Shown here in pieces: positions 1 to 64,000 of a DNA stretch of 64,000 bases. Source of the stretch: an uncultured Chloroflexia bacterium (GTDB taxonomy: Bacteria > Chloroflexota > Limnocylindria > Limnocylindrales > CSP1-4); contig CAVVJT010000007.1 in the NCBI GenBank assembly GCA_963748625.1, positions 768,001 through 832,000 on the forward strand. Reading direction: 5' to 3'. Positions within the stretch are counted from its first letter, which is position 1; each line of letters opens with the position of its first letter. The translations under genes were made by a program, and so were the position numbers. Under the pieces are notes generated by a model that saw only the letters and a list, made by a program, of their open reading frames with translations, had not been told where the DNA came from and ran no database searches.

Positions 1-75
1 CGGTGCGTCTTAGGGCCGAGGGGGACGACCACCCTGTCGTACCTGCGCCCTCCCTCCTGCTGAGGACGACGTCGC

Positions 76-1182
76 ATGAGGATTGCGGATCACCAACACC
101 TGCGCCTGAGCGCCGTGGGCCTGACCATCATCCTGCTCGCTGCGTGCGCCCCGGTCGCGATGAGCGGCATGGTCACCGGCGACCTGACCTCCGCTTCGAG
201 ACCGCCGGCGGCCTCGAAGAACACCCCACTGCCGGTCACGACGCCGGCCACGACACGCGCTCCGGCAACGGCGACGGCGACGACGGCGGCAACCGCAACG
301 ACGACCGCAGCCGAGTGCCCGGGCCCGGGCATCGCCATCTCGCTTGCCGACGTAGGCGCGCTGGACCCGGCCTGCATCGGCGTCGAGGTCCGCGTCGCAG
401 GATGGTGGGACCGGGTGCACGCCCTCGACGGCGACGCGGCAACACTCTTCCCCTCGGTCCTGCGTGACCGCCTGCCGGGGACCCGTGCGTCGCATCGCGA
501 CGGAGCGTGGGCGCCCCTGCAGGTCGAGGAGGCCAGCGAGACCCTCGACATCGACCGGCTCCTCGGCGAGTGGATCACCGCACGCGTCCGGGTCGAGCAG
601 GACCAGCTCTGCCGCTGGGTCTTCGCGCCTGGAGGCGAGTGGGAGCCCGGACCGCCGACCTGGACCTGCCCACGCCACCTCCAGGTGCTATCGATCCAGG
701 TGGCCAAACCACCGGCCGTCCAGCTCGCAGCCTGCCCCGATACCGATCGGCCGATCCGGGTCGAGCAATTCGTCCAGACGCCCCGCGTGTGCTTCGGCAC
801 CCGGCGCGTCCAGCTGCGTGGCTGGTTCGACACGGCGTACGTCGTCAGCGGCTGGATTGACCCGTGGACACCTGTGCCCGCGTGGCTGTGGTCGCAACCG
901 ATGGGGCGCGTACCGATGCTGTCCCAGACGAGCGACCCGTCAGGCCCGGGCGCACTGCACCTCCGGATCAGGCCGGGATCGGCCGTCGAGCATGCCACCC
1001 GCAACCGCTGGGTCATCGCGACCGGCCACTACGCACGCCTGTCCGATACCTCGACGTGCCGGGCGCGCTCGCTCATCGAGGGCACGGCACGTCCGCCGGG
1101 CGCGCCAACTCGGGCTCAGGCGCAGGCTGCCTGCGCACGGGAGTTCGTCCTGGTCTCGGTGCGCGCGGGCGCTCCGGGCTGA
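76..1182 (+). CDS. Hypothetical lipoprotein with Thr/Ala-rich linker and two similar Cys-containing domains
   Basis: Hydrophobic N-terminus with lipobox-like LAAC, T/A-rich linker, repeated C.G...V.(V/L).GW.D segments; GC-biased codon usage. Confidence 0.7.
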   Translation: MRIADHQHLRLSAVGLTIILLAACAPVAMSGMVTGDLTSASRPPAASKNTPLPVTTPATTRAPATATATTAATATTTAAECPGPGIAISLADVGALDPACIGVEVRVAGWWDRVHALDGDAATLFPSVLRDRLPGTRASHRDGAWAPLQVEEASETLDIDRLLGEWITARVRVEQDQLCRWVFAPGGEWEPGPPTWTCPRHLQVLSIQVAKPPAVQLAACPDTDRPIRVEQFVQTPRVCFGTRRVQLRGWFDTAYVVSGWIDPWTPVPAWLWSQPMGRVPMLSQTSDPSGPGALHLRIRPGSAVEHATRNRWVIATGHYARLSDTSTCRARSLIEGTARPPGAPTRAQAQAACAREFVLVSVRAGAPG

Positions 1183-1232
1183 CCCAGGCGGTCCATGGCC
1201 CGGGCCGACCGAGACCGGGCCGGAGAATCGAA

Positions 1233-1261
1233 ACGGGGCCGGGCGAAATGCCCGGCCCCGT
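1233..1261. terminator. Hairpin, probable intrinsic terminator between convergent genes
   Basis: acggggccgggc-gaaat-gcccggccccgt perfect 12-bp stem, flanked by aaa and ggttt. Confidence 0.7.
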
Positions 1262-1287
1262 CTGGTTTGCGAAGAACCAGTTGCGGG

Positions 1288-2967
1288 TCAGGGGACCTGC
1301 GTGACCCTGGTGAGAGCGCCGGGCGCGACCGGCGAGTAGGCCTTGAAGTAGGCCTCGAACGCGTCGGTGTCCACGGCGCCGCCGAGGCGGTCCGTGCCCA
1401 GCTTGAACGCGGTGAAGTTGTCGCCGCCGTCCACGAGGAAGCTGTTGACCGTGACGCGGTAGCTCGCGGCCATGTCCAGCGGCGCGCCCTTGAGCATGAT
1501 CCCGCTGACCTTCGATCCGGCCGGGGCAGACAGGCTCCAGCTGTACGTGAAGCCGCGCGACGACGCCAGGATGCGGTTCTGGCCAGCGGCCGGGTTGTTG
1601 AACTGCTGCTCGAGGGCGAGCTTGATGTCCGCACCCTTCATCGTGATGGTGACCAGGTTGTTGCCGAACGGCTGGACCGCGAACATCTCGCCGTAGGTGA
1701 CGTTGCCGTCGCCCTCGCCCGCCGGGCTGCCCGCGTACGTGAGATCCGTCCGGATGCCGCCCGGGTTCATGAACGCGACGACCGCGCCGCCGAAGGCCGG
1801 GTCGGAGGTGGCGTCAAGCTGGCCATCGGCGATGACCTGGCCCAAGGCCGACTCGCCCGCCGCGTTCGTCGCGCGGGTGATGTTGGCCGTGACGGAGCCG
1901 ATGACGCGGTTGGCGATGGGCGCCGCGATCGCGTTGTACTTGGCGATCAGCGCGGTCTCGCCCGCGTCCTTGGCGACGTCGCGGGTGACGATCAGGTTCT
2001 CAGCGGCCGCCGAGACGACCTCGCCCGTGGCGCGGCTGATGGTGAGATCGACCTTGCTCACGATGCGCCCGAACGAGCTGCCCGAGGTGACCAGCATCCC
2101 GTTGATCTCGCAGTTGTAGGCGTTGTGCGTGTGGCCCGACAGGACCGCATCGACCTCGGGGTTGAAGCCGTTCACGATGTCCACGATCGCACCTGAGATC
2201 CCCACGCAACCGTTGTAGGGGGCCGGGGACACCTGCGCGCCGCCCTCGTGGATGAGGACCACGATGCTCTCGACGCCCTTCGCCTTGAGCTTGGGCACCA
2301 GCGCGTTGACGGTCGCGGCCTCGTCCTTGAACTCCAGGCCGGCCACGCCCGACGGGGTCACGATGGTCGGCGTGCCCTCGAGCACGATGCCGATGAACGC
2401 GACCTTGGCGCCACCGAAGGAGCGGATCTTGTAGGCCGGGAACAGGGTCTTGCCGTTGTCAGCGCGGACGACGTTCGCGGCCAGGAACTGGAAGTCAGCA
2501 CCTGCGAAGTCGTCGCCGTCCAGGCAGCCGTCCACCGGGTGGCAGCCGCCGTTCTGCATGCGCAGCAGCTCGGCCGCGCCCTCGTCGAACTCGTGGTTGC
2601 CCACGGCGTTGAAGTCAAGGCCGATCTGGTTCATCGCCTCGATCGACGGCTCATCGTGGAACAGTGCCGACAGGAGCGGACTGGCGCCGATGAGGTCGCC
2701 CGCCGACACGACGACGGTGTTCTTGTTCTGCGCCTCGAGCGCCTTGATGTGGGTGGCGAGGTACTCGACGCCGCCGGCGTTGACGGTGCCGATCCGGCCA
2801 CTGGACCCGGCCGGGGGCTCCAGGTTGCCGTGGAAGTCATTGATGCCGAGCAGCTGGACCTTGATGGGGTCGGGGGCCTTGCTCTGGGCCGTTGCGGCCG
2901 GCACGACGGCGACGGCGATGGCCGCGGCCGCAAGAATGGTGAGAACCCTGCTCCGGGTATTGCGCAC
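1288..2967 (-). CDS. Secreted bifunctional metallophosphatase/5'-nucleotidase
   Basis: NDFHG, AGD, GNHEFD, GHTH metallophosphoesterase motifs; NPGGIR and QPFGN C-terminal domain; signal peptide; GTG start at 2967 with AGGAGG RBS. Confidence 0.93.
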   Translation of the reverse strand: MRNTRSRVLTILAAAAIAVAVVPAATAQSKAPDPIKVQLLGINDFHGNLEPPAGSSGRIGTVNAGGVEYLATHIKALEAQNKNTVVVSAGDLIGASPLLSALFHDEPSIEAMNQIGLDFNAVGNHEFDEGAAELLRMQNGGCHPVDGCLDGDDFAGADFQFLAANVVRADNGKTLFPAYKIRSFGGAKVAFIGIVLEGTPTIVTPSGVAGLEFKDEAATVNALVPKLKAKGVESIVVLIHEGGAQVSPAPYNGCVGISGAIVDIVNGFNPEVDAVLSGHTHNAYNCEINGMLVTSGSSFGRIVSKVDLTISRATGEVVSAAAENLIVTRDVAKDAGETALIAKYNAIAAPIANRVIGSVTANITRATNAAGESALGQVIADGQLDATSDPAFGGAVVAFMNPGGIRTDLTYAGSPAGEGDGNVTYGEMFAVQPFGNNLVTITMKGADIKLALEQQFNNPAAGQNRILASSRGFTYSWSLSAPAGSKVSGIMLKGAPLDMAASYRVTVNSFLVDGGDNFTAFKLGTDRLGGAVDTDAFEAYFKAYSPVAPGALTRVTQVP

Positions 2968-3132
2968 GGGCGATGCTCCTCCTGTTCCGCACCCGACCCA
3001 GCCGGGGACTGGCGCGTCCTCCCGGACGAGCACTGACGGGCGGTGTGCGATTGGCGGATGCTACCTGCCAGAGACCATTGCAGCCATCGCCGCGGCGTCA
3101 ACGGGGCGTGAACGTCAGGCTCGGCCCGCAGG

Positions 3133-4037
3133 TCAGGACACGGGCAGCACGAGCAGCCAGCCGGGCTCCATCCCGAAGTCGTAGTCCGGGCGGTCGCGCA
3201 GCACGAACTGGCGCGCAAGGGCCTTGCGGGAGACCAGCTGGTTCGGCTCCGGGCTGGGGCCCCAGCGCGACCCGTGGGGATACAACGGGTCCATGACGCG
3301 CACGCGCGTGACGCGCGCTTCGTTGTCGCGTACCGGGTCACCGGTCGCCTCGTACCCGGTCATCACCCAGGCGTGGCGGCCGGCCCACATGACCAGGCCC
3401 ACGGGCCGTCCGGTCTCGGCCAGGGCCTTGGCCGCCCGGGTGAGGGCAGTGTCGAACGAGGGCAGGCTCACGAGCCGGTACGGACCGATGTCGAGGTCGT
3501 TGAGCGCCGCGGCCCAGCCGGCCGGATTGGCGCCCCCGTACGGGCTGCCGATGGTGCGGTCGCGGGCCATCTCCCAGTACCGGCGCTGGCTCGCGCGGGA
3601 CTCCTCGCGGTCGCCGGTGACGATCGAGCGGGTCATCTGGATGCTCGCGCCCACGCACCAGTCGAAGGTGTACTGCCGCACGAAGTCCGCGGGACGCGCG
3701 AGGCTGACGGCCGTGCGGTCGACGGGGCGCGGGGTCGGCGTCGGGGTCGGGGTTGCAGCCGGGGTCGGGGTCTCGCCCGGGGTCGGCGTCGGGGTCGGGG
3801 TTGCGGCGTCGGGGTCGGGGTCTCGCCCGGGGTCGGCGTCGGGGTCGGCGTCGGGGTTGCAGCCGGGGTGGCGCCCGGTGTGCGAGCCGGGGCCGGGGAC
3901 ACACGCGGCGAGGCCGCAACGGCGAGTGGGGTCGCGGCCACGGCGTCGGTCAGCACAGTGGAGGGCGGCTCCGGGGCAGGCGCACAGGCGCCCACGACAA
4001 GCGCGACCAGGAGGATCGCCGGGACGGGACGATGCAT
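3133..4037 (-). CDS. Lipoprotein with PT-repeat linker and papain-like/C39-like cysteine peptidase domain (frameshift in the repeat near 3805)
   Basis: Signal and lipobox (MHRPVPAILLVALVVGAC) in one frame; catalytic-like Q..WCVGAS, RHAW, MDP in another; frames switch inside the Pro-Thr tandem repeat. Confidence 0.65.
3729..3870 (-). repeat. Coding Pro-Thr tandem repeat (ggggtc/ggcgtc hexamers)
   Basis: Repeated ggggtcggcgtc units with a larger duplicated block containing tctcgcccgg. Confidence 0.85.
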
Positions 4038-4235
4038 GGTCCTCGGAGTATGGCGGGCACGGCGGGAACGCGCCGGGACAGGCCCATAGGCCGATCGCCG
4101 CGCACGTACTGGGAGGTTCGTCTCGTAGACGCGCGGTACCTCCTGGCCGAGGCTCATGGGGCACTCGGGGCACCTCCCGACGCACCGGAACTGCGACGTG
4201 GCCCACATGCCGCCCCCGGCCGCACCTCGTGATCG

Positions 4236-6341
4236 ATGCCCTCCTTCCGCCGTCCCCAGATCCTCATCGCGTTGCTGGCCGCTGCGGTGCTCCTGACCGC
4301 GGCAGCCCCGGACGCAAGCGCATGGCTCCCGTCGGCCCGCCGCTACCACGTCGGCCGGGCGATCACGCTCGACACCGACCTGCTGTCGCGAAGCGGGGTG
4401 TCGGCCTGGGCGATCGACGACTACCTCGAGGCTCGAACGTCACTGCCCAAGCTCGGCGTGGCCTTCATCGATGCCGAGCGCGAGTACGGCGTCAACGCGC
4501 GTTTCCTGCTTGCGGCCGCGATGCACGAGTCCGGCTGGGGCACGAGCAGCATCTCGCGCGGCAAGCGCAACCTGTTCGGCTACAACGCCTATGACCGCGA
4601 TCCCGGACGGTACGCGACGGCCTTCGCCTCGTACGCGGGCGGCATCAAGGCAGTCGCCCGCTTCATGAAGGAGTCCTACCTCACGCCTGGTGGGCGCTGG
4701 TATGGCGGCCAGCCGACCCTTCGGAGCATGCAGCAGTACTGGTCGTCGTCAGGGCGCTGGGGCGAGAGCGTCAGCCGCATCGCGAGCAGGATGCATCTCG
4801 GCTCCCTGCGCAGCCGGTCGATCAGGATGGGCGCACCCACGGTGAGCGGGTTCGTGCATCGAGGTGACAAGACCACCCTGGAGATCACCTGGAGGGGCGA
4901 CGCGATCCCTGCCGCCATCGGTTTCGAGGCGACATGGGTGCCTGTCACGCTGGATCAACTCCCCGACACCATCGCCGCGAGCGAGGCCGCAAGCTCACCT
5001 GACGCGGCCGCACCGGCCCCCAAGCCGGTCACGGTTGCCGCGCGAGAGGTTCGCTCCCGGGGCAACACGCTCACGCTCGCCGTGCAGGCACCGCGGGCCG
5101 CCGGCACGTACCGCCTCGCCGTCACGATGCTCGACACCGGCCGGCGGACCCTGCCTGTGACGGATCGCCCCGCGATCCCCGAGGTGGACGTGCACGTCTG
5201 GGCCGATCGTGCCGTGGCCTACGACCTGCAGCCCGACGCTGACGGCACCGGCGTCACCCTCCGCGTCACCAACACGGGCCGTGAGGCCATCCCGGCCCTG
5301 CCGACCTGGGGCGCCTCCGCCCCGGCCGACCCGGAAGTACAGGAGGTCCGCTCGCTGGTGACCCTCACGGCCACCTCCAGTGACCCCGCCCAGCCGGCGC
5401 CCGTGGTCCTGCTCGCCTCCCCGCTGACCGAGGACCTCGCCCCGGGAGCGTCCCTGCGCTTCGCCGTGCCCGACATCGACGGGGTCACCGGCCGCCGCGC
5501 GAACTGGCTGTCGGCGGACCTGCGTGTCACCGACGACCCCGCCTGGCTGGCCATGTACTCGCCGGTTGGCACCCGCCGGTCGGGGGACCGCCTGGGCACG
5601 CTGGCCCTCGAGACTGCAGGCGTGGCGGCCCCGCTCGCCGGGGAGGGCGGCCAGTGGGAGGCGCCGGTGCACACTCCCAAGCCGGTGACCGCGGCGGCCA
5701 TGCCCAGGCCGACCATCGCGCCGACGCCCGTTCCCCTCGCAACGGCCGCGCCCAGGCCCACGCCGTCGGCCACGCCCAGACCGACTCCGGCGGCCACGGC
5801 GGAACCCGCGGTCCCGCTCGATCCCGCGGCGCCGGTCACCTCCACGCGAACGCCCGGTCCGACAGAGGCGCCTGCGGCAACGCCCTGGCCCAAGGCAGCT
5901 GCTGCGCCCGCAGCGACGCCCAGGCCCACTCCGAAGCCCGAACGGCCTGCGGCCCCCAAGACCAGGCACGTGACCCGGGCCCTGTCCGAGGACGGTGCTG
6001 CCATCCGCTACCGCGGACGTTGGGGCGATGCCTCCGGCGGCGGCTACATGGGCGGCGGCGTCGCGTGGTCCACCACGCCCGGGGCCAGCGCGACCATCAG
6101 CTTCACGGGCACGTCGATCCAGTGGATCGGGCCCGTCGGGCCCACCCGCGGACGGGCGCTCGTCCTGGTGGACGGCAAGACCGTCGCCCGGGTGAGCATG
6201 TGGAGCACGACCTTCGATGCCCGCCGCCTGCTCTTCAAGAAGACCTTCAGGACCTCCGGACGCCACACGCTCACGATCAGGGTGCTCGCCTCGCCAGGAC
6301 ACCCGTACGTCGCCATCGACGGGTTCGTGGTCCGTACCTGA
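4236..6341 (+). CDS. Secreted glucosaminidase (GH73) domain cell-wall hydrolase with Pro/Thr linker and C-terminal beta-sandwich
   Basis: Signal peptide; YGVNARFLLAAAMHESGWGTS...NLFGYNAYD GH73 motif. Confidence 0.85.
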   Translation: MPSFRRPQILIALLAAAVLLTAAAPDASAWLPSARRYHVGRAITLDTDLLSRSGVSAWAIDDYLEARTSLPKLGVAFIDAEREYGVNARFLLAAAMHESGWGTSSISRGKRNLFGYNAYDRDPGRYATAFASYAGGIKAVARFMKESYLTPGGRWYGGQPTLRSMQQYWSSSGRWGESVSRIASRMHLGSLRSRSIRMGAPTVSGFVHRGDKTTLEITWRGDAIPAAIGFEATWVPVTLDQLPDTIAASEAASSPDAAAPAPKPVTVAAREVRSRGNTLTLAVQAPRAAGTYRLAVTMLDTGRRTLPVTDRPAIPEVDVHVWADRAVAYDLQPDADGTGVTLRVTNTGREAIPALPTWGASAPADPEVQEVRSLVTLTATSSDPAQPAPVVLLASPLTEDLAPGASLRFAVPDIDGVTGRRANWLSADLRVTDDPAWLAMYSPVGTRRSGDRLGTLALETAGVAAPLAGEGGQWEAPVHTPKPVTAAAMPRPTIAPTPVPLATAAPRPTPSATPRPTPAATAEPAVPLDPAAPVTSTRTPGPTEAPAATPWPKAAAAPAATPRPTPKPERPAAPKTRHVTRALSEDGAAIRYRGRWGDASGGGYMGGGVAWSTTPGASATISFTGTSIQWIGPVGPTRGRALVLVDGKTVARVSMWSTTFDARRLLFKKTFRTSGRHTLTIRVLASPGHPYVAIDGFVVRT

Positions 6342-6460
6342 CGGCGGGCCGGGAGGGCGGCGGGCGGATTCCATCCGCTGAGAGCCTGTCGCAGAACCCG
6401 TGCCGCAGCGGGGCTCCGGGTTCCGCGCCACCTATTCCCGCGGGCCCTGCTCTGCGGCCG

Positions 6461-6640
6461 GATTCCTATCCGCACAAGGATGGAATCGCCGAACAATCCG
6501 CTGAGGAATGGAATCGGGGCGGTCCGTGCAGGGCTCGGACCCTGGACCTAGGGTTCCGTACGCAACCTCCGCACGGACGGGGTGGATCTGATCCCCACGG
6601 GGATTGTTGGCCAATTCGATCCGTGCAGGGATGGATTCCC
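6461..6640. repeat. Intergenic degenerate palindromic repeat element, copy 1
   Basis: Shares gattcctatccg, cacaaggatgg, atccgtgcagggatgga and ggcggt.cgtgcagggctc with 20995-21126. Confidence 0.65.
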
Positions 6641-6664
6641 GGGCTCAGGAGGCAGGGGGTCGCG

Positions 6665-8104
6665 CTACCAGGAGACAGGGACCGGCCGACCCTCCTCGTA
6701 GCCCGCGGAGCTCTGGATGCCCACCGTCGCGCGCTCGTGGAACTCCGGGATGGTCGACGCGCCCGCGTACGTGCAGGACGAGCGGACGCCCGCGACCACC
6801 TGGTCGAGGATGTCCTCCACCCCCGGCCGCTCGGTGTCCAGGTACATCCGCGACGTGCTGATCCCCTCCTCGAAGAGCTCCTTGCGCGCCCGCTCGAACG
6901 GCGTCTCGGTCCGCGTCCGGTTGCGCACGGCACGGTTGGACGCCATCCCGAACGACTCCTTGTACAGGCGCCCATCCGGGTCGCGCAGCGTGTCGGCGGC
7001 GCTCTCATAGGTGCCCGCGAGCCACGACCCGAACATCACGGACGCCGCGCCCGCCGCCAGGCCGAGCGCCACGTCGCGCGGATAGCGGACGCCGCCGTCG
7101 GCCCAGACGTGCTTGCCCTGCGAGGCGGCCTCATCCGCGCACTCCATGACCGCGGTGAACTGCGGCCGGCCCACGCCGGTCATCATCCGCGTGGTGCACA
7201 TGGCGCCCGGCCCGATGCCCACCTTGATGATGTCGGCGCCGGCGTTGATGAGGTCTCGCGCGCCGTCCCTGGTGGCGACATTGCCGGCCACCAGCGGCAG
7301 GTCACCCACGACGCCGCGCACTGCCTCGATCGCGCGCAGCATCCGGCCCTGGTGGCCATGTGCGGTGTCCACCACAACCACGTCCACACCCATGCCGACC
7401 AGCGCCTTCGCGCGTTCGGCGGAGTTCGCGCTGATGCCCACGGCGACAGCGCTCATCAGCTCGCCGCGTGCGTTGAGGGCAGGCCGGTAGATCGTGGAGC
7501 GCAGCGCGCCGCGGCGAGTAACCACGCCCACGAGGCGCCCGTCGCCGTCCACCACCGGGGCCGCGCTGATGCGGTGCTCGTTGAGCAGGTTGAAGATCGC
7601 CTCCAGCCCGGCCGTCGCGTCCACCAGCACCAGGTCCCGCGTCATCACGTTCTGGAGCTGCGTGAACCGGTCGAAGCCGACCGCATCGCGCTCGGCGAAG
7701 ATGCCGATCGGCCGGTGCTCGTCATCCACCACCACCAGCACGCCGTGCGCCCGCTTGTGGATCAGGTTGATCGCGGCCCCGATGGTCTCCGTGGGGCCCA
7801 ACGTGATCGCCGTCTCGAAGACCGGGTGGCGCGACTTTTGGTAGCGCAGGTTCTCCCCGATCACATCGAGCGGGATGTCCTGCGGCAGGACCGTGAGGCC
7901 GCCGCGCCGGGCAACGGTCTCGGCCATGCGGCGGCCGGCGACGGCGGTCATGTTCGCGACCACCACCGGAATCGTCGTGCCGAGGCCGTCGGGCGTGGTC
8001 AGGTCCACGTCCAGCCTGGACGGCACGTCCGACAGGCTTGGGACCATGAACACGTCCGAGTACGTGAGGTCGTACTGGGGGACGACGTCATTGACGAAGC
8101 GCAT
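6665..8104 (-). CDS. guaB1: GuaB1-family IMP dehydrogenase-related protein (GMP reductase-like, CBS domains)
   Basis: [48 protein letters not shown] motifs. Confidence 0.92.
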
Positions 8105-8359
8105 GGCGCGGAAGGGCCTCCTGGGCAGCAGATCGGGCGCCGAAAGGATAGGCCGATCCGGGCCCGGCAGCCGGGCGGATCAGGCGTCCGCCAGGCGGTG
8201 GCGGGCGATGCTGTCTGGCGCTGCGCGCAGCTCGATGGCGGCGGCGATCTCGTCGAGCACCTGCTCGACGGGTTCGGTGCGCAGCTCGACCGCCACGAGC
8301 ATCCCTTGGTCACGCGGTACCTTGTGGGCTCGCAGATGGACCGAAGGGAACGATGACCT

Positions 8360-10528
8360 GTGACGACGACGACCGCAGCGCCTGCCGAAGACGAGCAGTC
8401 GCCGCCCGACACGCCTGAACCGAGCCAGGCGAGCCTCCGGCTCCGCCAGGCCGTGGCGCTCCTGCGCCGCCTGCCGTTCACGACAGTCGTCGTGCTGAGC
8501 ACCCTCGTCATCGGCGTGCTCACCGGCGGGCTGTGGTCCGCCATCGGCGAGCAGCCCTGGTTCGGAGACGTCGCCTTCGGCCTGCCGTCGCTTGAGATCG
8601 GCCGGTGGAGCACGATCGTCACGGGCGCGTTCCTGTACGAGTCGCCGCTCGTCTACGTGGTCGGCCTGGTGGCCTTTGCCGTTGGCGCGGGCTTCACCGA
8701 GTGGCGCTTGGGCTCGTTGCGGACGATCGCGGTCGTGGTGCTCGGGCACGTCGCCTCGGTCCTGCTGGCCGCCGTCCTGCTCGTGCTGGTCCGGGACATC
8801 GGCTGGGAGTGGGCACGTGTCGCGGCGTCGGAGCTCGATCTCGGGTTCTCGGCCGGGATGCTCGCCGGCGTGGCGGTCGCCACGGCGACCCTGCGCCCGC
8901 CCTGGCGCCTGCGCCTGCGCCTGCTGCTGCTTGCCTACGCCCTGTTCTCGATCGCACTGCTCGGGCAGCTCGCCGATCTCGAGCACCTGGTCGGCGTGCT
9001 CGTGGGCCTTGTGCTTGCGGTGCCGCTTGCAGGACCGCGGGGCATCCGCGTCGCGTCACGTCCGTCGAAGGGCGAGCTGCGCCTGGTCGCCACGGCCGGC
9101 CTCCTGATCCTGGCTGCTGCCCAACTCGCGGTGCATGTCGTGCCGGACCGCCCGACGCCCTTCGGCGACGCGGTCCACTACCCCTGGACACTCGGGACGC
9201 TTGCGGTCAACCTCGTGATCTGGCTGCTCATCGCGCGTGGGCTGCGGCGGGGGCGCATGTGGGCCTGGTGGATCGCGCTGCTCGTCGCCGTGGAGCCGAT
9301 CGTCGTTGCCGGCGTCATCCTGGGTCTGGCCTGGAGCCTGCCGCCGGGGCCCGGATCCATCGCGGAGATCGTGGGTATACCGCAGCCCGTCGCGAGTGCC
9401 GCCGCATCGGCTGCCTACCTCGTCGTCCTGCTGATCGCGCGGCGGGCGTACAAGCGGCCCGTGGGTGTCCCGTCACTCTCGGCGAGCATCGAGGACCACG
9501 ACACCGCGCGCCGTCTGCTCAAGACCTACGGCGGCTCGTCCATCTCGTGGATGACCACGTGGCCCCGGATCCGCCACATGGTCACCGCGGACGGTCAGTC
9601 CTTCATCGGCTTCCGCGAGCACGCGGGCGTGGCCATTGCGCTCGGCGATCCGGCAGGACCCGTGGGCTCCGCCGGCACGACTGTCGAGGACTTCGTCGAG
9701 CGCTGCGAGGCGTCCGACGTGATCCCGTTCCTCTTCTCGTGCACCGGCGAGATCGCCTCCATCGCGCGTGTCATGGGCTGGAAGACCGTCCAGATCGCCG
9801 AGGAGAATCTCATCGACCTGTCCGACCTCGCGTTTACGGGCAAGTCGTGGCAGAACGTGCGCACGGCACTCAACAAGGCGCCCAAGGAGGGCATCTCGTT
9901 CGTGCTGGGGGCGCTGGCGGACCAGCCGCCCGAGATCCTCGATCAAGTGAACCGCGTCTCCGAGGAGTGGCTGGGCGAGAAGGCCTTGCCCGAGATGGGC
10001 TTCACGCTGGGCGGCGTACCAGAGGCGATGGACCCCGACGTCCGCTGCGGCCTCGCCATCGGGGCGGACGGCCGCCTGCACGGCGTCATCTCCTGGCTGC
10101 CCGCCTACCGGGCTGACGGCACGGTCGCCGGCTGGACGCTGGACGTGATGCGCCGGATCGAATTCGAGGGCAGCTTCCGGCCCACCATGGAGTTCCTGAT
10201 CGCGTCGTCCGCGCTCGCGTTCAAGGAGCAGGGTGCCGACTACATCTCGCTCTCGGGCGCGCCGCTCGCGCGGTCCGGGCCGGCAGCTGCCGAGGGGTCG
10301 ATGGAGCAGCTGCTCGATATGATCAGCGAGCTGATGGAGCCGCTCTACGGGTTCCGCTCGCTGCACCAGTTCAAGGCCAAGTTCCAGCCGCGCCTCGAGC
10401 CGATGTGGATGGCCTACCGCGACGAGGCGGATCTGCCGCGCATCGGCATCGCGATCACCCGGGCGTTCATCCCGGACGCGGGCGTCAAGGACTACGTCGC
10501 GATGGGGCTCAGCAGCGTCAAGCACTGA
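8360..10528 (+). CDS. MprF-like aminoacyl-phosphatidylglycerol synthase (DUF2156 C-terminal domain) with multi-TM, rhomboid-like N-terminus
   Basis: About 11 TM segments, then ALGDP, GKSWQNVRTALNK, EMGFTLG, WTLDVMRR, YGFRSLHQFKAKFQP. Confidence 0.85.
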   Translation: MTTTTAAPAEDEQSPPDTPEPSQASLRLRQAVALLRRLPFTTVVVLSTLVIGVLTGGLWSAIGEQPWFGDVAFGLPSLEIGRWSTIVTGAFLYESPLVYVVGLVAFAVGAGFTEWRLGSLRTIAVVVLGHVASVLLAAVLLVLVRDIGWEWARVAASELDLGFSAGMLAGVAVATATLRPPWRLRLRLLLLAYALFSIALLGQLADLEHLVGVLVGLVLAVPLAGPRGIRVASRPSKGELRLVATAGLLILAAAQLAVHVVPDRPTPFGDAVHYPWTLGTLAVNLVIWLLIARGLRRGRMWAWWIALLVAVEPIVVAGVILGLAWSLPPGPGSIAEIVGIPQPVASAAASAAYLVVLLIARRAYKRPVGVPSLSASIEDHDTARRLLKTYGGSSISWMTTWPRIRHMVTADGQSFIGFREHAGVAIALGDPAGPVGSAGTTVEDFVERCEASDVIPFLFSCTGEIASIARVMGWKTVQIAEENLIDLSDLAFTGKSWQNVRTALNKAPKEGISFVLGALADQPPEILDQVNRVSEEWLGEKALPEMGFTLGGVPEAMDPDVRCGLAIGADGRLHGVISWLPAYRADGTVAGWTLDVMRRIEFEGSFRPTMEFLIASSALAFKEQGADYISLSGAPLARSGPAAAEGSMEQLLDMISELMEPLYGFRSLHQFKAKFQPRLEPMWMAYRDEADLPRIGIAITRAFIPDAGVKDYVAMGLSSVKH

Positions 10529-10558
10529 ACCCCCTCCGGAGCGGCCTACACTGCCGCG

Positions 10559-11524
10559 ATGACCATCACCGACTGGCTCTTGGACGCGGACCCATCGATC
10601 CGCTGGCAGACGCTGGCAGACCTGCTCGACGCGCCGGCCCAGGTCGTGGCCGCCGAGCGCGCCCGCGTGGCGTCGGAGGGCTGGGGCGCTCGGATCCTCG
10701 CCCTCCAGGGTGACGACGGCCTCTGGGCGGGCGGGGCCCTGTTCCCCGGCAAGGACGGCGAGCCGCTGCCGTGGCGCCGCGAGGACGGGCAGCCGTGGAC
10801 AGCGACGGCCTACAGCCTGCAGATGCTCGTTGACCTGGGGGTCGATCCGCGCGATCCGCGCGTCAGCCTCGCCGTGGACCGCGTCCGCGAGGCGGCGCAC
10901 TGGGAGCACGACGGCCAGCCCTTCTTCGAGGGTGAGGTCGAGCCGTGCATCAACGGCATGGTCGTGCTGCTGGGCGCGGTCTTCGGCGTGGACGTGGGCG
11001 GCGTCGTGGACCGGCTGGTCGTGGAGCAGCTCCCGGACGGCGGCTGGAACTGCGAGGCGGAGAACGGGTCAGTGCGCGGTTCGTTCCACTCGACGATCCG
11101 GGTCCTGGAGGGGCTGCTCGCCTGGGAGCGCGCACGCGGCGCTGGTACCGGCGGCAACCCGGTGGTCACGGCCGCCCGACGGCGCGGCGAGGAGTACCTG
11201 CTGGCGCGCCACCTCTTCCGGCGGGCGTCCACCGGGGAGGTGATCGATCCCGCGTTCCTGCAGCTCTCGTTCCCCACCCGCTGGCACTACGACCTGCTAC
11301 GGGGCCTGGAGCACTTCCGCGCCGCCGACGAGCACCCTGACCCTCGCCTGGAGGAGGCGATCGGGATGCTGCGCTCCAGGCAGCAGCCGGATGGCACGTG
11401 GCTGCTCGAGAACACGCACAAGGGCGCGATCCACTTCGCGATGGAGGAGGGCGACGGCCACCCGAGCCGCTGGAACACGTTGCGGGCGCTGCGGGTCCTG
11501 CGCTGGTTCGACGGTCCGGGCTGA
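10559..11524 (+). CDS. Prenyltransferase/squalene-cyclase-repeat-like conserved protein
   Basis: QW-like repeats QGDDGLW, QLPDGGWNC, QQPDGTW; DPSIRWQ; PSRWNTLRAL. Confidence 0.75.
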   Translation: MTITDWLLDADPSIRWQTLADLLDAPAQVVAAERARVASEGWGARILALQGDDGLWAGGALFPGKDGEPLPWRREDGQPWTATAYSLQMLVDLGVDPRDPRVSLAVDRVREAAHWEHDGQPFFEGEVEPCINGMVVLLGAVFGVDVGGVVDRLVVEQLPDGGWNCEAENGSVRGSFHSTIRVLEGLLAWERARGAGTGGNPVVTAARRRGEEYLLARHLFRRASTGEVIDPAFLQLSFPTRWHYDLLRGLEHFRAADEHPDPRLEEAIGMLRSRQQPDGTWLLENTHKGAIHFAMEEGDGHPSRWNTLRALRVLRWFDGPG

Positions 11525-11553
11525 GGCGCCGTCCATCCCGACCGCGGTCGGGC

Positions 11554-11778
11554 TCAGGAGGCCGTCACCCAGCGTCGGCCGCAGAACGAGCAGAAGTCCT
11601 TGCCCGGCGCCTGCGGCAGCCCGCAGGACGCGCACTCGAGCCACCCGGCGAGCGCGTCGGTCTCGGGCAGGCAGGCGCAAGGTCCTGTCCGCCGGACCGT
11701 GCCGTCGTCATCGACCACGACGCCGTCGGGAGCGCATCCATCCACGGCGCCCGGGTCCTCGCGTGCCTCAGCGGTCAT
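11554..11778 (-). CDS. Small Cys-rich zinc-ribbon protein
   Basis: AGGAGG RBS upstream; CASC and CSFC pairs plus CAC. Confidence 0.6.
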   Translation of the reverse strand: MTAEAREDPGAVDGCAPDGVVVDDDGTVRRTGPCACLPETDALAGWLECASCGLPQAPGKDFCSFCGRRWVTAS

Positions 11779-11843
11779 CGGCCCACCCTCCTGTCGAACG
11801 GCGGCTGTCGCACCCGCGCGCCCGATGCCGTAGCGTACCGCCC

Positions 11844-14191
<2,348 letters not shown>

Positions 14192-14195
<4 letters not shown>

Positions 14196-15232
14196 AGATC
14201 AGGAGCGAGGACATCGACCCGGCGTTGCGCTCCCGCGTGCGCCTGGCGCGTTTCCTGTCACGGCCGAACCGCAGCGAAGCGAACCTGCGGAAGCGCGGCC
14301 GGCTGGCGGGGCTTGCGGGGCTGGCACGACATCTTCCCGGACCGCGGGGGCTGCGTGTCGAGGAGCGGTGGGTCGAGCGGCCTGATGGCTCGCGGCTGCG
14401 GCTCAAGGTCTATCGAGCGGCCGGGCCAGCGGGCGGCCTTCCGTCCGCGGCAGGTGCGGCCGGTGCGGGGTCCTCGACCTCGGCCGGCGCGCCCGGCATC
14501 CTCTGGCTCCACGGCGGCGGCTACGTCCTGGGCTCGCCCGAGCAGGACGGCTCCTCGTACGGCCGACTCGTCGAGGCCACCGGCGGCGTGATCGTCGCCC
14601 CCGCCTACCGGCTCGCGCCCGAGGCGCCCTACCCCGCCGCCCTCGATGACTGCGCGCTCGCCCTGCGCTGGCTGTGCGACAACGCTCCGGCCCTTGGCGT
14701 GCGGGACGACCAGCTCGCCGTCGCGGGCAACAGCGCCGGTGGCGGGCTGGCCGCGGCGCTCACTCTGCGCGAACGCGACCTCGGCGAGGTGGCGATCGCC
14801 TTCCAGATGCCGCTCTACCCGATGCTCGACGATCGCTGCGCGACCGAGTCTGCGCGGGACAACGATGGCCCGGTCTGGGACACCGTGACCAACCGCAGCG
14901 CGTGGAAGGTGTACCTGGGCGACCTCTACGGGACTGGCGACGTGCCGCCGTACGCGGCCCCGGCCCGCGCCACCGATCTCGGCGGGCTCCCGCCCGCGTT
15001 CACCTACGTGGGCTCCGTGGAGGCGTTCCGGGACGAGGTCGTCGCGTACGTGGAGGGCTTGCGGGCGGCGGGTGTCCCCGTCACATTCGAGGTCGTGCCC
15101 GGCTGCTACCACGGGTTCGATGTCGTCGCACCGGGTGCCCCGGTCAGCCGGCGCATGCTCGACGCGCAGTCGGCCTGGCTCCGGATGGCGGTCGAGACGT
15201 GGTTCGCCCCTCAGCCTGGGCGCGCCAGCTGA
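14192..15232 (+). CDS. Alpha/beta hydrolase, HSL-family esterase
   Basis: HGGG, YRLAPE, GNSAGG, HGFD motifs; GTGA overlap with upstream gene. Confidence 0.9.
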
Positions 15233-15358
15233 GCCTTCGGGGCCGGTAGCGCGCACCTCGCGGGCGGATGGCGGTTGGCTCCCGAATAGGTCCCACCCGG
15301 CGCGAAGATGAGAATCGGCGGCGGCGAGCGGACCACCGCCATCGTCGAGCCGACCGCG

Positions 15359-15838
15359 TCAGGCGGCGGCGCCCTGCAGGCGCAGGCACTGGTCCACGCG
15401 CAGCGCCTTGAACATGCTCTGGTCGCTCGGGGTGAAATGCTCGGCGACCGTCTCCATCGGGATGAGCTCCGGCCGCTCAACCCGGAACGTCGCACCCTCG
15501 TGGACCAGCTCGGCCGAACCTGCGGCCAGCACGTTGCGCAGCCACTGGGCGCGCGTCCCATAGGGCAGCGCGATCAGGTATGCACCACCGTCTGTCACGA
15601 CGCCCACCGGCGTCTCGTAGTCGGTCCCGGACGTGCGGCCGCGGTGGCGGATGATCGAGGCGTAGGCGCCGGGCGTCCCCGCGGTGCGCATCTGGCGCGG
15701 GTTCATGAACCGCTTGCTCATGGCGATGATCGGCCCCAGGACGAGGCCGGACTTCGCCCGCCAGCCGACCACGAACAGGCCCCCCAGGACGGCGAGGGTG
15801 ACGACGACCGCTGCGATGGCGGAGAGGAGCTGCGGCAT
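15359..15838 (-). CDS. Deazaflavin (F420)-dependent nitroreductase-family oxidoreductase
   Basis: HRGRTSG..Y.TPV and PYG..AQWLRNVLAAG motifs. Confidence 0.85.
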   Translation of the reverse strand: MPQLLSAIAAVVVTLAVLGGLFVVGWRAKSGLVLGPIIAMSKRFMNPRQMRTAGTPGAYASIIRHRGRTSGTDYETPVGVVTDGGAYLIALPYGTRAQWLRNVLAAGSAELVHEGATFRVERPELIPMETVAEHFTPSDQSMFKALRVDQCLRLQGAAA

Positions 15839-15882
15839 GGGTGATGTCTCCCTGAGGATCGTTGCGCCGGATCGGGATGATC

Positions 15883-15930
15883 GGCTTACACTGTAAGCCC
15901 TAGACTATGACTACACTGTAAGCCTGTCAA
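15883..15930 (-). promoter_or_regulatory. Sigma70-type promoter overlapped by two TetR operator-like palindromes
   Basis: Perfect palindrome ggcttaca-c-tgtaagcc at 15883-15899 and near copy at 15909-15924; minus strand TTGACA-17 nt-TAGTCT. Confidence 0.8.
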
Positions 15931-15999
15931 GCCCCATTCCACCCGCGAGGTGCCGCCGATGCCGATGCCTAAGCCGAAGCCACCTGCCGACGGCGCCGC

Positions 16000-16641
16000 G
16001 TGGTGACCCCGAGGCCACCGCTGACCCGGGAGCGCGTGCTGCAGGCCGCGCTCGCGATGGCGGACGAGGGCGGCGTCGAGGCCGTCTCGATGCGTCGTGT
16101 GGGCCAGGCCCTGGGCGTCGAGGCGATGTCCCTCTACAAGCACGTGGAGGACAAGGAGGCCATCCTCGACGGCATCGCGGACCTCGTCACGGAGGAGATG
16201 GAGGTTCCCTCGCCGGACCTCCCCTGGCGCGATGCCATCCGCACGAGCGCGATCTCCGCGCACAAGGCCCTGCGCCGGCATCCTTGGGCGGGTTCCGTCC
16301 TGGAGTCGAGGTTGAATCCAGGGCCTGCTCGCCTGCGCTACCTCGACGCGATGGTCGGCACGCTGCTTGGCGCCGGCTTCGACACGCCGACGGTCGCGCG
16401 GGCCTTCATGGCGCTCGACAGCCACACGTATGGCTTCACGATGCAGGAGCTCGCACTTCCCTTCGACGCGTCGAGCGCCCCCGCGGTCGCGGAGGACATG
16501 GCAGCTCGCGTCTTCGCCGACACCTTTCCGAACCTTGTCGCGATGGCGTCGCTGGCGGCATCCGGGGCGCAGATGCTCGACTTCGAGTTCGGATTGGACC
16601 TCCTCCTCGACGGCCTGGAGCGCCTCCGGCCGACGGACTGA
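16000..16641 (+). CDS. TetR/AcrR family regulator with TetR_C domain
   Basis: LTRERVL..A...ADEGG.EAVSMRRVG..LGVEAMSLYKHV HTH; FEFGLDLLLDGL C-terminus. Confidence 0.92.
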   Translation: MVTPRPPLTRERVLQAALAMADEGGVEAVSMRRVGQALGVEAMSLYKHVEDKEAILDGIADLVTEEMEVPSPDLPWRDAIRTSAISAHKALRRHPWAGSVLESRLNPGPARLRYLDAMVGTLLGAGFDTPTVARAFMALDSHTYGFTMQELALPFDASSAPAVAEDMAARVFADTFPNLVAMASLAASGAQMLDFEFGLDLLLDGLERLRPTD

Positions 16642-16956
16642 TCGAGGACCTGGGTCGCACGTATCAGCTGGCGCGGGCCACCAGGTCGGCGGCAGCCAGG
16701 CCTCGCCGCCGTCCTCGTTCCAGGCCCGATGGTCCGTTTCCACGGTCAGCCGCTCGCCGTCTGGGAGGAGCAGGTTCGAGCGGACGTAGCTGGTGATCAC
16801 CAGGGCACGGCACCCGTCCGGCCCGCGTGGCGGGACTATCCAGGATGTGGCGACGACGAACGCGCTCCCAGCGCGTAGAGTCCGCACCAACCGGAGGGCG
16901 GTGGCCGTGTCCCGGGCCTGCACCCGCCGGCGGACTGGACGATGGTGGAGGGTCTG

Positions 16957-17733
16957 ATGCGACTCGCTGACAAGGTGGCCGTGATCACCGGCACCGGCTC
17001 CGGTATGGGCCGCGCGATGGCCAACCTCTTCGCACAGGAAGGGGCGAAGGTCGTTGCGGCGGAATGGAACCAGGCGGCGCTCGACGAGGTGGTGGCCGAG
17101 GTCACGACCGCCGGCGGAACCATCACGGGCATCGCAGGCGACGTCTCGAACCGCGAGGATGACCAGCGGATCATCCAGACGGCGATCGACACGTACGGGC
17201 GGATCGACATCCTCTGCAACAACGCGGGGATCATGGACAACATGGCCGCCGCCGGCGACTTCGACGAGGCGACCTTGCACAAGGTCATGGCCGTGAATGC
17301 CTTCGGGCCGCTCTACCTGATCAACGCAGCGCTGCCCCACTTCCTCGCCGAGGGCAAGGGCGTCATCGTGAACACCGCGTCGCTGGCGGGCGTCGGCGGC
17401 GGGGCGGCGGGCGTCGTCTACACGATGAGCAAGCACGCCTGTGTGGGCCTCACGAAGAACGTGGCGTGGGCCTACGCGAAGTCCGGGATCCGCTGCAATG
17501 CGATGGCCGTCGGCGGCGTCAACACCGGGATCATGGCCAACACCGCGGGCAAGGTGGCGCCCCTCGACCCGACGTCGCTCGGACTGGGCCGCGCGATGGC
17601 GTACAGCGCGCTCGCCCCGGGCTTCGGCGAGCCGATCGACATCGCCAACCTCGCGCTCTTCCTGGCCTCGGACGAGTCGCGCTTCATGAACGGCGCAATC
17701 GTCCACATCGACGCGGGCTGGAGCGCCGCCTGA
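16957..17733 (+). CDS. SDR family oxidoreductase
   Basis: TGTGSGMG, NNAG, YTMSK catalytic motif. Confidence 0.92.
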   Translation: MRLADKVAVITGTGSGMGRAMANLFAQEGAKVVAAEWNQAALDEVVAEVTTAGGTITGIAGDVSNREDDQRIIQTAIDTYGRIDILCNNAGIMDNMAAAGDFDEATLHKVMAVNAFGPLYLINAALPHFLAEGKGVIVNTASLAGVGGGAAGVVYTMSKHACVGLTKNVAWAYAKSGIRCNAMAVGGVNTGIMANTAGKVAPLDPTSLGLGRAMAYSALAPGFGEPIDIANLALFLASDESRFMNGAIVHIDAGWSAA

Positions 17734-17797
17734 CCAACCGGCGGTGAGGGCGGCATTCCCGTCGCCCTCGCCGCCCTCGCGGTACAAGGAGCCGGTT

Positions 17798-18262
17798 GTG
17801 GCCTACCTCGTGGATTTCGCCAACGTCTCTGCGATCGGTCTGGAGTCGTCCCCGGTGGCACCCGCGCTCGCCGGCCTGCGCGCGAACGAGGCCCGCTACT
17901 TCAAGACCAAGTACGACCACGACTTCACCGTGGTGCCGGCGGACGATGCTCCCGAGACCGTCGCGTACGTCGCCCGCGTCCTGCGCGAGGAGCGGGGCCT
18001 GGTCATCGCGTCGCGCCCCCTCGAGGTCACCGAGTTCGTGGTCGATGGCGTCCGCTGGACCTACGTCTTCTACGAGAGCGGCCTCTCGATCAACGTCCTC
18101 TACACGCTCGAGGACGCGGGCAAGCGCGCCGTTGGCTTCAAGCTCTCCGACGGCATGGAGGTCCCAGACGAGCTGGCGCCGAAGTTCAAGTTCGTGCGCC
18201 AGAAGTCCAAGCTGGCGGGCACCATCCGGGGCTCGTACTTCGTGATCAAAGGCGAGTACTGA
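17798..18262 (+). CDS. Conserved hypothetical protein
   Basis: AAGGAG RBS with GTG start, typical codon usage; no catalytic motif recognised. Confidence 0.75.
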   Translation: MAYLVDFANVSAIGLESSPVAPALAGLRANEARYFKTKYDHDFTVVPADDAPETVAYVARVLREERGLVIASRPLEVTEFVVDGVRWTYVFYESGLSINVLYTLEDAGKRAVGFKLSDGMEVPDELAPKFKFVRQKSKLAGTIRGSYFVIKGEY

Positions 18263-18287
18263 CCCGCTGGGCCAGGTGATGGGCCGC

Positions 18288-19424
18288 TCACCAGCCCCCG
18301 AAGCTCGGCCAGACTGCCTCCACGGCTGGATCCGCGCCGCTGACGACCTGGTACTCCAGGTACTGGGCGGCCGTCGCGCACGCGTGGTTCGGCAGGATGC
18401 GCAGCCGCGTCCCGACCGGGAGATCCGGGAGTGACGCCTCGCTCCCCGGCCGCATGGCAAGGATGCCGTGCTCCTGGGTCGCGTCGACCATGCGCAGGTT
18501 CGAGAGCAGGGTGCCCTGCAGGTCCGTGACCAGCCCGTAGCCCTGGTCGACGGCCTGTAGTGCCGTGCCCCGGTCACGGGACATCGCCATCCAGCCGCCG
18601 TCGGTCATCACCCAGCCCTTGTCGCGGCGGTGGCCGATGACCGTCACCACCACGGAGAGGGCGAGGTCGTCCAGGCTGCAGACGCCGATGCCCGCCATGA
18701 CAAGGTCGAAGAAGACGAAGACCCCGGCGCGGACCTCCGTGATTCCGCCGGCGCCGGCGGGTGCGAATGCGGTCGGCGTGGAGCCGGCGCTGAGAACCGG
18801 ACACGGGAGCGACGCCGCCCGCAGGGCTTCCGCCGCGAGCGCGAGGGACCCCCGCTCAGTGTCGGCCGCCTGCCCTTGGGCCTCGGGGGTGGATGCGAAG
18901 TACGACTCGCCGGCATGGTCGAGCACGCCGCGCAGCTCCGCCCCGCCATCCTCGAGTGCCCGGCCGATCGCCACGAGCGAAGGGTCGGTAGACGGGATGC
19001 CACCACGGTGGCCGTCGCAGTCGATCTCGATCAGCGCGGGAATCCGCATCCCGGCCCGGCGCGACGCCTCGGCAACCGCGCCGGCCTGGGCCACGCTGTC
19101 GAGCAGGACAGCCAGGTCGACGCCCTGCCGGCGGAGGTCGACGACGCGGCCCAGCTTCTGCGGCGCGATCCCCACCGCGTAGACGATGTCGGCGTACCCG
19201 GCAGCCGCAAAGTGCTCGGCCTCGGCCAGCGTGGACACGGCGATGGGCCCGGGGCCGCTGGGGAAGACGCGTGCCGCCACGTCCAGCGACTTGGCGGTCT
19301 TGACGTGCAGCCGCAGCGGCACTCCCAAGGCGTCCAGGTGCTCACGGAGCCGGGCGATGTTGCAGTCGAGGCGCACCCGGTCCACGACGGCGAACGGCGT
19401 GATGGGATCGAGCAGGGTCGTCAT
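18288..19424 (-). CDS. DSD1-family fold-type III PLP enzyme (D-serine dehydratase / D-threonine aldolase-like)
   Basis: HVKTAK PLP lysine, GSTPT, EVRAG, QEHG, PNHAC motifs. Confidence 0.9.
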   Translation of the reverse strand: MTTLLDPITPFAVVDRVRLDCNIARLREHLDALGVPLRLHVKTAKSLDVAARVFPSGPGPIAVSTLAEAEHFAAAGYADIVYAVGIAPQKLGRVVDLRRQGVDLAVLLDSVAQAGAVAEASRRAGMRIPALIEIDCDGHRGGIPSTDPSLVAIGRALEDGGAELRGVLDHAGESYFASTPEAQGQAADTERGSLALAAEALRAASLPCPVLSAGSTPTAFAPAGAGGITEVRAGVFVFFDLVMAGIGVCSLDDLALSVVVTVIGHRRDKGWVMTDGGWMAMSRDRGTALQAVDQGYGLVTDLQGTLLSNLRMVDATQEHGILAMRPGSEASLPDLPVGTRLRILPNHACATAAQYLEYQVVSGADPAVEAVWPSFGGW

Positions 19425-19465
19425 CGCGCATCAGGATGCCACGCACGGAGCAGGCGAACGCCGCG

Positions 19466-19525
19466 GCAGGGTGTCGGACGTCGCCGCAGGGTGTCGGACG
19501 TCGCCGCAGGGTGTCGGAGCGTCGC
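19466..19525. repeat. 20-bp tandem repeat x3 between divergent genes
   Basis: gcagggtgtcggacgtcgcc twice, then a third imperfect copy. Confidence 0.85.
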
Positions 19526-19628
19526 GGCATGGCCGGGTCGATGCCCGGCCTGATCACGGCGGCACCCGGGCGGATGCCGATATGCTGGCAGCCCGGCACG
19601 CGCGTACCGAACCTGGCAGGAGCCTCCG

Positions 19629-20903
19629 ATGCCCGACCTCCCGGATCTGATCCCCCTCGACGTGGCGCAGGCCCACGTGCTCGACGGCGTCGTCCCACTT
19701 CCCTCGGAGACCGTCGCCCTCGAAGCGGCGGCAGGCCTGTGCCTTGCCGCGCCCGTCGCCTCCACGCTGACGGTCCCGTCATGGATCAACAGCGCGATGG
19801 ACGGGTTCGCGGTCCGCGGGGCGGACCTGGCGGGAGCCTCCCGGGCGACCCCCGTCGTGCTCCAGGTCCTGGGCGAGGTGGCCGCCGGCCGGCCGCCGGA
19901 GGGCGTCGTCACCGAGGGGACCGCGATCCGGATCATGACCGGCGCGATGCTCCCCGACGGCGCCGACACGGTGGTCCCGGTGGAGGACACGGACGCCCCT
20001 GCAGGTGCGTCGGACATCCCGGACCGGGTCTCGATCTACAGCGCCGTCCGGACGGGCGACCATGTCCGCCACCCCGGCAGCGACGTCCAGGCCGGTGCCC
20101 ACCTGCTCGACGCCGGACGCGCCTGCGATGCCGCGGCGATCGCGCTCCTGGCCGCCACCGGCAACGCCTCGGTCCTGGTGCACCGCCGGCCCCGGGTGGC
20201 CGTCATCTCCACCGGCGACGAGCTGGTCCCGCCCGGCGAGCCGCTGGGGCCGGGCCAGATCCACGACTCCAACTCGTTCACCCTCGCCGCCCAGGCCTCC
20301 GAGGCCGGCGCGGAGGTCCGCCGCCTGGGCGTCGCGCGCGACACCCTCGAGGACCTGCTGGGCCTGCTGCGCGAGGCGGTCGCCTGGGCCGACGTGGTGA
20401 TCCTGAGCGGCGGCGTCTCGGTGGGCGCCCACGATCACGTGAAGGCCGCTTTCGGCACCATGGGCGACCTCGCGCTGTGGCGCGTGGCGATCAAGCCGGG
20501 GCGGCCGTTCGCCTTCGGCAAGGCCTCGGTCGGCGACCGCACCGTCCGCCTGTTCGGCCTGCCGGGCAATCCGGTCAGCGTGTTCGTCACGTTCGAGCTG
20601 TTCGTGCGGCCGGTCCTGCGCACGCTTGCCGGGCACACCAGGGCCTTCGACCGCCCGGTCCGGATCGTCCGCCTGGCCGATCCCATGCGCGGGGCGTCGG
20701 GCCGCCAGAACATCAACCGGGTCGTCCTGGTGCCCGACCCCGAGCGCCCGGACGGCCTTCTCGCGAGGACGTCCGGCGGTCAGGACTCCTACATGCTGGG
20801 CTCGCTCTCGAGGGCTAACGCGATGGTCTTCGTGCCGCCGGACACGGACCTGCCGGCGGGCGCCGACATCACGGCGTGGGTGCTGCGCGGCCTCGACGGC
20901 TGA
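19629..20903 (+). CDS. moeA: Molybdopterin molybdo/tungstotransferase MoeA
   Basis: NSAMDGFAV, IMTGA, STGDEL, SGGVSVG, KPGRP, GLPGNPVS motifs. Confidence 0.95.
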   Translation: MPDLPDLIPLDVAQAHVLDGVVPLPSETVALEAAAGLCLAAPVASTLTVPSWINSAMDGFAVRGADLAGASRATPVVLQVLGEVAAGRPPEGVVTEGTAIRIMTGAMLPDGADTVVPVEDTDAPAGASDIPDRVSIYSAVRTGDHVRHPGSDVQAGAHLLDAGRACDAAAIALLAATGNASVLVHRRPRVAVISTGDELVPPGEPLGPGQIHDSNSFTLAAQASEAGAEVRRLGVARDTLEDLLGLLREAVAWADVVILSGGVSVGAHDHVKAAFGTMGDLALWRVAIKPGRPFAFGKASVGDRTVRLFGLPGNPVSVFVTFELFVRPVLRTLAGHTRAFDRPVRIVRLADPMRGASGRQNINRVVLVPDPERPDGLLARTSGGQDSYMLGSLSRANAMVFVPPDTDLPAGADITAWVLRGLDG

Positions 20904-20994
20904 CGTCGCCACAGCGCTCCAGCTGCGGGAACGGCGCGCCCGTTCTTGTGACGTGGCCGTCGTGGTCTCCGACGCCTCCGACCCCGGAGGCGAA

Positions 20995-21212
20995 CCTCAT
21001 CCCACAAGGATGGTTTGGCGAATCTATCCGTGCAGGGATGGAAATCGAGGCGGTGCGTGCAGGGCTCAGCCCCCGAAGTCGGGGGTCGGGGTCCGGCCTG
21101 TGCACGCCGGAGGCGATTCCTATCCGGAGGGGGCTTGTTCGCCGTTTCCACTTGGGCGAATGAAATCCGGGTCCGGGAGCGCAGCTGGGTCACCGGGAGC
21201 GCAGCTGGGTCA
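20995..21212. repeat. Intergenic degenerate palindromic repeat element, copy 2, followed by a 20-bp tandem duplication
   Basis: Blocks shared with 6461-6640; ccgggagcgcagctgggtca x2 at 21173-21212. Confidence 0.65.
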
Positions 21213-21254
21213 GTTGTGGAAGGTGAACTGCGCCGCTGCGGTGTGCGTGACCTC

Positions 21255-21491
21255 TCAGCCCCCGCTCGTCGGCGGGAAGCAGTCGACCCGGTCCGTGTCG
21301 GACACGACCAGACCGGGTTCGTCCACGCGCACGACCTCGCCGTTGAGGCCAAGCACCGCGATGTCGGCCACGGGCACGCCGATCAGCGCGAGCGCCTCGA
21401 CGAGGGGCATGCTCCGCTCAAGCGAGAACTCGAACCGGCTGCGCCTGCCGGGGCCGTAGAACCCGAGCTCCCCCCAGAGGTGGACCTTCAC
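21255..21491 (-). CDS. moaD: MoaD/ThiS family sulfur carrier
   Basis: 78 aa ending in FPPTSGG; GTGA-coupled to the AOR gene. Confidence 0.85.
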   Translation of the reverse strand: MKVHLWGELGFYGPGRRSRFEFSLERSMPLVEALALIGVPVADIAVLGLNGEVVRVDEPGLVVSDTDRVDCFPPTSGG

Positions 21492-23392
21492 CCGACGGTG
21501 GCGCCCGTCGTCCAGGCGAGCCCCAGGCGCTCAAGGCACGCCGCGGTCGGGGCGCCGGTCTGCGGGTCCCAGCCCTTCAGCGTGTAGAGCGCCGAGATCG
21601 CCGCCTCGAAGTCGTCACGGTCGATCGACACGCCCGTCAGCGGGCCGCCCTCGAGCGGGAGATGCAGGCGCTCGGGCAGCTTGTCCGCTCGCCGGTCGAA
21701 GCCCTCGCGCACGTTGAACATCCGCGCCATGTTCACCGCGCGCTCGCCGATCTCCAGCAGCTCGTCCACCGTCACGTCCCAGCCGGTCGCGGCACGCACC
21801 GCCGCCACCACCTCGTCAACCTGGATGAACGAGCGGGGCGCCGGGCCGAAGAAGCACAGGCCCAGCACCTTCTCGGCGCTGTTCCAGCGCTCACCCGTGT
21901 ACCAGATGCCCACCTTGACGGGGCCCAGGTCCCGCGCAGGAGACGGTTCGGTGATGCCCAGCGGCATCGCGCCCTTGAAGCCGACGGACTCCGGGTTCAC
22001 GAAGATCGGGTCGTGGAAGCCGACGAGGTGGTCGGCCCCGGCCTCGTTGGTCGCGTAGCCGAGGGCCACGCCCACCTTGCCGCGCGGCTCGTGCATCGCG
22101 AGCTCCAGGCCCTTGACCTGCATGGCCCACGCCTCGGATCCGCCGCCCACACGCTCCGCGATCGCACGGGAGCCCAGCGCGAGCAGCGCGCCTGCGCCCC
22201 GCCGGTCCGCGATCAGCGGGATCGCCTCGAGCACCGCCTCGCCGTTGCCGAAGCGCAGGTCGAGACCGCCCAGGTCCCGCTCCACGTCGAGCAGCCCATG
22301 CTCCACGCACTCCATGACGAACGCCGTGGTACCGGCCGCGGAGATCACGTCGATGCCCAGCTCGTTGCACAGCTCGTTGACCTTGGCGACGAGCTGGATG
22401 TCGAAGATGGCGCAGTTGGAGCCGAAGCCCGCGATCGCCTCGTACTCCGGACCGTCGTACGTGTCCGTGACGCGATAGCGGCCCTCGAACGCCGTCTCGG
22501 GCTTGCAGCGGACAGCGCAGGCGTAGCAGGTGCGCGTCGCGCTGCGGATCGCCTCGAACGCCGCGTAGCCGATCCCCTCGACCTGCTCGAACGAGCCCAT
22601 GCGGAAGTTGCGGGTCGGCAGGATGCCCGCGGCGTTGAGCCCGTCGGTCAGGCCGGGCGTGCCCTTGGTGCGGAGGTCCCACGACTGCGGATGCTCGGTC
22701 ACGCGATCCGCGAGGCCCTTGCCCAGCTTGCCCAGGGCGGCCGGGTCGTGGGCGAGCTTCAGGTACCGGCTGGAGCCCTTGACCGCGATCGCGCGCACGT
22801 TCTTGGAGCCCATCACGGCGCCCATCCCGGTGCGCCCGTTGTAGTGGCGCAGGTCGTTCATGAGCATCGCGTACGGGACGAGGTTCTCGCCCGCGCGGCC
22901 GATCTGCAGTACGCGCGCGTTCTTCTCACCGGTCTCCGCGCGGATCACGTCCTGGACGAACGGCGGATCCTGGCCCCACAGGGCGGCGGCGTCGCGGATC
23001 TCCGCCTCGCCGTCGCGGATCCAGATCCAGACCGGGTGCGGCGAGCGACCCGTGAGGATGATGGCGTCCAAGCCCGCCATCTTGAGCTCGGGGCCCCAGT
23101 AGCCGCCCGCCTCGGACTCGCCGAAGCCGCCGGTGAGCGGGGACCGGGCGATCGCGTTGAACCGGGTGGCGGTGGAGACCGGCGCGCCGGTCAGCAGGCC
23201 CGTGGCCAGGACAAGGACGTTGTCGGGGCCCAGGGGGTCGGCACCGGCCGGCATCTCGCGCAGCAGGTGGTAGGCGGCCAGCGCCTTGCCGCCCGGGTAC
23301 TGGCGATAGAACGCCTCGTCGAAGGTCTCGACGGCGGTCGTGCCCGCCGTCAGATCAATGCGGAGGATCGCCCCGTTGCTGCCGAACCCCAT
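21488..23392 (-). CDS. aor: Tungsten-dependent aldehyde:ferredoxin oxidoreductase family protein (copy 1)
   Basis: SPLTG, GRTGMGAVMGSKN, CYACAVRC, GPEYE, KGLE, EPRG, FNVREG motifs. Confidence 0.93.
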   Translation of the reverse strand: MGFGSNGAILRIDLTAGTTAVETFDEAFYRQYPGGKALAAYHLLREMPAGADPLGPDNVLVLATGLLTGAPVSTATRFNAIARSPLTGGFGESEAGGYWGPELKMAGLDAIILTGRSPHPVWIWIRDGEAEIRDAAALWGQDPPFVQDVIRAETGEKNARVLQIGRAGENLVPYAMLMNDLRHYNGRTGMGAVMGSKNVRAIAVKGSSRYLKLAHDPAALGKLGKGLADRVTEHPQSWDLRTKGTPGLTDGLNAAGILPTRNFRMGSFEQVEGIGYAAFEAIRSATRTCYACAVRCKPETAFEGRYRVTDTYDGPEYEAIAGFGSNCAIFDIQLVAKVNELCNELGIDVISAAGTTAFVMECVEHGLLDVERDLGGLDLRFGNGEAVLEAIPLIADRRGAGALLALGSRAIAERVGGGSEAWAMQVKGLELAMHEPRGKVGVALGYATNEAGADHLVGFHDPIFVNPESVGFKGAMPLGITEPSPARDLGPVKVGIWYTGERWNSAEKVLGLCFFGPAPRSFIQVDEVVAAVRAATGWDVTVDELLEIGERAVNMARMFNVREGFDRRADKLPERLHLPLEGGPLTGVSIDRDDFEAAISALYTLKGWDPQTGAPTAACLERLGLAWTTGATVG

Positions 23393-23570
23393 CGGAACCT
23401 CTGTGCCTGTCCCCGCCGGAAGGTGGCGGACTGCCGGATTACATGATGCCCCGCCGGCGGGAAGGTTGTCGTCGCCCGGTGGACCCGTCTGATCCACCTC
23501 ACGGGCCATGTCGACAGGGCCGACCGCGACCGTCCATCAGATGGCCGCGGTCGTTCGAGGTGCGGTAGTC

Positions 23571-23790
23571 CTACTCGAAGTACTTGGCGCCCGGCAGGCT
23601 GCCGTCCATCACGTAGCCACCGTCAACGTACAGGACCTTGCCTGTCACGTACCGGGCCTCGTCCGAGGCCAGGAAGAGGATCGGCGCGGCGATCCATTCG
23701 GCCTCGGCGATCTCCTGGAGCGAGATCCGCGCGAGCAGGGCCTTCTTCACCGACCCGGTATTCATGGGCACCGTGAGCTCGGTGAACGTT
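23571..23790 (-). pseudogene. C-terminal fragment of an SDR oxidoreductase
   Basis: ILFLASDEARYVTGKVLYVDGG is present, but there is no Rossmann or YxxxK N-terminal part. Confidence 0.75.
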
Positions 23791-23978
23791 GCACCGTGGG
23801 AAATCGTGTGAGGAGGCTGGCGACCGCGCTGGGGTCCGCACCGCGGGGGGGACGAGGATCGTGGCGGCAACGCGACGAACGGCCCTGTCGGTGGACACTC
23901 GCAAACCGCAGCGTCGGGCCGGGTGACGTACACGAGCCGGGACCCTGCATCCCGCCGTCGCCAACGGGGAGGTCGGAG

Positions 23979-25079
23979 ATGCCGAGGGGCTGGGGATGGT
24001 CTTCGAGGCCGCTGGCCATGGCGGGGATCGTCGTCCTGGTGGGGGCCCTGCTCGGTCTGCCGCAGGCCGCCGCGACGTCATGGACAGGAGCGCCAGCGCC
24101 ACGCTCCGGCGCCGACGTCGCCGGGACGGTGACGGTGTCCGCGAACGCGGTGGGCTTCCTTCCGCGAAGCATCCAGATCTACAGCTTCGACAACACGCTC
24201 CTCACCACCTGCCAGGCGACGGCGACGTGCTCGCTCGACGTGCCCGTCGACTCGCACATGGTCGTGCGCTTCGAGGCGCCCGTACCCTTCTCGCTCGAGT
24301 GCCCGGCCGGCTCGAACACCGACGGACCCAGCGCGATCGACGGAGTCTGGTACGGCTGGTGCGGCAGCCTCAGCGCCTCCCCGATCATCGCCGGCAGCGA
24401 CGTCACCGCGACGGCGACCGCGACGGGGGTCGTCCTGCCCAAGGCCGTCATCGACACGCTGCCGACCTGGACGACCTCCACGCAGATCGAGTTCGACTGG
24501 GACGGGTTCGACGGCAACTGGCCGGTCACCTCCTTCGACGTCCGCTATCGGCGGGCCGCGTGGAACGGCTCCTTTGGCGCCTACGCGACATGGAAGGCCG
24601 GGACGGTCGCCGAGTGGGGCATCTTCGCGGCGTCGCCCGGGTCCACGTACTGCTTCGGCGTGCGCGCCAACGACTCCAACGGCGGCCACTCCGCGTGGAC
24701 CGCCGACTCGTGCACGGCCGTGCCGCTCGATGACCGCTCCCTCACGCGGTCGGCACACTGGACGGCCGGGACCAGCCCATCCTACTTCCGCTCGACGTGG
24801 CTGCGGTCGCGGACGGCCGGCGCAACGCTCACTCGGACCAACGTCGTCGCCAAGCGCATCGCGCTCGTCGCGACGACGTGCTCGACCTGTGGGAAGGTCA
24901 AGGTCTACTGGGGCTCGACCCTGCTCAAGACCGTCAACCTCTCCTCGCCGACAACGGTCACGAAGAAGGTCATCGCCATCGCCACGTTCACCTCGGTCCG
25001 GACCGGCAAGGTCCGGATCGTGCAGGCCTCGGCCGGCAAGAAGGTGCTGGTGGATGGCCTGGCGATCCGCCGCAACTGA
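23979..25079 (+). CDS. Secreted protein with fibronectin type III-like and C-terminal beta-sandwich domains
   Basis: GGAGG RBS, signal peptide, SFDVRYRR...GSTYCFGVRA.D..G..SAW FN3-like segment. Confidence 0.75.
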   Translation: MPRGWGWSSRPLAMAGIVVLVGALLGLPQAAATSWTGAPAPRSGADVAGTVTVSANAVGFLPRSIQIYSFDNTLLTTCQATATCSLDVPVDSHMVVRFEAPVPFSLECPAGSNTDGPSAIDGVWYGWCGSLSASPIIAGSDVTATATATGVVLPKAVIDTLPTWTTSTQIEFDWDGFDGNWPVTSFDVRYRRAAWNGSFGAYATWKAGTVAEWGIFAASPGSTYCFGVRANDSNGGHSAWTADSCTAVPLDDRSLTRSAHWTAGTSPSYFRSTWLRSRTAGATLTRTNVVAKRIALVATTCSTCGKVKVYWGSTLLKTVNLSSPTTVTKKVIAIATFTSVRTGKVRIVQASAGKKVLVDGLAIRRN

Positions 25080-25257
25080 TCTCCCGGGGGGATGGAGGAA
25101 GCCCCACCCCGATAACATGGCGGGCTGACGGCTCGGTCCGACGCGGATCACGGGGCCGGCGTCCGCTTGACGCGCCGGGAGGGCCGCGCGGCGGCGTCGG
25201 TGAGCTTGTGCCCCAGCTCGTCGTCCGCGGCGAGCCGGTCGAGGTCCTCCGCGGCCG

Positions 25258-25650
25258 TCAGGGGAGTGTCGTGAAGCCGGCGGTCCGGAAGTCGGCATCG
25301 AGGGCGATCGCCGTCTCGATTGCCTCGCGGCGCATGAACGCGAAGCTCGTCCGATCCACGAGGGAGACCGAGGATTCGACTGCGTCCCGGAATGCCGCGA
25401 CGGCGACGGCATGGAGCTCCGCGTCGACCGGCACGACATCGAGCGCCGGGATGATCCGGTCGATGATCTCGGCCGTCACCGCGGGGCCATAGCGACGGCG
25501 GGCGACCGCCAGGGTCTCGACGATGACGTAGGCATGGGTCGCGAGGGCCTCGAAGCGCCCGCGCGTGAACGCCTCCTTGACGCCTGCATGCGCCGGATCA
25601 TCACGGTCCAGGAGCGCGAGGATCCCGCTCGAGTCCACGAACAGCGTCAC
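25258..25650 (-). CDS. vapC: PIN-domain toxin (VapC)
   Basis: LFVDSS, ETL, SLVDRTSF, ALDADF acidic PIN residues. Confidence 0.9.
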   Translation of the reverse strand: MTLFVDSSGILALLDRDDPAHAGVKEAFTRGRFEALATHAYVIVETLAVARRRYGPAVTAEIIDRIIPALDVVPVDAELHAVAVAAFRDAVESSVSLVDRTSFAFMRREAIETAIALDADFRTAGFTTLP

Positions 25651-25889
25651 CAGGGTTCCTCGCCGAGGATGGCGTCATGATCCCGGGCAACCGTGCCTGT
25701 CCCGGACGCAGCCGTGCCGGCCGAGGCCAGCAGCACGTCGATCCGGGCACGTCGCCGGGCATCCTCGTCGGGAACGACCTGGTCCACCGCATCCCGCACC
25801 ACGGCTGCCAGCGAGACATGCCGCCTGCGCGCTTCCAGGCGGAGGCGTCGCATCTGGTCGTCGGTCAGGGAGATCTGCGTCCGGATCAT
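25647..25889 (-). CDS. CopG/ribbon-helix-helix antitoxin (VapB-like)
   Basis: MIRTQISLT...SLAAVVRDAVD; GTGA overlap with the toxin. Confidence 0.88.
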   Translation of the reverse strand: MIRTQISLTDDQMRRLRLEARRRHVSLAAVVRDAVDQVVPDEDARRRARIDVLLASAGTAASGTGTVARDHDAILGEEPW

Positions 25890-25911
25890 GCGTAGATGAT
25901 AACAGTCCGGC

Positions 25912-26865
25912 TCAATCTGATGTAAGTAGCTCCCGATCGGATGGCGTGATCGCAGGGTCCCCCTCGCGGGCCGCGTCGAGCAGGCGGCGCGCGCGCTCCT
26001 CCACGTCGTGGCGCGAGCCCGCGCCCGTGTCCACCACCACCAGGCCGTCCTCGGACGCGATGATGTGACCGCGCACGCGGGCCTCCGCCGACATGATCGA
26101 GGCGACCTCGTCGTCGACCGGGTTCGCCTCCAGGCGGGCGGGCGTGTCGCACTGGCGGATCGATCCGTCGAGCAGGATCGCGAGCCGGTCGCCGAGGCGG
26201 ACCGCCTCGTGGAGATGGTGGGTCACGATGATCCGGGTGGCCGGTGCCTCGTCGCCGATCCGCTCGAAATCATCGAGGAGTGCGGCCCGGGTCCGGGCAT
26301 CGAGCGCCACGAACGGCTCGTCGAGGAACAGCAGATCCGGGTCCAGGACGAGCGACCGGGCGAGGCTCGTCCGCTGCGCCTCGCCGCTGGAGAGCTGGGA
26401 GGCCGGACGGTCCCGCAGGTGCAGGACCCCGAGCCGCTCCAGCCAGTGCTCCACGCGTTCCCGGGTCTCGGCCTTGTCGATGCCCCGGAACCGGAGACCC
26501 GCGGCTACGTTGCCGTAGACCGACGTGGACAGCAGGAGCGGCGCGGGCAGGACGAGGCCGATCCGCCGGCGGTAGGCGAGATCCTTCGTGGGCACGATGG
26601 GCTCGCCACGGAACTCGATGATGCCCCGGTCGGGGCGGAGCAGGCCGGCGAGGACGAGCAGGAGGGTGCTCTTGCCCGCGCCGTTGGGGCCCACGATGGC
26701 GAGGGTCTCCCGGTCTCGGATCGTGAACTCGTCGACGACCAGGATCTGCCGCCCGCCGCGGATGACGACGAGGTCGCGGACGGTGAGGAGCGGTGCGCCA
26801 CCAGGAGTGCCGCCCGCAGGCATGACGGGGATCGGCTCGGGCATGGCGGGGGTCGGATCGGCCAT
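25912..26865 (-). CDS. tupC: Tungstate ABC transporter ATP-binding subunit
   Basis: GPNGAGKST, LSSGE, LDEP motifs; in operon with tupAB. Confidence 0.85.
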   Translation of the reverse strand: MADPTPAMPEPIPVMPAGGTPGGAPLLTVRDLVVIRGGRQILVVDEFTIRDRETLAIVGPNGAGKSTLLLVLAGLLRPDRGIIEFRGEPIVPTKDLAYRRRIGLVLPAPLLLSTSVYGNVAAGLRFRGIDKAETRERVEHWLERLGVLHLRDRPASQLSSGEAQRTSLARSLVLDPDLLFLDEPFVALDARTRAALLDDFERIGDEAPATRIIVTHHLHEAVRLGDRLAILLDGSIRQCDTPARLEANPVDDEVASIMSAEARVRGHIIASEDGLVVVDTGAGSRHDVEERARRLLDAAREGDPAITPSDRELLTSD

Positions 26866-26872
26866 GGGCGCC

Positions 26873-27541
26873 CTACCGCTTCGGTCCGCGCTGCTGGGCC
26901 CAGGTGAGCACCCCGTTCACCATGAACGCCAGCGCCAGCAGCACCAGGCCGAGGATCACGGCGGCCCCAAATTCCCCGCGACCTGTCTGAAGGACGATGG
27001 AGGTGGTGAGCACCCGGGTCTGGCCCGCGATGTTGCCGCCGACCATCATCGCGGCGCCGACCTCCGAGATGACGCTGCCGAAGGCCGCCATCACCGCCGC
27101 GAGCAGCGGGAGCCTGGCCTCCCGCCACATCCACCAGATGGTCTGCCAGCGCGATGCGCCGAGGCCCAGGAGTTGGATCTCGAGGCGCGGGTCCAGCTGG
27201 CCAAGGCCGGCGACCGTGAGCCCGATCACGACCGGGGTCGCGATGATCACCTCGGCGATGACCATCGCGCCCGGCGTGTACATGAGGCCCAGGCCGCCCA
27301 GGATGCCGCTGCGCCAGAGCATGATCGCAACGAACAGGCCGACGACGACGGGTGGCAGCGCCATGCCCGTGTTGACGGCACTCAGGATCACGCGCCGGGA
27401 GCGGAAATAGGACAGCGCGAGCCACGTCCCGATCGGCAGCCCGATCAGGAGGCTGATGGCCGTGGCCGCGCCGGACACGGCCAGGGACAGCAGTGTGATC
27501 TCGACCAGGTCCGCCAGCCAGGGGGCGTCAGCCATGGCCAC
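26873..27541 (-). CDS. tupB: Tungstate ABC transporter permease
   Basis: NTGMALPPVVVGL and ISEVGAAMMVGGNI..QTRVLTT motifs. Confidence 0.9.
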   Translation of the reverse strand: MAMADAPWLADLVEITLLSLAVSGAATAISLLIGLPIGTWLALSYFRSRRVILSAVNTGMALPPVVVGLFVAIMLWRSGILGGLGLMYTPGAMVIAEVIIATPVVIGLTVAGLGQLDPRLEIQLLGLGASRWQTIWWMWREARLPLLAAVMAAFGSVISEVGAAMMVGGNIAGQTRVLTTSIVLQTGRGEFGAAVILGLVLLALAFMVNGVLTWAQQRGPKR

Positions 27542-27568
27542 CGCCCCGGAATCGCGACAAGCTGTCGA

Positions 27569-28504
27569 TCAGGGCGCGGTCAGGTCGGCTTCCGTCTTCC
27601 CGCCGTCGGGAACGAAGAGCTGCTGGCCGAACTCCGCGACACCGAACTCACCGATCATCGCCTGGGTCTCCGCCGAGAGCAGGAAGTCGGCGAACGCCTT
27701 CGCGCCGTCGCTGTTGACCTTCGGCCACTTGTCGGGGTTGACGACGATGACGTGGTACGGGTTGAGCAGCGAGGGGTCGTCGGTGACCATCGACTCGAGC
27801 GCGAGCTCGTCGCCCACGGCCAGCCACGTCGCGATGTCGGTGAGCGTGTAGCCCTCCTTTTCGGACGCGATCTGGAGCGTGGCACCCATCCCCTGGCCGC
27901 TCTCGAGGTACCAGTCACCCGCGGGCTCGATTCCCGCCTTCTTCCAGTACCCCAGCTCCTTCGTGTGCGTGCCGGATTCGTCCCCGCGCGAGACGAACGT
28001 CGCGGGCGTCCCGGCGATCTTCGCGAACGCGTCCGGGACGGAGGTCATGTCCTTGATCCCGGCAGCATCGGCAGCCGGGCCGACCACCAGGAACGAGTTG
28101 TGCATGACGAGCGTCCGGTCCACCCCGAAGCCACCCTCGACCAGTGTCTTCTCGGCCGCCGGCGAGTGGACGAGCAGCACGTCCGCGTTGCCCTCCTCGC
28201 CCATCTTGAGCGCCTGGCCGCTGCCCACGGCCACGGTCTTGACGGTGTAGCCCGACGCCTTCTCGAAGGCCGGGATCAGGACGTCGAGCAGGCCCGAGTC
28301 CTGGGTGGAGGTGGTGGTGGCGAGGATGATGTCCGTCGAGCCGGCCGGGGACGGGGCGGCTGTTGCGGCGGGCGTCGCCGCGGCCGTTGCTGCGGGCGCG
28401 TCGGTGGCAGCGGGCGTCGCCGCAGCCCCCGAGCAGGCCGCGAGGATCGCGACGGTACCGACCAGGAGTGCGCGCCGAACTGCGCCCGGAATCCCATTAC
28501 CCAT
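27569..28504 (-). CDS. tupA: Tungstate ABC transporter substrate-binding lipoprotein
   Basis: Lipobox LAAC; TupA signature LATTTS..DSGLL; SRGDESGTH. Confidence 0.92.
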   Translation of the reverse strand: MGNGIPGAVRRALLVGTVAILAACSGAAATPAATDAPAATAAATPAATAAPSPAGSTDIILATTTSTQDSGLLDVLIPAFEKASGYTVKTVAVGSGQALKMGEEGNADVLLVHSPAAEKTLVEGGFGVDRTLVMHNSFLVVGPAADAAGIKDMTSVPDAFAKIAGTPATFVSRGDESGTHTKELGYWKKAGIEPAGDWYLESGQGMGATLQIASEKEGYTLTDIATWLAVGDELALESMVTDDPSLLNPYHVIVVNPDKWPKVNSDGAKAFADFLLSAETQAMIGEFGVAEFGQQLFVPDGGKTEADLTAP

Positions 28505-28555
28505 TGTTTATTCCCCTTTATGACGTCGCCGGTATTGCCGGCATGGACGCATGAT

Positions 28556-28600
28556 AGGGGGCCGCGAGGGGGCCGCGAGGGGGCCGCGAGGGGGCCGCGA
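28556..28600. repeat. 11-bp tandem repeat x4 upstream of tupA
   Basis: agggggccgcg x4. Confidence 0.9.
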
Positions 28601-28615
28601 GACCTGGTGCGTGTT

Positions 28616-29008
28616 CTAGGGTCGGACCTCGACGAAACCCGCTGCACTGAAGTCGCCGTCGAAGGCCAGTGCCTCCCCGAGACGCTCGCGGTGCATGACG
28701 GCGAAGCTCGTCGCATCGACGAAGGAGTAGACCCGCTCGTCGTGTCGGCGGAGCCAGGCCCGTGCCTCGCGCTCGATTCCTTCGTCGACGTGTACCACCG
28801 TCAGCCAGTCCGCGGACTCGACCGCATCGATGAACGCGACGGCCGACGTGTGGCCGTCGCGACGCCGCAGGAATGTCCAGGTCTCGCCGACGACATGGTT
28901 CGTCGTCAGGAGCGCCTGGCCAGGCGACCAGAGACGGACCGCGTCCGGGTGGTTGGCGTCACGCCGGAGCCGGAGTGCCACCCAGTAGGAGGTATCGACG
29001 AACCTCAC
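28616..29008 (-). CDS. vapC: PIN-domain toxin (VapC)
   Basis: FVDTS, GETW, SFVDATSF, FDGDF motifs. Confidence 0.9.
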   Translation of the reverse strand: MRFVDTSYWVALRLRRDANHPDAVRLWSPGQALLTTNHVVGETWTFLRRRDGHTSAVAFIDAVESADWLTVVHVDEGIEREARAWLRRHDERVYSFVDATSFAVMHRERLGEALAFDGDFSAAGFVEVRP

Positions 29009-29217
29009 GGGCCGTAGACGACATCGTCGACGTCGGCGGGCTCGGCATCGCTGCCGCCGATCCAGTCGCGGAACGGATCGACCGGGGGTTCCGGCTCGCC
29101 GATCGAGCGCCGGACGGCATCTCGGATGAGGGCCGCCTTGGACGTGTGTGCCCGACGCGCCCGCGAGGCGAGCGCGTCGTCCAGGTCCTCGTCGATGTAG
29201 ATCTGCAGCCGCTTCAT
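29005..29217 (-). CDS. CopG/RHH antitoxin
   Basis: MKRLQIYIDE...SKAALIRDAV; GTGA overlap with the toxin. Confidence 0.88.
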   Translation of the reverse strand: MKRLQIYIDEDLDDALASRARRAHTSKAALIRDAVRRSIGEPEPPVDPFRDWIGGSDAEPADVDDVVYGP

Positions 29218-29223
29218 GACGTG

Positions 29224-29252
29224 AGTATACATCTACTCATGGCGTATACATC
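29224..29252 (-). promoter_or_regulatory. TA promoter/operator, probably leaderless
   Basis: gtatacatc direct repeats at 29225-29233 and 29244-29252; minus strand TATACT 6 nt before the ATG. Confidence 0.65.
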
Positions 29253-29291
29253 ATGATGCGCGGTCCCGGCGCGGGCGTCGCAGATCGCGGC

Positions 29292-31187
29292 TCAGACGAC
29301 GCCGGCGAGCCCCAGCCGCTCCAGCGTCTCGGTGGTCGGGTTGCCGGTGGCGACGTCCCACCCCGCGAGACGGTAGTACTCGTCGAGCGCTCCCTCGATG
29401 ACCTCGTGGTCGAGCGCGACGCCACGGGTGGGCCCGGTGCCGGTGAGGGGTTGGAAGAACTTCGCCGGGAGCCTGTCGTTCTCGCGGTCCATGCCCTCGC
29501 GCGCGTTGAACGCGCGCATCAGGTTGATCCGGCGCTCACCGATCTCCATCAGCTCGTCGATGTCGAAGTCGGTCCAGCCAGTGACGGCCCGCACGGCGTC
29601 GACCGCCTCCTGCGGCCCGAGCAGCGACCAGGCCGGACCCCACACGAACTGGCACAGGTCCGCGGAGTCGAGGAACGAGTAGAACTGCTGGGTCCGCAGG
29701 GCGTAGCGCACCTTCTCCGCGCCCAGCGAGTCGTACGGCAGTGTCTCGGTGAACCCGAGCAGCGCCTGGCGCCCCATCGCCAGGTCCGAGGCGCCCTCCT
29801 CGATGTTGGGGTCGTGCTCGGAGGACTGGTGGTCCGCGCCGAACGGGTTGACCGCGTAGATCACGCCCAACGTCCGCTTCGCCTGCGGCATGTGGGCCGG
29901 CGCCTCGGCACCCTTGGCGGTGATCAGCTGGCCGTGCCCCTTGCCGAGGAGGTCCGCGGCCTTGCGCGAGCCGTTGGCGAGGACGTCGCCGAAGCCCTCC
30001 CGGGCCACGATCATCTCGAGCAGCCGGATCATGACCTTCGCGTCCCCGAACGGGGCCGGGAAGCCGATCTCCGCCTCGGACAGCACGCCATCGGTGAAGC
30101 AGTCCATGGCCCACGCGATCGTGGCCCCGGTGCCGATCGTGTCCAGGCCGTTCTCGTTGCAGATCTGGTTGGCGAGGGCGATCGCCGGGAGATCGCCGAT
30201 GCCGCAGTAGGAGCCGAACGTGGACGCCGTCTCGTACTCCGGGCCGCCGTGGCGCTCGTGGACGGGCCGGCCCTCCCACTCGGTCTCGACCGCGCGCTTG
30301 CAGCGGACGGCACAGGAGTAGCAGGTCTCGCGGTTCTTGAGGATCGTGGCGGTCATCGTGGCGCCGCCGATCTCCTCGTACTGCTCGAACTGCCCGGCGT
30401 TGTAGTTGAAGGTCGGCAGGCCGCCCGCTGCGTGCTGGTACTCGAGCACGCCCTGGGTGCCGTTGACCCGGAGGTCGAGGACGTCCGCGTTGTTGGGGAT
30501 CTCGTTGGAGGCGAACTTCGCGAGCTTGCCGAAGGCCGCACCATCCGCCATCGGCACCTTCCGGGTGTGGCCCCGCACGGCGACGGCCTTGAGGTTCTTG
30601 GAACCCATGACCGCGCCCATGCCAGTCCGGCCGTTGGCACGATTGGCCATGTTCATGATCGCGGCCAGGAGGGCCAGCTTCTCACCGGCGGGCCCGATCG
30701 CGGCAACCTCGACCTTGGCGTCGCCCAGCTCCTCCTTGAGTGCGTCGGTCGTCTCGGCAGTCGTCTTGCCCCACAGGTGGCCGGCCGGCCGGAGCTCGGC
30801 CTTGCCGTCCTCGATCCACAGGTACACGGGCTCCGCCGCGCGGCCTTTGAGCACGATCCCCGTGAAGCCCGCAAACCGCAGCTCGGCCGGGAAGAAGCCG
30901 CCGCCCTGGCTGTCGCCGATGCCGTCCACGAGCGGCGAACGGGCGCTGATCGTCATGCGACTCTGGCCCGCGATCGGCGCGCCGGTGAGCGGACTGAGCA
31001 TGAAGGTGAGGACGTTGGCCGGGTCGAGCCCACCCGTGCCCGCCGGGACGTCGCGGAGGATGTAGTAGACGCCCATCGCCGAGCCGCCGAAGTACGTCCG
31101 GACGAACGCCTCCGACTGGTCCTCGACCTCGATGGAGCCGGTGGTGAGATCCACGTGGAGGATCCGGCCGGTGACCTCGTTCGCCAT
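29292..31187 (-). CDS. aor: Tungsten-dependent aldehyde:ferredoxin oxidoreductase family protein (copy 2)
   Basis: GRTGMGAVMGSKN, CYSCAVRC, GPEYE, DLCQF, FNAREG motifs. Confidence 0.93.
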   Translation of the reverse strand: MANEVTGRILHVDLTTGSIEVEDQSEAFVRTYFGGSAMGVYYILRDVPAGTGGLDPANVLTFMLSPLTGAPIAGQSRMTISARSPLVDGIGDSQGGGFFPAELRFAGFTGIVLKGRAAEPVYLWIEDGKAELRPAGHLWGKTTAETTDALKEELGDAKVEVAAIGPAGEKLALLAAIMNMANRANGRTGMGAVMGSKNLKAVAVRGHTRKVPMADGAAFGKLAKFASNEIPNNADVLDLRVNGTQGVLEYQHAAGGLPTFNYNAGQFEQYEEIGGATMTATILKNRETCYSCAVRCKRAVETEWEGRPVHERHGGPEYETASTFGSYCGIGDLPAIALANQICNENGLDTIGTGATIAWAMDCFTDGVLSEAEIGFPAPFGDAKVMIRLLEMIVAREGFGDVLANGSRKAADLLGKGHGQLITAKGAEAPAHMPQAKRTLGVIYAVNPFGADHQSSEHDPNIEEGASDLAMGRQALLGFTETLPYDSLGAEKVRYALRTQQFYSFLDSADLCQFVWGPAWSLLGPQEAVDAVRAVTGWTDFDIDELMEIGERRINLMRAFNAREGMDRENDRLPAKFFQPLTGTGPTRGVALDHEVIEGALDEYYRLAGWDVATGNPTTETLERLGLAGVV

Positions 31188-31287
31188 GTCGCTGCCTCAC
31201 GTCCTGCCGTCGAGGTCCGTGCCTCGCGAGGGAGCCAGCATACCCACCCGGACCGCTGGTTTCCGCGGATGTTGCAGGATGCGGGCG

Positions 31288-33078
31288 CTACGGGGCGGCC
31301 GGCACGAACTTGAGCGCGTCGACGACGAGGGTCCGGCCGGTCGAGGTGCGCTCGCCCGTGCGATCCGACACCCGGACCCGTGCGACGGAGCCGAAGGTGT
31401 AGGTGCCGAGCAGCGCCCATGTGCCGGCCCGCGCCCGCTGGCTGATCGTTCGGGTCCTGGTGCCATCGACCGTGGAGATGCGGTAGACCGCATTGCGCGT
31501 GGTCGCGTGGTTGACGGGGATCCTCACCCAGACCGCGTATCGCCCTGGGGCACGCAGATTCGCCGTCCACGAGGCCGTCTGCCTCGTCGACGCCAGCCGC
31601 ACGGGCGTCCAGTAGCTCCGGTCTCGATACCCCACGTCCTGCCGCCGCCAGCCACCCCCGCCCTTGTCGAACCCCGCGTCCCGGTCGTCGACGAGCACGG
31701 TGACCGGCAGCACGACGCCCAGCGGCAGCGTTGTCCCAGTGGTTGCCGCAGAGCACGACTCCGTCGAACCCGCGTAGGCGCAGACCCTGTAGCCGTACCC
31801 CGTCTCGGGCGCCAGGCCATCGGTGTCGGTGAAGGAGGTGCCGTTGACACCGACCGTCCCGACGACTGGCCATGTCGGCGAGCCGTCGTCGCGGCGGATG
31901 CGGTAGCCGTCCTCGCCGATCACGTCCTTCCAGTTCACGCGGACTGCGGCATCGGAGATGCCGGTCGCGGCGACACTGGACGGACTGGCGACACCGGGCA
32001 CGAATGACGTCGTCTGCCAGCTGTGGCCCACGGACGAGCCGCCGACATCGATCCCCTCGACGGTGACCTCGAACACACGGTCGCCACCGGCGAGTCCAAG
32101 CGAGCCCACGTTGACCTCGAACACGATCGCCGGATCGCCGTAGCCCCCATTCCGCGAGACGACGGTCGCCGCGACGGCCGCGCCGTCCATCGTCACGCGC
32201 ACCGTTGCGGCCTCGAACCCGGCGCCCTGGCGGCTGAGCGAGAACCGCGGGTAGATCTGGGTGTACGGCACGAACCCCTTGGGCGGCCACGAGATCCAGG
32301 TGGGGGCGTCGGCGGGCCGGGCCCAGGTCGCGGTGTCGAGCACGTAGAGCGCGTCGGCCTGCGTGGTGGACCCGGTGCCGAGCACCGTCTGGGGCGGGTA
32401 CAGGATCCAGCGCCGGTGGCCGACGGCCGTGTTGCCCGATCCGAAGTCGTACATGTAGGCGTCGATCGCGGATGGCCCGATGCAGCCGAGGCAGAGGTTG
32501 GAGTGCGACGCGCCGTCGTAGCCGTCCTGCGTGTAGCAGTCCATCCCGGACGTCGGCCCATGCGTCAGCGTGTTGTTGGCGTCCATGATCAGCGCCGCGG
32601 CCTGGTCGATGCTGTTGCGGGAGGAGGCCATCGACACGCCGGGCAGGCCGGTCATGCTGCGGAAGTAGTTGACCATGCCGGTGACGGCGGCGATGTAGCC
32701 GGCGCTGACCGTCCCGCGCTTGCAGGTCGAGACGCTGCCCGTCCACCCCTGCGCGGCACCGCGATTTGCGAGGTACAGCTCGTTGTAGGCGGTCGTGACC
32801 GCCGCGCGACTGGACGTGTCGATCGCGTCCGTCACGGCTTCGGTGGCCTGGACGCGGGTCGACCCTTGCGGACCGGAGGCGGCGTGGGGTGTGGCGTCGA
32901 GGACGGGTGCTGCACCAAGCCGTCCGGTGGGGCGCTCGTCCCCTGCCGGCGACGGCGCAGGATCACCCGAGTCCGGCTCGGCCGCCCGGACAGCTGTGGA
33001 TCCCGCGGGCAGCGACCCGAACACCAGGGCCGCAACGAGCAGGACCCTCCAGCCAGACGAGCATCGCGACATCCACAT
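31288..33078 (-). CDS. Secreted CAP/SCP-domain protein with FN3 and C-terminal carbohydrate-binding-like domain
   Basis: VNYFRSMTGL, LTH.P, VGHRRWIL CAP motifs; FTDT.GLAPETGYGYRVCA FN3; W.LLGTYTF C-terminal domain. Confidence 0.8.
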   Translation of the reverse strand: MWMSRCSSGWRVLLVAALVFGSLPAGSTAVRAAEPDSGDPAPSPAGDERPTGRLGAAPVLDATPHAASGPQGSTRVQATEAVTDAIDTSSRAAVTTAYNELYLANRGAAQGWTGSVSTCKRGTVSAGYIAAVTGMVNYFRSMTGLPGVSMASSRNSIDQAAALIMDANNTLTHGPTSGMDCYTQDGYDGASHSNLCLGCIGPSAIDAYMYDFGSGNTAVGHRRWILYPPQTVLGTGSTTQADALYVLDTATWARPADAPTWISWPPKGFVPYTQIYPRFSLSRQGAGFEAATVRVTMDGAAVAATVVSRNGGYGDPAIVFEVNVGSLGLAGGDRVFEVTVEGIDVGGSSVGHSWQTTSFVPGVASPSSVAATGISDAAVRVNWKDVIGEDGYRIRRDDGSPTWPVVGTVGVNGTSFTDTDGLAPETGYGYRVCAYAGSTESCSAATTGTTLPLGVVLPVTVLVDDRDAGFDKGGGGWRRQDVGYRDRSYWTPVRLASTRQTASWTANLRAPGRYAVWVRIPVNHATTRNAVYRISTVDGTRTRTISQRARAGTWALLGTYTFGSVARVRVSDRTGERTSTGRTLVVDALKFVPAAP

Positions 33079-33323
33079 GGTCATCCCCTCCCGGTCGATC
33101 GGTGGGTCCAGCCTGCGCCGCGTCATGGCCCCGGAGCATCGCCTGGTGGTACCCGGGCGCGTGGCCGGTGGTACCGCCCGGCGGCATCGCCAGAGCTCGG
33201 CGCAAGGTGGCCGCTGGATGGCCGACGCGCGCGTGGCCTGTCAGTTCCGCCTTCGGGACCGATGCCTCTCGCCAGGCAAGCAGCTCAAGGTCAGCATCCT
33301 TGGCAAGCCACGGAGGAATGCCG

Positions 33324-33881
33324 ATGTCGCGCTACCTGCAATGGTCACGCAGGGAACACCCCTCCCCCACAAGGCTCGCGGTCGTCTTCATGCTCGGCCC
33401 CGTCTTCCTCGGCCTGCTCCCGGCCCTCGTCGCCGGGGCCGGCGCACGCCTTGACAGGACGCTTGGACGACAACCGATCCGGGCAGGCGCGGCCGCGCGG
33501 ATCATTGGAGGGCTGCTGGCAGTCGGCGGGTTCACGCTCGGCATCTGGTCGGTCCAGGCGCAGCTGGATCGGGGCCGTGGAACGCCGCTGCCGATGCTGC
33601 CGACCCAGGAGCTGCTGACCGACGGGCCATTCCGGTACTGTCGCAACCCGATGACGCTGGGCGCCATCCTGGCCTACCTGGGCATCGCGGTTGCCGCACG
33701 GACCACGGCCGGCGTCGCCTTCGTCCTCGCGTTCGGCGCCTGCCTGCTGGCCTACCTCAAGCGCCTCGAGGAACCGGAGCTTGCCGAGCGGTTCGGTGAC
33801 TCGTACCTGCGCTACAAGCGGGCCACGCCGTTCATCCTCCCCCGGCTCACCAGGATGCGAGCCAGCGCCTCCGTTCCCTGA
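33324..33881 (+). CDS. Isoprenylcysteine carboxylmethyltransferase/PEMT family membrane protein
   Basis: GRGTP.P..PT..L.TDGPFRYCRNPM and EEPEL..RFG.SY..YK motifs. Confidence 0.88.
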   Translation: MSRYLQWSRREHPSPTRLAVVFMLGPVFLGLLPALVAGAGARLDRTLGRQPIRAGAAARIIGGLLAVGGFTLGIWSVQAQLDRGRGTPLPMLPTQELLTDGPFRYCRNPMTLGAILAYLGIAVAARTTAGVAFVLAFGACLLAYLKRLEEPELAERFGDSYLRYKRATPFILPRLTRMRASASVP

Positions 33882-34832
33882 TCACTCGAGCAGGTAGCGG
33901 TCCACCACGTTCAGAAGCGGCTCGTCGGCCGCGAATCGCCTGACCTGGGCACCCGCGAGCTCGAAGACCCGGCGCGTGGAGCCGGGGCCGTCGCCCGCGA
34001 CGTGCGGGCTGACCAGGACATTGGGCAGCGACCAGAGCTGATGGCCGTCCGGCAGCGGTTCGGGATCGGTCACGTCGAGCGCTGCGCGGAGTCGGCCGCT
34101 CTCGAGCTCCCTCACGAGGGCGGGCGTGTCCACCGTCCGGCCACGGCCCGCGTTGACGAGGAGCGCCCCGTCCGGGAGCAGCCCGAGGCGCCGGGCGTCG
34201 AAGCAGCTAGCCGTCTGCGGCGTCAACGGCAGCAGGTTCACGAGGATCGCCGCCCCGGCCAGGGTGGCATCGAGCTCGGCCATGCCCCGCGTGCCGTCCC
34301 GCGGCGTCCGCGTCACGCCGACGATGTCCACGCCAAATGGACGGAGCCGGTCGGCCACGGCCCCACCGATCGATCCGAACCCGACGATCACGACCCGCTT
34401 GCCGGCCACCTCGTCGCCCTCGAACTGGGTCCACGTTCCCTGGGCCTGTGCGTCGCGCGCCTGCAGGACGCCACGTTGCATCGCGAGGATGGCGCCGACC
34501 ACCCATTCCGCGAGGGGCACGTCGTAGACGCCGCGCGCATTGCAGACGGTGATCTCCGGTGGCACCCGGCCCTCGAGCCAGTCAACGCCCGCGGTCAGGG
34601 TCTGGATGACCTGCAGCCGTCCGGGCGTGCGAAGCGCCTCGAACAGCGGGTCCCGCATGCGCCCCATCGGGATGACGAGGTCCGCGAGAGCGAGGTCGGG
34701 CATCGGTCCGTCCTCGAGGGGCACCGGCACGAGGTCGATGCTCGCGGGGATGTCGCCCATGAACTCTCGCTCTGGGACGTCCGGCACATACACGACCAGC
34801 CGGTCGCCTTGGGTTTGCGGCGTGGCATTCAT
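33882..34832 (-). CDS. D-isomer specific 2-hydroxyacid dehydrogenase
   Basis: GFGSIG, NAGRG, LDVTDPEPLP, SPHVAG motifs. Confidence 0.92.
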   Translation of the reverse strand: MNATPQTQGDRLVVYVPDVPEREFMGDIPASIDLVPVPLEDGPMPDLALADLVIPMGRMRDPLFEALRTPGRLQVIQTLTAGVDWLEGRVPPEITVCNARGVYDVPLAEWVVGAILAMQRGVLQARDAQAQGTWTQFEGDEVAGKRVVIVGFGSIGGAVADRLRPFGVDIVGVTRTPRDGTRGMAELDATLAGAAILVNLLPLTPQTASCFDARRLGLLPDGALLVNAGRGRTVDTPALVRELESGRLRAALDVTDPEPLPDGHQLWSLPNVLVSPHVAGDGPGSTRRVFELAGAQVRRFAADEPLLNVVDRYLLE

Positions 34833-34885
34833 GATCGCGAGTCTAGGGGTCCGGTTTCGTCATGTCCTGTGCCCAGCCGGCCACG

Positions 34886-34930
34886 TCGGGGTGCAATCCG
34901 TCGGGGTGCACGCCGTCGGGGTGCATCCCC
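34886..34930. repeat. 15-bp tandem repeat x3
   Basis: tcggggtgca followed by a 5-nt variable part, three times. Confidence 0.75.
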
Positions 34931-34998
34931 CAAAATGGGCTGCGGCCCTCCCCGGGCGCGGAGGGGTATCCGCGGGGCATTGGCGGTCCGCGGCCCGG

Positions 34999-37067
34999 CT
35001 AGGGGGCGACCAGCCCGACGTCAACCCGATCGTGCTTCATGGGCAGATCGGCGTCCACCGGGTCGTCCAGCTCGCGGGCATAGCGGTGGCCGGCGTAGAC
35101 CGCGGCCGCGATGATGGCCGGGGCCTCGCAGTCGCCGATGCGAGCCAGCGTGAACGGGAGCGTCCCGGCAGCACCCTGCTCGGTGGCCAGCAGCGCCTGG
35201 TAGAGCGAGTCCTCGGGCACGCGCTGGCCCACGACCACCAGCGATGTCCGCGGGCAGCACCTGCTCGCGGCCGGAGTACTCGCACGCCAGGGTGGCCTCG
35301 CTGCCGTCGAAGGCCGTGATCCGGTGCGCGGTGACGATCTCCACCCCGAGCGTCACCAGGTGCGTGCGGATGCGCCAGCGCTCGGCCGTCATGCCGGCCC
35401 AGTAGGCCACGCTGTCGACGTGGCGTGACGAGCGTCACCGGCTGGCCTGACGCGATGATGCGCTCGGCGATCACGCTGCCCATGTAGTAGCCATCGCCGT
35501 CGAACAGCACCGTACGGCCCGTGGGCAGGCGCCCGTCCATGATGTCGTCGGGGGTCAGGACCTCGACGCCCGGCACGGCGACCGGGACGTACGTGTGGCC
35601 GTCGTGGACATCCGTCCGCCAGCGAGCGCCGGTGGCGATGGCGACGTGCTCGGCCCCGAAGGCGAGCACGTCATCGACCGTCACCTCGCTCTGGCGGTAG
35701 ACCTCGACGTTGGGCATCTTCGCCAGCTGCAGCTCGCGGTGGTCGCGCACGCGGATGTACTCGCTCATGCCCGGCAGCGCGGCCTCACGTGTCACGCGCC
35801 CGCCAAGCGTGCGGCTGGCCTCCGCCAGCGTCACCGCGTACCCGCGCGCCCCCAGCGCTCGGGCGGCCTCGAGCCCAGCCGGCCCCGCGCCCACCACGAG
35901 GACGCGGCTGTCCGAGCCCTTGCGCGCGATCCGCTCCGGGTGCCACTCCTTGCGCCACTCCTCGCCCATCGTCGGGTTCTGGGTGCAGCGGAGCGGCACG
36001 GCCAGGCTGTCGCCGGAGTAGCAGACGTTGCAGCCGATGCACTCGCGGATGTCGTCGAACCGGCCTTCCTCGATCTTCCGCGGCAGGAAGGGATCCGCGA
36101 TTGAGGGGCGGGCCGCCCCGATGAAGTCCGTGATCCCACGACGCACCTGGCTGACCATCGTGTCCGGCGACGTGAAGCGCCCCACCGTCACCACGGGCTT
36201 CGTGGTCACCGACTTCACCCAGGACATGTACGGCTCGAGGGCCGCCTCCTTCACGAAGCGCGACACGCCCATCTCGTACGAGTAGTCGGCGATGTTGATG
36301 TCCCACAGGTCGGGCATCTCGGCCATCAGGGCCAGCATCTCGCGGCGCTCACCCCAGACCGGGACGCCGTCCTCGCCGATCGTCTCATCGGCCGAGAAGC
36401 GCACGGCCACGGCACATCGATCGCCGACGGCCTCCTTGGTCTCCTCGATCAGTTCGCGGACCAGCCGCGTCCGGTTCTCCAGCGACCCGCCGTACTCGTC
36501 GGTGCGCGTGTTCGTGCGCGGGTCCAGGAAGTTCGCCAGGAGGTAGTCGTGCGTGGCATAGACGTAGACGATGTCGAAGCCGGCCTCGCGGGCGCGCAGG
36601 GCCGCATTCCGATGCCAGCGCCGCAGGTCGCGGATGTCCCGCCTGTCCATGGCGCGGGTCTGGAACGGGTGGCCGACCCCGTTGGGGTAGCCCGCGACAT
36701 CCATCGGGGTCAGGCGGGTGCTGAGATTGGCCGTGCGCACGCCGCCGAACCACAGCTCCGCCCCGGCGAGCGCGCCGTGCTCGTGCACGAGGTCCGTCAT
36801 CAGGGCGTGCGCGCGAACGTCGCCGGCGTCCCACAGCGACGCCGAGACGTAGTGCAGGTCGTCCGACGCCGGGTGGATCGAGGTGTACTCCGTGCAGACC
36901 ACGCCCCAGCCGCCCTCGGCCTTCACGCCGCGCATGGCCGCCAGCGTGCGAGGACGCTGCCAGCCCATGCCGGTGCAGTGGGGCACCTGGTAGAACCGGT
37001 TCGGGGCCGTGACCGGCCCGATCGTCACGGGCTCGAACAGGATGTCGTAGCGCGGATCGCGGGGCAT
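34999..37067 (-). CDS. Trimethylamine/dimethylamine/histamine dehydrogenase-like iron-sulfur flavoprotein (two frameshifts near the C-terminus)
   Basis: NRFYQVPHC (covalent FMN Cys), ECIGCNVC..C 4Fe-4S, GAGPAG; C-terminus (IGDCEAPAIIAAAVYAGHRYAR) continues in other frames after about 35420 and 35250. Confidence 0.88.
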
Positions 37068-37324
37068 CGTCGGTCTCCCGGCACGGAAGGGGCAGGCCCG
37101 ATCGTGACGTGCGGACCGCGGGATCGCAAGGCAGCGGCCCGCAGGCGGCAACGAGCGCCGCGGCGACGGGTGGGAATCCGCCTGGCCTACGCCGGTGCGG
37201 GTCAACGGCGATCGAACCGCCATACGCCCGCCACGTGGGGACTATGCGAGGCCGGGAGCCCGACACTCCCGCCAGGGTCCATCAGGTGGGAGCAAGAGCA
37301 AGTCTGATCCCCGACGCCCGCGAC

Positions 37325-38040
37325 ATGTTCCGACCGGATCCCCAAGGTGGAGCTGCACTGTCATGTCGAGGGGACGGTGCGGTGCCACGACCGTCGTCGA
37401 CCTGGCCCGCAAGGCCGGACGGACCCTGCCGGTCGACGAACCGGCCCAGCTGTATCGCTATGACTCGCTCGACTCCTTCCTCGACATCTTCTGCTCCGGA
37501 CCCGCGACGATTGGGCAAGGGTGGCGTACGAGTCGCTCGTGGACGCATCGGCCCACGGGCTGCGGTACCGCGAGATGTTCTTCACCCCGGCCCGCCACCT
37601 TGCCGACGGCCAGGACCTTGCGGAGATCATCGCGGGACTCACGGAGGGCATCGAGGCCGCCGAGGCCGAGACCGGCGTCCGCTGCCTCCTGATCGCGGTG
37701 GACAAGGCCTACGGGCCCGCCGCCGCCATGGAGCTCGTCGAGGCGCTGCTGGCGCTGCGTCGCGCAGGTCGGGCCGAGCGCGTGATCGGCGTCGGCGCGG
37801 ACTCCACCGAGCTGGGCGTGGACATGCGGCCATTCGCCCCGGCGTTCCACGCGGCAGCAGCGGCGGGGGTCATCGCGAACCGCTATCGCTCCCTGGCCGA
37901 GCACCCGCTGCCGGCGATGCTCGACGCCGGGCTGCTCATCACGATCAACACCGACGACCCCGCGATGCAGGACCTCGACCTCGGCCTCGAGTACCGCCGC
38001 GTCGCCGATGCCCACGGTCTGACTACTGGTGACATGGCCT
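37325..38040 (+). pseudogene. Adenosine deaminase family pseudogene
   Basis: PKVELHCHVEG near 37340, YREMFFTP and INTDDP lie in different frames; the HAGE/GHG segment is missing (internal deletion). Confidence 0.8.
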
Positions 38041-38057
38041 GGCCGACGGGTGCGGGG

Positions 38058-38816
38058 TCACTCGCAGGTTCGGGGTTCGGCCACGATCGTGACCGTCACC
38101 TCGTCGGCCGGAACTGGACCGCTGAATGTCAGGACGAGCACCCGATTGAAGGGGACCAGGTCGCCACAGCCCGGCAGCACCTCGAGGGTCATCGTCCGGC
38201 CGTCGGGGGCGATCGTGAGGCGGCGATCGGTGTCGCTGAGCAGCCCGTACCAGGTCAGCACGATGGTCGCAGGATCGGCAGGGTCGTTCGAGACCTGCGG
38301 GGACGGGTCGGACGGATCCTCGGCCGGCTGGCCGCTTCGTGCGTCGACCAGGGTGCCGGACGCATCGACAACCTCGATCGTCGACAGGGCGCGGCCCCCG
38401 AACCCGACCAGGTCGACGCTCATGCTGACCGGAGATGGGCTCGTGGCGGACGGCGAGGCCTGCGGAGTCCCGGTCGGCGAGGCCTGCGGAGTCCCGGTAG
38501 GGACCGTGGTCGGCGACGGGGCCTGGACCGGCGGCACGACGACCGGCCGCTGGTCGAACAGGCCGCCAGCGGATGCCAGGGCCAGCGTCGCGATGAGCAG
38601 CAGCCCGAGCGCGACGATGACCGGCAGCGCGCGCATCCCGAACCCGAGCCCGCCCGGCGACCCCATCGGATCGCGCCGCAGGGCTGCAAGGGGGTCGCGT
38701 CGCCGGGGGTGCGCGTGGGCGTGCAGGAGCGCGGCGGCGATGGACGTTTCCGGTGCGCCGGTCGGCCCATCCCCCATCCAGTCGGAGATTCGACGATCGA
38801 GGTCGTTGGCGTTCAT
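38058..38816 (-). CDS. Putative anti-sigma factor (single-TM protein)
   Basis: ATGA-coupled to the ECF sigma gene; short cytoplasmic N-terminus, one TM, Pro/Thr linker. Confidence 0.7.
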   Translation of the reverse strand: MNANDLDRRISDWMGDGPTGAPETSIAAALLHAHAHPRRRDPLAALRRDPMGSPGGLGFGMRALPVIVALGLLLIATLALASAGGLFDQRPVVVPPVQAPSPTTVPTGTPQASPTGTPQASPSATSPSPVSMSVDLVGFGGRALSTIEVVDASGTLVDARSGQPAEDPSDPSPQVSNDPADPATIVLTWYGLLSDTDRRLTIAPDGRTMTLEVLPGCGDLVPFNRVLVLTFSGPVPADEVTVTIVAEPRTCE

Positions 38817-39385
38817 GCCGTCCGCTCCTTGAGGCTCCCGGTTCGATCGTCGGCCTCGAGGGCGGCTCGAAGCGCACGGGACGCGTTGTGGACTCGGGAG
38901 CCGGCCGTGCCGATCGGGATGCCGAGGACGTCGCCGATTTCCGCGAGCGACAAGCCGGCGTAGTACTCGAGAACGAGGACGGCCCGCTGGTCCGGCGTGA
39001 GCCGCCGGAACCCGCGCTCCAGCTGGTCGCGGTCGGCAACCCGGTCGAAGTCGTCGGACCCCTGCGGGGCGACGGTGTCGGCATCGTTGGGGAGGAGGTG
39101 GACGACCGGCTCGCCACGGCGTTCGTGGCGCGCCTGAGCGACGGTCGCACGGACGATCAACCGGTAGCTCCACGCCTCGAACCTGTCCGGATCGCGGAGC
39201 TTGGGGAGCTCGTTCCAGATCGTGGCCAGCGTCTGCTGGAGGGCGTCCTCGGCGTGGCCGTGGTCACGCAGGACGCGGTAGGCGATCGCAAACAGCCGGC
39301 CGGCCGACAGCCGGACCAGGGCCTCGAACGCCTCTTGATCGCCGTCGGCGGCTCGCTTCACGAGATCCCGCTGCAGGTTCGCCAT
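38813..39385 (-). CDS. ECF RNA polymerase sigma factor
   Basis: AEDALQ...FEAWSYR region 2; LSLAEIGDVLGIPIGTAGSR region 4. Confidence 0.93.
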   Translation of the reverse strand: MANLQRDLVKRAADGDQEAFEALVRLSAGRLFAIAYRVLRDHGHAEDALQQTLATIWNELPKLRDPDRFEAWSYRLIVRATVAQARHERRGEPVVHLLPNDADTVAPQGSDDFDRVADRDQLERGFRRLTPDQRAVLVLEYYAGLSLAEIGDVLGIPIGTAGSRVHNASRALRAALEADDRTGSLKERTA

Positions 39386-39520
39386 CGCAACCAGTCCTGA
39401 GGTTCGGCCCTGTCTGGGCCTCTCAGGAAGTATGGGGAGCCGCCGCAGCGATCTCTTCACTCTTCGCGACGCGCGGGGAGCCTCCGAAGTCCTGGGCCCG
39501 GCGACAGACCCTCGCCCCTG

Positions 39521-39742
39521 TCAGGAGCCTGTCGGCCCGTGCCCGCGCGGCGTCATCTTTGACCACGCGCCCCAGATGATCCCGATCCCGAGGGCGACCA
39601 CCGCCAGCGGCCAGATCTTGTCCCAGTCCAGCTCTGCCAGCTGGAGGCCGAACGTGTTCACCAGCAGGTAGTAGATCCCCACCCCGAGGATCAGCAGCCC
39701 GATGAGGATCGCCCCCAGGTCGATGCGACGCAGCCTGTCCAC
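39521..39742 (-). CDS. Small two-TM membrane protein (LiaF/DUF5668-like)
   Basis: GGAGAGG RBS; GLLILGVG.YYLL...WPLAVVALG pattern. Confidence 0.7.
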   Translation of the reverse strand: MDRLRRIDLGAILIGLLILGVGIYYLLVNTFGLQLAELDWDKIWPLAVVALGIGIIWGAWSKMTPRGHGPTGS

Positions 39743-39828
39743 TGTCCCTCTCCCGAGGCCGGGACGCACGGCCCTGCAGCATGACGCGGGGGCGCCCGAT
39801 AGCCTCGCCCCCTCAGGGCGTCGTGGGG

Positions 39829-40635
39829 CCGCCCACCAGCGTGAGCGCCGCGAGCGTGCCGGCTGGGGCCCGGCCACCACGCTGCGAGGCGAGCGAGACC
39901 GTCGGCGACGTCGTGCAGATGCGCAACGCCGAGTGGACGTATCGGACCGAGAGCAGCTCCGACCCGCGCCTCGCCGGCACGCAGGAGGTCGTCATCAACG
40001 TCGACCAGCGGCAGAGCGACATGAGCGCCCAGGTCTGGGGCACGAGCGTCCTCTCCAACCAGGACGGGAGCTGGGTGGGCGACTGGACGGGTGGCATCGC
40101 CTCTGGAGGCAATGTGCACCACGTCCACCAGACGGCGGAGGGGACAGGCGGGTACGCCGGGCTCGTCGCCCACTTCAGCGGATGGTTCGTGGAGGCCGGC
40201 GAGGGGTTCACGCCCGACATCCAGATCGTCAACGCCGGGTGGATCAGTCGGCCGACGGCAGCGCGGTGCCGCCTGCACCCGGCCCGGGGACGACACCGGC
40301 CAACTGGACGCCGGTCGTCGGCATCGCGACGACGAAGGACACCGCATACGACGGCACCGGCTCCTGGCTCTGGGATGTCCAGCAGTCGGACCCGCGCCTC
40401 AGCGGCGGGATGGAAAGTAGCGGAGAGAGGACAGACCCAGGTGCACGCCGGACCGCGGAACGAAAAAGAGACGGAGGAGAAAGGACGGGTGACCGAGCCA
40501 GTTCAGCGAGATGCGGCGATTGTCCAGTCGGGCTACGACGCCGACGCGCGATCACGCACGCCCCGCCCACCACCGTGAGCACCGCGAGCGTGCCGGCTGG
40601 GGCCCGGCCACCACCCTGCGAGGCGAGCGTGACCG
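39829..40635. repeat. 73-bp direct repeat (39829-39901 and 40563-40635) flanking a foreign gene fragment
   Basis: Direct alignment shows 4 mismatches in 73 bp. Confidence 0.9.
39902..40562 (+). pseudogene. Start-less fragment of a secreted-type protein with two SDPRL-containing repeats
   Basis: Coding-like sequence (SSDPRLAG...GTGGYAGL; QSDPRLSG) with a frameshift and no start or RBS. Confidence 0.55.
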
Positions 40636-41265
40636 GGTCGTCGGTGACCACCACGTACTTGCCGGGCAGGAGATCCCACTGCGAGACGTCGCCGAGCCCG
40701 CCGGTGGTGAACGTCAGGTAGGTGTCGCCCCGAGCGATGGCGTCGACCTCGGCGTCGGTGAGCGGACCGGGCTCCTGGCCACCGTGGGCGTCGATCTCCT
40801 CCTGGGTGGCATAGGCCCGCCCGATGAATGAGACGTCCGCGGCGGACGCGTCGATCAGCAGGTAGACCGGCCCCGAGCTCACCGTGGACGGGTCCAGTAT
40901 GAGCGCGCCGCCCGCCATCGAGACGTGCACCCGGGGAGTGGCGGCCGGGATCAGCGTCTCCGGCGGGAGGACGGGCAGCGCGAGCGCGCCGACCGAGCCG
41001 ACACGGTGACACCAGCCAGGGCGACCGCCACCAGGGCGAGCCGCCCGGCACGCCTGCGCCGGCGGACGATGGCCCACGCCACCCCGAGCAGCAGGAGGGC
41101 CAGCAGGGCCAGGGGAATGACCACGACCGCGATGTAGAGCTTCGCATCGCCGGCCATGTGGTGGCGCCGTCGACTGAGCGCCAGGACAAGGATGGTGGCG
41201 ATGGTCCAGAGTGCGGCGGCCAGGACGACGACGCCGATCGCCGCGATCACGAACGGCCACGACAC
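40563..41265 (-). pseudogene. Membrane-anchored hypothetical protein, frameshifted and interrupted at its 3' end
   Basis: TM segments in one frame and soluble domain in another; the terminal codons and stop appear only in the displaced repeat copy at 39813-39901. Confidence 0.55.
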
Positions 41266-41500
41266 CTGGAACCTTCGAGACGCCCGTCGAGCCAGTTGAA
41301 TCGGCTGGGTCCTGCATCGCGCCTCCTCGATGGTGAGGCTGGCGCTCGGTCGGCCGTCCGGCAAGAGCCGGACGTGCTGAACATGTTGCGATTTCCCCGG
41401 GCCCGCGGCCTACCACCGCTCGGCGCTGTAGGCTCTCGCGGATCGCTGGTCGTCGGGCGCGCCGGCGACATCGTCTCGCACCGCACCCTGGGAGTCGCGC

Positions 41501-41863
41501 ATGAAGGTCGGCTACGTCGTGCTCTACGTGAACGACGCGGAGGCCTGCCGCAGATTCTGGGTCGAGCAAGTCGGCATGGTCGAGAAGCGGCGCACCGAGG
41601 CGGGCGCCTTCACGATCGTGCAGGTCGGGTTCGCCGACCAGACGTTCGCGTTCGAGCTGGTGCCGCTCGAGCTGATGAAGGACAACCCCGACGGACTCGA
41701 CCTTGCGACGCCGTCGATCGCCTTCCACGTCGACGACCTCGAGGCTGCGCGCGCAACCCTTGTCGGACGCGGGGTGCAGGCGACCGAGGTGGGCGAGCAC
41801 CAGGGGATGCGGAACTTCGCGTTCCCGGACCCGGAGGGCCGCTGGTTCGCGGTGACGCTGTGA
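41501..41863 (+). CDS. VOC/glyoxalase family protein
   Basis: VVLYVND...FW...VG, IAFHVDDL, FPDPEG motifs. Confidence 0.9.
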   Translation: MKVGYVVLYVNDAEACRRFWVEQVGMVEKRRTEAGAFTIVQVGFADQTFAFELVPLELMKDNPDGLDLATPSIAFHVDDLEAARATLVGRGVQATEVGEHQGMRNFAFPDPEGRWFAVTL

Positions 41864-42229
41864 TGAACGCCGGGACCGGATCGACCGGCCACCGGATCTT
41901 CACCATGACCCTGGCCTCGGTCTACCCGCTGTACCTCGCGAAGGTCGAGAGGAAAGGCAGGACCAAGGACGAGCTCGACGCGGTGATCCGCTGGCTCACC
42001 GGGTACGACCAGGCCGAGATGGACCAGCACGTCGCTGCCGGCACGACCTTCGAGGGCTTCTTCGCCGGGGCGCGGCTCAATCCCAATGTGGGTCTGATCA
42101 CGGGCTCCGTCTGCGGGGTGCGCGTCGAGGCGATCGAGGACCCGCTCGATGCAGCAGATCCGGTGGCTCGACAAGCTGGTCGACGAGCTCGCGAAGGGTC
42201 GAGCGCTGGAGAAGGTGCTGCGCAGCTGA
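41863..42229 (+). CDS. DUF2200 family protein (+1 frameshift near 42148)
   Basis: [28 protein letters not shown]; [17 protein letters not shown] continues in the shifted frame. Confidence 0.85.
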
Positions 42230-42274
42230 CGTCGCCTGCGGTGGGTGCCCGGGCAACGTCGGCCGGCCTGGACG

Positions 42275-43141
42275 CTACGGCGCGCTGATCACCGCGAGCT
42301 CGACAGCCTCGCACTGCTCGTAGCCTGCGGGCCGCAGGCCAACCGGCAATCTGTCGACCTCCACGACGCCGCCGGACGCCGCGATCCGCTGCCCGAACGC
42401 CACGTCCCCGATCCCGGCCAGCTGGACGCCATCCTCGGTGACCACTGAGCCGGGCGGCGCGACCAGCGGGAACTCAGCCACGGTCACGCAGCCCTGCGGC
42501 GAGATCCCCAAGCACCCCGGAGACGTTGGCCTCCATGGATGCGCCGCCGGCGGCACGCGAGACCAAGAGGGTCGCGGGCGGCGACCCTTGCGAGGACCCG
42601 GGCGGCGAGGCGGCGACCGGCGTCGGGTCCGGAGGCGGGTCGGAGGGCCCGGAGGCGTCGGGCCCGGAGGCGTCGGGCTGTCGATGGCGGCGCCCGGGTC
42701 GATCCCGGGGGCCGACCCGAGGCCGAGTGTCGCCCGGGTCCCGTCCCAGCTGACGGGAACCCTGACTGCGTCGGGGCCATCGGGGGTCATCGCCGTGATC
42801 ACCACGTCGATTGCCTGGCCGCCCCATTCATCCGGCCCCCACGCGACGCGGACGTCCCGCCAGGGGCGACCGCCGTGGGCGGCGAGGAGCGCCGCGATGT
42901 CGTCCGTCGGATCCACCACAGGGTCCGTCATGGCGGCGATCGCCTGGGCATCGTTCCGCTGCACCGCCCCAATGAACGACGCGACCAGGGCCTCTCGCTC
43001 GGCCTGGCCCCGAGGAGCCGGCGATGCGCCGGGGAGCATCGAGCAGCCCGCGACCGCCACGACGAGCGCGGCCAACGCGAGGAGCGCAGCCAAGGAGGAG
43101 CGCGACGAGCCGCGTTGGCCCCGGCCCGACCTCATGCTCAT
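42275..43141 (-). CDS. Hypothetical lipoprotein (probably two compensating frameshifts)
   Basis: Lipobox VAGC; central 42510-42680 reads more plausibly in an alternate frame. Confidence 0.6.
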   Translation of the reverse strand: MSMRSGRGQRGSSRSSLAALLALAALVVAVAGCSMLPGASPAPRGQAEREALVASFIGAVQRNDAQAIAAMTDPVVDPTDDIAALLAAHGGRPWRDVRVAWGPDEWGGQAIDVVITAMTPDGPDAVRVPVSWDGTRATLGLGSAPGIDPGAAIDSPTPPGPTPPGPPTRLRTRRRSPPRRPGPRKGRRPRPSWSRVPPAAHPWRPTSPGCLGISPQGCVTVAEFPLVAPPGSVVTEDGVQLAGIGDVAFGQRIAASGGVVEVDRLPVGLRPAGYEQCEAVELAVISAP

Positions 43142-43521
43142 GTGTCGCCCCGGCGGAGGCGCTCGAGCTCGCGCCGCAGACGCTTGCTCGGGCGGCCCTC
43201 GCCTCTGACGGCCATGATCCCCGGCCGGACCTCGACGGGCACCACGGGCGGGCTGTGGTCCACGTAGCAGGTCGCGGCGACGGCGGCGCCGACACGCGAC
43301 TCGATCGGCCGTACGACCTCGACGACGCGCTCGCGATCCGCGATGCGGGCCTCCACCCGATCGCCCGCGCGGACCTTCGTCGACGGCTTCGCCTGCAGCC
43401 CGTTGACCCGGACATGGCCGGCCTCGCACAGCCCGGTCGCGGCAGGGCGGGTCTTCGCGAGGCGCACCGCCGTCAGCCAGCGATCGATACGCGTCTCACC
43501 GGCAGCGTGGGGATCGGTCAC
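43138..43521 (-). CDS. RNA-binding S4 domain protein (Hsp15-like)
   Basis: RIDRWL.AVRL.KTR..A...C..GHV.VNG and GRPSKR.RR motifs. Confidence 0.92.
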   Translation of the reverse strand: MTDPHAAGETRIDRWLTAVRLAKTRPAATGLCEAGHVRVNGLQAKPSTKVRAGDRVEARIADRERVVEVVRPIESRVGAAVAATCYVDHSPPVVPVEVRPGIMAVRGEGRPSKRLRRELERLRRGDT

Positions 43522-46500
43522 GCGTCCTGCTCAGCCTTTGCGGCCCCCGCCGGCGTGGATCGACCCGCTGGCAGGGGTGGGGCGCTGGCCGCCGCTCCCT
43601 CCAGCCCGTATCCGCCCGTGGTCTCGGGGACGAGGCCAAGACGCACCGCGATCGCTGCGATCTCCGCGCGGCCGTTCGCTCCGAACTTCGACTTGATGTT
43701 CGACACGTGCACGCTGGCCGTCTTCTCGCTGATGAACAGGTCGGTGGCGATCTCCCGGTTCGTGCGCCCGGTCGTGAGCCGCTCGAGGACGTCCTGCTCG
43801 CGCCGTGTCAGCCGGAATGGGACTGCACGGCCGGCAGGCGCAACGGCCGAGGTTCGCTCGGACGCCACAGGCCGGGCCTTGAAGTCGAGCCGGGACCGCG
43901 CGGCCAGCCGTTCGATCTCCCGCTGGAGGGGCACGGCTCCCAGGTCGGACGCGATCCGGTGCGCCTCCTCCGCAGCGGCCTGCGCGGCGTGCCGAGACCC
44001 GCGTGCGAGCAGGATTGCCTCGGCCTGGCGGAATCGGCTGTAGGCAGCCTCGTGGGGATGCTGGAGCTGTTCAGCCGCGGCCGCCGCGACGGCCCACGCG
44101 GCAGCGCTCGGGCGACCCTCGAGCCGGCTCAGCTCGGCCTTGCCCAGTGCCGCGTCGAGGGCCAGGTGTGGGTCGCCTCCACCACGCAATGCGCGTACGA
44201 GCTGCGCGTGACGATCGAGCCGTTCGGCGAACTCGCGTCCGATCGCGAGCGCCTGGTCCAACCCAGCCGCATCGCCGAGTGGACGAGCCACCTCGGCGAG
44301 GTCTGCCGCAGCCCGGATCGCCAGGCGATGGCACACGCGCATGTGGACGTCGCGCTCCGGCTCGGCCGAGCGCGCCAGGCTCTCCCTCACGGAGTCGATG
44401 GCTTCGGACGGCTGCCCGCGCGCGATCGACAGCAGGGCGATGCTGGAGTACAGGTCGGTCCATCCATAGGCGGTTGCGGTGAATGCCTTGCACATCAGCA
44501 GCACGATCTCGAGGTGTTCGGCGGCCGAGTCCAAGCGGCCGCGTCCCAGGTCGAGAAGCGCCTGGGCGCCGTGCGCCAGGACGCCGTGCGATCCCACAGG
44601 ATCGCGCTCGAGGGCGCCCGAGATCCAGTCGTCCGCCTCCGGCCAGCGCCCGAGGAGGAAGGCCGAAACACCCCTGATCGCTCGCAGAGCGCCCCCGTAT
44701 CCCTCCGCTCCCCACCGGCCGCTCTCGGCGATCCCCTCCTCGGCCACGTGACAGGCCTCATCCAGGTCTCCCGCCCAGTGGAGTGCCAGCGCGAGCTCGA
44801 TGGAGATCTCAGCCGCCCCGGTGACATCCCCCACGGAGCGCGCCAGGCCCAGCGCCTCGCGCAGGGTGCGAACTCCCGAGTCCGCTTCGCCAACCGCCGC
44901 GGCGTTGCGCCCGATGCAGCCCAGTGCGCGAATCTCCGCTGCGGCCGAGCCAGCCGCCCGGGCGGTTGACAGGGCCTCCTGGGCGATGCGGTTCGACTCA
45001 CTGAAATGGCACTTCAGCCCAAGCGCCTGGGCCAGGACGCCCAGTACCTGGGCGCGCGCGACCGACGGAGGGTCGACCGGCAGAAGGTCCAGCGCTCGAA
45101 GCGCCACCGGCTGTGCCGCGTCGGGATTGCCTGAGCCGAGGTGATAGACGGCGAGCCGTTCGAGCAGGGCCCCGGTGCGCAACTGGTCCGGCTCGACGAA
45201 GGGCTCGGCGCCGAGCGCTGCCTGCACCAGCTCGATTGCGGGGCGATACGCCCCGGACAGGGCGGCTGCCTCGGCGGTACGCATCGTCAGCTCATGGCGC
45301 GTCAGCCCTCCGACGGGCTCGGTGGAGGTGGGCCACAGGCTCAAGGCGAGGTGGTAGTGCGCAAATGCATTGCCGAAGGCGAACATCCGCTCCGCCGCCC
45401 AACCGGCGCGCAACAAGGCCGGCAGCGCCTGGCGCGCGTCGCGTGCCTCGTACCAGTGATGCGCCAGCTCGGAGGCCACCGCCGCATCGACGTCGGAACC
45501 GGCATGCACCGTTTCGACTGCCGCGGCCACCGCCGCATGGAGCGCCAGTCGCTCACCTGGCAGCAGCTCGTCGTAGACCGCTTCGCGAACGAGGCCGTGG
45601 CGGAACTGCATGACCTCATCGTCGCCAGCCAGCAGCAGGTAGCGATCGATTGCTTCTCGCAGTGCCCCGGCCATCTCGGCTGGCTCCATCCGGGTGACGA
45701 TCGCCAGGACGTCGTGCCTCGCGGATTGGCCGGCCACGGCGACCACGCGCAGGATGTGTCGCGAGGCGGTCGACAGGCCGCCGATTCGCGCCAGCAGGGT
45801 CTCCCGGAGGGTAAGCCCCAGGCGCTGCTCTCCCCGTGCTCTCTCCGCTGCTCCACGGCGAGCAGCTCCTCGGTGAAGAACGCGTTGCCTCCGCCGCGCT
45901 CGTGGAGGCGGGTGACGAGGGCTCGGTCTGGGGGACTGCCGAGGATCCCCGCGAGCTGGTCATGGACCTCGCTCGGCGTGAACGGGACGAGCTCGATGCG
46001 CTCCACCTGTCCAGTGCGGCCCAGCTCGGCGAGCAGGGTGAGGAACGGATGGCGCTCATTGAGCTCGTCGGTGCGATAGGTGCCGATCAGCACCACGCGA
46101 CCGTGCGTGAGGTTCCGCACCAGGAACCGCAGCATGTCGCGGGTCGATCGATCCGACCAGTGCAGGTCCTCCAGCACGATCACGGTGACCGCGTCCGCGG
46201 CGATGCGCTCGATCAGGCCGAGCACCTGGAGGTAGAGGGTGGACTGGGTGGAGGACGTGAATGTGTCGGAAACGGCCTCGCCGTCGCTGCCGGTCTCGAG
46301 GTCGGGGATCAGCTGCTGGACGGCAGATCGGGCGGGCCCGACGATGCGGTTGAACTCCTCGGAAGGCAGGGCCTTCAACCATGGACGCAGCGCAGCGACG
46401 AGTGGGTCATACGGTCGCGCACCGTCTCCGAGATCAACACAAGCACCCCCGAGGAAGCGGAGTCCGGCGGCCTCAGCACCCGCTCGAAGCTCCGCAAGCA

Positions 46501-46642
46501 GACGGGTCTTGCCGACGCCGGCCTCGCCCCCGACGATGACCGTGCCGACAACCCCCGACCTGGCACCTTCCAGCACGGCCTGCAGCCGTCGGAGCTCCTC
46601 GCCGCGTCCGACGAACACGGGGCTCGCGATGCGTGCGGTCAT
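43518..46642 (-). CDS. Large LuxR-family regulator with AAA ATPase, TPR-like and C-terminal HTH domains (frameshift near 45815)
   Basis: GEAGVGKT, LEDLHW, GGNAFFTEEL in the upstream frame; FRHGLVREAVY and LTRRE..VL...NREIA..LFISEKTASVHVSNI downstream. Confidence 0.88.
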
Positions 46643-46797
46643 CGGGCGATTATCGCGGTCCTCGGCGAGTGAAATCCCCGCCATCATGGGCCGGCCTAGG
46701 CACCCCTCGGCGGAGAAATCCGAGGGATCGCCCCATTGCGGCCGGTTGCCACGGGGGTCTACCCTCCGCGCAACCCGCGAGCGAACGGAGGAGCAGG

Positions 46798-47046
46798 ATG
46801 GATGCATCAAGCGCCCCGGAACCGGACGTTCTCATGGACCTTGTCGGGCAGGCCTGTTCGACGTTGACCCCGCTCATCGCATCCCGGATGCGCCAGCTGA
46901 GCACCGGCCAGGTCCTGGAGGTCATCTCCGACGACCCGACGGCGCGAAGCGGCCTGGCTTCGTGGTCGAGGTTGACTGGCAATCCCATCGTGGCCATTGT
47001 CGAAGACGGGCCGGGGCGGACACGCTACTACCTGCGTCGGAAGTAG
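46798..47046 (+). CDS. TusA/SirA family sulfurtransferase
   Basis: GGAGGAG RBS; DLVGQAC...GQVLEVISDDP motif. Confidence 0.85.
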   Translation: MDASSAPEPDVLMDLVGQACSTLTPLIASRMRQLSTGQVLEVISDDPTARSGLASWSRLTGNPIVAIVEDGPGRTRYYLRRK

Positions 47047-47064
47047 TCCTGGAGGAGCAGACAG

Positions 47065-47424
47065 ATGCCGCGGTTCATGGCGCAAGCCACACACGGGCGC
47101 GAGGACCCGGAGCGAGCGACGCTGCCGTTCATCGTCGCGAATGTCGCCGCATCGGCGGATCAGGAGACCATCGTGCTGCTCACGATCGATGGCGTGTGGC
47201 TGGCGACGCAGGGTTACGCGGATGACATCCACCACGAGGGCATGCAGCCGCTCCGCGAGGTCATTGCGTCGCTGCTGGACAGCGGCGGGCAGATCTGGGC
47301 GTGCGGCGCCTGCACCAAGCCGCGGGGCATCACCGACGAGCACCTGATCGCCGGCGCGCGGATCATCTCCGCGGCGGACGTCGTTGCCGAGCTCGCGGAC
47401 GGGACCCCGCTCTACACCTGCTGA
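47065..47424 (+). CDS. DsrE family protein
   Basis: THG.EDPERATLPF, DGVW, WACGAC..RGI motifs. Confidence 0.88.
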   Translation: MPRFMAQATHGREDPERATLPFIVANVAASADQETIVLLTIDGVWLATQGYADDIHHEGMQPLREVIASLLDSGGQIWACGACTKPRGITDEHLIAGARIISAADVVAELADGTPLYTC

Positions 47425-47558
47425 CGCGTCGACCAGGAAATGAGGCAAACCGGGCTCGTCGCCTAAGGACTGGGCCGATGCGGTCGGACCACGCTTAGGC
47501 CCACCCTTCTCCGTGACTCGCGGGACAGATGCCCCGCCACCAGCAGAGGAGAAGGGGA

Positions 47559-48518
47559 ATGACTCGACACAGCTCGGCCCAGGCCGGCGGGGCACGCCTG
47601 CGAGGACTGCGGGCATCGGCGTCCACGGTCGGCGCGGTCCTCCTCGTGGCAGCCAGCGTGGTCCCGGCCATGGCTGACGGGCCGACCGAGTACTCCGCCT
47701 GGGGCGCGCCCACGGCCGTGGCCGAGGCGAACACGGCCGCCCACGACGGCTGCCCGATCGAATCACCGAACGGCAGGAAGCTGTACGTCGCCTCGACGCG
47801 AGCAGGCGGATTCGGGAAGAACGACATCTGGGTCGCCGAGCGCCCGAACAAGCGCTCGGCATGGGGGCCGATGACGAACCTCGGCTCCGCGATCAACACC
47901 GGGGACCAGGAGTTCTGCCCAACCCCGCTTCGCGGAGGCCGGCTGCTGTTCGTCTCGGATCGCGCGGCCTGTGGCGCGACTCCGGGGATGACGCCACCCG
48001 TCGGCGACATGTACATCACCCGGCAGCGCCGGGGCGGAACGTGGACGACGCCACGGAACCTCGGCTGCGTCTCCGACGGAACCGGACCCAACTTCTCGGG
48101 TGGTGAGTTCGGGCCGTCGCTGGTCGCCATCCGGGGTGTGAGATACCTGTACTTCTCGAGCACCGGAACGAGCGGGAACCACGACATCTACCGAAGCCGC
48201 CAGGGCCGCGACGGAACGTTCGGGACGCCAGAGGCCGTGGCGGAGCTCAACAGCACCGCCGTGGACCAGATGCCGAACGTCAGCCGTGACGGGACCGAGA
48301 TCGTGTTCGCGTCGAGTCGGGGCGGGAACATGGACATCTGGACCGCGACACTCGACCGGTCAACCGGACGATGGTCGAGCCCGGTTCCGGTCGCGGCCGT
48401 CAACACCGCGGAGCCGGAGTCGCGTCCGTCGCTCTCGGGGGACGGCGTTCGCCTGTACTTCGGCCGTGGAGCGACCGCCGATGTCTACGTCAGCACCCGG
48501 ATCAAGCTGGACGACTGA
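47559..48518 (+). CDS. Secreted PD40/WD40-like beta-propeller protein
   Basis: Signal peptide; repeated P..S.DG..LYF.S.R...DIW units. Confidence 0.85.
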   Translation: MTRHSSAQAGGARLRGLRASASTVGAVLLVAASVVPAMADGPTEYSAWGAPTAVAEANTAAHDGCPIESPNGRKLYVASTRAGGFGKNDIWVAERPNKRSAWGPMTNLGSAINTGDQEFCPTPLRGGRLLFVSDRAACGATPGMTPPVGDMYITRQRRGGTWTTPRNLGCVSDGTGPNFSGGEFGPSLVAIRGVRYLYFSSTGTSGNHDIYRSRQGRDGTFGTPEAVAELNSTAVDQMPNVSRDGTEIVFASSRGGNMDIWTATLDRSTGRWSSPVPVAAVNTAEPESRPSLSGDGVRLYFGRGATADVYVSTRIKLDD

Positions 48519-48673
48519 GAAGGCAAACCGGCACGGACCAGCTCCCTCACCGCTGCACGAAGGCCGCCGGATCCCAATCCGGTGGCCTTCCCATGTGGCT
48601 CAGGCGGGAGCCTGGTGGCGGCAGTCCAGTTCGCGCGCAGGCTGAGTTGCAGGCGGGGGGAGGACCGCGTCCA

Positions 48674-49327
48674 TCAGCGGTCGGGGTCGGAGGCCGTGCC
48701 CATCCCCTCTCGGGCGGCCAGCAGCGCCGCTTCCACGCGGCTGCGCACCTGCAGCTTGCCCAGGATGTTCGTCATGTAGTGCTTGATGGTCTTCTCGGCC
48801 AGGCCCAGCCGGTCGCCGATCTCCTGGTTGCCGAGGCCGGACGCCACCAGCTCCAGGACCTCGCGCTCCCGGACCGTGAGCTCGTCCAGGGGCGACGTCC
48901 GGGGCTTGGACATCTCGCGCAGGAGCCCCCAGGCCAGGGCGGGCGCAACGTACACCTGGCCGGCGTGGACCGAGCGGATGATGCCCGCCAGCTCCATCGC
49001 CCCGGCGCCCTTGAGGACATAGCCGGACGCCCCGGCCTTCATCGCCGCCAAGATGTCGTCCTCGTCCTCGGACACGGTCAGCATCACCACCCGCGTGGCC
49101 GGGCAGGCGACCGCGATGTCGCGGGCGGCGTTGAGACCCCCGCCCGGCATGGCGATATCCAGCAGGACCACGTCGGGGAGGTGCTCACGGGCGAGCCGCA
49201 GCGCCTCGGCTGCGTCACCGGCCTGCGCCACCACGTCAAGGTCGTCCGTGGCACCCAGCGATGCCACAACGCCGGCCCGGAACATCGGGTGATCGTCGGC
49301 CACCACCAGGCGGATCGTGTCGGTCAC
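48674..49327 (-). CDS. NarL/LuxR family response regulator
   Basis: ADDH, LLDIAMP, GYVLK motifs and LuxR HTH. Confidence 0.95.
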   Translation of the reverse strand: MTDTIRLVVADDHPMFRAGVVASLGATDDLDVVAQAGDAAEALRLAREHLPDVVLLDIAMPGGGLNAARDIAVACPATRVVMLTVSEDEDDILAAMKAGASGYVLKGAGAMELAGIIRSVHAGQVYVAPALAWGLLREMSKPRTSPLDELTVREREVLELVASGLGNQEIGDRLGLAEKTIKHYMTNILGKLQVRSRVEAALLAAREGMGTASDPDR

Positions 49328-50796
49328 GCGTCACCTCCATCGGCCGGCACCAATGGCGCGCGGGCCCGGGTCAACGGCCACCGGACCCTGGTCTCCGTCC
49401 CGCTGCCCGGCTGGGACAGGATCTCGAAGTCGCCCCCGAGCAGCTCCGCCTGCTCCCGCATCCCGGCCAGGCCCAGACCCGCCTCGCCCGCGAGCGTCGC
49501 GACATCGAAGCCGGGGCCGCCGTCCTTGACCGTCAGATGGAGGAATTGTCCGTCCGCCTCGAGGTGCAGCCGGACCGCGGCGCCGTGGCCGTGGCGGAAC
49601 GCGTTCGACAGCAACTCCTGCGTCGCGCGGAACAGCGCGATCTTCGTGGACAGCCCGACCTGCTCCGGTACGCTCGCGATCGTCACGGCCACTGCCATCC
49701 CGGTCTGCCGCCTATGGTCGGACACCGCGCGCTCGACGACCTCCCGCACCGGGAGCGGCGCCAGCTCCGGCATGCGGAGGCCGGCCGCGATCGCGCGCAT
49801 GTCACGCAGTGCATCGCGCAGCGCAGTCTCGACCTCGTCCAGCTCCGCCGGCGGCACCGTGCCGCCTGGCTCCGACGTGGTCGCCCTGAGGGCATCGAAC
49901 CGGATCAGGGCCAGGGACATGGTCTGGCCCGGCCCGTCGTGCAGGTCGGCGCTGATCCGGCGCAGGGCCCGCTCGTTCAGCGTCATCGTCCGGTCAGCTG
50001 CCGCACGGACCTTGTCGGACAGGGCAGAGTTCTCCGCAAGGAGTCCTGAGAGCTCCACGACCTGCCGCTCCAGGGCGGACTCCTGTCGGCCGATCTGGTC
50101 GCTGCCCTGCTTCACGATGCCGTACAGGAGCAGCAGCGAGACGCCGATGACCGCCGCCACGAGGCCCCAGGAGAGGAGCCTGGCATCGCGGACCTCGCGG
50201 TCGATCGCGTCGGGCAGCTGGTAGAACTCGACAACAGACGTGATGGCATCCGAGCCGCCCATCCGGACAGGCACGTACATCTCGAGCAGGCGGGACCAGT
50301 ACTTCCTCTCGACCCCGTTCTCGGTGGCCGAGAGGTCGCTGAGGTCCGCGGCAACCTCTCCCCGAAATGCCTCGGCAAGCTCGCCCTGGACGGGGTACGT
50401 GCGCCCGACGTTCTCGTCGATCGACCCGTAGACGATCGTGCCGTCCTGCGACCAGAGCCGCAGCGAGACGACCAGCTCGCCGAGGGAGCCATCCGTGAGG
50501 AGATCGTCGATGGCGTTCCGGCTCTCGTCCGAGAGAACGCCGTCCTCGCCCAAGTCCTGCACGAGGGGCTCGAGGAAGCTCTCGACGTACAGCGCGGTGA
50601 CCGCGGCCGTGCGGTCCACGATGCTCCGTTCGAGCGTGTTGCCGATCCAGACGCCGACCACCGCGCCGGCGACAAGAAGGATGACGAGGTTCGCGGCCAG
50701 GAACCGGCCCGCGAGGGAGAGCCGGGGCTTCCGGCGTCCGGATTCGGTCTGTGCGATGGGGGCGGAGGGGTTCCTGGAGGATGCGGTCGGGGTCAT
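49324..50796 (-). CDS. Sensor histidine kinase (HisKA_3)
   Basis: Two TMs, RISADLHDG, QELLSNA..H, DGGPGF, GLGLAGMRE motifs. Confidence 0.93.
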   Translation of the reverse strand: MTPTASSRNPSAPIAQTESGRRKPRLSLAGRFLAANLVILLVAGAVVGVWIGNTLERSIVDRTAAVTALYVESFLEPLVQDLGEDGVLSDESRNAIDDLLTDGSLGELVVSLRLWSQDGTIVYGSIDENVGRTYPVQGELAEAFRGEVAADLSDLSATENGVERKYWSRLLEMYVPVRMGGSDAITSVVEFYQLPDAIDREVRDARLLSWGLVAAVIGVSLLLLYGIVKQGSDQIGRQESALERQVVELSGLLAENSALSDKVRAAADRTMTLNERALRRISADLHDGPGQTMSLALIRFDALRATTSEPGGTVPPAELDEVETALRDALRDMRAIAAGLRMPELAPLPVREVVERAVSDHRRQTGMAVAVTIASVPEQVGLSTKIALFRATQELLSNAFRHGHGAAVRLHLEADGQFLHLTVKDGGPGFDVATLAGEAGLGLAGMREQAELLGGDFEILSQPGSGTETRVRWPLTRARAPLVPADGGDA

Positions 50797-50856
50797 CGCC
50801 GGTCATCGTACGCGGGCGCGATCGGAGCGGGACACGGGCACGGGTCTGACGCGCCA

Positions 50857-50872
50857 TCGGACCAAGGTCCGA
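50857..50872. promoter_or_regulatory. Palindromic candidate response-regulator binding site
   Basis: tcggacc-aa-ggtccga between the divergent TCS and secreted-protein genes. Confidence 0.5.
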
Positions 50873-51004
50873 AACCGTTCGCGACCACGGCCCGTTCCCG
50901 GATCGGCGCCGCGGCCCGAGGCTGTGCACCAGATCACCGGACACGGCAACACGGGGCAGAAGACCCCGACCGGTCCGGCTCACCAGCCAGCCAGGGAGCC
51001 ACCA

Positions 51005-51421
51005 ATGTCCCGCTTCACCACCCGCCGCATCGGCCGCCTCGCCGCCACGAGCGGCATCGCATCCGCGATCCTCATCGGCGCGCTCGCCGCCCCGGCCGCA
51101 ACCCTCGCCAAGGGCGGCGACGGCGTGCGCGCCACCGGCACCTGCACGATCAACAGCACCTCGAAGATCAAGGCCAAGCTCGACAACGGCCGCATCGAGG
51201 TGGAGTTCGAGGTGGACCAGAACCGCAACAACCGGCTCTGGACTGTCCGCCTCTACGACGACGGCATCCGCGTCTACACCGGCCTCCACCGCACCGTCGC
51301 CCCGAGCGGTTCGTTCTCCGTCAGCCGCCGGATCACCAACCGGGCCGGCACGGACACGATCGTCGCCCGCGCCGTCAACGCCTCGACCGGCGAGGTCTGC
51401 CGCGCGACGGTCAACTTCTAG
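51005..51421 (+). CDS. Small secreted protein with paired Cys
   Basis: GGGAG RBS, signal peptide, strongly biased codon usage. Confidence 0.8.
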   Translation: MSRFTTRRIGRLAATSGIASAILIGALAAPAATLAKGGDGVRATGTCTINSTSKIKAKLDNGRIEVEFEVDQNRNNRLWTVRLYDDGIRVYTGLHRTVAPSGSFSVSRRITNRAGTDTIVARAVNASTGEVCRATVNF

Positions 51422-51721
51422 CGCCTTCCAGCCCCCCGTTCACCGCGCGGGCGGTGGGCCCAAGGTCCACCGCCCGTTTCCGTGTGTCCGCCCGGGCTCG
51501 GTGCGACCGCCGGGCGACCGGGGGACCGACCGGGGGACCGACCGGCTGCCGGTGGCGCTCGTCGTCGTCACCGGGACCGGGCACAACACTCGCAATCAGA
51601 ACCCCAGCGGAGCCCGGCTTGGTCGCCCGTGCGTCAGGCGCGACCGGGCACCACGTCGATGCCGGAGAGCACAAGTTCATACCCGGAGTACAACCCTGCG
51701 TTCACCCCGCGCAGGGGCCGG

Positions 51722-52507
51722 TCAGTCTGGCTCGGGCGCCGCGGGCACGGGGACTTCGCGAGCGATGCGATCGAGGACTGTCTCGTCCTTCCACAGCGGC
51801 ACGCACTCCGGCCGGTCGCGCATGATCGCCACCCGGTCGACGTAGTCCCAGGCCGGATCGACCGCGCCGTACATCGAGACCTTGAACCCACGCCACGCGT
51901 CGCGCTGCACCACGTCGCCCGGGGTGGGCGTCTGCACGCCTCCGGAATCCCAGCCGCTCTCGGGCTCGACACCGCCCCCCGCGTTCCTCGTGAAGTGCTC
52001 GATCACGACGATGGGGTCCTGCGTCGCACTCCGGTACACCTGCTTCCAGCGGACCCACCGCTGGTACCCCTGGACGGGACCGCCGCCCATCTGCGCGCGG
52101 AGCTCCTCACGTTCCTCGTCGGCGATCTCGAGCTTGACGTCTCCCGCGGAGGCGACACACGCCTCGATGGTTGGGCCCTGCGCCTCCGCCGACGGCTGCG
52201 CCACGCTGCTCCCGCCGGGCGGCGCCTCAACGGGGGAGGCCGCGGCGCCCCCGGTCTGGCTACCGCCGGGCTGCACACCACCCGGCTGGACGCCACCTGG
52301 CTGGGCCGGTACAGCCGGGACGTTCTCGGTTGGTGTGGGCGGTGGTCGCAAGTTCGACAGGACGAGGGCGGAGAGAAGGAGTGCGACGACCACCACGCCC
52401 TTGAAGACCCATCGCGAGAAGCGAACCGCGAACGAGCGCGGCATGAACGACTGGACACGTCGATCGGCAGCGTCGCTGTCGGCTTGCGACTGCTCCTCGT
52501 TCGTCAT
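51722..52507 (-). CDS. Hypothetical single-TM protein
   Basis: TM segment, QPGGV repeats, GAGGGG RBS. Confidence 0.6.
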   Translation of the reverse strand: MTNEEQSQADSDAADRRVQSFMPRSFAVRFSRWVFKGVVVVALLLSALVLSNLRPPPTPTENVPAVPAQPGGVQPGGVQPGGSQTGGAAASPVEAPPGGSSVAQPSAEAQGPTIEACVASAGDVKLEIADEEREELRAQMGGGPVQGYQRWVRWKQVYRSATQDPIVVIEHFTRNAGGGVEPESGWDSGGVQTPTPGDVVQRDAWRGFKVSMYGAVDPAWDYVDRVAIMRDRPECVPLWKDETVLDRIAREVPVPAAPEPD

Positions 52508-52964
52508 CGATCGGGCCCCTCGCACCGAAGGCCATCCTGGGCATCACGTCCCGGGCCGCCCACGCGCGGCATCCCGTCCATCGCTCGCCTCCGTCTCCTC
52601 GCGGCGTCCGTGCGTGTCGGGGTCGCCGACGGCCGAGCCAGGCGCCGCCGGTCGCCCGTGGCGGTCGGTCAGCGCGTGGGAAGCGGGGTCGAGTCGCGAG
52701 CCCGGCTCCGAGTCTCAAGGCGCGGCCGTCCGGTGCGGAAGTGCTGATCGGCCGGATTGTCGCCCGATCGAACTGCCGTAGGAGGAGGCGGAACCCCGTG
52801 TTGACCGCCTCGACCGGGCGTTCGACAGACCGCGGGCGTGGACCCCGATCGCCTGGGCCACGACGTCGGACGGTTCGACGCAGATGACCGCTGTCCCGGG
52901 CCTCGTGTCCCGATTCTCTCGCCGCAGGCGACCCAGCGCCAGTGGGACGACGTAGGATTTCGCC

Positions 52965-53678
52965 ATGTCGGCGTTCGTCATCGTTCACGGAGCTTGGGGC
53001 TCGCCAGCCGAGATGGAGCCGGTGGTTGCGCCGTTGGAATCGGCCGGCCACATCGCGATCACCGTCGACCTGCCCTGCGTCGATGCTGGGGCAACCTTGG
53101 AGCAGTACGCCGCTGCCGTGCGGGCCGTCCTCCCCGATGACCCGGCCGACGTCGTGCTGGTCGGTCACTCGTTCGGAGGCTTCACCGTTTCGACCATCGC
53201 CGCGGAACACGTTGGCATGTCGGTGGTGTACGTCGCGGCCTGGGTTCCGCAGCCGGGCGTATCGGTGATCGACCTCTTCCTGGGGCGCGATCCATTCGCG
53301 AACGGTGACCAGGATGCAGGAATCGCAGCCTTCGGCGGATTGGTCGCCAGTGCCGGCGCTGGTCTGTGTGCCCTGGACATCGACCAGCTGGTCGCCACGG
53401 TCGATCCGTCCAGGCAGGACGCGACCCGCTTGTATCTCGAGCAGACACAGCGTCCGCAGGGCATCGCCGCCCTGCGCGAGAAGTGGAGCGGCGATCTGCC
53501 GACCTCCGGCCGCCGCACCTACGTCGTGACCACCGCCGACACGCTGGTGCCGCCGGAGGCCCAACGGGCGATGGCCGCATCCGTAGGCGCTGATGTCGTT
53601 GAGATCGACACGGGTCACTCGCCCTTCGGCGAGCAGCCCACCCGCCTTGCCGAGCTGTTGGTCGCCGCCAGCCGCTGA
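52965..53678 (+). CDS. Alpha/beta hydrolase (Abhydrolase_6-like)
   Basis: VHGAW, GHSFG, TGHSPF motifs. Confidence 0.9.
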   Translation: MSAFVIVHGAWGSPAEMEPVVAPLESAGHIAITVDLPCVDAGATLEQYAAAVRAVLPDDPADVVLVGHSFGGFTVSTIAAEHVGMSVVYVAAWVPQPGVSVIDLFLGRDPFANGDQDAGIAAFGGLVASAGAGLCALDIDQLVATVDPSRQDATRLYLEQTQRPQGIAALREKWSGDLPTSGRRTYVVTTADTLVPPEAQRAMAASVGADVVEIDTGHSPFGEQPTRLAELLVAASR

Positions 53679-53754
53679 TCGTGCATTCCCCGCAAGCAGA
53701 CGGAGGATCCTGCAACGTGACCTCTCTCGCCCGCGCTCGCTCGCGGAATCAAGC

Positions 53755-54750
53755 ATGAAACTCGGCGCGCTGAACGAGGACATCGTCATCACGAGGTCCG
53801 GCTACACGTTGCCCTCGACGCTCTCGCTTCCGGCCAGCGATGGCGCCGCACCGTGCGTCGTGTTCTTCGCCGGGAGCGGGCCCACCGACCGCGACTGGAC
53901 ATCACCGCTGCTGCCGGGCAAGAACGGCAGCGGCGCGCAACTCGCGCTCGCGCTGCAGGCGCGGGGCGTCGGATCGATCCGCTTCGACAAGGTGGGCTCC
54001 GGCGTGAACATGCCGAGGAGCATGGCGCCCGCGGATCTGAAGATGCTCGATGTGCTGTCGCTCGCCCACTACGTCGACGAGGCTGTCGCCGCGTTCGACG
54101 AGCTCGCGAATCGTGACCGGTGCGGCACGATCTTCTTCCTCGGCCACAGCGAGGGATCGATCCACGCCTCGTCCGCGGCAATCGCGAAGCAGGCCGACCC
54201 TCGCTTCGGCGGCCTCATCAGCCTGTCCGGGCCCTCGCGATCGCTCCTCGACACGGCGATCGAACAGATCCGTGCGATGCGCATCAAGGTGGGGGCGGAC
54301 GCGGCCGTCGTGGACAGCGCGCTCGCGGACTTCCGCGCAGCCATGCTGAGCCCGGACGCACCGGCGCCCGACCTGTCCGCGATCCCCGAGGCCGCGGGCC
54401 TGTGGCAGGCGACCCATGCGCGAGGACAACAGGAGGTCGCGCGCGAGCTGATCCTCGCGGAGCCACTCGCGGCGCTGCACGCCTATCGCGGTCGCGCCCT
54501 CGTGGTCTCGGCTGCCAACGATGCCCAGGTACCCGGGTCCGATGCGGACAGGATCTTCGCGGCCCTGGGGAGCGACGTGACGAACAGGACGCGGGTGACG
54601 ATCGCCAACGCCAACCACGTCTACAAGTCGGAGACGCGGGCGCCGTCAGCGATCAGCCAGGGCGAGATCCTCGCTGGCTACGCGGACGACGACCACGCGC
54701 TTGCCGATGGTCTCGTCGACGCGATCGTGGGCTTCGTCACGGCGACGTAG
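53755..54750 (+). CDS. Alpha/beta hydrolase (serine aminopeptidase S33-like)
   Basis: GSGPTDRD, RFDK.G, GHSEG, DAQV, NHV motifs. Confidence 0.88.
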   Translation: MKLGALNEDIVITRSGYTLPSTLSLPASDGAAPCVVFFAGSGPTDRDWTSPLLPGKNGSGAQLALALQARGVGSIRFDKVGSGVNMPRSMAPADLKMLDVLSLAHYVDEAVAAFDELANRDRCGTIFFLGHSEGSIHASSAAIAKQADPRFGGLISLSGPSRSLLDTAIEQIRAMRIKVGADAAVVDSALADFRAAMLSPDAPAPDLSAIPEAAGLWQATHARGQQEVARELILAEPLAALHAYRGRALVVSAANDAQVPGSDADRIFAALGSDVTNRTRVTIANANHVYKSETRAPSAISQGEILAGYADDDHALADGLVDAIVGFVTAT

Positions 54751-54778
54751 TCGCGCGCCATCGGGTGGTGGAGGGATC

Positions 54779-54800
54779 TGGTCGGGGCGAGGGGGATCGA
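54779..54800 (-). mobile_element. att-like relic of a tRNA-Pro 3' end (copy A)
   Basis: Minus strand reads tcgatccccctcgccccgaCCA. Confidence 0.65.
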
Positions 54801-54931
54801 CCCGACGGAACCTACCTCATCGACGCGCTGTGACCGTTCCTGGATCGTCGGCGGGTCCCCTCCAATGCACGGCGCGGGCTGCGGCGTCGGCGGAGAGGCC
54901 CGCGCGATGACCCTGGCCTCGATGCTGCGAG

Positions 54932-54988
54932 TCAGGCCTTCGGCTTCGTGGTCTTCGGCTTCTTCGGGGTCTTTGCCTTCTTGTCCAC
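54932..54988 (-). CDS. 18-aa Lys/Pro-rich small peptide MDKKAKTPKKPKTTKPKA
   Basis: GAGGAG RBS 8 nt before GTG; all Lys codons are AAG. Confidence 0.5.
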   Translation of the reverse strand: MDKKAKTPKKPKTTKPKA

Positions 54989-55122
54989 TCTGGCATCTCC
55001 TCTCAAACGCACCACGTTCGTCGCGGCATGAACGGCGATAGTCGCCGACCTGCATCTTGCGCCCACCCTGCCAATCCCGCCCAGCACCGGCGACCAATCG
55101 TCCGCTCGCCAGCCCGCGTGCG

Positions 55123-55470
55123 TCAACCTCGGCCGAGGACCACGTCGATGCCGGCCAGGACGAGCTCGAGGCTCGAGGCGGACAGGCGCCCGGTGCGCTC
55201 CGTCAAGGCGGCCCTGTCCAGGGTCACGATCTGGGACACGTTCGCGACCGACGGCTTCGTCAGGCCGGTAGCGCGGGCGGGCAGCAGCACGCTGCTCGGC
55301 GCGTCGGCCCACCGCGTGTTGCTGGTGAGGGCCACACAGACAACGGTCCGTAGGTTGCTCGCGTTGAAAGCGTCGCCCTGGACGACGACGACGGGGCGGC
55401 GGAAGCCAGGCTCGGAGCCCGCGGGGTCGGCGAGGTCCGCCAACCAGACCTCTCCCCGGGCGATTACCAC
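55123..55470 (-). CDS. mazF: PemK/MazF family toxin
   Basis: RGEVWLADL..P.GSEPGFRRPVVVVQ, SVANVSQI motifs. Confidence 0.92.
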   Translation of the reverse strand: MVIARGEVWLADLADPAGSEPGFRRPVVVVQGDAFNASNLRTVVCVALTSNTRWADAPSSVLLPARATGLTKPSVANVSQIVTLDRAALTERTGRLSASSLELVLAGIDVVLGRG

Positions 55471-55650
55471 TCCGTCGACTCGAGCGTGCGCCGCGCGGAC
55501 CGGGCGGCGAAGTCAGCCGCATCCGGCTGGCCCACGTCCGCGATGACCGCGTCGAGGCCCACCGTCACCTCGTCGGGCGCGTGACGCGCGAGGTACTCGC
55601 GGAGAGCGGCGCTGTAGACCTCGGACCGCGAGCGGCGAGAGCGCTTCCCG
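55464..55650 (-). pseudogene. 5'-truncated RHH antitoxin of the MazF pair
   Basis: SRSEVYSAALREYLARH...EW overlaps the toxin start; the N-terminal beta-strand and start are missing. Confidence 0.7.
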
Positions 55651-55690
55651 GCATGGTGGCTGCCGGTGCACGTCTGGTGCGACGCGGGAC

Positions 55691-56104
55691 TCAGCCCGCT
55701 GCCTCGAGCTCCGCGAGGAACGCAGCGGGCCGGCGCACGGGGATCCGGTCCGCGAGGTCGGTCATGTGGGTGTCGCCGGACACGATGACCGCGCGTGCCG
55801 CGGTGGCGAGCGCGACCAGGTAATCGTCGTTGGGATCGCCAGACCGTATGGGCGGCGGGCCGGGCGGATCGAGCACGAGCTCCGCCGTCCTGCCGAGCAG
55901 GGTGACGAGCGCGTCGACATCGGCCGGGGGCACCAGGCGGGCGAGCTTCGGATAGCCGAGGGCTCGCCGCAGCTCGGCGAGGAGCAACGGCGAGACGACG
56001 AGCTCGAAGGCACCGTTGCGCCACGCCACGAGCAGCCGCCCGGGGGCGCCATGGGGGGAGAGGACAGCCGAGATCAGGACGTTGACGTCAAGGACGGCGC
56101 GCAC
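55691..56104 (-). CDS. PIN-family toxin (PIN_3-like)
   Basis: AVLDVNVLISA, EL, DPNDDY, IVSGD motifs. Confidence 0.9.
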   Translation of the reverse strand: MRAVLDVNVLISAVLSPHGAPGRLLVAWRNGAFELVVSPLLLAELRRALGYPKLARLVPPADVDALVTLLGRTAELVLDPPGPPPIRSGDPNDDYLVALATAARAVIVSGDTHMTDLADRIPVRRPAAFLAELEAAG

Positions 56105-56115
56105 GACAGCGCAGA

Positions 56116-56337
56116 TCAGGTGCGGGTAGCGTGCTGCGCCTCGAGTGCGAGGGCCATCGCCTCGTCCTCGGACAGGTCGTTGGCTGCCCACAGGCGGTCC
56201 AGGAGATCCAGGCCGAGGTCCCGGCGGAGCGCCTCCTCGATCACGTCGCTGTCGCCCTTGCCGAGTCGTGCGGCACGGATCTTCACCGCACGCAGCACCT
56301 CGGGATCGATCGTAAGGGTCGTCCGCACCTTCGTCAT
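56116..56337 (-). CDS. RHH antitoxin
   Basis: KVRTTLTID.EVLRAVK..AAR.G..DSDVIEEALR; inverted repeat cgcatca...tgatgcg upstream (56341-56362). Confidence 0.85.
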   Translation of the reverse strand: MTKVRTTLTIDPEVLRAVKIRAARLGKGDSDVIEEALRRDLGLDLLDRLWAANDLSEDEAMALALEAQHATRT

Positions 56338-56468
56338 GAGCGCATCATCGCATCTTGATGCGTTGGTGAGCAAGAGCCCGACACACCTCGGCCCGAACCC
56401 CGACGGAACCGACCTCATCGGAATCGACCGGGTACCCCAGTGCGAGCGCCATCCCCAGGCTAGCCGAG

Positions 56469-56561
56469 CTACAGCGCGGTGAGGATCGCGAGCACTGACG
56501 GCACGATGAAGATGGCCACGAACGCGGCCGTCAGGAGGGGCTCGCCAACGCGGCGGATCAT
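56469..56561 (-). CDS. Possible 30-aa hydrophobic single-TM peptide
   Basis: MIRRVGEPLLTAAFVAIFIVPSVLAILTAL; no clear RBS. Confidence 0.35.
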   Translation of the reverse strand: MIRRVGEPLLTAAFVAIFIVPSVLAILTAL

Positions 56562-56564
56562 CCA

Positions 56565-56576
56565 CGGGGCGAGAGG
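56565..56576 (-). mobile_element. att-like core relic (copy B)
   Basis: cggggcgagagg, identical to the core of the 60549 copy and in the same orientation. Confidence 0.5.
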
Positions 56577-56664
56577 CTTTGCGCCGAGACCAAGTACCAA
56601 CACGTGATCACGGCGTGGAACACACCGTGCGGGCGCCCGTGGCCGGTCCGGCCACCCGGCCTTG

Positions 56665-58437
56665 TCACCAGGGCCCTGAATCGAGCAACCTCATGAAGTT
56701 GCGCTTGCGTGCGTGGGCCGCCCGAACGCCCGCAAGGTACACCGGAAACACGTCACCGGATCCGGTTCTGTCCATCAGGTCCCGGATGTGTCCCAGCAGC
56801 TCGACCGCCGCCGCGTAGCCGTCGTTGGTCATCGTCTGCAGGAGGGCCTCCACCTCGCCCTGGTGGATGGGGATCGCGTCCGCAGGGTGGTCGATCTCCC
56901 GCCGTCGTGCCAGTTCCCGCCAGGCGGGCTCCGAACACCCCAGCGTCACGGCCTCCCGCCACGCGCTGTCCACGTCGCCCTCGAGCAGGAGCATCCGCAC
57001 GAGGGCGGTGCCATCCGCGGGGAGGTCCCAACGGTTCGCGGGTGGCCGGGCGTCCCGCTGCGCCTCGACAATGGACGCGCGAGCGGCGTCGAGGGCACGC
57101 GTCCGCCAGGCCGGCCACGCACCGGCGCGGCTCGCGTGGGCCCTGAGCGCGGCGAAGCCCTCGACGGTCGGCCGGACCTCGAACGGCGCCCAGGCGAGGG
57201 CGATCGCGTCGTCGTGGCGCCCCCGCTCGTGGTACCGGTCGGCCAGGAACTCGCGCAGGCGAGCGTCCGGCGGGTCCGGGAAGGCGCGGGTCCCCTGCTC
57301 GGCCCAGTCCAGCGCCTCCTCGTCCCGGCCGGCGTCCATGCACACCCGGGCGATGTCGAGGTACGCGTACGGGCTCGAGAGGTCGCGGGCCTTGACCGCG
57401 AGCAGCTCGTCGACGTCGCCGGTCGCCCGGGCGAGCGACTCCATGATCGAGGTGATCCGGAAGCGCCGGCCCTCGAATGACTGGCCGCCGCCGGATGCCG
57501 GACCCAGCGCCGGCACCCCGGCCCACACAGCCTCGGCCCGGCGCCGGTACTCCGCGAGGCCCGCCTCGCCGAGGACACCGGCATACACCTGCGCGGCGCC
57601 TGCGAACACGTCCCACCGGCCGTCGAGCTCCCAGGCGAAGAGGCGGCCGGCAAGCACGATCGGGTCCGGGCGTGCCACCTCGCACGCGGCCAGGTGCAGG
57701 TCCCCCACGCGCCCGAGGATGCCGCCCATCCCGCCGTCCGAGTCGTCGACGTGGTCCAGCGCGGCTTCGACACGCCGGAGGGCGTGCTCGGCGAGGTCGA
57801 TCACGGCGTCGGCCTGCCCGGCGCGCAGCAGGTCGTCGAGAAGGTCGATGGCATCGTGGATCCCCGACACGTAGCCGTACACGTCCGCGTAGCGGAGGTG
57901 GCGCGGGAGGCGGACCGCCTGGTCGATCGCCCGGCCGACCAGCGCGGCACCGGCGCCATCCGCCTCGGCCGCCGCCACGAGCAGCAGGAGGCGCTCGCGG
58001 AGCAGGTCGTCCCGCTCGGCCTGCGCGAGGACCAGGTCAACGAGGGCGTCGCGGTCCATCGCCGCGAGGTGGCTCCGGATGTCCTCGGTCGTGATCCTCG
58101 GCGGCCGGGCCCTCGCGCGGGCACGTGATCGGGAACCCGGGCCCTGGAGGCCCCTCGCCTGGCCAAGCCACGCGAGGCCGAGGGCGACCAGGTGCTTGCA
58201 GAAGGCGCCGGTCTCGCCCATCGGGCAGTCGCAGGTCCCGGTCAGGCCGTCGCTCCCGGCCGCGAGGACCACCCCGTAGTCGCGTGTGCCCTCGACGATC
58301 CCGGTGATGGCGGCGCCCTCCTCGGCGAGATCGGCCACGCGGCCCTCGTCCGCGTACTCGCGCCCGCGGACGAACGTGCGATCGCCGGCATGAAGGCGCA
58401 GGGCCTTGGGCGTGACGAGCTCCCGGAGGCTGCTCAT
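56665..58437 (-). CDS. SWIM zinc-finger protein with helical/TPR-like C-terminus
   Basis: RG.EY...G.V N-terminus and CDCP...FCKH SWIM motif. Confidence 0.88.
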   Translation of the reverse strand: MSSLRELVTPKALRLHAGDRTFVRGREYADEGRVADLAEEGAAITGIVEGTRDYGVVLAAGSDGLTGTCDCPMGETGAFCKHLVALGLAWLGQARGLQGPGSRSRARARARPPRITTEDIRSHLAAMDRDALVDLVLAQAERDDLLRERLLLLVAAAEADGAGAALVGRAIDQAVRLPRHLRYADVYGYVSGIHDAIDLLDDLLRAGQADAVIDLAEHALRRVEAALDHVDDSDGGMGGILGRVGDLHLAACEVARPDPIVLAGRLFAWELDGRWDVFAGAAQVYAGVLGEAGLAEYRRRAEAVWAGVPALGPASGGGQSFEGRRFRITSIMESLARATGDVDELLAVKARDLSSPYAYLDIARVCMDAGRDEEALDWAEQGTRAFPDPPDARLREFLADRYHERGRHDDAIALAWAPFEVRPTVEGFAALRAHASRAGAWPAWRTRALDAARASIVEAQRDARPPANRWDLPADGTALVRMLLLEGDVDSAWREAVTLGCSEPAWRELARRREIDHPADAIPIHQGEVEALLQTMTNDGYAAAVELLGHIRDLMDRTGSGDVFPVYLAGVRAAHARKRNFMRLLDSGPW

Positions 58438-58486
58438 GACGGGGAGGCCATGAGCCCTTGGAGCCGGATGGCCGCCAGCGACCCGA

Positions 58487-59383
58487 TCACGGTTGCCAGA
58501 TCCGGGTGGACGGGTCCCAGCGCAGACCCATCATGCCCGCGAGCACGGGCTCGAGGAATGCGATGAGCGCCGCGTGTGCCTCTCGCGTCGTCGGAGGGTC
58601 GAGCGCCATCTCCTTCCGCAGTGCCACGTACGGGCGGGCCCATGCCTCGGGTGGCTCCGTGAGCGCCGGCGGCCAGGCATGCGAGGCCCGACGCGCGAAG
58701 GTGGCCGTCGCGGCGTCGATGAGCGCATCGCTCGAGAACGCGTGGCGTTGCGCGAACCAGACCATGTCGGCGAGGTCCTTCGCCCGGGTGTTCTCGGTGT
58801 CGCGCGGGAGGGTGTAGGCGTGCAGCTTCTCCGCAAACTGCTGGGCGACCGGGTAGACCGGGAACCAGGCACGCTCGAACCCGAGGCGCTCGACGAGCGG
58901 GTCGCTCGGGTGGCGCTCGAGCGCGCCGGCCACCGCGTCCCGGGAGCTGATGTCCAGCTTGAAGCGCACGAGCTCGGCGCCGGCGACCCGGGCGACGACG
59001 ACGAACCGGAGGCCGCCGCCGGGCGGCCCGGGCAGGAGGCGCGGCGGGCCCGCCAGCTCATACGTGAAGGGGTCGTCGATGACGTGGCCGACGGCGGCCG
59101 CGATCATCCCGGCTGCCGTGTCGATGCCGGCGTCGATCCGCAGGTCCACGTCCTCGGTGAAGCGGGCCTCGCCCGGGTGCCGCAGCTGGTTCGCGTACCC
59201 GCCCTTGAGGACCCACGTCCCCCACGGTGTCGTCGCGAGCAGGCGCACGAGGAACCGGTCGATCGCGACCGTGAGGTGGACCCGCCGCACCGGCTCATCG
59301 CCCGCAGCGTCTCGGGCGACGTTGCGCATCCGCGCGAGGAGCGCCTGCCTCATGCCGAGCTCGGTGAGGCGCGGATCGGTCAC
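58487..59383 (-). CDS. abiEii: AbiEii/AbiGii nucleotidyltransferase toxin (type IV TA)
   Basis: WVLKGG, RFTEDVD, AEKLHA, RAKDLAD motifs; GTGA-coupled to the antitoxin. Confidence 0.9.
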   Translation of the reverse strand: MTDPRLTELGMRQALLARMRNVARDAAGDEPVRRVHLTVAIDRFLVRLLATTPWGTWVLKGGYANQLRHPGEARFTEDVDLRIDAGIDTAAGMIAAAVGHVIDDPFTYELAGPPRLLPGPPGGGLRFVVVARVAGAELVRFKLDISSRDAVAGALERHPSDPLVERLGFERAWFPVYPVAQQFAEKLHAYTLPRDTENTRAKDLADMVWFAQRHAFSSDALIDAATATFARRASHAWPPALTEPPEAWARPYVALRKEMALDPPTTREAHAALIAFLEPVLAGMMGLRWDPSTRIWQP

Positions 59384-59925
59384 GGGCGCGCGGTCGTGAA
59401 CGGGTACAGGCGCCGCAGCCGCGCGATGTCGTCGGCCGTGAGCAGGGCGCGCTCGTGTCCCTCCGCGAACGCGGCCAGCAGCTGGTCCGGGTCGGTACCG
59501 CCCTTCGCGCAGTCGGCGAGCGTCCGGGCGAACGACGTCACCCATACGCCGTCGCGCAGCACGCGCTCGGCAGGGCCGATGGCCGAACGGTGGATCGTGT
59601 AGCCGGGGCGCGGCTTGAGGCCCGAGCCAGGCGGGACGGTGATGTGGACCGTGCGCGGCAGGACATCGCTGACGCCGTAGAGCTCGAGGGCCGTGTCGTG
59701 GCTGAACGTGGCGGACGGCGCCTGGACCGAGAACGCGTAGAAGCCGTCGAGGTGGCTCGCGGGTGTCCCGGCTAGGCGGTAGACGCCGTGGGCGACCCGC
59801 TCGACGAGCCCGCGCCGGGCGCGGTCCACGAGGGCCCGCCGGCTGATCCCGGCGGCGGCGGCCTGCGCGGTGCTGAAGTAGCCGTGCTGGGCGGCGGCAA
59901 GGTGGAGTAGATCACTCTCTGCCAT
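59380..59925 (-). CDS. abiEi: AbiEi antitoxin (type IV TA)
   Basis: A..QHGYFSTAQA, RV.HGVYRL, SHDTAL, VTS.ARTLAD motifs. Confidence 0.9.
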   Translation of the reverse strand: MAESDLLHLAAAQHGYFSTAQAAAAGISRRALVDRARRGLVERVAHGVYRLAGTPASHLDGFYAFSVQAPSATFSHDTALELYGVSDVLPRTVHITVPPGSGLKPRPGYTIHRSAIGPAERVLRDGVWVTSFARTLADCAKGGTDPDQLLAAFAEGHERALLTADDIARLRRLYPFTTARP

Positions 59926-59931
59926 CACCGA

Positions 59932-59960
59932 ATGTTACGCACCACGTAACAATTGGTCAA
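59932..59960 (-). promoter_or_regulatory. abiE promoter with overlapping inverted-repeat operator
   Basis: TTGACC-17 nt-TAACAT-6 nt-ATG; palindrome tgttacg-cacca-cgtaaca at 59933-59951. Confidence 0.75.
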
Positions 59961-60015
59961 GCTCTTCGCATTGACTACTTCACCCGTCATCCCTGACCGG
60001 CTCGACGTGACCGTT

Positions 60016-60473
<458 letters not shown>

Positions 60474-60504
60474 GGCATGGCCGATGATCCCGCCCACTGC
60501 CCGG

Positions 60505-60537
60505 CAACAAAGAGCCGGACCGCGGTGGTCCGGCTCT
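60505..60537 (-). terminator. Intrinsic terminator just downstream of the tRNA 3'-end relic
   Basis: agagccggacc-5 nt-ggtccggctct hairpin followed by ttgttg on the minus strand. Confidence 0.75.
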
Positions 60538-60548
60538 GGTGTGGAGAC

Positions 60549-60567
60549 TGGTCGGGGCGAGAGGGAT
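60549..60567 (-). mobile_element. att-like relic of a tRNA-Pro 3' end (copy C); left boundary of an island extending rightwards
   Basis: Minus strand reads atccctctcgccccgaCCA, followed by a terminator. Confidence 0.72.
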
Positions 60568-60663
60568 AGCCCCTCCCTAACTCAGCGATCGCTCAGCTTC
60601 CTGATGGTCAACGCCACGCCGCGGCAGCCGCCGGTGCCCCTCGAGCTGGTCCGCAGCGCATGA
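60550..60663 (+). pseudogene. Orphan C-terminal tail GRGERDSPSLTQRSLSFLMVNATPRQPPVPLELVRSA* (putative split recombinase tail)
   Basis: Open frame runs through the att relic and ends in an ATGA overlap with the next gene. Confidence 0.5.
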
Positions 60664-60905
60664 CGCGACGGTCGTCCCGCTCCGCCGAGCGCGCCACCGA
60701 CCGCGAGGTCGGGGTGGTCGCGGCCGTCCTGGTCGCCGGGTCGGAGAAGGCCGCCGCCCACCGCCTCGGCCTGTCGCCCTCGACGGTGAAGCACCACCTG
60801 GCGAATGCGCGGTCCAAGGTGGGGGCGACGACGACGGCGCAGCTGGTGTGGATCCTCGCTCCTCGGTTGCCCGAGCCGGAGGGCATGGCCCAAACGGACG
60901 AATGA
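60660..60905 (+). CDS. Small stand-alone LuxR-type HTH protein
   Basis: TDRE..VV......SEKAAAHRLGLSPSTVKHHLANARSKVGATTTAQLV LuxR HTH pattern. Confidence 0.85.
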   Translation: MTRRSSRSAERATDREVGVVAAVLVAGSEKAAAHRLGLSPSTVKHHLANARSKVGATTTAQLVWILAPRLPEPEGMAQTDE

Positions 60906-61237
60906 CGGCAGCTCGAGGCGCGGTCGCGCTATCGGGACCGCGCGAACCAGTCGTAGATCGACGCGGGGCCGTTGTAGACGCCGCCAGCCCGAGTCCGCTG
61001 ACGGGTGACTTCTCGAGACCGGCGGCAAGAGTCGCTCAACTGTTGGTGACCCGTGTACAGGGTCCGTTGACGCTCAGACTCGCAAGAGTACAATGACCTG
61101 TATTCAACGGTCCATTTGGACCGTTCGCTGTCTCGAGCCCCGAGCGAGGTGCGAGGGCGATGCGTCGACTCCTGATTTCGCCCGTCGTCATGGCCTAGGC
61201 CCCCGCGAGAGGACCGCGAGAGAAAGGGTCAGTGCTC

Positions 61238-62017
61238 ATGGAGAAGGCAATCCGGTTCAGGATTTTGGGATCCCTCGCCGTTGCGGCGGCGCTGGCGCTC
61301 CCAACTGGACCGGCGATGGCTGCCGAGTCCAGCACGGCGCAGGCGTACACGTGCACCGGTGGCGACATCCCGTCAGGCAACTACCGCAGCATCACGGTCA
61401 CGGGCCCCTGCTCCGTACCGGCCGATGCCGTGATCAGCGTAGTCGGGAACGTGAACGTCAGGGCCGGTGCCCAACTAGACGCGCAAAGCGCGCCCTCGGC
61501 GATCACCGTCGGACGCAACGTCACCGCGGCTGCGGGCTCGCTGCTCGGCCTGGGCTGCCAGCCGCCCTCGCTCACCGGAAACTCGGCACATGAGTGTGCC
61601 GTCGATCCGGAAGGACACTCCACCATCATCGTCAACGGAAACGTCACGGCAACCGACGCCGCTGCCGTTCTGTTGAACGGGATTACGGTCGAGGGGAACG
61701 TCACCCTGATCGGGGGAGGCTCGGCGATCCCCTGGTCGATCAAGAACAACACGATCGACCGCAACCTCACGGTGGGGGGGCAGACGACCGATTGGCTCGG
61801 CGTGCTCTTCAACACGATCGGTGGGAACGCGACGTTGATCGGCGTGAAGGTGACCGACGTTCACCCGGGCGCACCCGGCGTCTACATCGTTCGCAACACG
61901 ATCGGGCGGAACCTCATCTGCTTGGGATTGACCCCGGGAGTATCCGGAGGTTTCGTCCCCGGCAGCGTCAACGTCGTCGGCCGTCACGCGATCGGTCAGT
62001 GCGCATCCCTGGTCTGA
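61238..62017 (+). CDS. Secreted hypothetical protein, beta-helix-like (GNV repeats)
   Basis: Signal peptide, repeated I/V.GNV and NTIG.N units, Cys pairs. Confidence 0.75.
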   Translation: MEKAIRFRILGSLAVAAALALPTGPAMAAESSTAQAYTCTGGDIPSGNYRSITVTGPCSVPADAVISVVGNVNVRAGAQLDAQSAPSAITVGRNVTAAAGSLLGLGCQPPSLTGNSAHECAVDPEGHSTIIVNGNVTATDAAAVLLNGITVEGNVTLIGGGSAIPWSIKNNTIDRNLTVGGQTTDWLGVLFNTIGGNATLIGVKVTDVHPGAPGVYIVRNTIGRNLICLGLTPGVSGGFVPGSVNVVGRHAIGQCASLV

Positions 62018-62106
62018 CCTCGTTGGTCTGACCTCGTTCGGGCCATGTCCGTCCGCCATCCTCTGGGCCCCCAGCGTGTGGCGGACGGCGCCCGGCCCCC
62101 AACCGG

Positions 62107-62234
62107 CCTCGACCGTGAAGCACCACCTGGCGAACGCGCGGTCCAAGGTGGGCGCGGAGACGACGGCGCAGCCGGTGTGGATCCTGGCGCCGCGGCTGCC
62201 CGAGCCCGAGGGTGTGGCCGAAGCGGACGAGTAG
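62107..62234 (+). repeat. 3' fragment copy 2 of the small HTH gene
   Basis: Aligns without gaps to 60778-60905 and ends at its own stop codon (TAG). Confidence 0.92.
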
Positions 62235-62528
62235 CAGCCTCCTTGACGCAGTCGTTGGGCTCCTGGTTTGGACCTCCACTATCGGACGTGGGCGGTGGTG
62301 ACTCCGCCGCCGGGAGTTCCGCCTCAGCGCGAGACGCGTCGCTGGCCACGCAGGCCGGTCGTGGCTCCGACCCACGGCCCCCGAGTACTTCGCCTATGGC
62401 GATCTTCGCTTGGGATTACGCGTCCACTTGGTCGACCTGGTTGCCGCAATGGGTCAATTGCACAGCTGACGCGATGGGACGATAGTTGGCGCCCGGCCTG
62501 CATGGTCATTGGAAGGAGCGTCCCGACA

Positions 62529-63002
62529 GTGTTCAAGATCAGCCAGGGCATGGAGATCGAGCGGCCCGCGGCGGTCGTGTGGCCGTACCTCGCCGCTCTC
62601 GAGCAGGTGCCCCTATGGGAGCACGGCATCCTGGACGTCAAGCAGATCGACCAGGGACCCCTCTTCGTCGGGATGCGGTTCACGGCCGGGCGGGTCTACG
62701 CAGGCAAGGCCACGCACCTCGATGGCGACGTTCGGATCGTCGAGGAAGGGCACTTCCTGACCGCGGCCCTCCGGGGTGGTCCTCACGTCGAGTCGATCGT
62801 GACCTATACGGTTGACCCTGTCGGGGAGGAGCGGTGCCGGGTCACCTACAGCGCGACGGGCCGCATGCGGTTCCCGCTGAATCTGCTGGACCCGATCTTC
62901 CCCGCGGTCGGTCGCGCAGAGACTCGCAAGAACCTCGCCCGGTTGCGCCGCCGGATCCTGGCCGGCGTCCCGGCGACCTCGAACACGCCGACGCCCGACT
63001 AG
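62529..63002 (+). CDS. SRPBCC (START-like) family protein
   Basis: AAGGAG RBS; IERPAAVVW.YLA.....P.W and NLARLR motifs. Confidence 0.8.
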   Translation: MFKISQGMEIERPAAVVWPYLAALEQVPLWEHGILDVKQIDQGPLFVGMRFTAGRVYAGKATHLDGDVRIVEEGHFLTAALRGGPHVESIVTYTVDPVGEERCRVTYSATGRMRFPLNLLDPIFPAVGRAETRKNLARLRRRILAGVPATSNTPTPD

Positions 63003-63006
63003 GGGA

Positions 63007-63177
63007 CGCCGGGTCGGAGAAGGCCGCGGCCCACCGCCTGGGCTTGTCGCACTCGACCGTGAAGCACCACCTGCGAATGCGCGGTCCAAGGTGGGCGCAG
63101 CCACGACGGCGCAACTGGTGTGGATCCTCGCCCCGCGCCTGCCCGAGCCCGAGGGCGTGGTCCAGACGGACGACTAA
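63007..63177 (+). repeat. 3' fragment copy 3 of the small HTH gene
   Basis: Aligns to 60734-60905 with a 1-nt deletion and ends at its own stop codon (TAA). Confidence 0.92.
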
Positions 63178-63394
63178 CGAGCGTCCGCCGGGTATCGTCA
63201 GCCCATGGCTCGATGACCGTCGTGTGCCATCGCACGGTGCTGTCGGGCGCGTGCGCCGAGCGATGCACAGCCACGTCAAGAGCGGCAGAAACGACCGCAG
63301 ATCGAGTCGCGCCCCGGAGATGCGCCCGCGACGCTCGCGGCTTACGCTGCCTTTGTGCTGTGTGGCACTGGGGTGCGGAGGGAGGCAAGGACAG

Positions 63395-64000
63395 ATGTTT
63401 CGGACGCGTCTCACGGAACTCGTCGGATGCACACTGCCCATCCAGCAGGCTCCGATGGGCACGGTCTCCTCGCCGCGGCTCGCGGTCGCCGTCGCCGAGG
63501 CCGGCGGCATCGGCTCGATCAACACCCTCGCGATGTCGCGGGAGACCCTTCGGCGACGCCTGGACGAGATGCGTGAGCAGACCGATGGTGTGCTCGCGGT
63601 CAGCTTCCTCACCAACGACATTGATATCGACGCCGTCGCGGATGGCGCAGCGCGCGCGCGAATCATCGACTTCTTCTGGAGCGATCCTCGGCCTGATCTC
63701 GTCGACATCGCCCACCGGGGTGGAGCGCTGGTCAACTGGCAGGTCGGATCGAGGGAGGAGGCGCTCGCGGCGGTTCGAGCCGGCGCCGACATCGTCTGCG
63801 TTCAGGGTGTCGAGGCCGGCGGGCACTGCCGCGGCGACAGCCCGCTGCTGCCGCTGCTCTGCGAAGTGCTGGACGCCGTCGATGTGCCCGTCCTTGCCGC
63901 GGGCGGTATCGCCGATGCCCGCGGCGTCGCTGCCGCTATCGCTGTGGGGGCATCGGGTGTGCGGATGGGCACTCAATTCATTGCCACGGAAGAATCAGCA
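63395..64000 (+). CDS. Nitronate monooxygenase family flavoprotein (runs off the window end)
   Basis: Translated by eye: MFRTRLTELVGCTLPIQQAPMG...AVAEAGGIG...QGVEAGGH...AAGGIAD...GVRMGTQF. Confidence 0.9.
   Translation, partial: MFRTRLTELVGCTLPIQQAPMGTVSSPRLAVAVAEAGGIGSINTLAMSRETLRRRLDEMREQTDGVLAVSFLTNDIDIDAVADGAARARIIDFFWSDPRPDLVDIAHRGGALVNWQVGSREEALAAVRAGADIVCVQGVEAGGHCRGDSPLLPLLCEVLDAVDVPVLAAGGIADARGVAAAIAVGASGVRMGTQFIATEESA

Follow-up and report, generated by a model that had tools for sequence, protein, structure and literature searches.

The window is a stretch of 64,000 nucleotides (positions 768,001 to 832,000) on contig C7 (CAVVJT010000007.1) of an uncultured Chloroflexia bacterium. 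Near its right end lie a copy of the 3' end of a tRNA gene, a short reading frame that begins inside this copy, and a small gene for a protein with a helix-turn-helix (HTH) domain. The features discussed below are as follows, in window coordinates.

54778 to 54794, minus strand: relic 0, a tRNA 3' end with one mismatch, then about 28 nt of degenerate tRNA-like sequence
60019 to 60473, no strand: A/T stretch of 455 bp with three non-A/T bases, opening with a run of about 70 A
60503 to 60537, minus strand: hairpin, then CTTTGTTG on the minus strand; flank past the CCA of relic 1
60549 to 60564, minus strand: relic 1, core of 16 nt, TGGTCGGGGCGAGAGG in plus-strand letters, identical to the terminal 16 nt of tRNA-Pro(CGG)
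60550 to 60663, plus strand: probable C-terminal tail (type B) orphaned from a large serine integrase, 37 codons and stop
60565 to 60590, plus strand: putative P' half-site, the first 26 nt or so of the tail, mirroring the core and the 3' end of integrase genes that end in IGEF
60660 to 60905, plus strand: LuxR/GerE-type HTH gene, 81 aa, its start overlapping the tail stop
62076 to 62234, plus strand: 5'-truncated HTH paralogue, 87% identical to 60775-60901
63004 to 63173, plus strand: second HTH paralogue, truncated and frameshifted

The core at 60549-60564 is the antisense of nt 61-76 of tRNA-Pro(CGG), comprising the 3' strand of the T-stem, the 3' strand of the acceptor, A73 and CCA. Searches with ARAGORN and Rfam found no RNA genes inside the window. 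The intact tRNA-Pro(CGG) gene lies outside it, on the minus strand of C7 at 836701-836777 (equivalent to window positions 68701-68777), 8.2 kb rightward of relic 1. An initial annotation, made from the letters of the window, had proposed a displaced tRNA-Pro 3' end and expected an intact minus-strand tRNA-Pro on the continuation of the contig; the exact core match and the gene at 836701-836777 bear out both. The genome (4.63 Mb) has three exact copies of the 17-mer CTGGTCGGGGCGAGAGG, confined to 8.2 kb of C7, one of them being the 3' end of the intact tRNA-Pro(CGG); a fourth copy with one mismatch lies 5.8 kb left of relic 1. Since the copies are clustered and the reversed control pattern has 0 matches in the genome, the match to the tRNA end is not due to chance. 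The core is the displaced tRNA 3' end and, very probably, the crossover-bearing core of a distal attachment junction.

The copies delimit a decayed array of three relics, which holds toxin-antitoxin and cargo genes. Read from the tRNA, it consists of 822 bp with MNT/HepT, relic 2, 7.3 kb of cargo with HTH fragments, and relic 1. Relics 0 and 2 carry about 45 nt of tRNA-like sequence, and the hydrolase gene left of relic 0 is syntenic in one relative only (G067). The A/T stretch ends 30 nt from the hairpin. The only A/T-only stretches of at least 20 nt in the genome fall within it, and the homologous spacer between AbiEi and the hairpin at another locus (L136) is G+C-rich; the stretch is probably an assembly artefact and not element DNA.

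The minus-strand sequence ...ATCCCTCTCGCCCCGACCA leads into a perfect hairpin of 11 bp (60511-60521 / 60527-60537) with a 5-nt loop. The 95-nt hairpin fold has an energy of -43.5 kcal/mol (z = -3.0), which was equalled by 4 of 200 shuffles. A hairpin with a T-rich terminator had been claimed here: the hairpin is present, but the T run after it is weak and a scan of 59900-61300 with a simple terminator consensus gave 0 sites. Similar hairpin flanks adjoin relic cores with differing right sides at five other loci (L071, L072, L075, L076 and L136), which fits a host arm, and no flank of this type was found beside an intact tRNA. The hairpin flank is most likely the host-side (B) arm together with a terminator-like element. 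It is plausible that the hairpin was the original terminator of the tRNA gene. In G081, a genome without a recombinase match, the 3' flank of the tRNA resembles the tRNA-proximal flank of G000 (84% over 206 nt) and is unlike the flank of relic 1.

The plus-strand frame from 60550 reads GRGERDSPSLTQRSLSFLMVNATPRQPPVPLELVRSA, i.e., 37 codons (GRGER and 32 more), and ends with TGA at 60661-60663, which overlaps the ATG at 60660 of the 81-aa ORF as ATGA. The frame and its overlap with the HTH gene had been described correctly from the start.

Serine integrases of some 500 aa that cross the same core in the same frame occur in relatives, in metagenomes and on viral contigs. Their C-terminus is either GRGERI*, inside an intact tRNA gene (integrated form), or GRGER followed by a tail of 27-45 aa (attP-like form); in the latter the stop usually shares bases with the start of the gene that follows, often the HTH gene. 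The Mx8-type arrangement, with the att core inside the integrase reading frame and a C-terminus altered by integration, is thus found in relatives, and the window holds the tail half of it. A recombinase match was obtained in 41 of the 70 genomes of the genus. A sample of 13 intact tRNA-Pro junctions was obtained by recombinase match and is biased for that reason. In eight of them 291-627 open codons lie upstream and in three 102-142; these 11 have a recombinase C-terminus with GRGERI*, and the other two have none. Among the best 120 homologues, 39 end in GRGERI* and 55 in GRGER and a tail, while the C-terminal region of 26 lacks GRGER. The family comprises 657 protein clusters at E<=1e-10 among 8000 candidates scored.

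By their domain content the owners of the tails are large serine integrases, not tyrosine recombinases. The Pfam Resolvase domain (PF00239) was matched at 3e-12 to 6e-11 in five of six full-length relatives, the sixth falling under the cut-off, and PHROG 95 'integrase' was matched at 6.7e-34 over residues 13-455. Across 68 sequences R23, S25 and Q29 (RxSxxxQ) and C280 are invariant, and C283, H296 and C300 nearly so. Profile matches in the PDB were 3g13 (1.6e-8) and residues 172-337 of SPbeta YokA (E = 0.007). The Recombinase domain PF07508 gave 7e-4 in one protein (20.2 bits, cut-off 21.1) and 2.4e-6 in another, and was unreported in the other five full-length proteins. The tyrosine catalytic domain (PF00589) had no match on the core-crossing proteins, so the resemblance to Mx8 is one of working and not of family membership.

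Both halves are found in one relative, G061, which carries a 39.6-kb prophage with TerL, portal, tail genes and Prim-Pol. Its integrase, of the IGEF type, ends in GRGERI* at the tRNA, while tail B, the ATGA overlap and the HTH gene stand at the far end in the same frame. Four relatives with long tRNA-adjacent integrases were followed over 13-39 kb of sequence each, and only the far end of G061 was found. In IMG/VR the exact core is present in 14 of 20 loci; in 13 it is preceded in frame by 482 or more codons, and 11 have tails of 29-42 codons. ARAGORN found no tRNA-Pro in the 20 loci, its one call being a tRNA-Met about 330 nt past the tail stop at L249. Many of the chromosomal junctions of recombinase, core and tail may be joins of two tandem elements rather than true attP sites.

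The tails fall into several types, of which tail A is best represented, with 81 copies from metagenomes: the length is exactly 32 codons in 70, the stop and the next start overlap as ATGA in 60, and in 47 the HTH gene follows. In a scoring restricted to 32-codon copies, which are related and hence not independent, 63 unique tail A sequences gave a pN/pS of 0.41 in frame, whereas the two remaining sense frames gave 1.31 and 1.41 and the antisense frames 0.76-1.22; the summed third-position entropy was 15.4 versus 8.8 and 8.3. Tail A thus evolves like coding sequence. Tail B, the type in the window, has 35 copies, the window itself and 34 from MAGs of Chloroflexota or Ca. Limnocylindrales. ATGA is present in 22, and about 16 of those, by eye count, are followed by either of two LuxR-type HTH genes. 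The pN/pS of tail B was 0.65 versus 0.75 and 1.64, a weak contrast that does not discriminate the frame by itself.

An unlikely alternative is that the segment past the core is conserved as DNA only, as a P' arm with the promoter, RBS or leader of the HTH gene, and that the GRGER frame is a by-product of G+C content and never protein. The first 26 nt or so are indeed a mirrored half-site with a low pS of 0.11, an open frame of 37 codons is by arithmetic expected about half the time at 70% G+C, and the pN/pS of tail B barely parts two frames. Since the first nine codons or so of the tail appear to double as a DNA binding half-site, part of the conservation is not at the protein level. However, codons 17-32 of tail A, past the half-site, still give a pN/pS of 0.39, the length of 32 codons is kept in most tail A copies, and stop and start codon overlap, as ATGA or GTGA, in 78 of 87 tails and in 31 of 38 tails at the tail-B loci. 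Tail families of unrelated DNA also share, by eye, a similar hydrophobic pattern (ITMRLA, FLMVNA, QIRGCRVTM, IIVRVPIA).

The frame is also contained in a longer listed ORF, 60484-60663 (59 aa), which has its own ATG at 60484, is unbroken, and ends in the ATGA overlap; it could on that ground be a stand-alone small gene or a leader peptide coupled to the HTH gene. This is very improbable, as its 22 extra upstream codons cross the hairpin flank, which varies among the copies compared, the ORF has no Pfam match, and the interval from the A/T stretch to the ORF contains no promoter-like site (hits within the stretch itself being meaningless).

The reading of the 37 codons as an integrase tail agrees with the symmetry of the site. 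The tail in the window pairs with the arms of four IGEF integrase genes at 9, 11, 11 and 11 of 12 outer positions, and at 8 of 14 inner positions. For cognate arms the outer pairs, of 12, number 9.96 (IGEF ends with tail B) and 8.69 (KEG(R/Q)S ends with tail A), against 4.2-5.3 for the other three combinations of these two tails with IGEF, SASAGY and KEG(R/Q)S ends, and 3.27 (sd 1.46) in the shuffled null. An earlier dyad scan, which allowed any centre and scored core pairs, gave a peak at the same centre for relics without a recombinase too, and was replaced by this outer-pair matrix. The dyad spans about 54 bp and is centred between core nt 15 and 16. This is typical of a serine-integrase attP, a class with short att sites of about 40-50 bp that form an imperfect dyad about a central dinucleotide, and the crossover dinucleotide would be the GG of core nt 15-16.

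At the locus itself the integrase body is gone. A Pfam scan of 20 ORFs, from relic 0 up to the tRNA flank, detected no recombinase family, and no integrase gene, as an Islander-type island would hold, lies between window position 54778 and the tRNA. In the GRGER frame 47 codons are open upstream of the tRNA, and they have no recombinase similarity. An integrase remnant of about 15 codons stands upstream of relic 2, 822 bp from the tRNA, and nothing more survives. The initial annotation had placed a recombinase at the other boundary and named its absence there as a ground for giving up the idea; none is present here. A recombinase that reads into the antisense of tRNA-Pro is found in relatives, as GRGERI*, and is absent at this locus. 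Likewise, the predicted fusion of the recombinase frame to the tail agrees with G061, where both ends are in one frame relative to the core, and has no body here on which it could be seen. What stands of the claim of a recombinase tail is therefore its homology to tails of recombinases that span their own att core; with the body absent at the tRNA side, the link between tail and recombinase at this locus rests on other genomes.

Elsewhere in the genome, the sole member of the family lies at a tRNA-Arg on contig C8, in an element with no phage genes in the 10 ORFs scanned. Small serine resolvases were considered as a source; PF00239 is matched in the genome at C3 289-290 kb and on C8, and the C3 match is not of the family.

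That the repeats are scars of classical tyrosine-integrase islands, of the Islander type or Mx8-like, is extremely improbable: a tDNA and a displaced 3' fragment in direct orientation, as found here, are the classical signature in the portions of the source consulted (PMC4383910), and the 45 nt or so of tRNA-like sequence at relics 0 and 2 resemble tyrosine-type cores, but there is no Phage_integrase domain in the 20 ORFs across the array and the tRNA flank, the four PF00589 matches of the genome lie outside the array (the nearest 35 kb off, at C7 871.5-872.5 kb on the 5' side of tRNA-Pro(TGG)), none is near the arrays in five relatives, and the core-crossing ORFs encode serine recombinases.

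The junction very probably derives from elements whose large serine integrase holds attP in its own last codons. Temperate-phage-type elements would insert into the 3' end of tRNA-Pro(CGG). In the free, circular element the integrase would read through GRGER into a tail of 27-45 aa, with the tail stop overlapping the next gene, here the small LuxR-type HTH gene. On integration, strand exchange would occur inside the 16-nt core; the integrase body would stay by the rebuilt tRNA and now end in GRGERI*, the antisense of the T loop providing its stop, while the tail and the coupled HTH gene would be moved to the far end of the element. The segment around 60549-60564 would then be the distal junction, made of host arm, core and P' arm. 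In this genome the integrase bodies would later have been deleted, which leaves the 37-codon frame as an orphan tail, probably not expressed as such. Excision of such elements is presumed, as are the functions of the tail and of the HTH protein.

Having attP inside the coding end results in two protein forms, one for the free and one for the integrated element. It is possible, if doubtful, that the swap of the C-terminus is a built-in switch of directionality or state, in which the enzyme with the tail, made from the circular form and coupled to the HTH gene, integrates, the GRGERI* form is inactive or biased toward excision, and the HTH protein is a partner or regulator. IntP and IntX of Mx8 reportedly differ in activity. 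Were the switch real, Mx8 IntP/IntX would have a first counterpart among serine integrases, and tRNA 3' ends would be the target of a large natural family of these enzymes; should the tail matter for activity, it would sense the state of the element in a natural and simple way. Insertion of large pieces of DNA relies mainly on serine integrases as tools, and control of their directionality is a central question.

Several known systems resemble the one described here. The large serine integrases of phages (phiC31, Bxb1, A118/LI, SPbeta SprA = YokA) share the N-terminal resolvase domain, a size of about 500 aa, the short dyad att site, cysteine pairs fitting a zinc ribbon, the prophage context and the PHROG 95 match. 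In phiC31, Bxb1 and A118 attP lies outside the int gene; here, in contrast, it overlaps the coding end of the integrase, the target is a tRNA 3' end, and the core of 16 bp rebuilds the tRNA. Known serine integrases often integrate within ORFs and usually have common cores of 8-12 bp, according to the parts seen of one source (PMC9303363).

The analogy drawn in the initial annotation, to phage Mx8 and SSV1, holds for the att core within the integrase gene and for the tRNA target, but the enzyme is a serine and not a tyrosine integrase. In Mx8, attP lies inside intP, the gene of a tyrosine integrase with a tRNA target (PMC4383910, citing Tojo 1996, seen in part); shared features, from the same portions of PMC4383910, are the att core in the 3' end of the integrase gene, the tRNA target and the replacement of C-terminal residues on integration. 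The differences are the enzyme, with a Resolvase N-domain and RxSxxxQ, the dyad of about 54 bp in place of a long arm-type attP, and a detached tail that is predicted to be translationally coupled to the downstream HTH gene. The 'suicidal' integrases of the SSV1 type, from archaeal viruses and plasmids, likewise have the recombination site inside the integrase ORF and a tRNA gene as target, as stated in the parts available of PMC7253208 and PMC4383910. They differ in catalytic family and in that integration splits the SSV-type gene into two large parts, which inactivates it, whereas here the last 27-45 residues are exchanged and about 490 codons are kept.

CIMEs are cis-mobilisable relics at tRNA genes. 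The array is similar to such relics and to tandem islands in that several direct repeats of a tRNA 3' end bound segments without a recombinase. It differs from CIMEs in having no cognate integrase in its genome; by analogy, mobilisation in trans is a candidate property, and the array would be immobile unless a cognate integrase came in trans. Tandem islands are listed by Islander, in the portions consulted (PMC4383910).

In the literature searched, no description was found of a serine integrase with attP in its own gene or with a tRNA target; subscription journals and supplementary files could hold one. Within the sources as far as consulted, three apparent traits of the family go beyond what is described, namely a tRNA 3' target rebuilt by a 16-bp core, attP inside its own coding end, and two protein forms in the free and integrated states. 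For annotation, the arrangement accounts for a recurrent 'orphan' small ORF and for many small LuxR genes in Limnocylindrales, and core plus tail provide a precise boundary marker for prophages and islands that are missed by integrase-based finders.

The 81-aa HTH protein matches Pfam GerE over residues 13-63 (4.9e-7; 29.7 bits versus a cut-off of 23.5) and has homologues in 3011 clusters at E<=1e-3; its PHROG match is of the class transcription regulation. The initial annotation proposed it as a regulator or a directionality factor; in the latter role it would bind the integrase and switch it to excision. No joint of the tRNA core to relic 1 was seen in three contig sets and one raw-read run, from which short contigs belonging to related strains were obtained and raw reads numbered 0, with no run containing more than 0.30 of the sampled words; they give no verdict on excision. 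Joints that were seen in the contig sets lie between HTH paralogues (5003 to 2693; 6820 to 4108).

The assembly (4.63 Mb, 71% G+C, 10 contigs) carries an array of displaced tRNA-Pro 3' ends on contig CAVVJT010000007.1 (C7), of which the window covers 768001-832000, and close matches are labelled as Chloroflexota / Candidatus Limnocylindrales MAGs. Window 60503-60905 is the distal junction of this decayed array, which lacks an integrase; it comprises a probably host-side hairpin, the tRNA-Pro 3' core, a P' arm with an orphan integrase tail, and a coupled HTH gene. As predicted by the initial annotation, ARAGORN identified an intact minus-strand tRNA-Pro(CGG) on the continuation of the contig (C7 836701-836777, 4.7 kb past the window end). 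On the + strand its 3'-terminal 16 nt read TGGTCGGGGCGAGAGG, which is found again at three relics; the reversed pattern, searched as a control, gave 0 matches.

Relics of the tRNA-Pro(CGG) 3' end and genes left of relic 1
Window 54778: relic 0, 16-nt 3' end with 1 mismatch
Window 55123-55470: MazF/PemK, between relic 0 and the hairpin
Window 55691-56565: PIN and RHH, between relic 0 and the hairpin
Window 56665-58437: SWIM/DUF6880 protein, between relic 0 and the hairpin
Window 58487-59928: AbiEii/AbiEi, between relic 0 and the hairpin
Window 60549-60564: relic 1, exact copy of the 16-nt 3' end, the core of the junction described here
822 bp from tRNA-Pro(CGG): relic 2, exact copy of the 16-nt 3' end

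The base description in the initial annotation is correct. The minus strand at relic 1 reads ATCCCTCTCGCCCCGACCA, then a perfect 11-bp hairpin (window 60511-60537; z = -3.0 for a 95-nt fold) and the T-rich CTTTGTTG. On the + strand, a frame from window 60550 encodes GRGER and 32 more codons and closes with a TGA that overlaps the start codon (ATG, 60660) of an 81-aa ORF. A simple terminator scan called 0 sites at the hairpin, as the T run is too weak for it. Similar hairpins adjoin relic cores in 5 other loci whose right sides differ, which fits a host arm. None was found adjoining an intact tRNA in a comparison of tRNA flanks in the relative G081.

The segments between core copies contain MNT/HepT, an F420-dependent reductase, TetR, SnoaL, NMO, an SRPBCC protein, a secreted 261-aa protein and 4-5 copies or fragments of small LuxR genes. 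The recombinase expected at the other boundary is missing from this locus: Pfam detected none of any kind in the 20 ORFs scanned across the array and its tRNA flank, and the GRGER frame upstream of tRNA-Pro(CGG) is open for 47 codons only, without recombinase similarity. Relic 2 retains about 15 codons of a recombinase C-terminus upstream (..WDAAFGAGDQPISIGQP, then GRGERA and a stop). All tyrosine recombinases of the genome are located away from the array; a 316-aa Xer-like one lies 35 kb from it, on the 5' side of tRNA-Pro(TGG) (C7:871129-872079; L011 1129-2079). Left of relic 1, window 54778-60019 is densely packed with genes for defence and toxin-antitoxin systems, and the order AbiEi, hairpin, core is found again in the metagenome contig L136. 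At relics 2 (9878-9903 of L001, the fetched locus of this genome) and 0 (window 54778-54822), about 28 nt past the core look like the anticodon stem and T arm of the tRNA (..GAACCTACCTCATCG); in the relatives G081 and G067 this motif abuts the opposite side of cores as its reverse complement, GATGAGGTAGGTT. Three 22-nt tandem repeats lie directly 5' of the tRNA-Pro gene (L001 10861-10936; C7 836861-836936).

A 435-nt query from hairpin to HTH matched 23 of 24 genomes of the genus, at up to 14 places per genome, and many matches start precisely at the core. In the fetched loci, the GRGER frame extends upstream from the cores into long ORFs encoding serine recombinases of about 500 aa, with a Resolvase domain, an invariant RxSxxxQ and conserved cysteines; they match PHROG 95 'integrase' (6.7e-34) and align weakly with the SPbeta integrase. 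A recombinase ORF or a piece of one enters the tRNA antisense at 11 of 13 intact tRNA-Pro genes of relatives, a sample biased because loci were fetched by recombinase match. These frames end in GRGERI at a TGA in the T-loop antisense, and at relic cores the same ORFs run on past GRGER into a tail. Five or more C-terminal subfamilies cross the core in one frame, with the endings KEG(R/Q)S, SASAGY, IGEF, RSRY and TLRCF. Among the best 120 database homologues, 39 end in GRGERI, 55 carry GRGER plus a tail and 26 are without GRGER near the C-terminus. Some cores in relatives (L152, L033/L223) are abutted on the left by a broken IS481-like transposase ORF end (..SDFTHWHLADG..VVATQDI before GRGER), whose break point is followed in one contig by tail A and in a different one by tail B.

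The elements are, at least in part, temperate phages. In the relative G061, a 39.6-kb unit lies beyond the tRNA-Pro and encodes terminase, SPP1-type portal, Gp37-like tail and collar proteins and Prim-Pol; one match to a tape-measure protein scores under the cut-off. A 498-aa IGEF integrase ending in GRGERI lies at the tRNA-proximal end. The distal end consists of core, tail B, ATGA and a LuxR-type HTH gene, and the next element's integrase abuts it. Since GRGER is in one frame at both ends, excision would yield a 492+35-aa protein coupled to the HTH. The in-frame attP junction proposed earlier can thus be reconstructed in this relative; at the window locus the recombinase body is absent. In IMG/VR, 14 of 20 related loci have the exact core, 13 of them in frame with at least 482 upstream codons and 11 with tails of 29-42 codons. 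Several are interior to 32-45-kb contigs. ARAGORN found no tRNA-Pro in the 20 loci, its only call being a tRNA-Met in L249, about 330 nt past the tail stop.

Tail A (DSPATNDLPITMRLAEPPEP..) is exactly 32 codons long in 70 of 81 metagenome copies, with the ATGA overlap in 60. Scored on 32-codon copies only, which are related to one another (63 unique sequences), its pN/pS was 0.41 in the frame of the initial annotation; the two remaining sense frames gave 1.31 and 1.41, and the antisense frames 0.76-1.22. In 11 copies compared earlier, the ratio was 0.35 versus about 1.5. Summed entropy at third positions was about twice that at positions 1 and 2. For tail B (35 copies, likewise related: the window's own and 34 from genome contig records) pN/pS was less decisive (0.65, 0.75, 1.64); the pattern (D/A)S(P/A)SLTQ.SL.F(L/V)M(I/V)N.TPR...SA plus stop is retained despite many synonymous changes. 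In the A set, 78/87 tails have ATGA or GTGA as their stop 4-mer; the B set has 31/38 and a viral set 6/10.

Symmetry of the att site was scored about a centre placed between core nt 15 and 16, by matching the last integrase codons (12 nt adjoining the core on its left) to their mirrored counterparts in the tail; shuffling gave a null of 3.27/12 (sd 1.46).

Paired positions of 12, by integrase end
IGEF: tail A 5.33, tail B 9.96
KEG(R/Q)S: tail A 8.69, tail B 5.15
SASAGY: tail A 4.19, tail B 5.32

The window's own tail pairs at 9, 11, 11 and 11 of 12 positions with four IGEF arms, and its inner 14 nt pair with the core at 8/14. The reconstructed attP therefore reads as an imperfect dyad spanning about 54 bp, with the size and shape expected for a serine-integrase site. 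The crossover would lie at the GG centre. The first ~9 tail codons also serve as P' half-site, which accounts for the low synonymous divergence at the tail start (pS 0.11). The orphan tail is of type B, the putative cognate of IGEF-type integrases; homology and the symmetry of the att site are what tie it to an integrase.

The 81-aa ORF encodes a GerE/LuxR-type HTH (4.9e-7; 29.7 bits, cut-off 23.5) whose family is very extensive and strongly conserved, with 3011 clusters at E<=1e-3 and identities of 85-100% among the best 120. In other genomes, tail B is followed by a second small LuxR type (MRDGYLRG...), which is likewise found in segment B (L001 7733-7999). No promoter-like sites were found from the core to the HTH start. 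In the circular form the HTH gene would be read together with the integrase, and in the integrated form it would be severed from it. 5'-truncated HTH fragments lie at window 62076-62234 and 63004-63173 and L001 6682-6706, each coming after the 3' end of a cargo gene (secreted 261-aa protein, SRPBCC, NMO). It looks as if former tandem elements lost recombinase, core, tail and 5' HTH part again and again. In other strains, contigs have joints from 5003 to 2693 and from 6820 to 4108 (L001 coordinates).

The sole intact family member of this genome is a paralogous 515-aa serine integrase on a second contig (C8:27368-28915), which extends 20 codons into tRNA-Arg(CCG) antisense. Two matching tRNA-Arg end relics lie at C7:1271787 and 1274074 (~1.27 Mb), with the conserved tail ARPTGFEPADATIIVRVPIAPRPW and a stop. 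None of 10 ORFs scanned upstream was a phage gene; they include two-component systems, Lgt and DoxX. Integrase genes spanning attP are known for tyrosine recombinases of the Mx8 and SSV types (PMC4383910, PMC7253208), and phages with serine integrases often integrate within ORFs, with cores usually of 8-12 bp (PMC9303363). The open-access abstracts and article texts searched yielded no description of a serine integrase with in-gene attP or tRNA target. The core-crossing integrases resemble Mx8 IntP in their way of working but are not members of its family.

Window 60019-60473, 30 nt left of the hairpin, is 455 bp of nearly pure A/T opening with ~70 nt of poly-A. A/T-only runs of at least 20 nt occur solely there in the whole assembly, and the homologous spacer in L136 is G+C-rich, without such a stretch. 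It is probably an assembly artefact replacing roughly 100 nt. A 93-nt 'tRNA-Pro(ggg)' called by ARAGORN within a GGCTGGCTGGGGTGCGGCGTC-type repeat (C7:1186935-1187027) is in all likelihood spurious. Apart from the A/T stretch, low G+C occurs in the assembly only at the start of contig C7 (C7:1200-7060), where several 200-nt windows fall below 45% G+C.

Follow-up and report, generated by a model that had tools for sequence, protein, structure and literature searches.

SCCmec and composite SCC elements at rlmH/orfX are tandem cassettes inserted by a serine recombinase at the 3′ end of the target gene. Their short direct repeats are the recombination sites and lie at fixed positions, and some of the cassettes have no recombinase. 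In lambdoid phages and mycobacteriophages, morons are single genes with their own promoter that lie between conserved modules; their junctions coincide with gene borders, and they are gained by illegitimate joining of related phages. The orphan toxin-immunity modules of rhs and cdiA are displaced, 5′-truncated 3′ copies located behind the intact gene, each with its downstream partner gene, and they are explained by incoming alleles displacing older ones. The ssrA-specific islands of Dehalococcoides are described as carrying a CcrB-like large serine recombinase (LSR) and variable cargo; in the sections of that report considered here, they insert at the T-loop region in the 3′ end of a tRNA-like gene (tmRNA) and lie in tandem, bounded by 20-bp direct repeats of the target 3′ end (McMurdie et al. 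2011, PMC3146451).

The locus described here lies at the right end of the window, which is the whole stretch of 64,000 nucleotides that was analysed (positions above 64,000 continue its numbering). It resembles the Dehalococcoides islands in its phylum, serine recombinase, insertion at the 3′ end of a tRNA or tRNA-like gene, tandem islands with short direct repeats of that end, and variable cargo. However, the target is tRNA-Pro instead of tmRNA, the elements are phages instead of integrative mobilisable islands, and HTH fragments lie between the cargo genes, whereas the same sections of the Dehalococcoides report mention no element-gene fragments there (PMC3146451). With SCC the locus shares a serine recombinase, integration at a gene 3′ end, tandem stacking with short direct repeats of that end and units that lack a recombinase; here, however, it is the tRNA end that forms the att repeat, and the HTH fragments, whose ends vary, do not serve as att sites. 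In rhs and cdiA, variation affects the gene 3′ end with its immunity gene, which are exchanged through homology in the conserved core, whereas here it is the HTH 3′ end that is conserved, with cargo that has no relation to HTH. The likeness to phage morons lies in the single-gene additions and in the proposed non-homologous joining of related phages. To our knowledge, a regular, genus-wide series of 5′-truncated copies of a neighbouring gene that marks such additions has no previous description, and a literature search, mostly short of full text, likewise returned none.

Copy 1 of the repeat is an intact LuxR/GerE-type HTH gene of 81 residues (60660–60905, + strand) and is the first gene inside attL. 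It exceeds the gathering score of Pfam GerE (29.7 bits, E = 4.9e-7; cut-off 23.5) and matches a PHROG sigma factor/regulator family (1.1e-7), and its nearest solved chains in the PDB are the FixJ C-terminal domain (9e-4) and GerE (0.018). The product probably acts as a transcription regulator. The initial annotation regarded this copy as intact, which holds for the gene as a whole, but the unit to which it belongs is truncated upstream. In a blastn search of the 4.63-Mb assembly with the copy 1 gene, HTH copies were confined to the array locus. Copy 2 (62104–62234, +) is 5′-truncated at about gene nt 116 and shares 87.4% identity with copy 1 over 127 nt (about 62104–62230, E = 2.5e-39). Copy 3 (63004–63177, +) is truncated at about gene nt 70–72, shares 88.3% over 171 nt (about 63004–63173, E = 1e-56) and is frameshifted by a 1-nt deletion near 63072/63073; as had been noticed, it starts close behind the stop codon of the SRPBCC gene, with a gap of 2–5 nt. 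The array is as first described, with truncated HTH 3′ copies between the cargo genes, and the three different stop codons (TGA, TAG and TAA in copies 1, 2 and 3) were seen again in the sequence. In contrast, the similarity has no sharp limit at the stop codon but fades within about 0–25 nt past it, and a weakly conserved motif (cggtc.gct.gacgc.gtcg) lies 3′ of the HTH stop in several relatives.

The excess of synonymous differences reported for the copies is borne out by a dN/dS of 0.18 between copies 1 and 2 (10.0 synonymous and 6.0 non-synonymous differences), 0.10 between copies 1 and 3 (14.0 and 5.0) and 0.24 between copies 2 and 3 (8.5 and 6.5), with dS values of 0.33–0.41. Copy 2 resembles HTH copies of other genomes (92–95% identity) more than it does copy 1 (87%). 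Both results agree with the initial view that the copies are alleles of independently evolved functional genes.

The three cargo genes of the window share one orientation, and their first annotations hold. Cargo 1 (61232–62017, +; 261 residues) has a signal-peptide-like N-terminus, as judged by eye, and no Pfam family match. Cargo 2 (62502–63002, +; start codon not fixed) belongs to the SRPBCC/Polyketide_cyc2 family (Pfam, 5.8e-14), and cargo 3 (+) is a nitronate monooxygenase (Pfam NMO, 3.1e-49) whose right frame, 63395–64372, runs past the window end at 64000. The SRPBCC and NMO genes have non-phage functions. Homologues of cargo 1 in genomes G041 and G019 (78–79% nucleotide identity) and of cargo 2 in G024:C3 (78%) have no HTH gene, HTH paralogue or LSR within 1.5 kb. 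Because these homologues sit in relatives without phage-module genes of these kinds nearby, the cargo appears to consist of captured chromosomal-type genes, at least one of them with its own promoter-like site. That site, TTGACG-16-TACAAT (61067–61094, +; 10 of 12 matches), lies 5′ of cargo 1 alone, one being found where 0.2 were expected. The sole terminator-like site found, near 63337–63350, is not behind a cargo gene. Expression of the cargo in lysogens is plausible.

The array sits in a 7.3-kb prophage remnant (“island B”) bounded by 16-nt direct repeats of the tRNA-Pro(CGG) end. The att core TGGTCGGGGCGAGAGG at attL (60549–60564, +) is the reverse complement of the tRNA-Pro(CGG) 3′ end. 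It is followed by the phage-side P′ arm and HTH leader (60565–60659, +), which are kept beside the core in L017, L028, L046, L047, L019 and other loci. On its other side lies the “B” flank with a terminator-like hairpin (60475–60548, +), which in genome G050 is located downstream of intact tRNA-Pro(CGG); in locus L050 the same flank is followed by the core and then the intact tRNA. The contig holds four co-oriented copies of the 16-nt core, at 54779, 60549, 67879 and 68701, the last in the intact tRNA-Pro(cgg) (68701–68777, −). Islands at this site are therefore bounded by direct repeats of the target 3′ end with the intact target at one end, as in accretion hot spots.

Beyond the window, the remnant continues with HTH copy 4 (64677–64706; 93% identity over 30 nt by blastn), a “piece” of late-operon leader (64680–64864), a truncated amidase-family gene (64934–65548), a holin gene (65539–65736; PHROG, 1.9e-10) and an HTH paralogue (65733–65999). 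SnoaL, TetR and F420H2-reductase-like genes follow, then a 67-nt LSR/att stretch, a HepT islet and the tRNA. The 67-nt stretch (67830–67896) is 89.6% identical to the LSR 3′ end, P arm and core, with the core copy at 67879–67894. The LSR itself is reduced to about 50 nt. The holin and the truncated amidase-family gene are the only phage hallmarks, with no terminase or structural genes in the window’s element, which is clearly a dead prophage.

In relatives, the LSR that precedes HTH has Pfam Resolvase and Recombinase domains (PHROG integrase, 5.8e-36); many of the LSR genes beside HTH are fragments of 55–321 residues. In all 10 retrieved LSR loci of relatives, as in tandem elements at tRNA and tmRNA genes, the recombinase gene adjoins the att site, being directly followed by TGGTCGGGGCGAGAGG; in 4 of the 10 the core continues into intact tRNA-Pro(cgg). 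All four att configurations are present: B-core-tRNA (L050), B-core-P′-HTH (our locus), P-core-tRNA (L058, L059, L060 and L067) and P-core-P′ (L017, L028, L046 and L047), the last being attP-like or possibly a tandem junction. The att core of the recombinase corresponds to the tRNA 3′ end, located about 95–111 nt upstream of the HTH start, and not to the HTH 3′ end. Downstream of HTH, relatives carry the leader, a small membrane protein, Amidase_2 + LysM, a holin and the HTH paralogue, and in IMG/VR records the same module runs into TerS (Terminase_4, 6.5e-22) and TerL. Hallmark genes contiguous with the module are TerS, TerL and amidase in L035/L036 and TerL in the L034 record. The att core, its four configurations, the tRNA target and the phage backbone are thus directly observed, and the related integrative elements with HTH at one end, which the initial annotation postulated, are LSR temperate phages at tRNA-Pro(CGG) with HTH first inside attL.

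The HTH protein occurs in 20 of 24 genomes of the same genus and in none of 16 from the sister family, and array DNA matches 53 of the 69 genomes of the genus. The pattern of HTH tails and cargo is common in uncultured Ca. Limnocylindrales-type Chloroflexota. A search of the relatives gave 160 distinct HTH copies: 76 are full, 57 are truncated only at the 5′ end, 11 only at the 3′ end and 16 at both ends. The 5′ truncation points of the 73 truncated copies are scattered over nt 31–195, with no hot spot and no fixed site. Consecutive copies have a median spacing of 1.0 kb (53 intervals), and the intervening ORFs, as called by a crude ORF caller, comprise 40 in the same orientation and 27 in the opposite one.

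Two pairs of loci illustrate how the units are shared. L028 has a full HTH gene followed by a 139-residue cargo gene, and L017 has the same cargo behind an HTH gene cut at codon 49; the shared unit is 92.8% identical over 694 nt. L028 and L025 also have in common one truncated HTH followed by a two-gene cargo (81% over 1666 nt). In these sequences, the HTH fragment travels with the downstream cargo and not, as an attC would, with the upstream cargo. Among 35 distinct leader copies, 4 (L044, L081, L096 and L117) are cut and joined straight onto a 5′-cut HTH, at break points that differ. This is the kind of junction that deletion of one unit length between two copies of the phage would be expected to leave. 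The scattered truncations, the linkage of fragment to cargo and the fusion junctions are all seen directly.

We consider it probable that the array is a stack of phage morons whose HTH fragments are scars of non-homologous phage-phage joining at the tRNA-Pro hot spot. The host element would be an LSR temperate phage of uncultured Ca. Limnocylindrales-type Chloroflexota that integrates into the 3′ end of tRNA-Pro(CGG), giving the order attL, HTH as the first gene, the remaining genes, LSR as the last gene, and attR. Its cargo slot would lie between HTH and the conserved leader preceding the holin, endolysin and terminase genes, and the array would be this cargo (“moron”) region at the attL-proximal left end of the degraded prophage. 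Each 5′-truncated HTH would mark a join between the genomes of two related phages; the partners would be prophages lying in tandem at the tRNA hot spot, or else an incoming phage and one already resident. The left break would lie just behind the first phage's cargo, and the right break inside the LSR, attP or HTH of its partner, so that about one phage length would be lost and one complete phage would keep both cargoes. Repeated joins would stack units of an HTH fragment and its downstream cargo. We infer that the phages that joined were tandem or co-resident and that selection favoured genomes of unit length. A point against this reading is that three consecutive junctions fall inside one gene of 246 nt, which would call for strong selection against surplus DNA or for trimming afterwards. 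Neither an intact tandem prophage pair as a precursor nor a parent phage with full HTH before cargo 2 or cargo 3 was found among the compared relatives. Because we know of no LSR that performs a second integration through attR- or attL-like sites, tandem formation at tRNA-Pro is unexplained by textbook LSR behaviour.

It is unlikely that the arrays are a passive graveyard of serial integrations at tRNA-Pro, in which host deletions spared useful cargo, phage genome length imposed no constraint and arrays never occurred in a working phage. The state of the window’s element is what such decay would leave, as are the many fragmentary LSR genes adjoining HTH in relatives, and the hot spot holds tandem islands with toxin-antitoxin and Abi genes. 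However, random decay should cut either end of HTH about equally, whereas 5′-only cuts greatly outnumber 3′-only cuts, and the break points lie near both edges of the cargo region. In addition, an internal HTH fragment and a duplicated leader are present in an IMG/VR provirus record of 42.2 kb (CheckV completeness estimate, 70%) that still has LSR, lysis genes and TerL.

An improbable alternative, which broadens the initial interpretation, is a cassette system with the HTH 3′ region as its handle. Single units of cargo and HTH fragment would move among related elements by excision and re-insertion, carried out by a site-specific enzyme or through homologous recombination across the 30–170 nt of HTH that are shared, and the array would be an active capture platform. 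The regular spacing, the excess of 5′-only cuts and the cassettes common to genomes in differing contexts would fit, and repeats of 87–95% identity could allow RecA-type exchange. The leader starts with a 21-nt HTH-3′-like sequence that contains a TGGCC-N5-GGCCA palindrome; this sequence is more conserved than the DNA around it and bounds the cargo region in at least 17 loci and the shared cassette in L025/L028. Because a conserved palindrome and a cassette edge coincide there, it may have a protein-binding or recombination role at that single boundary. The HTH remnants before the leader, in contrast, have ragged left edges (their length is about 21 nt in most loci and 30 nt in ours, and reaches 60 nt or more in L033 and 93 nt or more in L029), the 5′ boundary of the copies is not fixed, and the cargo of relatives lies on both strands. 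The only recombinase associated with this module has its site of action upstream of HTH, at the tRNA core, the fragments go with the downstream cargo, and large deletions explain the leader-HTH fusions better. We are equally doubtful that HTH 3′ fragments are kept as homology handles with which recombination of the host or the phage would move, delete or re-deploy single-gene morons among co-resident LSR prophages; if so, the attL-proximal end would be a direction-biased cassette rack, integron-like in function without a cassette integrase.

The locus shares with integrons mostly single-gene units behind a platform beside a site-specific recombinase gene. However, the enzyme of the relatives is an LSR and not the tyrosine recombinase IntI, the repeat is a coding fragment with a variable 5′ border instead of an attC with fixed borders, and the mixed strands in relatives and the promoter-like site of cargo 1 differ from co-oriented cassettes under a common promoter. 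An integron-like system was therefore rejected. Of the initial interpretation, the integrative family, the stacking of cargo behind HTH and the independent alleles stand, whereas the integron-like capture array, with the HTH repeat as its recombination site, is not supported, given the scattered 5′ cuts, the cargo strands, the att core upstream of HTH and the linkage of fragment to downstream cargo.

That the array is a chimera of strain variants joined through the HTH repeat in a metagenome-assembled genome is hardly credible despite an estimated contamination of 7.7% and an A/T stretch exactly at the att junction, because the repeats are merely 127–171 nt long and about 12% diverged, different non-HTH sequence abuts the 5′ end of each copy, the contig extends 500 kb rightwards, and similar arrays occur in dozens of assemblies, including the one-contig genomes G006 and G055 and IMG/VR contigs. 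The near-pure A/T stretch (60020–60474; 455 nt with 299 A, 152 T, 3 G and 1 C) opens with a run of about 70 A, ends 186 nt upstream of the array and is the sole A/T-only run of at least 60 nt in the assembly; no such run of at least 40 nt was found in roughly 1 Mb of compared loci. It is probably an assembly or base-calling artefact, possibly a mis-join. The contiguity of the array is suggested by the assembly and by analogous arrays in other genomes.

With phage-phage joining as the preferred reading, a new gene-capture mechanism is no longer needed to explain the array. The elements would represent a previously undescribed family of temperate phages of uncultured Ca. Limnocylindrales-type Chloroflexota, in which truncated HTH copies form an ordered, readable record of successive phage-phage fusions, each adding a host-type gene. 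These scars could be used for studying moron accumulation.

Left of the array, the outlying core copy TGGTCGGGGCGAGGGG (54779–54794, +; one mismatch, from a core scan of the genome) is followed by a degenerate tRNA-like arm and forms the left edge of “island A”, which contains MazF/PemK, DUF6880/SWIM and AbiEii/AbiEi genes (Pfam). LSR lineages share 16-nt cores with the tRNA-Pro(CGG) 3′ end, and a second lineage shares them with tRNA-Arg(CCG), which likely reflects the attachment chemistry; the att pairs may be of ordinary use to collectors of serine integrases. A 30-nt remnant (59989–60019, +) represents the LSR 3′ end with the P arm from a different LSR lineage, and the A/T stretch starts exactly where its att core would be expected. 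In relatives, the core follows this motif 2 nt later and is full in 3 of 4 (L146, L147 and L148); in L150 only the first core bases follow, and in L148 the motif ends an LSR reading frame.

The HTH gene encodes an 81-aa LuxR/GerE-type protein (60660–60905, plus strand; Pfam GerE, 29.7 bits against a cut-off of 23.5), with FixJ (C-terminal domain) and GerE as the nearest solved chains. Two 5′-truncated copies of the gene follow on the same strand, namely copy 2 (~62104–62234; 87.4% identity to copy 1 over 127 nt) and copy 3 (~63004–63177; 88.3% over 171 nt). The initial annotation had described this alternation of truncated copies with cargo genes, including the differing stop codons of copies 1–3 (TGA, TAG and TAA), and both direct comparison and blastn confirmed it. 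The account of the copies as truncated 3′ ends also holds, except that copy 3 is frameshifted by a 1-nt deletion and that a fourth copy of 30 nt (64677–64706, found by blastn just beyond the window end) had been overlooked. Similarity was said to stop exactly at the stop codon; it decays within ~0–25 nt after it. The differences between copies cluster at third codon positions, and the dN/dS values of the three pairs among copies 1–3 are 0.18, 0.10 and 0.24 (dS 0.33–0.41), which bears out the reported synonymous bias. Copy 2 is 92–95% identical to copies in other genomes, closer than to copy 1. Therefore, the fragments stem from different phage lineages, as the proposal of independently evolved copies had anticipated.

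Cargo 1 encodes 261 aa with a signal-peptide-like start, matches no Pfam family and brings with it a strong promoter-like site (TTGACG-16-TACAAT). Cargo 2 is an SRPBCC protein (Pfam, 5.8e-14) and cargo 3 is a nitronate monooxygenase (NMO; 63395–64372; Pfam, 3.1e-49). Homologues of cargo 1 and cargo 2 with 78–79% nucleotide identity occur in other genomes, where the HTH gene, its paralogue and the large serine recombinase (LSR) are all absent within 1.5 kb; no relative of the NMO gene was found among the matches listed. The cargo genes look like captured chromosomal-type genes.

Within the genus, a search of 24 other genomes placed the HTH protein in 20, mostly several times and with full and partial copies clustered; none of 16 sister-family genomes has it. 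The own genome carries it at the array locus only (blastn, whole 4.63-Mb assembly). At the DNA level, the array matches 53 of 69 genus genomes, nearly all through HTH fragments. Across 20 loci of 20 kb around these copies, a conserved backbone recurs with all its parts on one strand, in the order LSR (Pfam Resolvase and Recombinase domains; PHROG integrase, 5.8e-36), HTH, a variable stretch, a non-coding leader of ~185 nt, a small membrane protein, an Amidase_2 plus LysM protein, a holin (PHROG, 1.9e-10) and an 88-aa HTH paralogue. The same module is present in three IMG/VR contigs, one of which is classed as a provirus (42.2 kb, with TerL), and continues there into genes for a small terminase of the P27 type, a large terminase and other products. 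The conserved backbone is therefore that of a temperate tailed-phage family, which agrees with the earlier proposal of related integrative elements carrying the HTH gene at one end.

The attachment site of this family lies between the LSR stop and the HTH start, in an imperfect palindrome of ~50–56 nt centred on TGGTCGGGGCGAGAGG, which is the reverse complement of the 3′ end of tRNA-Pro(CGG). This 16-mer directly follows the LSR gene in all ten LSR loci from relatives. A complete tRNA between LSR and HTH was considered and rejected, as ARAGORN detected none in 12 examples and the likeness is to the 16-nt tRNA-Pro 3′ end. All four att configurations are seen in the data: host flank–core–tRNA (locus L050), host flank–core–phage arm–HTH (window 60475–60660), LSR–arm–core–tRNA (L058, L059, L060 and L067, the four of the ten LSR loci in which the core runs into an intact tRNA-Pro(cgg)) and LSR–arm–core–arm–HTH (L017, L028, L046 and L047). 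In the integrated state, HTH is thus the first gene within attL and LSR the last gene before attR. At least six sequence types follow the tRNA-Pro core across the genus, suggesting that several unrelated elements compete for one attachment site. A second LSR lineage (33% identity, for example in L034) has an analogous palindrome, designated type B, centred on TGGCGCGCCCGACAGG (L034, L024, L031 and L033). In the own genome, TGGCGCGCCCGACAGG is the 3′ end of tRNA-Arg(CCG) (contig C8, 28851–28926), directly past an LSR gene of this lineage (34% identical; C8:27443–28926 for the whole unit). Across the genus, LSR targets appear to be the 3′ ends of tRNA genes, with which the elements share long cores. 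Two more copies of the TGGCGCGCCCGACAGG core, each with a degenerate tRNA-like continuation, were noted at C7:1271787 and C7:1274074.

On the own contig, the tRNA-Pro core occurs four times in one orientation: at 54779 (one mismatch), 60549, 67879 and 68701. The fourth of these sites belongs to tRNA-Pro(cgg) itself (68701–68777, minus strand). The array sits in a 7.3-kb island between the cores at 60549 and 67879, which reads attL, HTH copies 1–3 each followed by the cargo gene of the same number, copy 4 joined directly to the leader, an amidase-family gene in truncated form, holin, HTH paralogue, SnoaL-like, TetR and F420H2-reductase-like genes, and attR. Extension to the right, which had been recommended as a search for more units and a recombinase, yielded the 30-nt copy 4, and the LSR survives only in the 67-nt attR (67830–67896; 89.6% identity to LSR 3′ end, arm and core). 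No terminase or structural gene is present in the island, so it is a dead prophage remnant. Between this remnant and tRNA-Pro lies a 0.8-kb islet with a HepT-like RNase toxin (67879–68700; also at L014 2505–3355), which opens with the att core and a degenerate tRNA-like arm. The islet matches a stretch of another genome, G024, at 96% identity; there, a different phage separates it from the tRNA side. To the left of the array, a MazF/PemK toxin (55126–55470), a DUF6880/SWIM protein (56665–58437) and an AbiEii/AbiEi pair (58487–59928), all on the minus strand, occupy 54779–60019. The left bound of this stretch is an att-core copy and the right bound an LSR 3′ remnant, indicating a defence or addiction island at the same tRNA-Pro hot spot.

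We surveyed 160 distinct HTH copies, all clear of locus edges. Essentially complete copies number 76; of the remainder, 57 lack only 5′ sequence, 11 lack only 3′ sequence and 16 have lost both ends. The 73 5′ truncation points span nt 31–195 with no hot spot. The 53 intervals between consecutive copies have a median gap of 1.0 kb and hold 40 same-strand and 27 opposite-strand ORFs, as called by a crude GC3-based script that missed genes such as AbiEi and NMO at the own locus. In L028 a full HTH gene precedes a 139-aa gene, and in L017 an HTH gene cut at codon 49 precedes the same gene (92.8% identity over 694 nt); likewise, a truncated HTH with a two-gene cargo is common to L028 and L025. These linkages show that an HTH fragment belongs with its downstream cargo. 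Homologous recombination between HTH copies, which is what remains of the earlier idea of exchange within the gene, could shuffle or delete units, and we consider such a contribution unlikely. The integron-like reading, in which the coding repeat itself serves as the site, is not supported: the scattered truncation points, mixed strands, fragment linkage and ragged edges of the remnant before the leader do not fit an attC-like site or a fixed crossover point, and the att core is the tRNA end. This late-operon leader opens with a 21-nt sequence resembling the HTH 3′ end, and the sequence also occurs at the HTH stop, so the cargo region looks flanked by direct repeats in the manner of attL and attR. 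As a site-specific core at the HTH 3′ end, this sequence (ATGGCCCAA.CGG..) was rejected, since the left edge of the HTH remnant preceding the leader is ragged (~21 nt in most loci, 30 nt at the own locus, more in L033 and L029) and the actual att core is in another place. The initial annotation was therefore sound as an observation, and its interpretation is supported in part.

The arrays most probably arose by non-homologous joining of two related phage genomes. The left genome would break just beyond its cargo region and the right genome within LSR/attP/HTH, so that about one genome length would be lost and one complete phage would keep both cargo sets. The product would be identical whether the partners were tandem elements, which are evidently common at tRNA-Pro, or an integrated prophage and a newly arriving phage. 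Four of 35 distinct leader copies (L044, L081, L096 and L117) are cut after ~90–115 nt and fused directly to a 5′-cut HTH, with different break points in each, as expected from such joining. The excess of 5′-only over 3′-only truncations (57 versus 11) fits a requirement that the leftmost HTH, together with all cargo downstream, stay intact. One provirus record that still has a terminase contains an internal HTH fragment and a duplicated leader, which suggests that arrays form, or at least persist, in working phages. Three consecutive junctions inside a 246-nt gene would require strong selection against extra DNA or later trimming, and either plausibly fits a packaged genome. Among the relatives examined, we found neither an intact tandem prophage pair as precursor nor a parent phage of cargo 2 or cargo 3. 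The pattern is real and genus-wide, but mechanistically ordinary.

The conserved, non-coding leader (64680–64864, ~185 nt) has 34 further copies in relatives and precedes holin, endolysin and terminase genes. It is predicted to fold into nested stems with an outer stem GACGGCGCG...CGCGCCGTC, and compensatory changes occur in 2 of 27 predicted pairs. It has no Rfam family, and an Rfam scan of the region gave no real match, the sole match being a flavivirus element (E 0.86). Its start is a TGGCC-N5-GGCCA palindrome derived from the HTH 3′ end. A protein, conceivably the HTH protein or its paralogue, may bind this palindromic, well-conserved start.

The adjacency of the Abi/toxin island and the array should not be trusted. 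The two are separated by 455 nt (60020–60474) consisting of 299 A, 152 T, 3 G and 1 C (99% A/T) and opening with ~70 A, in a genome of 71% G+C; neither the rest of the assembly nor the ~1 Mb of loci compared from relatives contains a comparable stretch. On its left it adjoins a 30-nt motif that ends the gene and arm of another LSR lineage. In three of four relatives the full att core begins 2 nt after this motif, and in the fourth only the first core bases are present; the A/T stretch thus starts exactly where the core is expected. To its right, the host-type tRNA-Pro flank begins mid-sequence. The stretch probably reflects an error of assembly or base calling at an integration hot spot that varies between strains, with a possible mis-join. 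In word sampling against 24 sequencing runs, the best run gave 0.24 of the sampled words. The array lies wholly to the right of the stretch, and the contig runs 500 kb further.

SCCmec arrays at rlmH, phage morons (added cargo genes) and orphan modules behind rhs/cdiA genes are further analogues of the array. Unlike an integron, it has no tyrosine integrase, no sites with fixed borders and no common orientation. Among the described cases consulted, the closest is from the same phylum, the ssrA-specific islands of Dehalococcoides, which have a CcrB-like serine recombinase, insert in the T-loop region at the tmRNA 3′ end and stand in tandem between repeats of 20 bp (PMC3146451). The known parts of the system are the accretion of tandem elements at a tRNA gene and the stacking of morons through illegitimate phage recombination; the new part is that a truncated copy of the phage's first gene marks each addition. 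A literature search at listing level gave no description of this pattern or of these phages.

Two copies of the 88-aa HTH paralogue bracket a common two-gene insert (families F13 and F14) in two genomes (L014 4381–6543 and L031 14016–16293). This may be a second site in the phage backbone with a similar pattern of duplication plus cargo.
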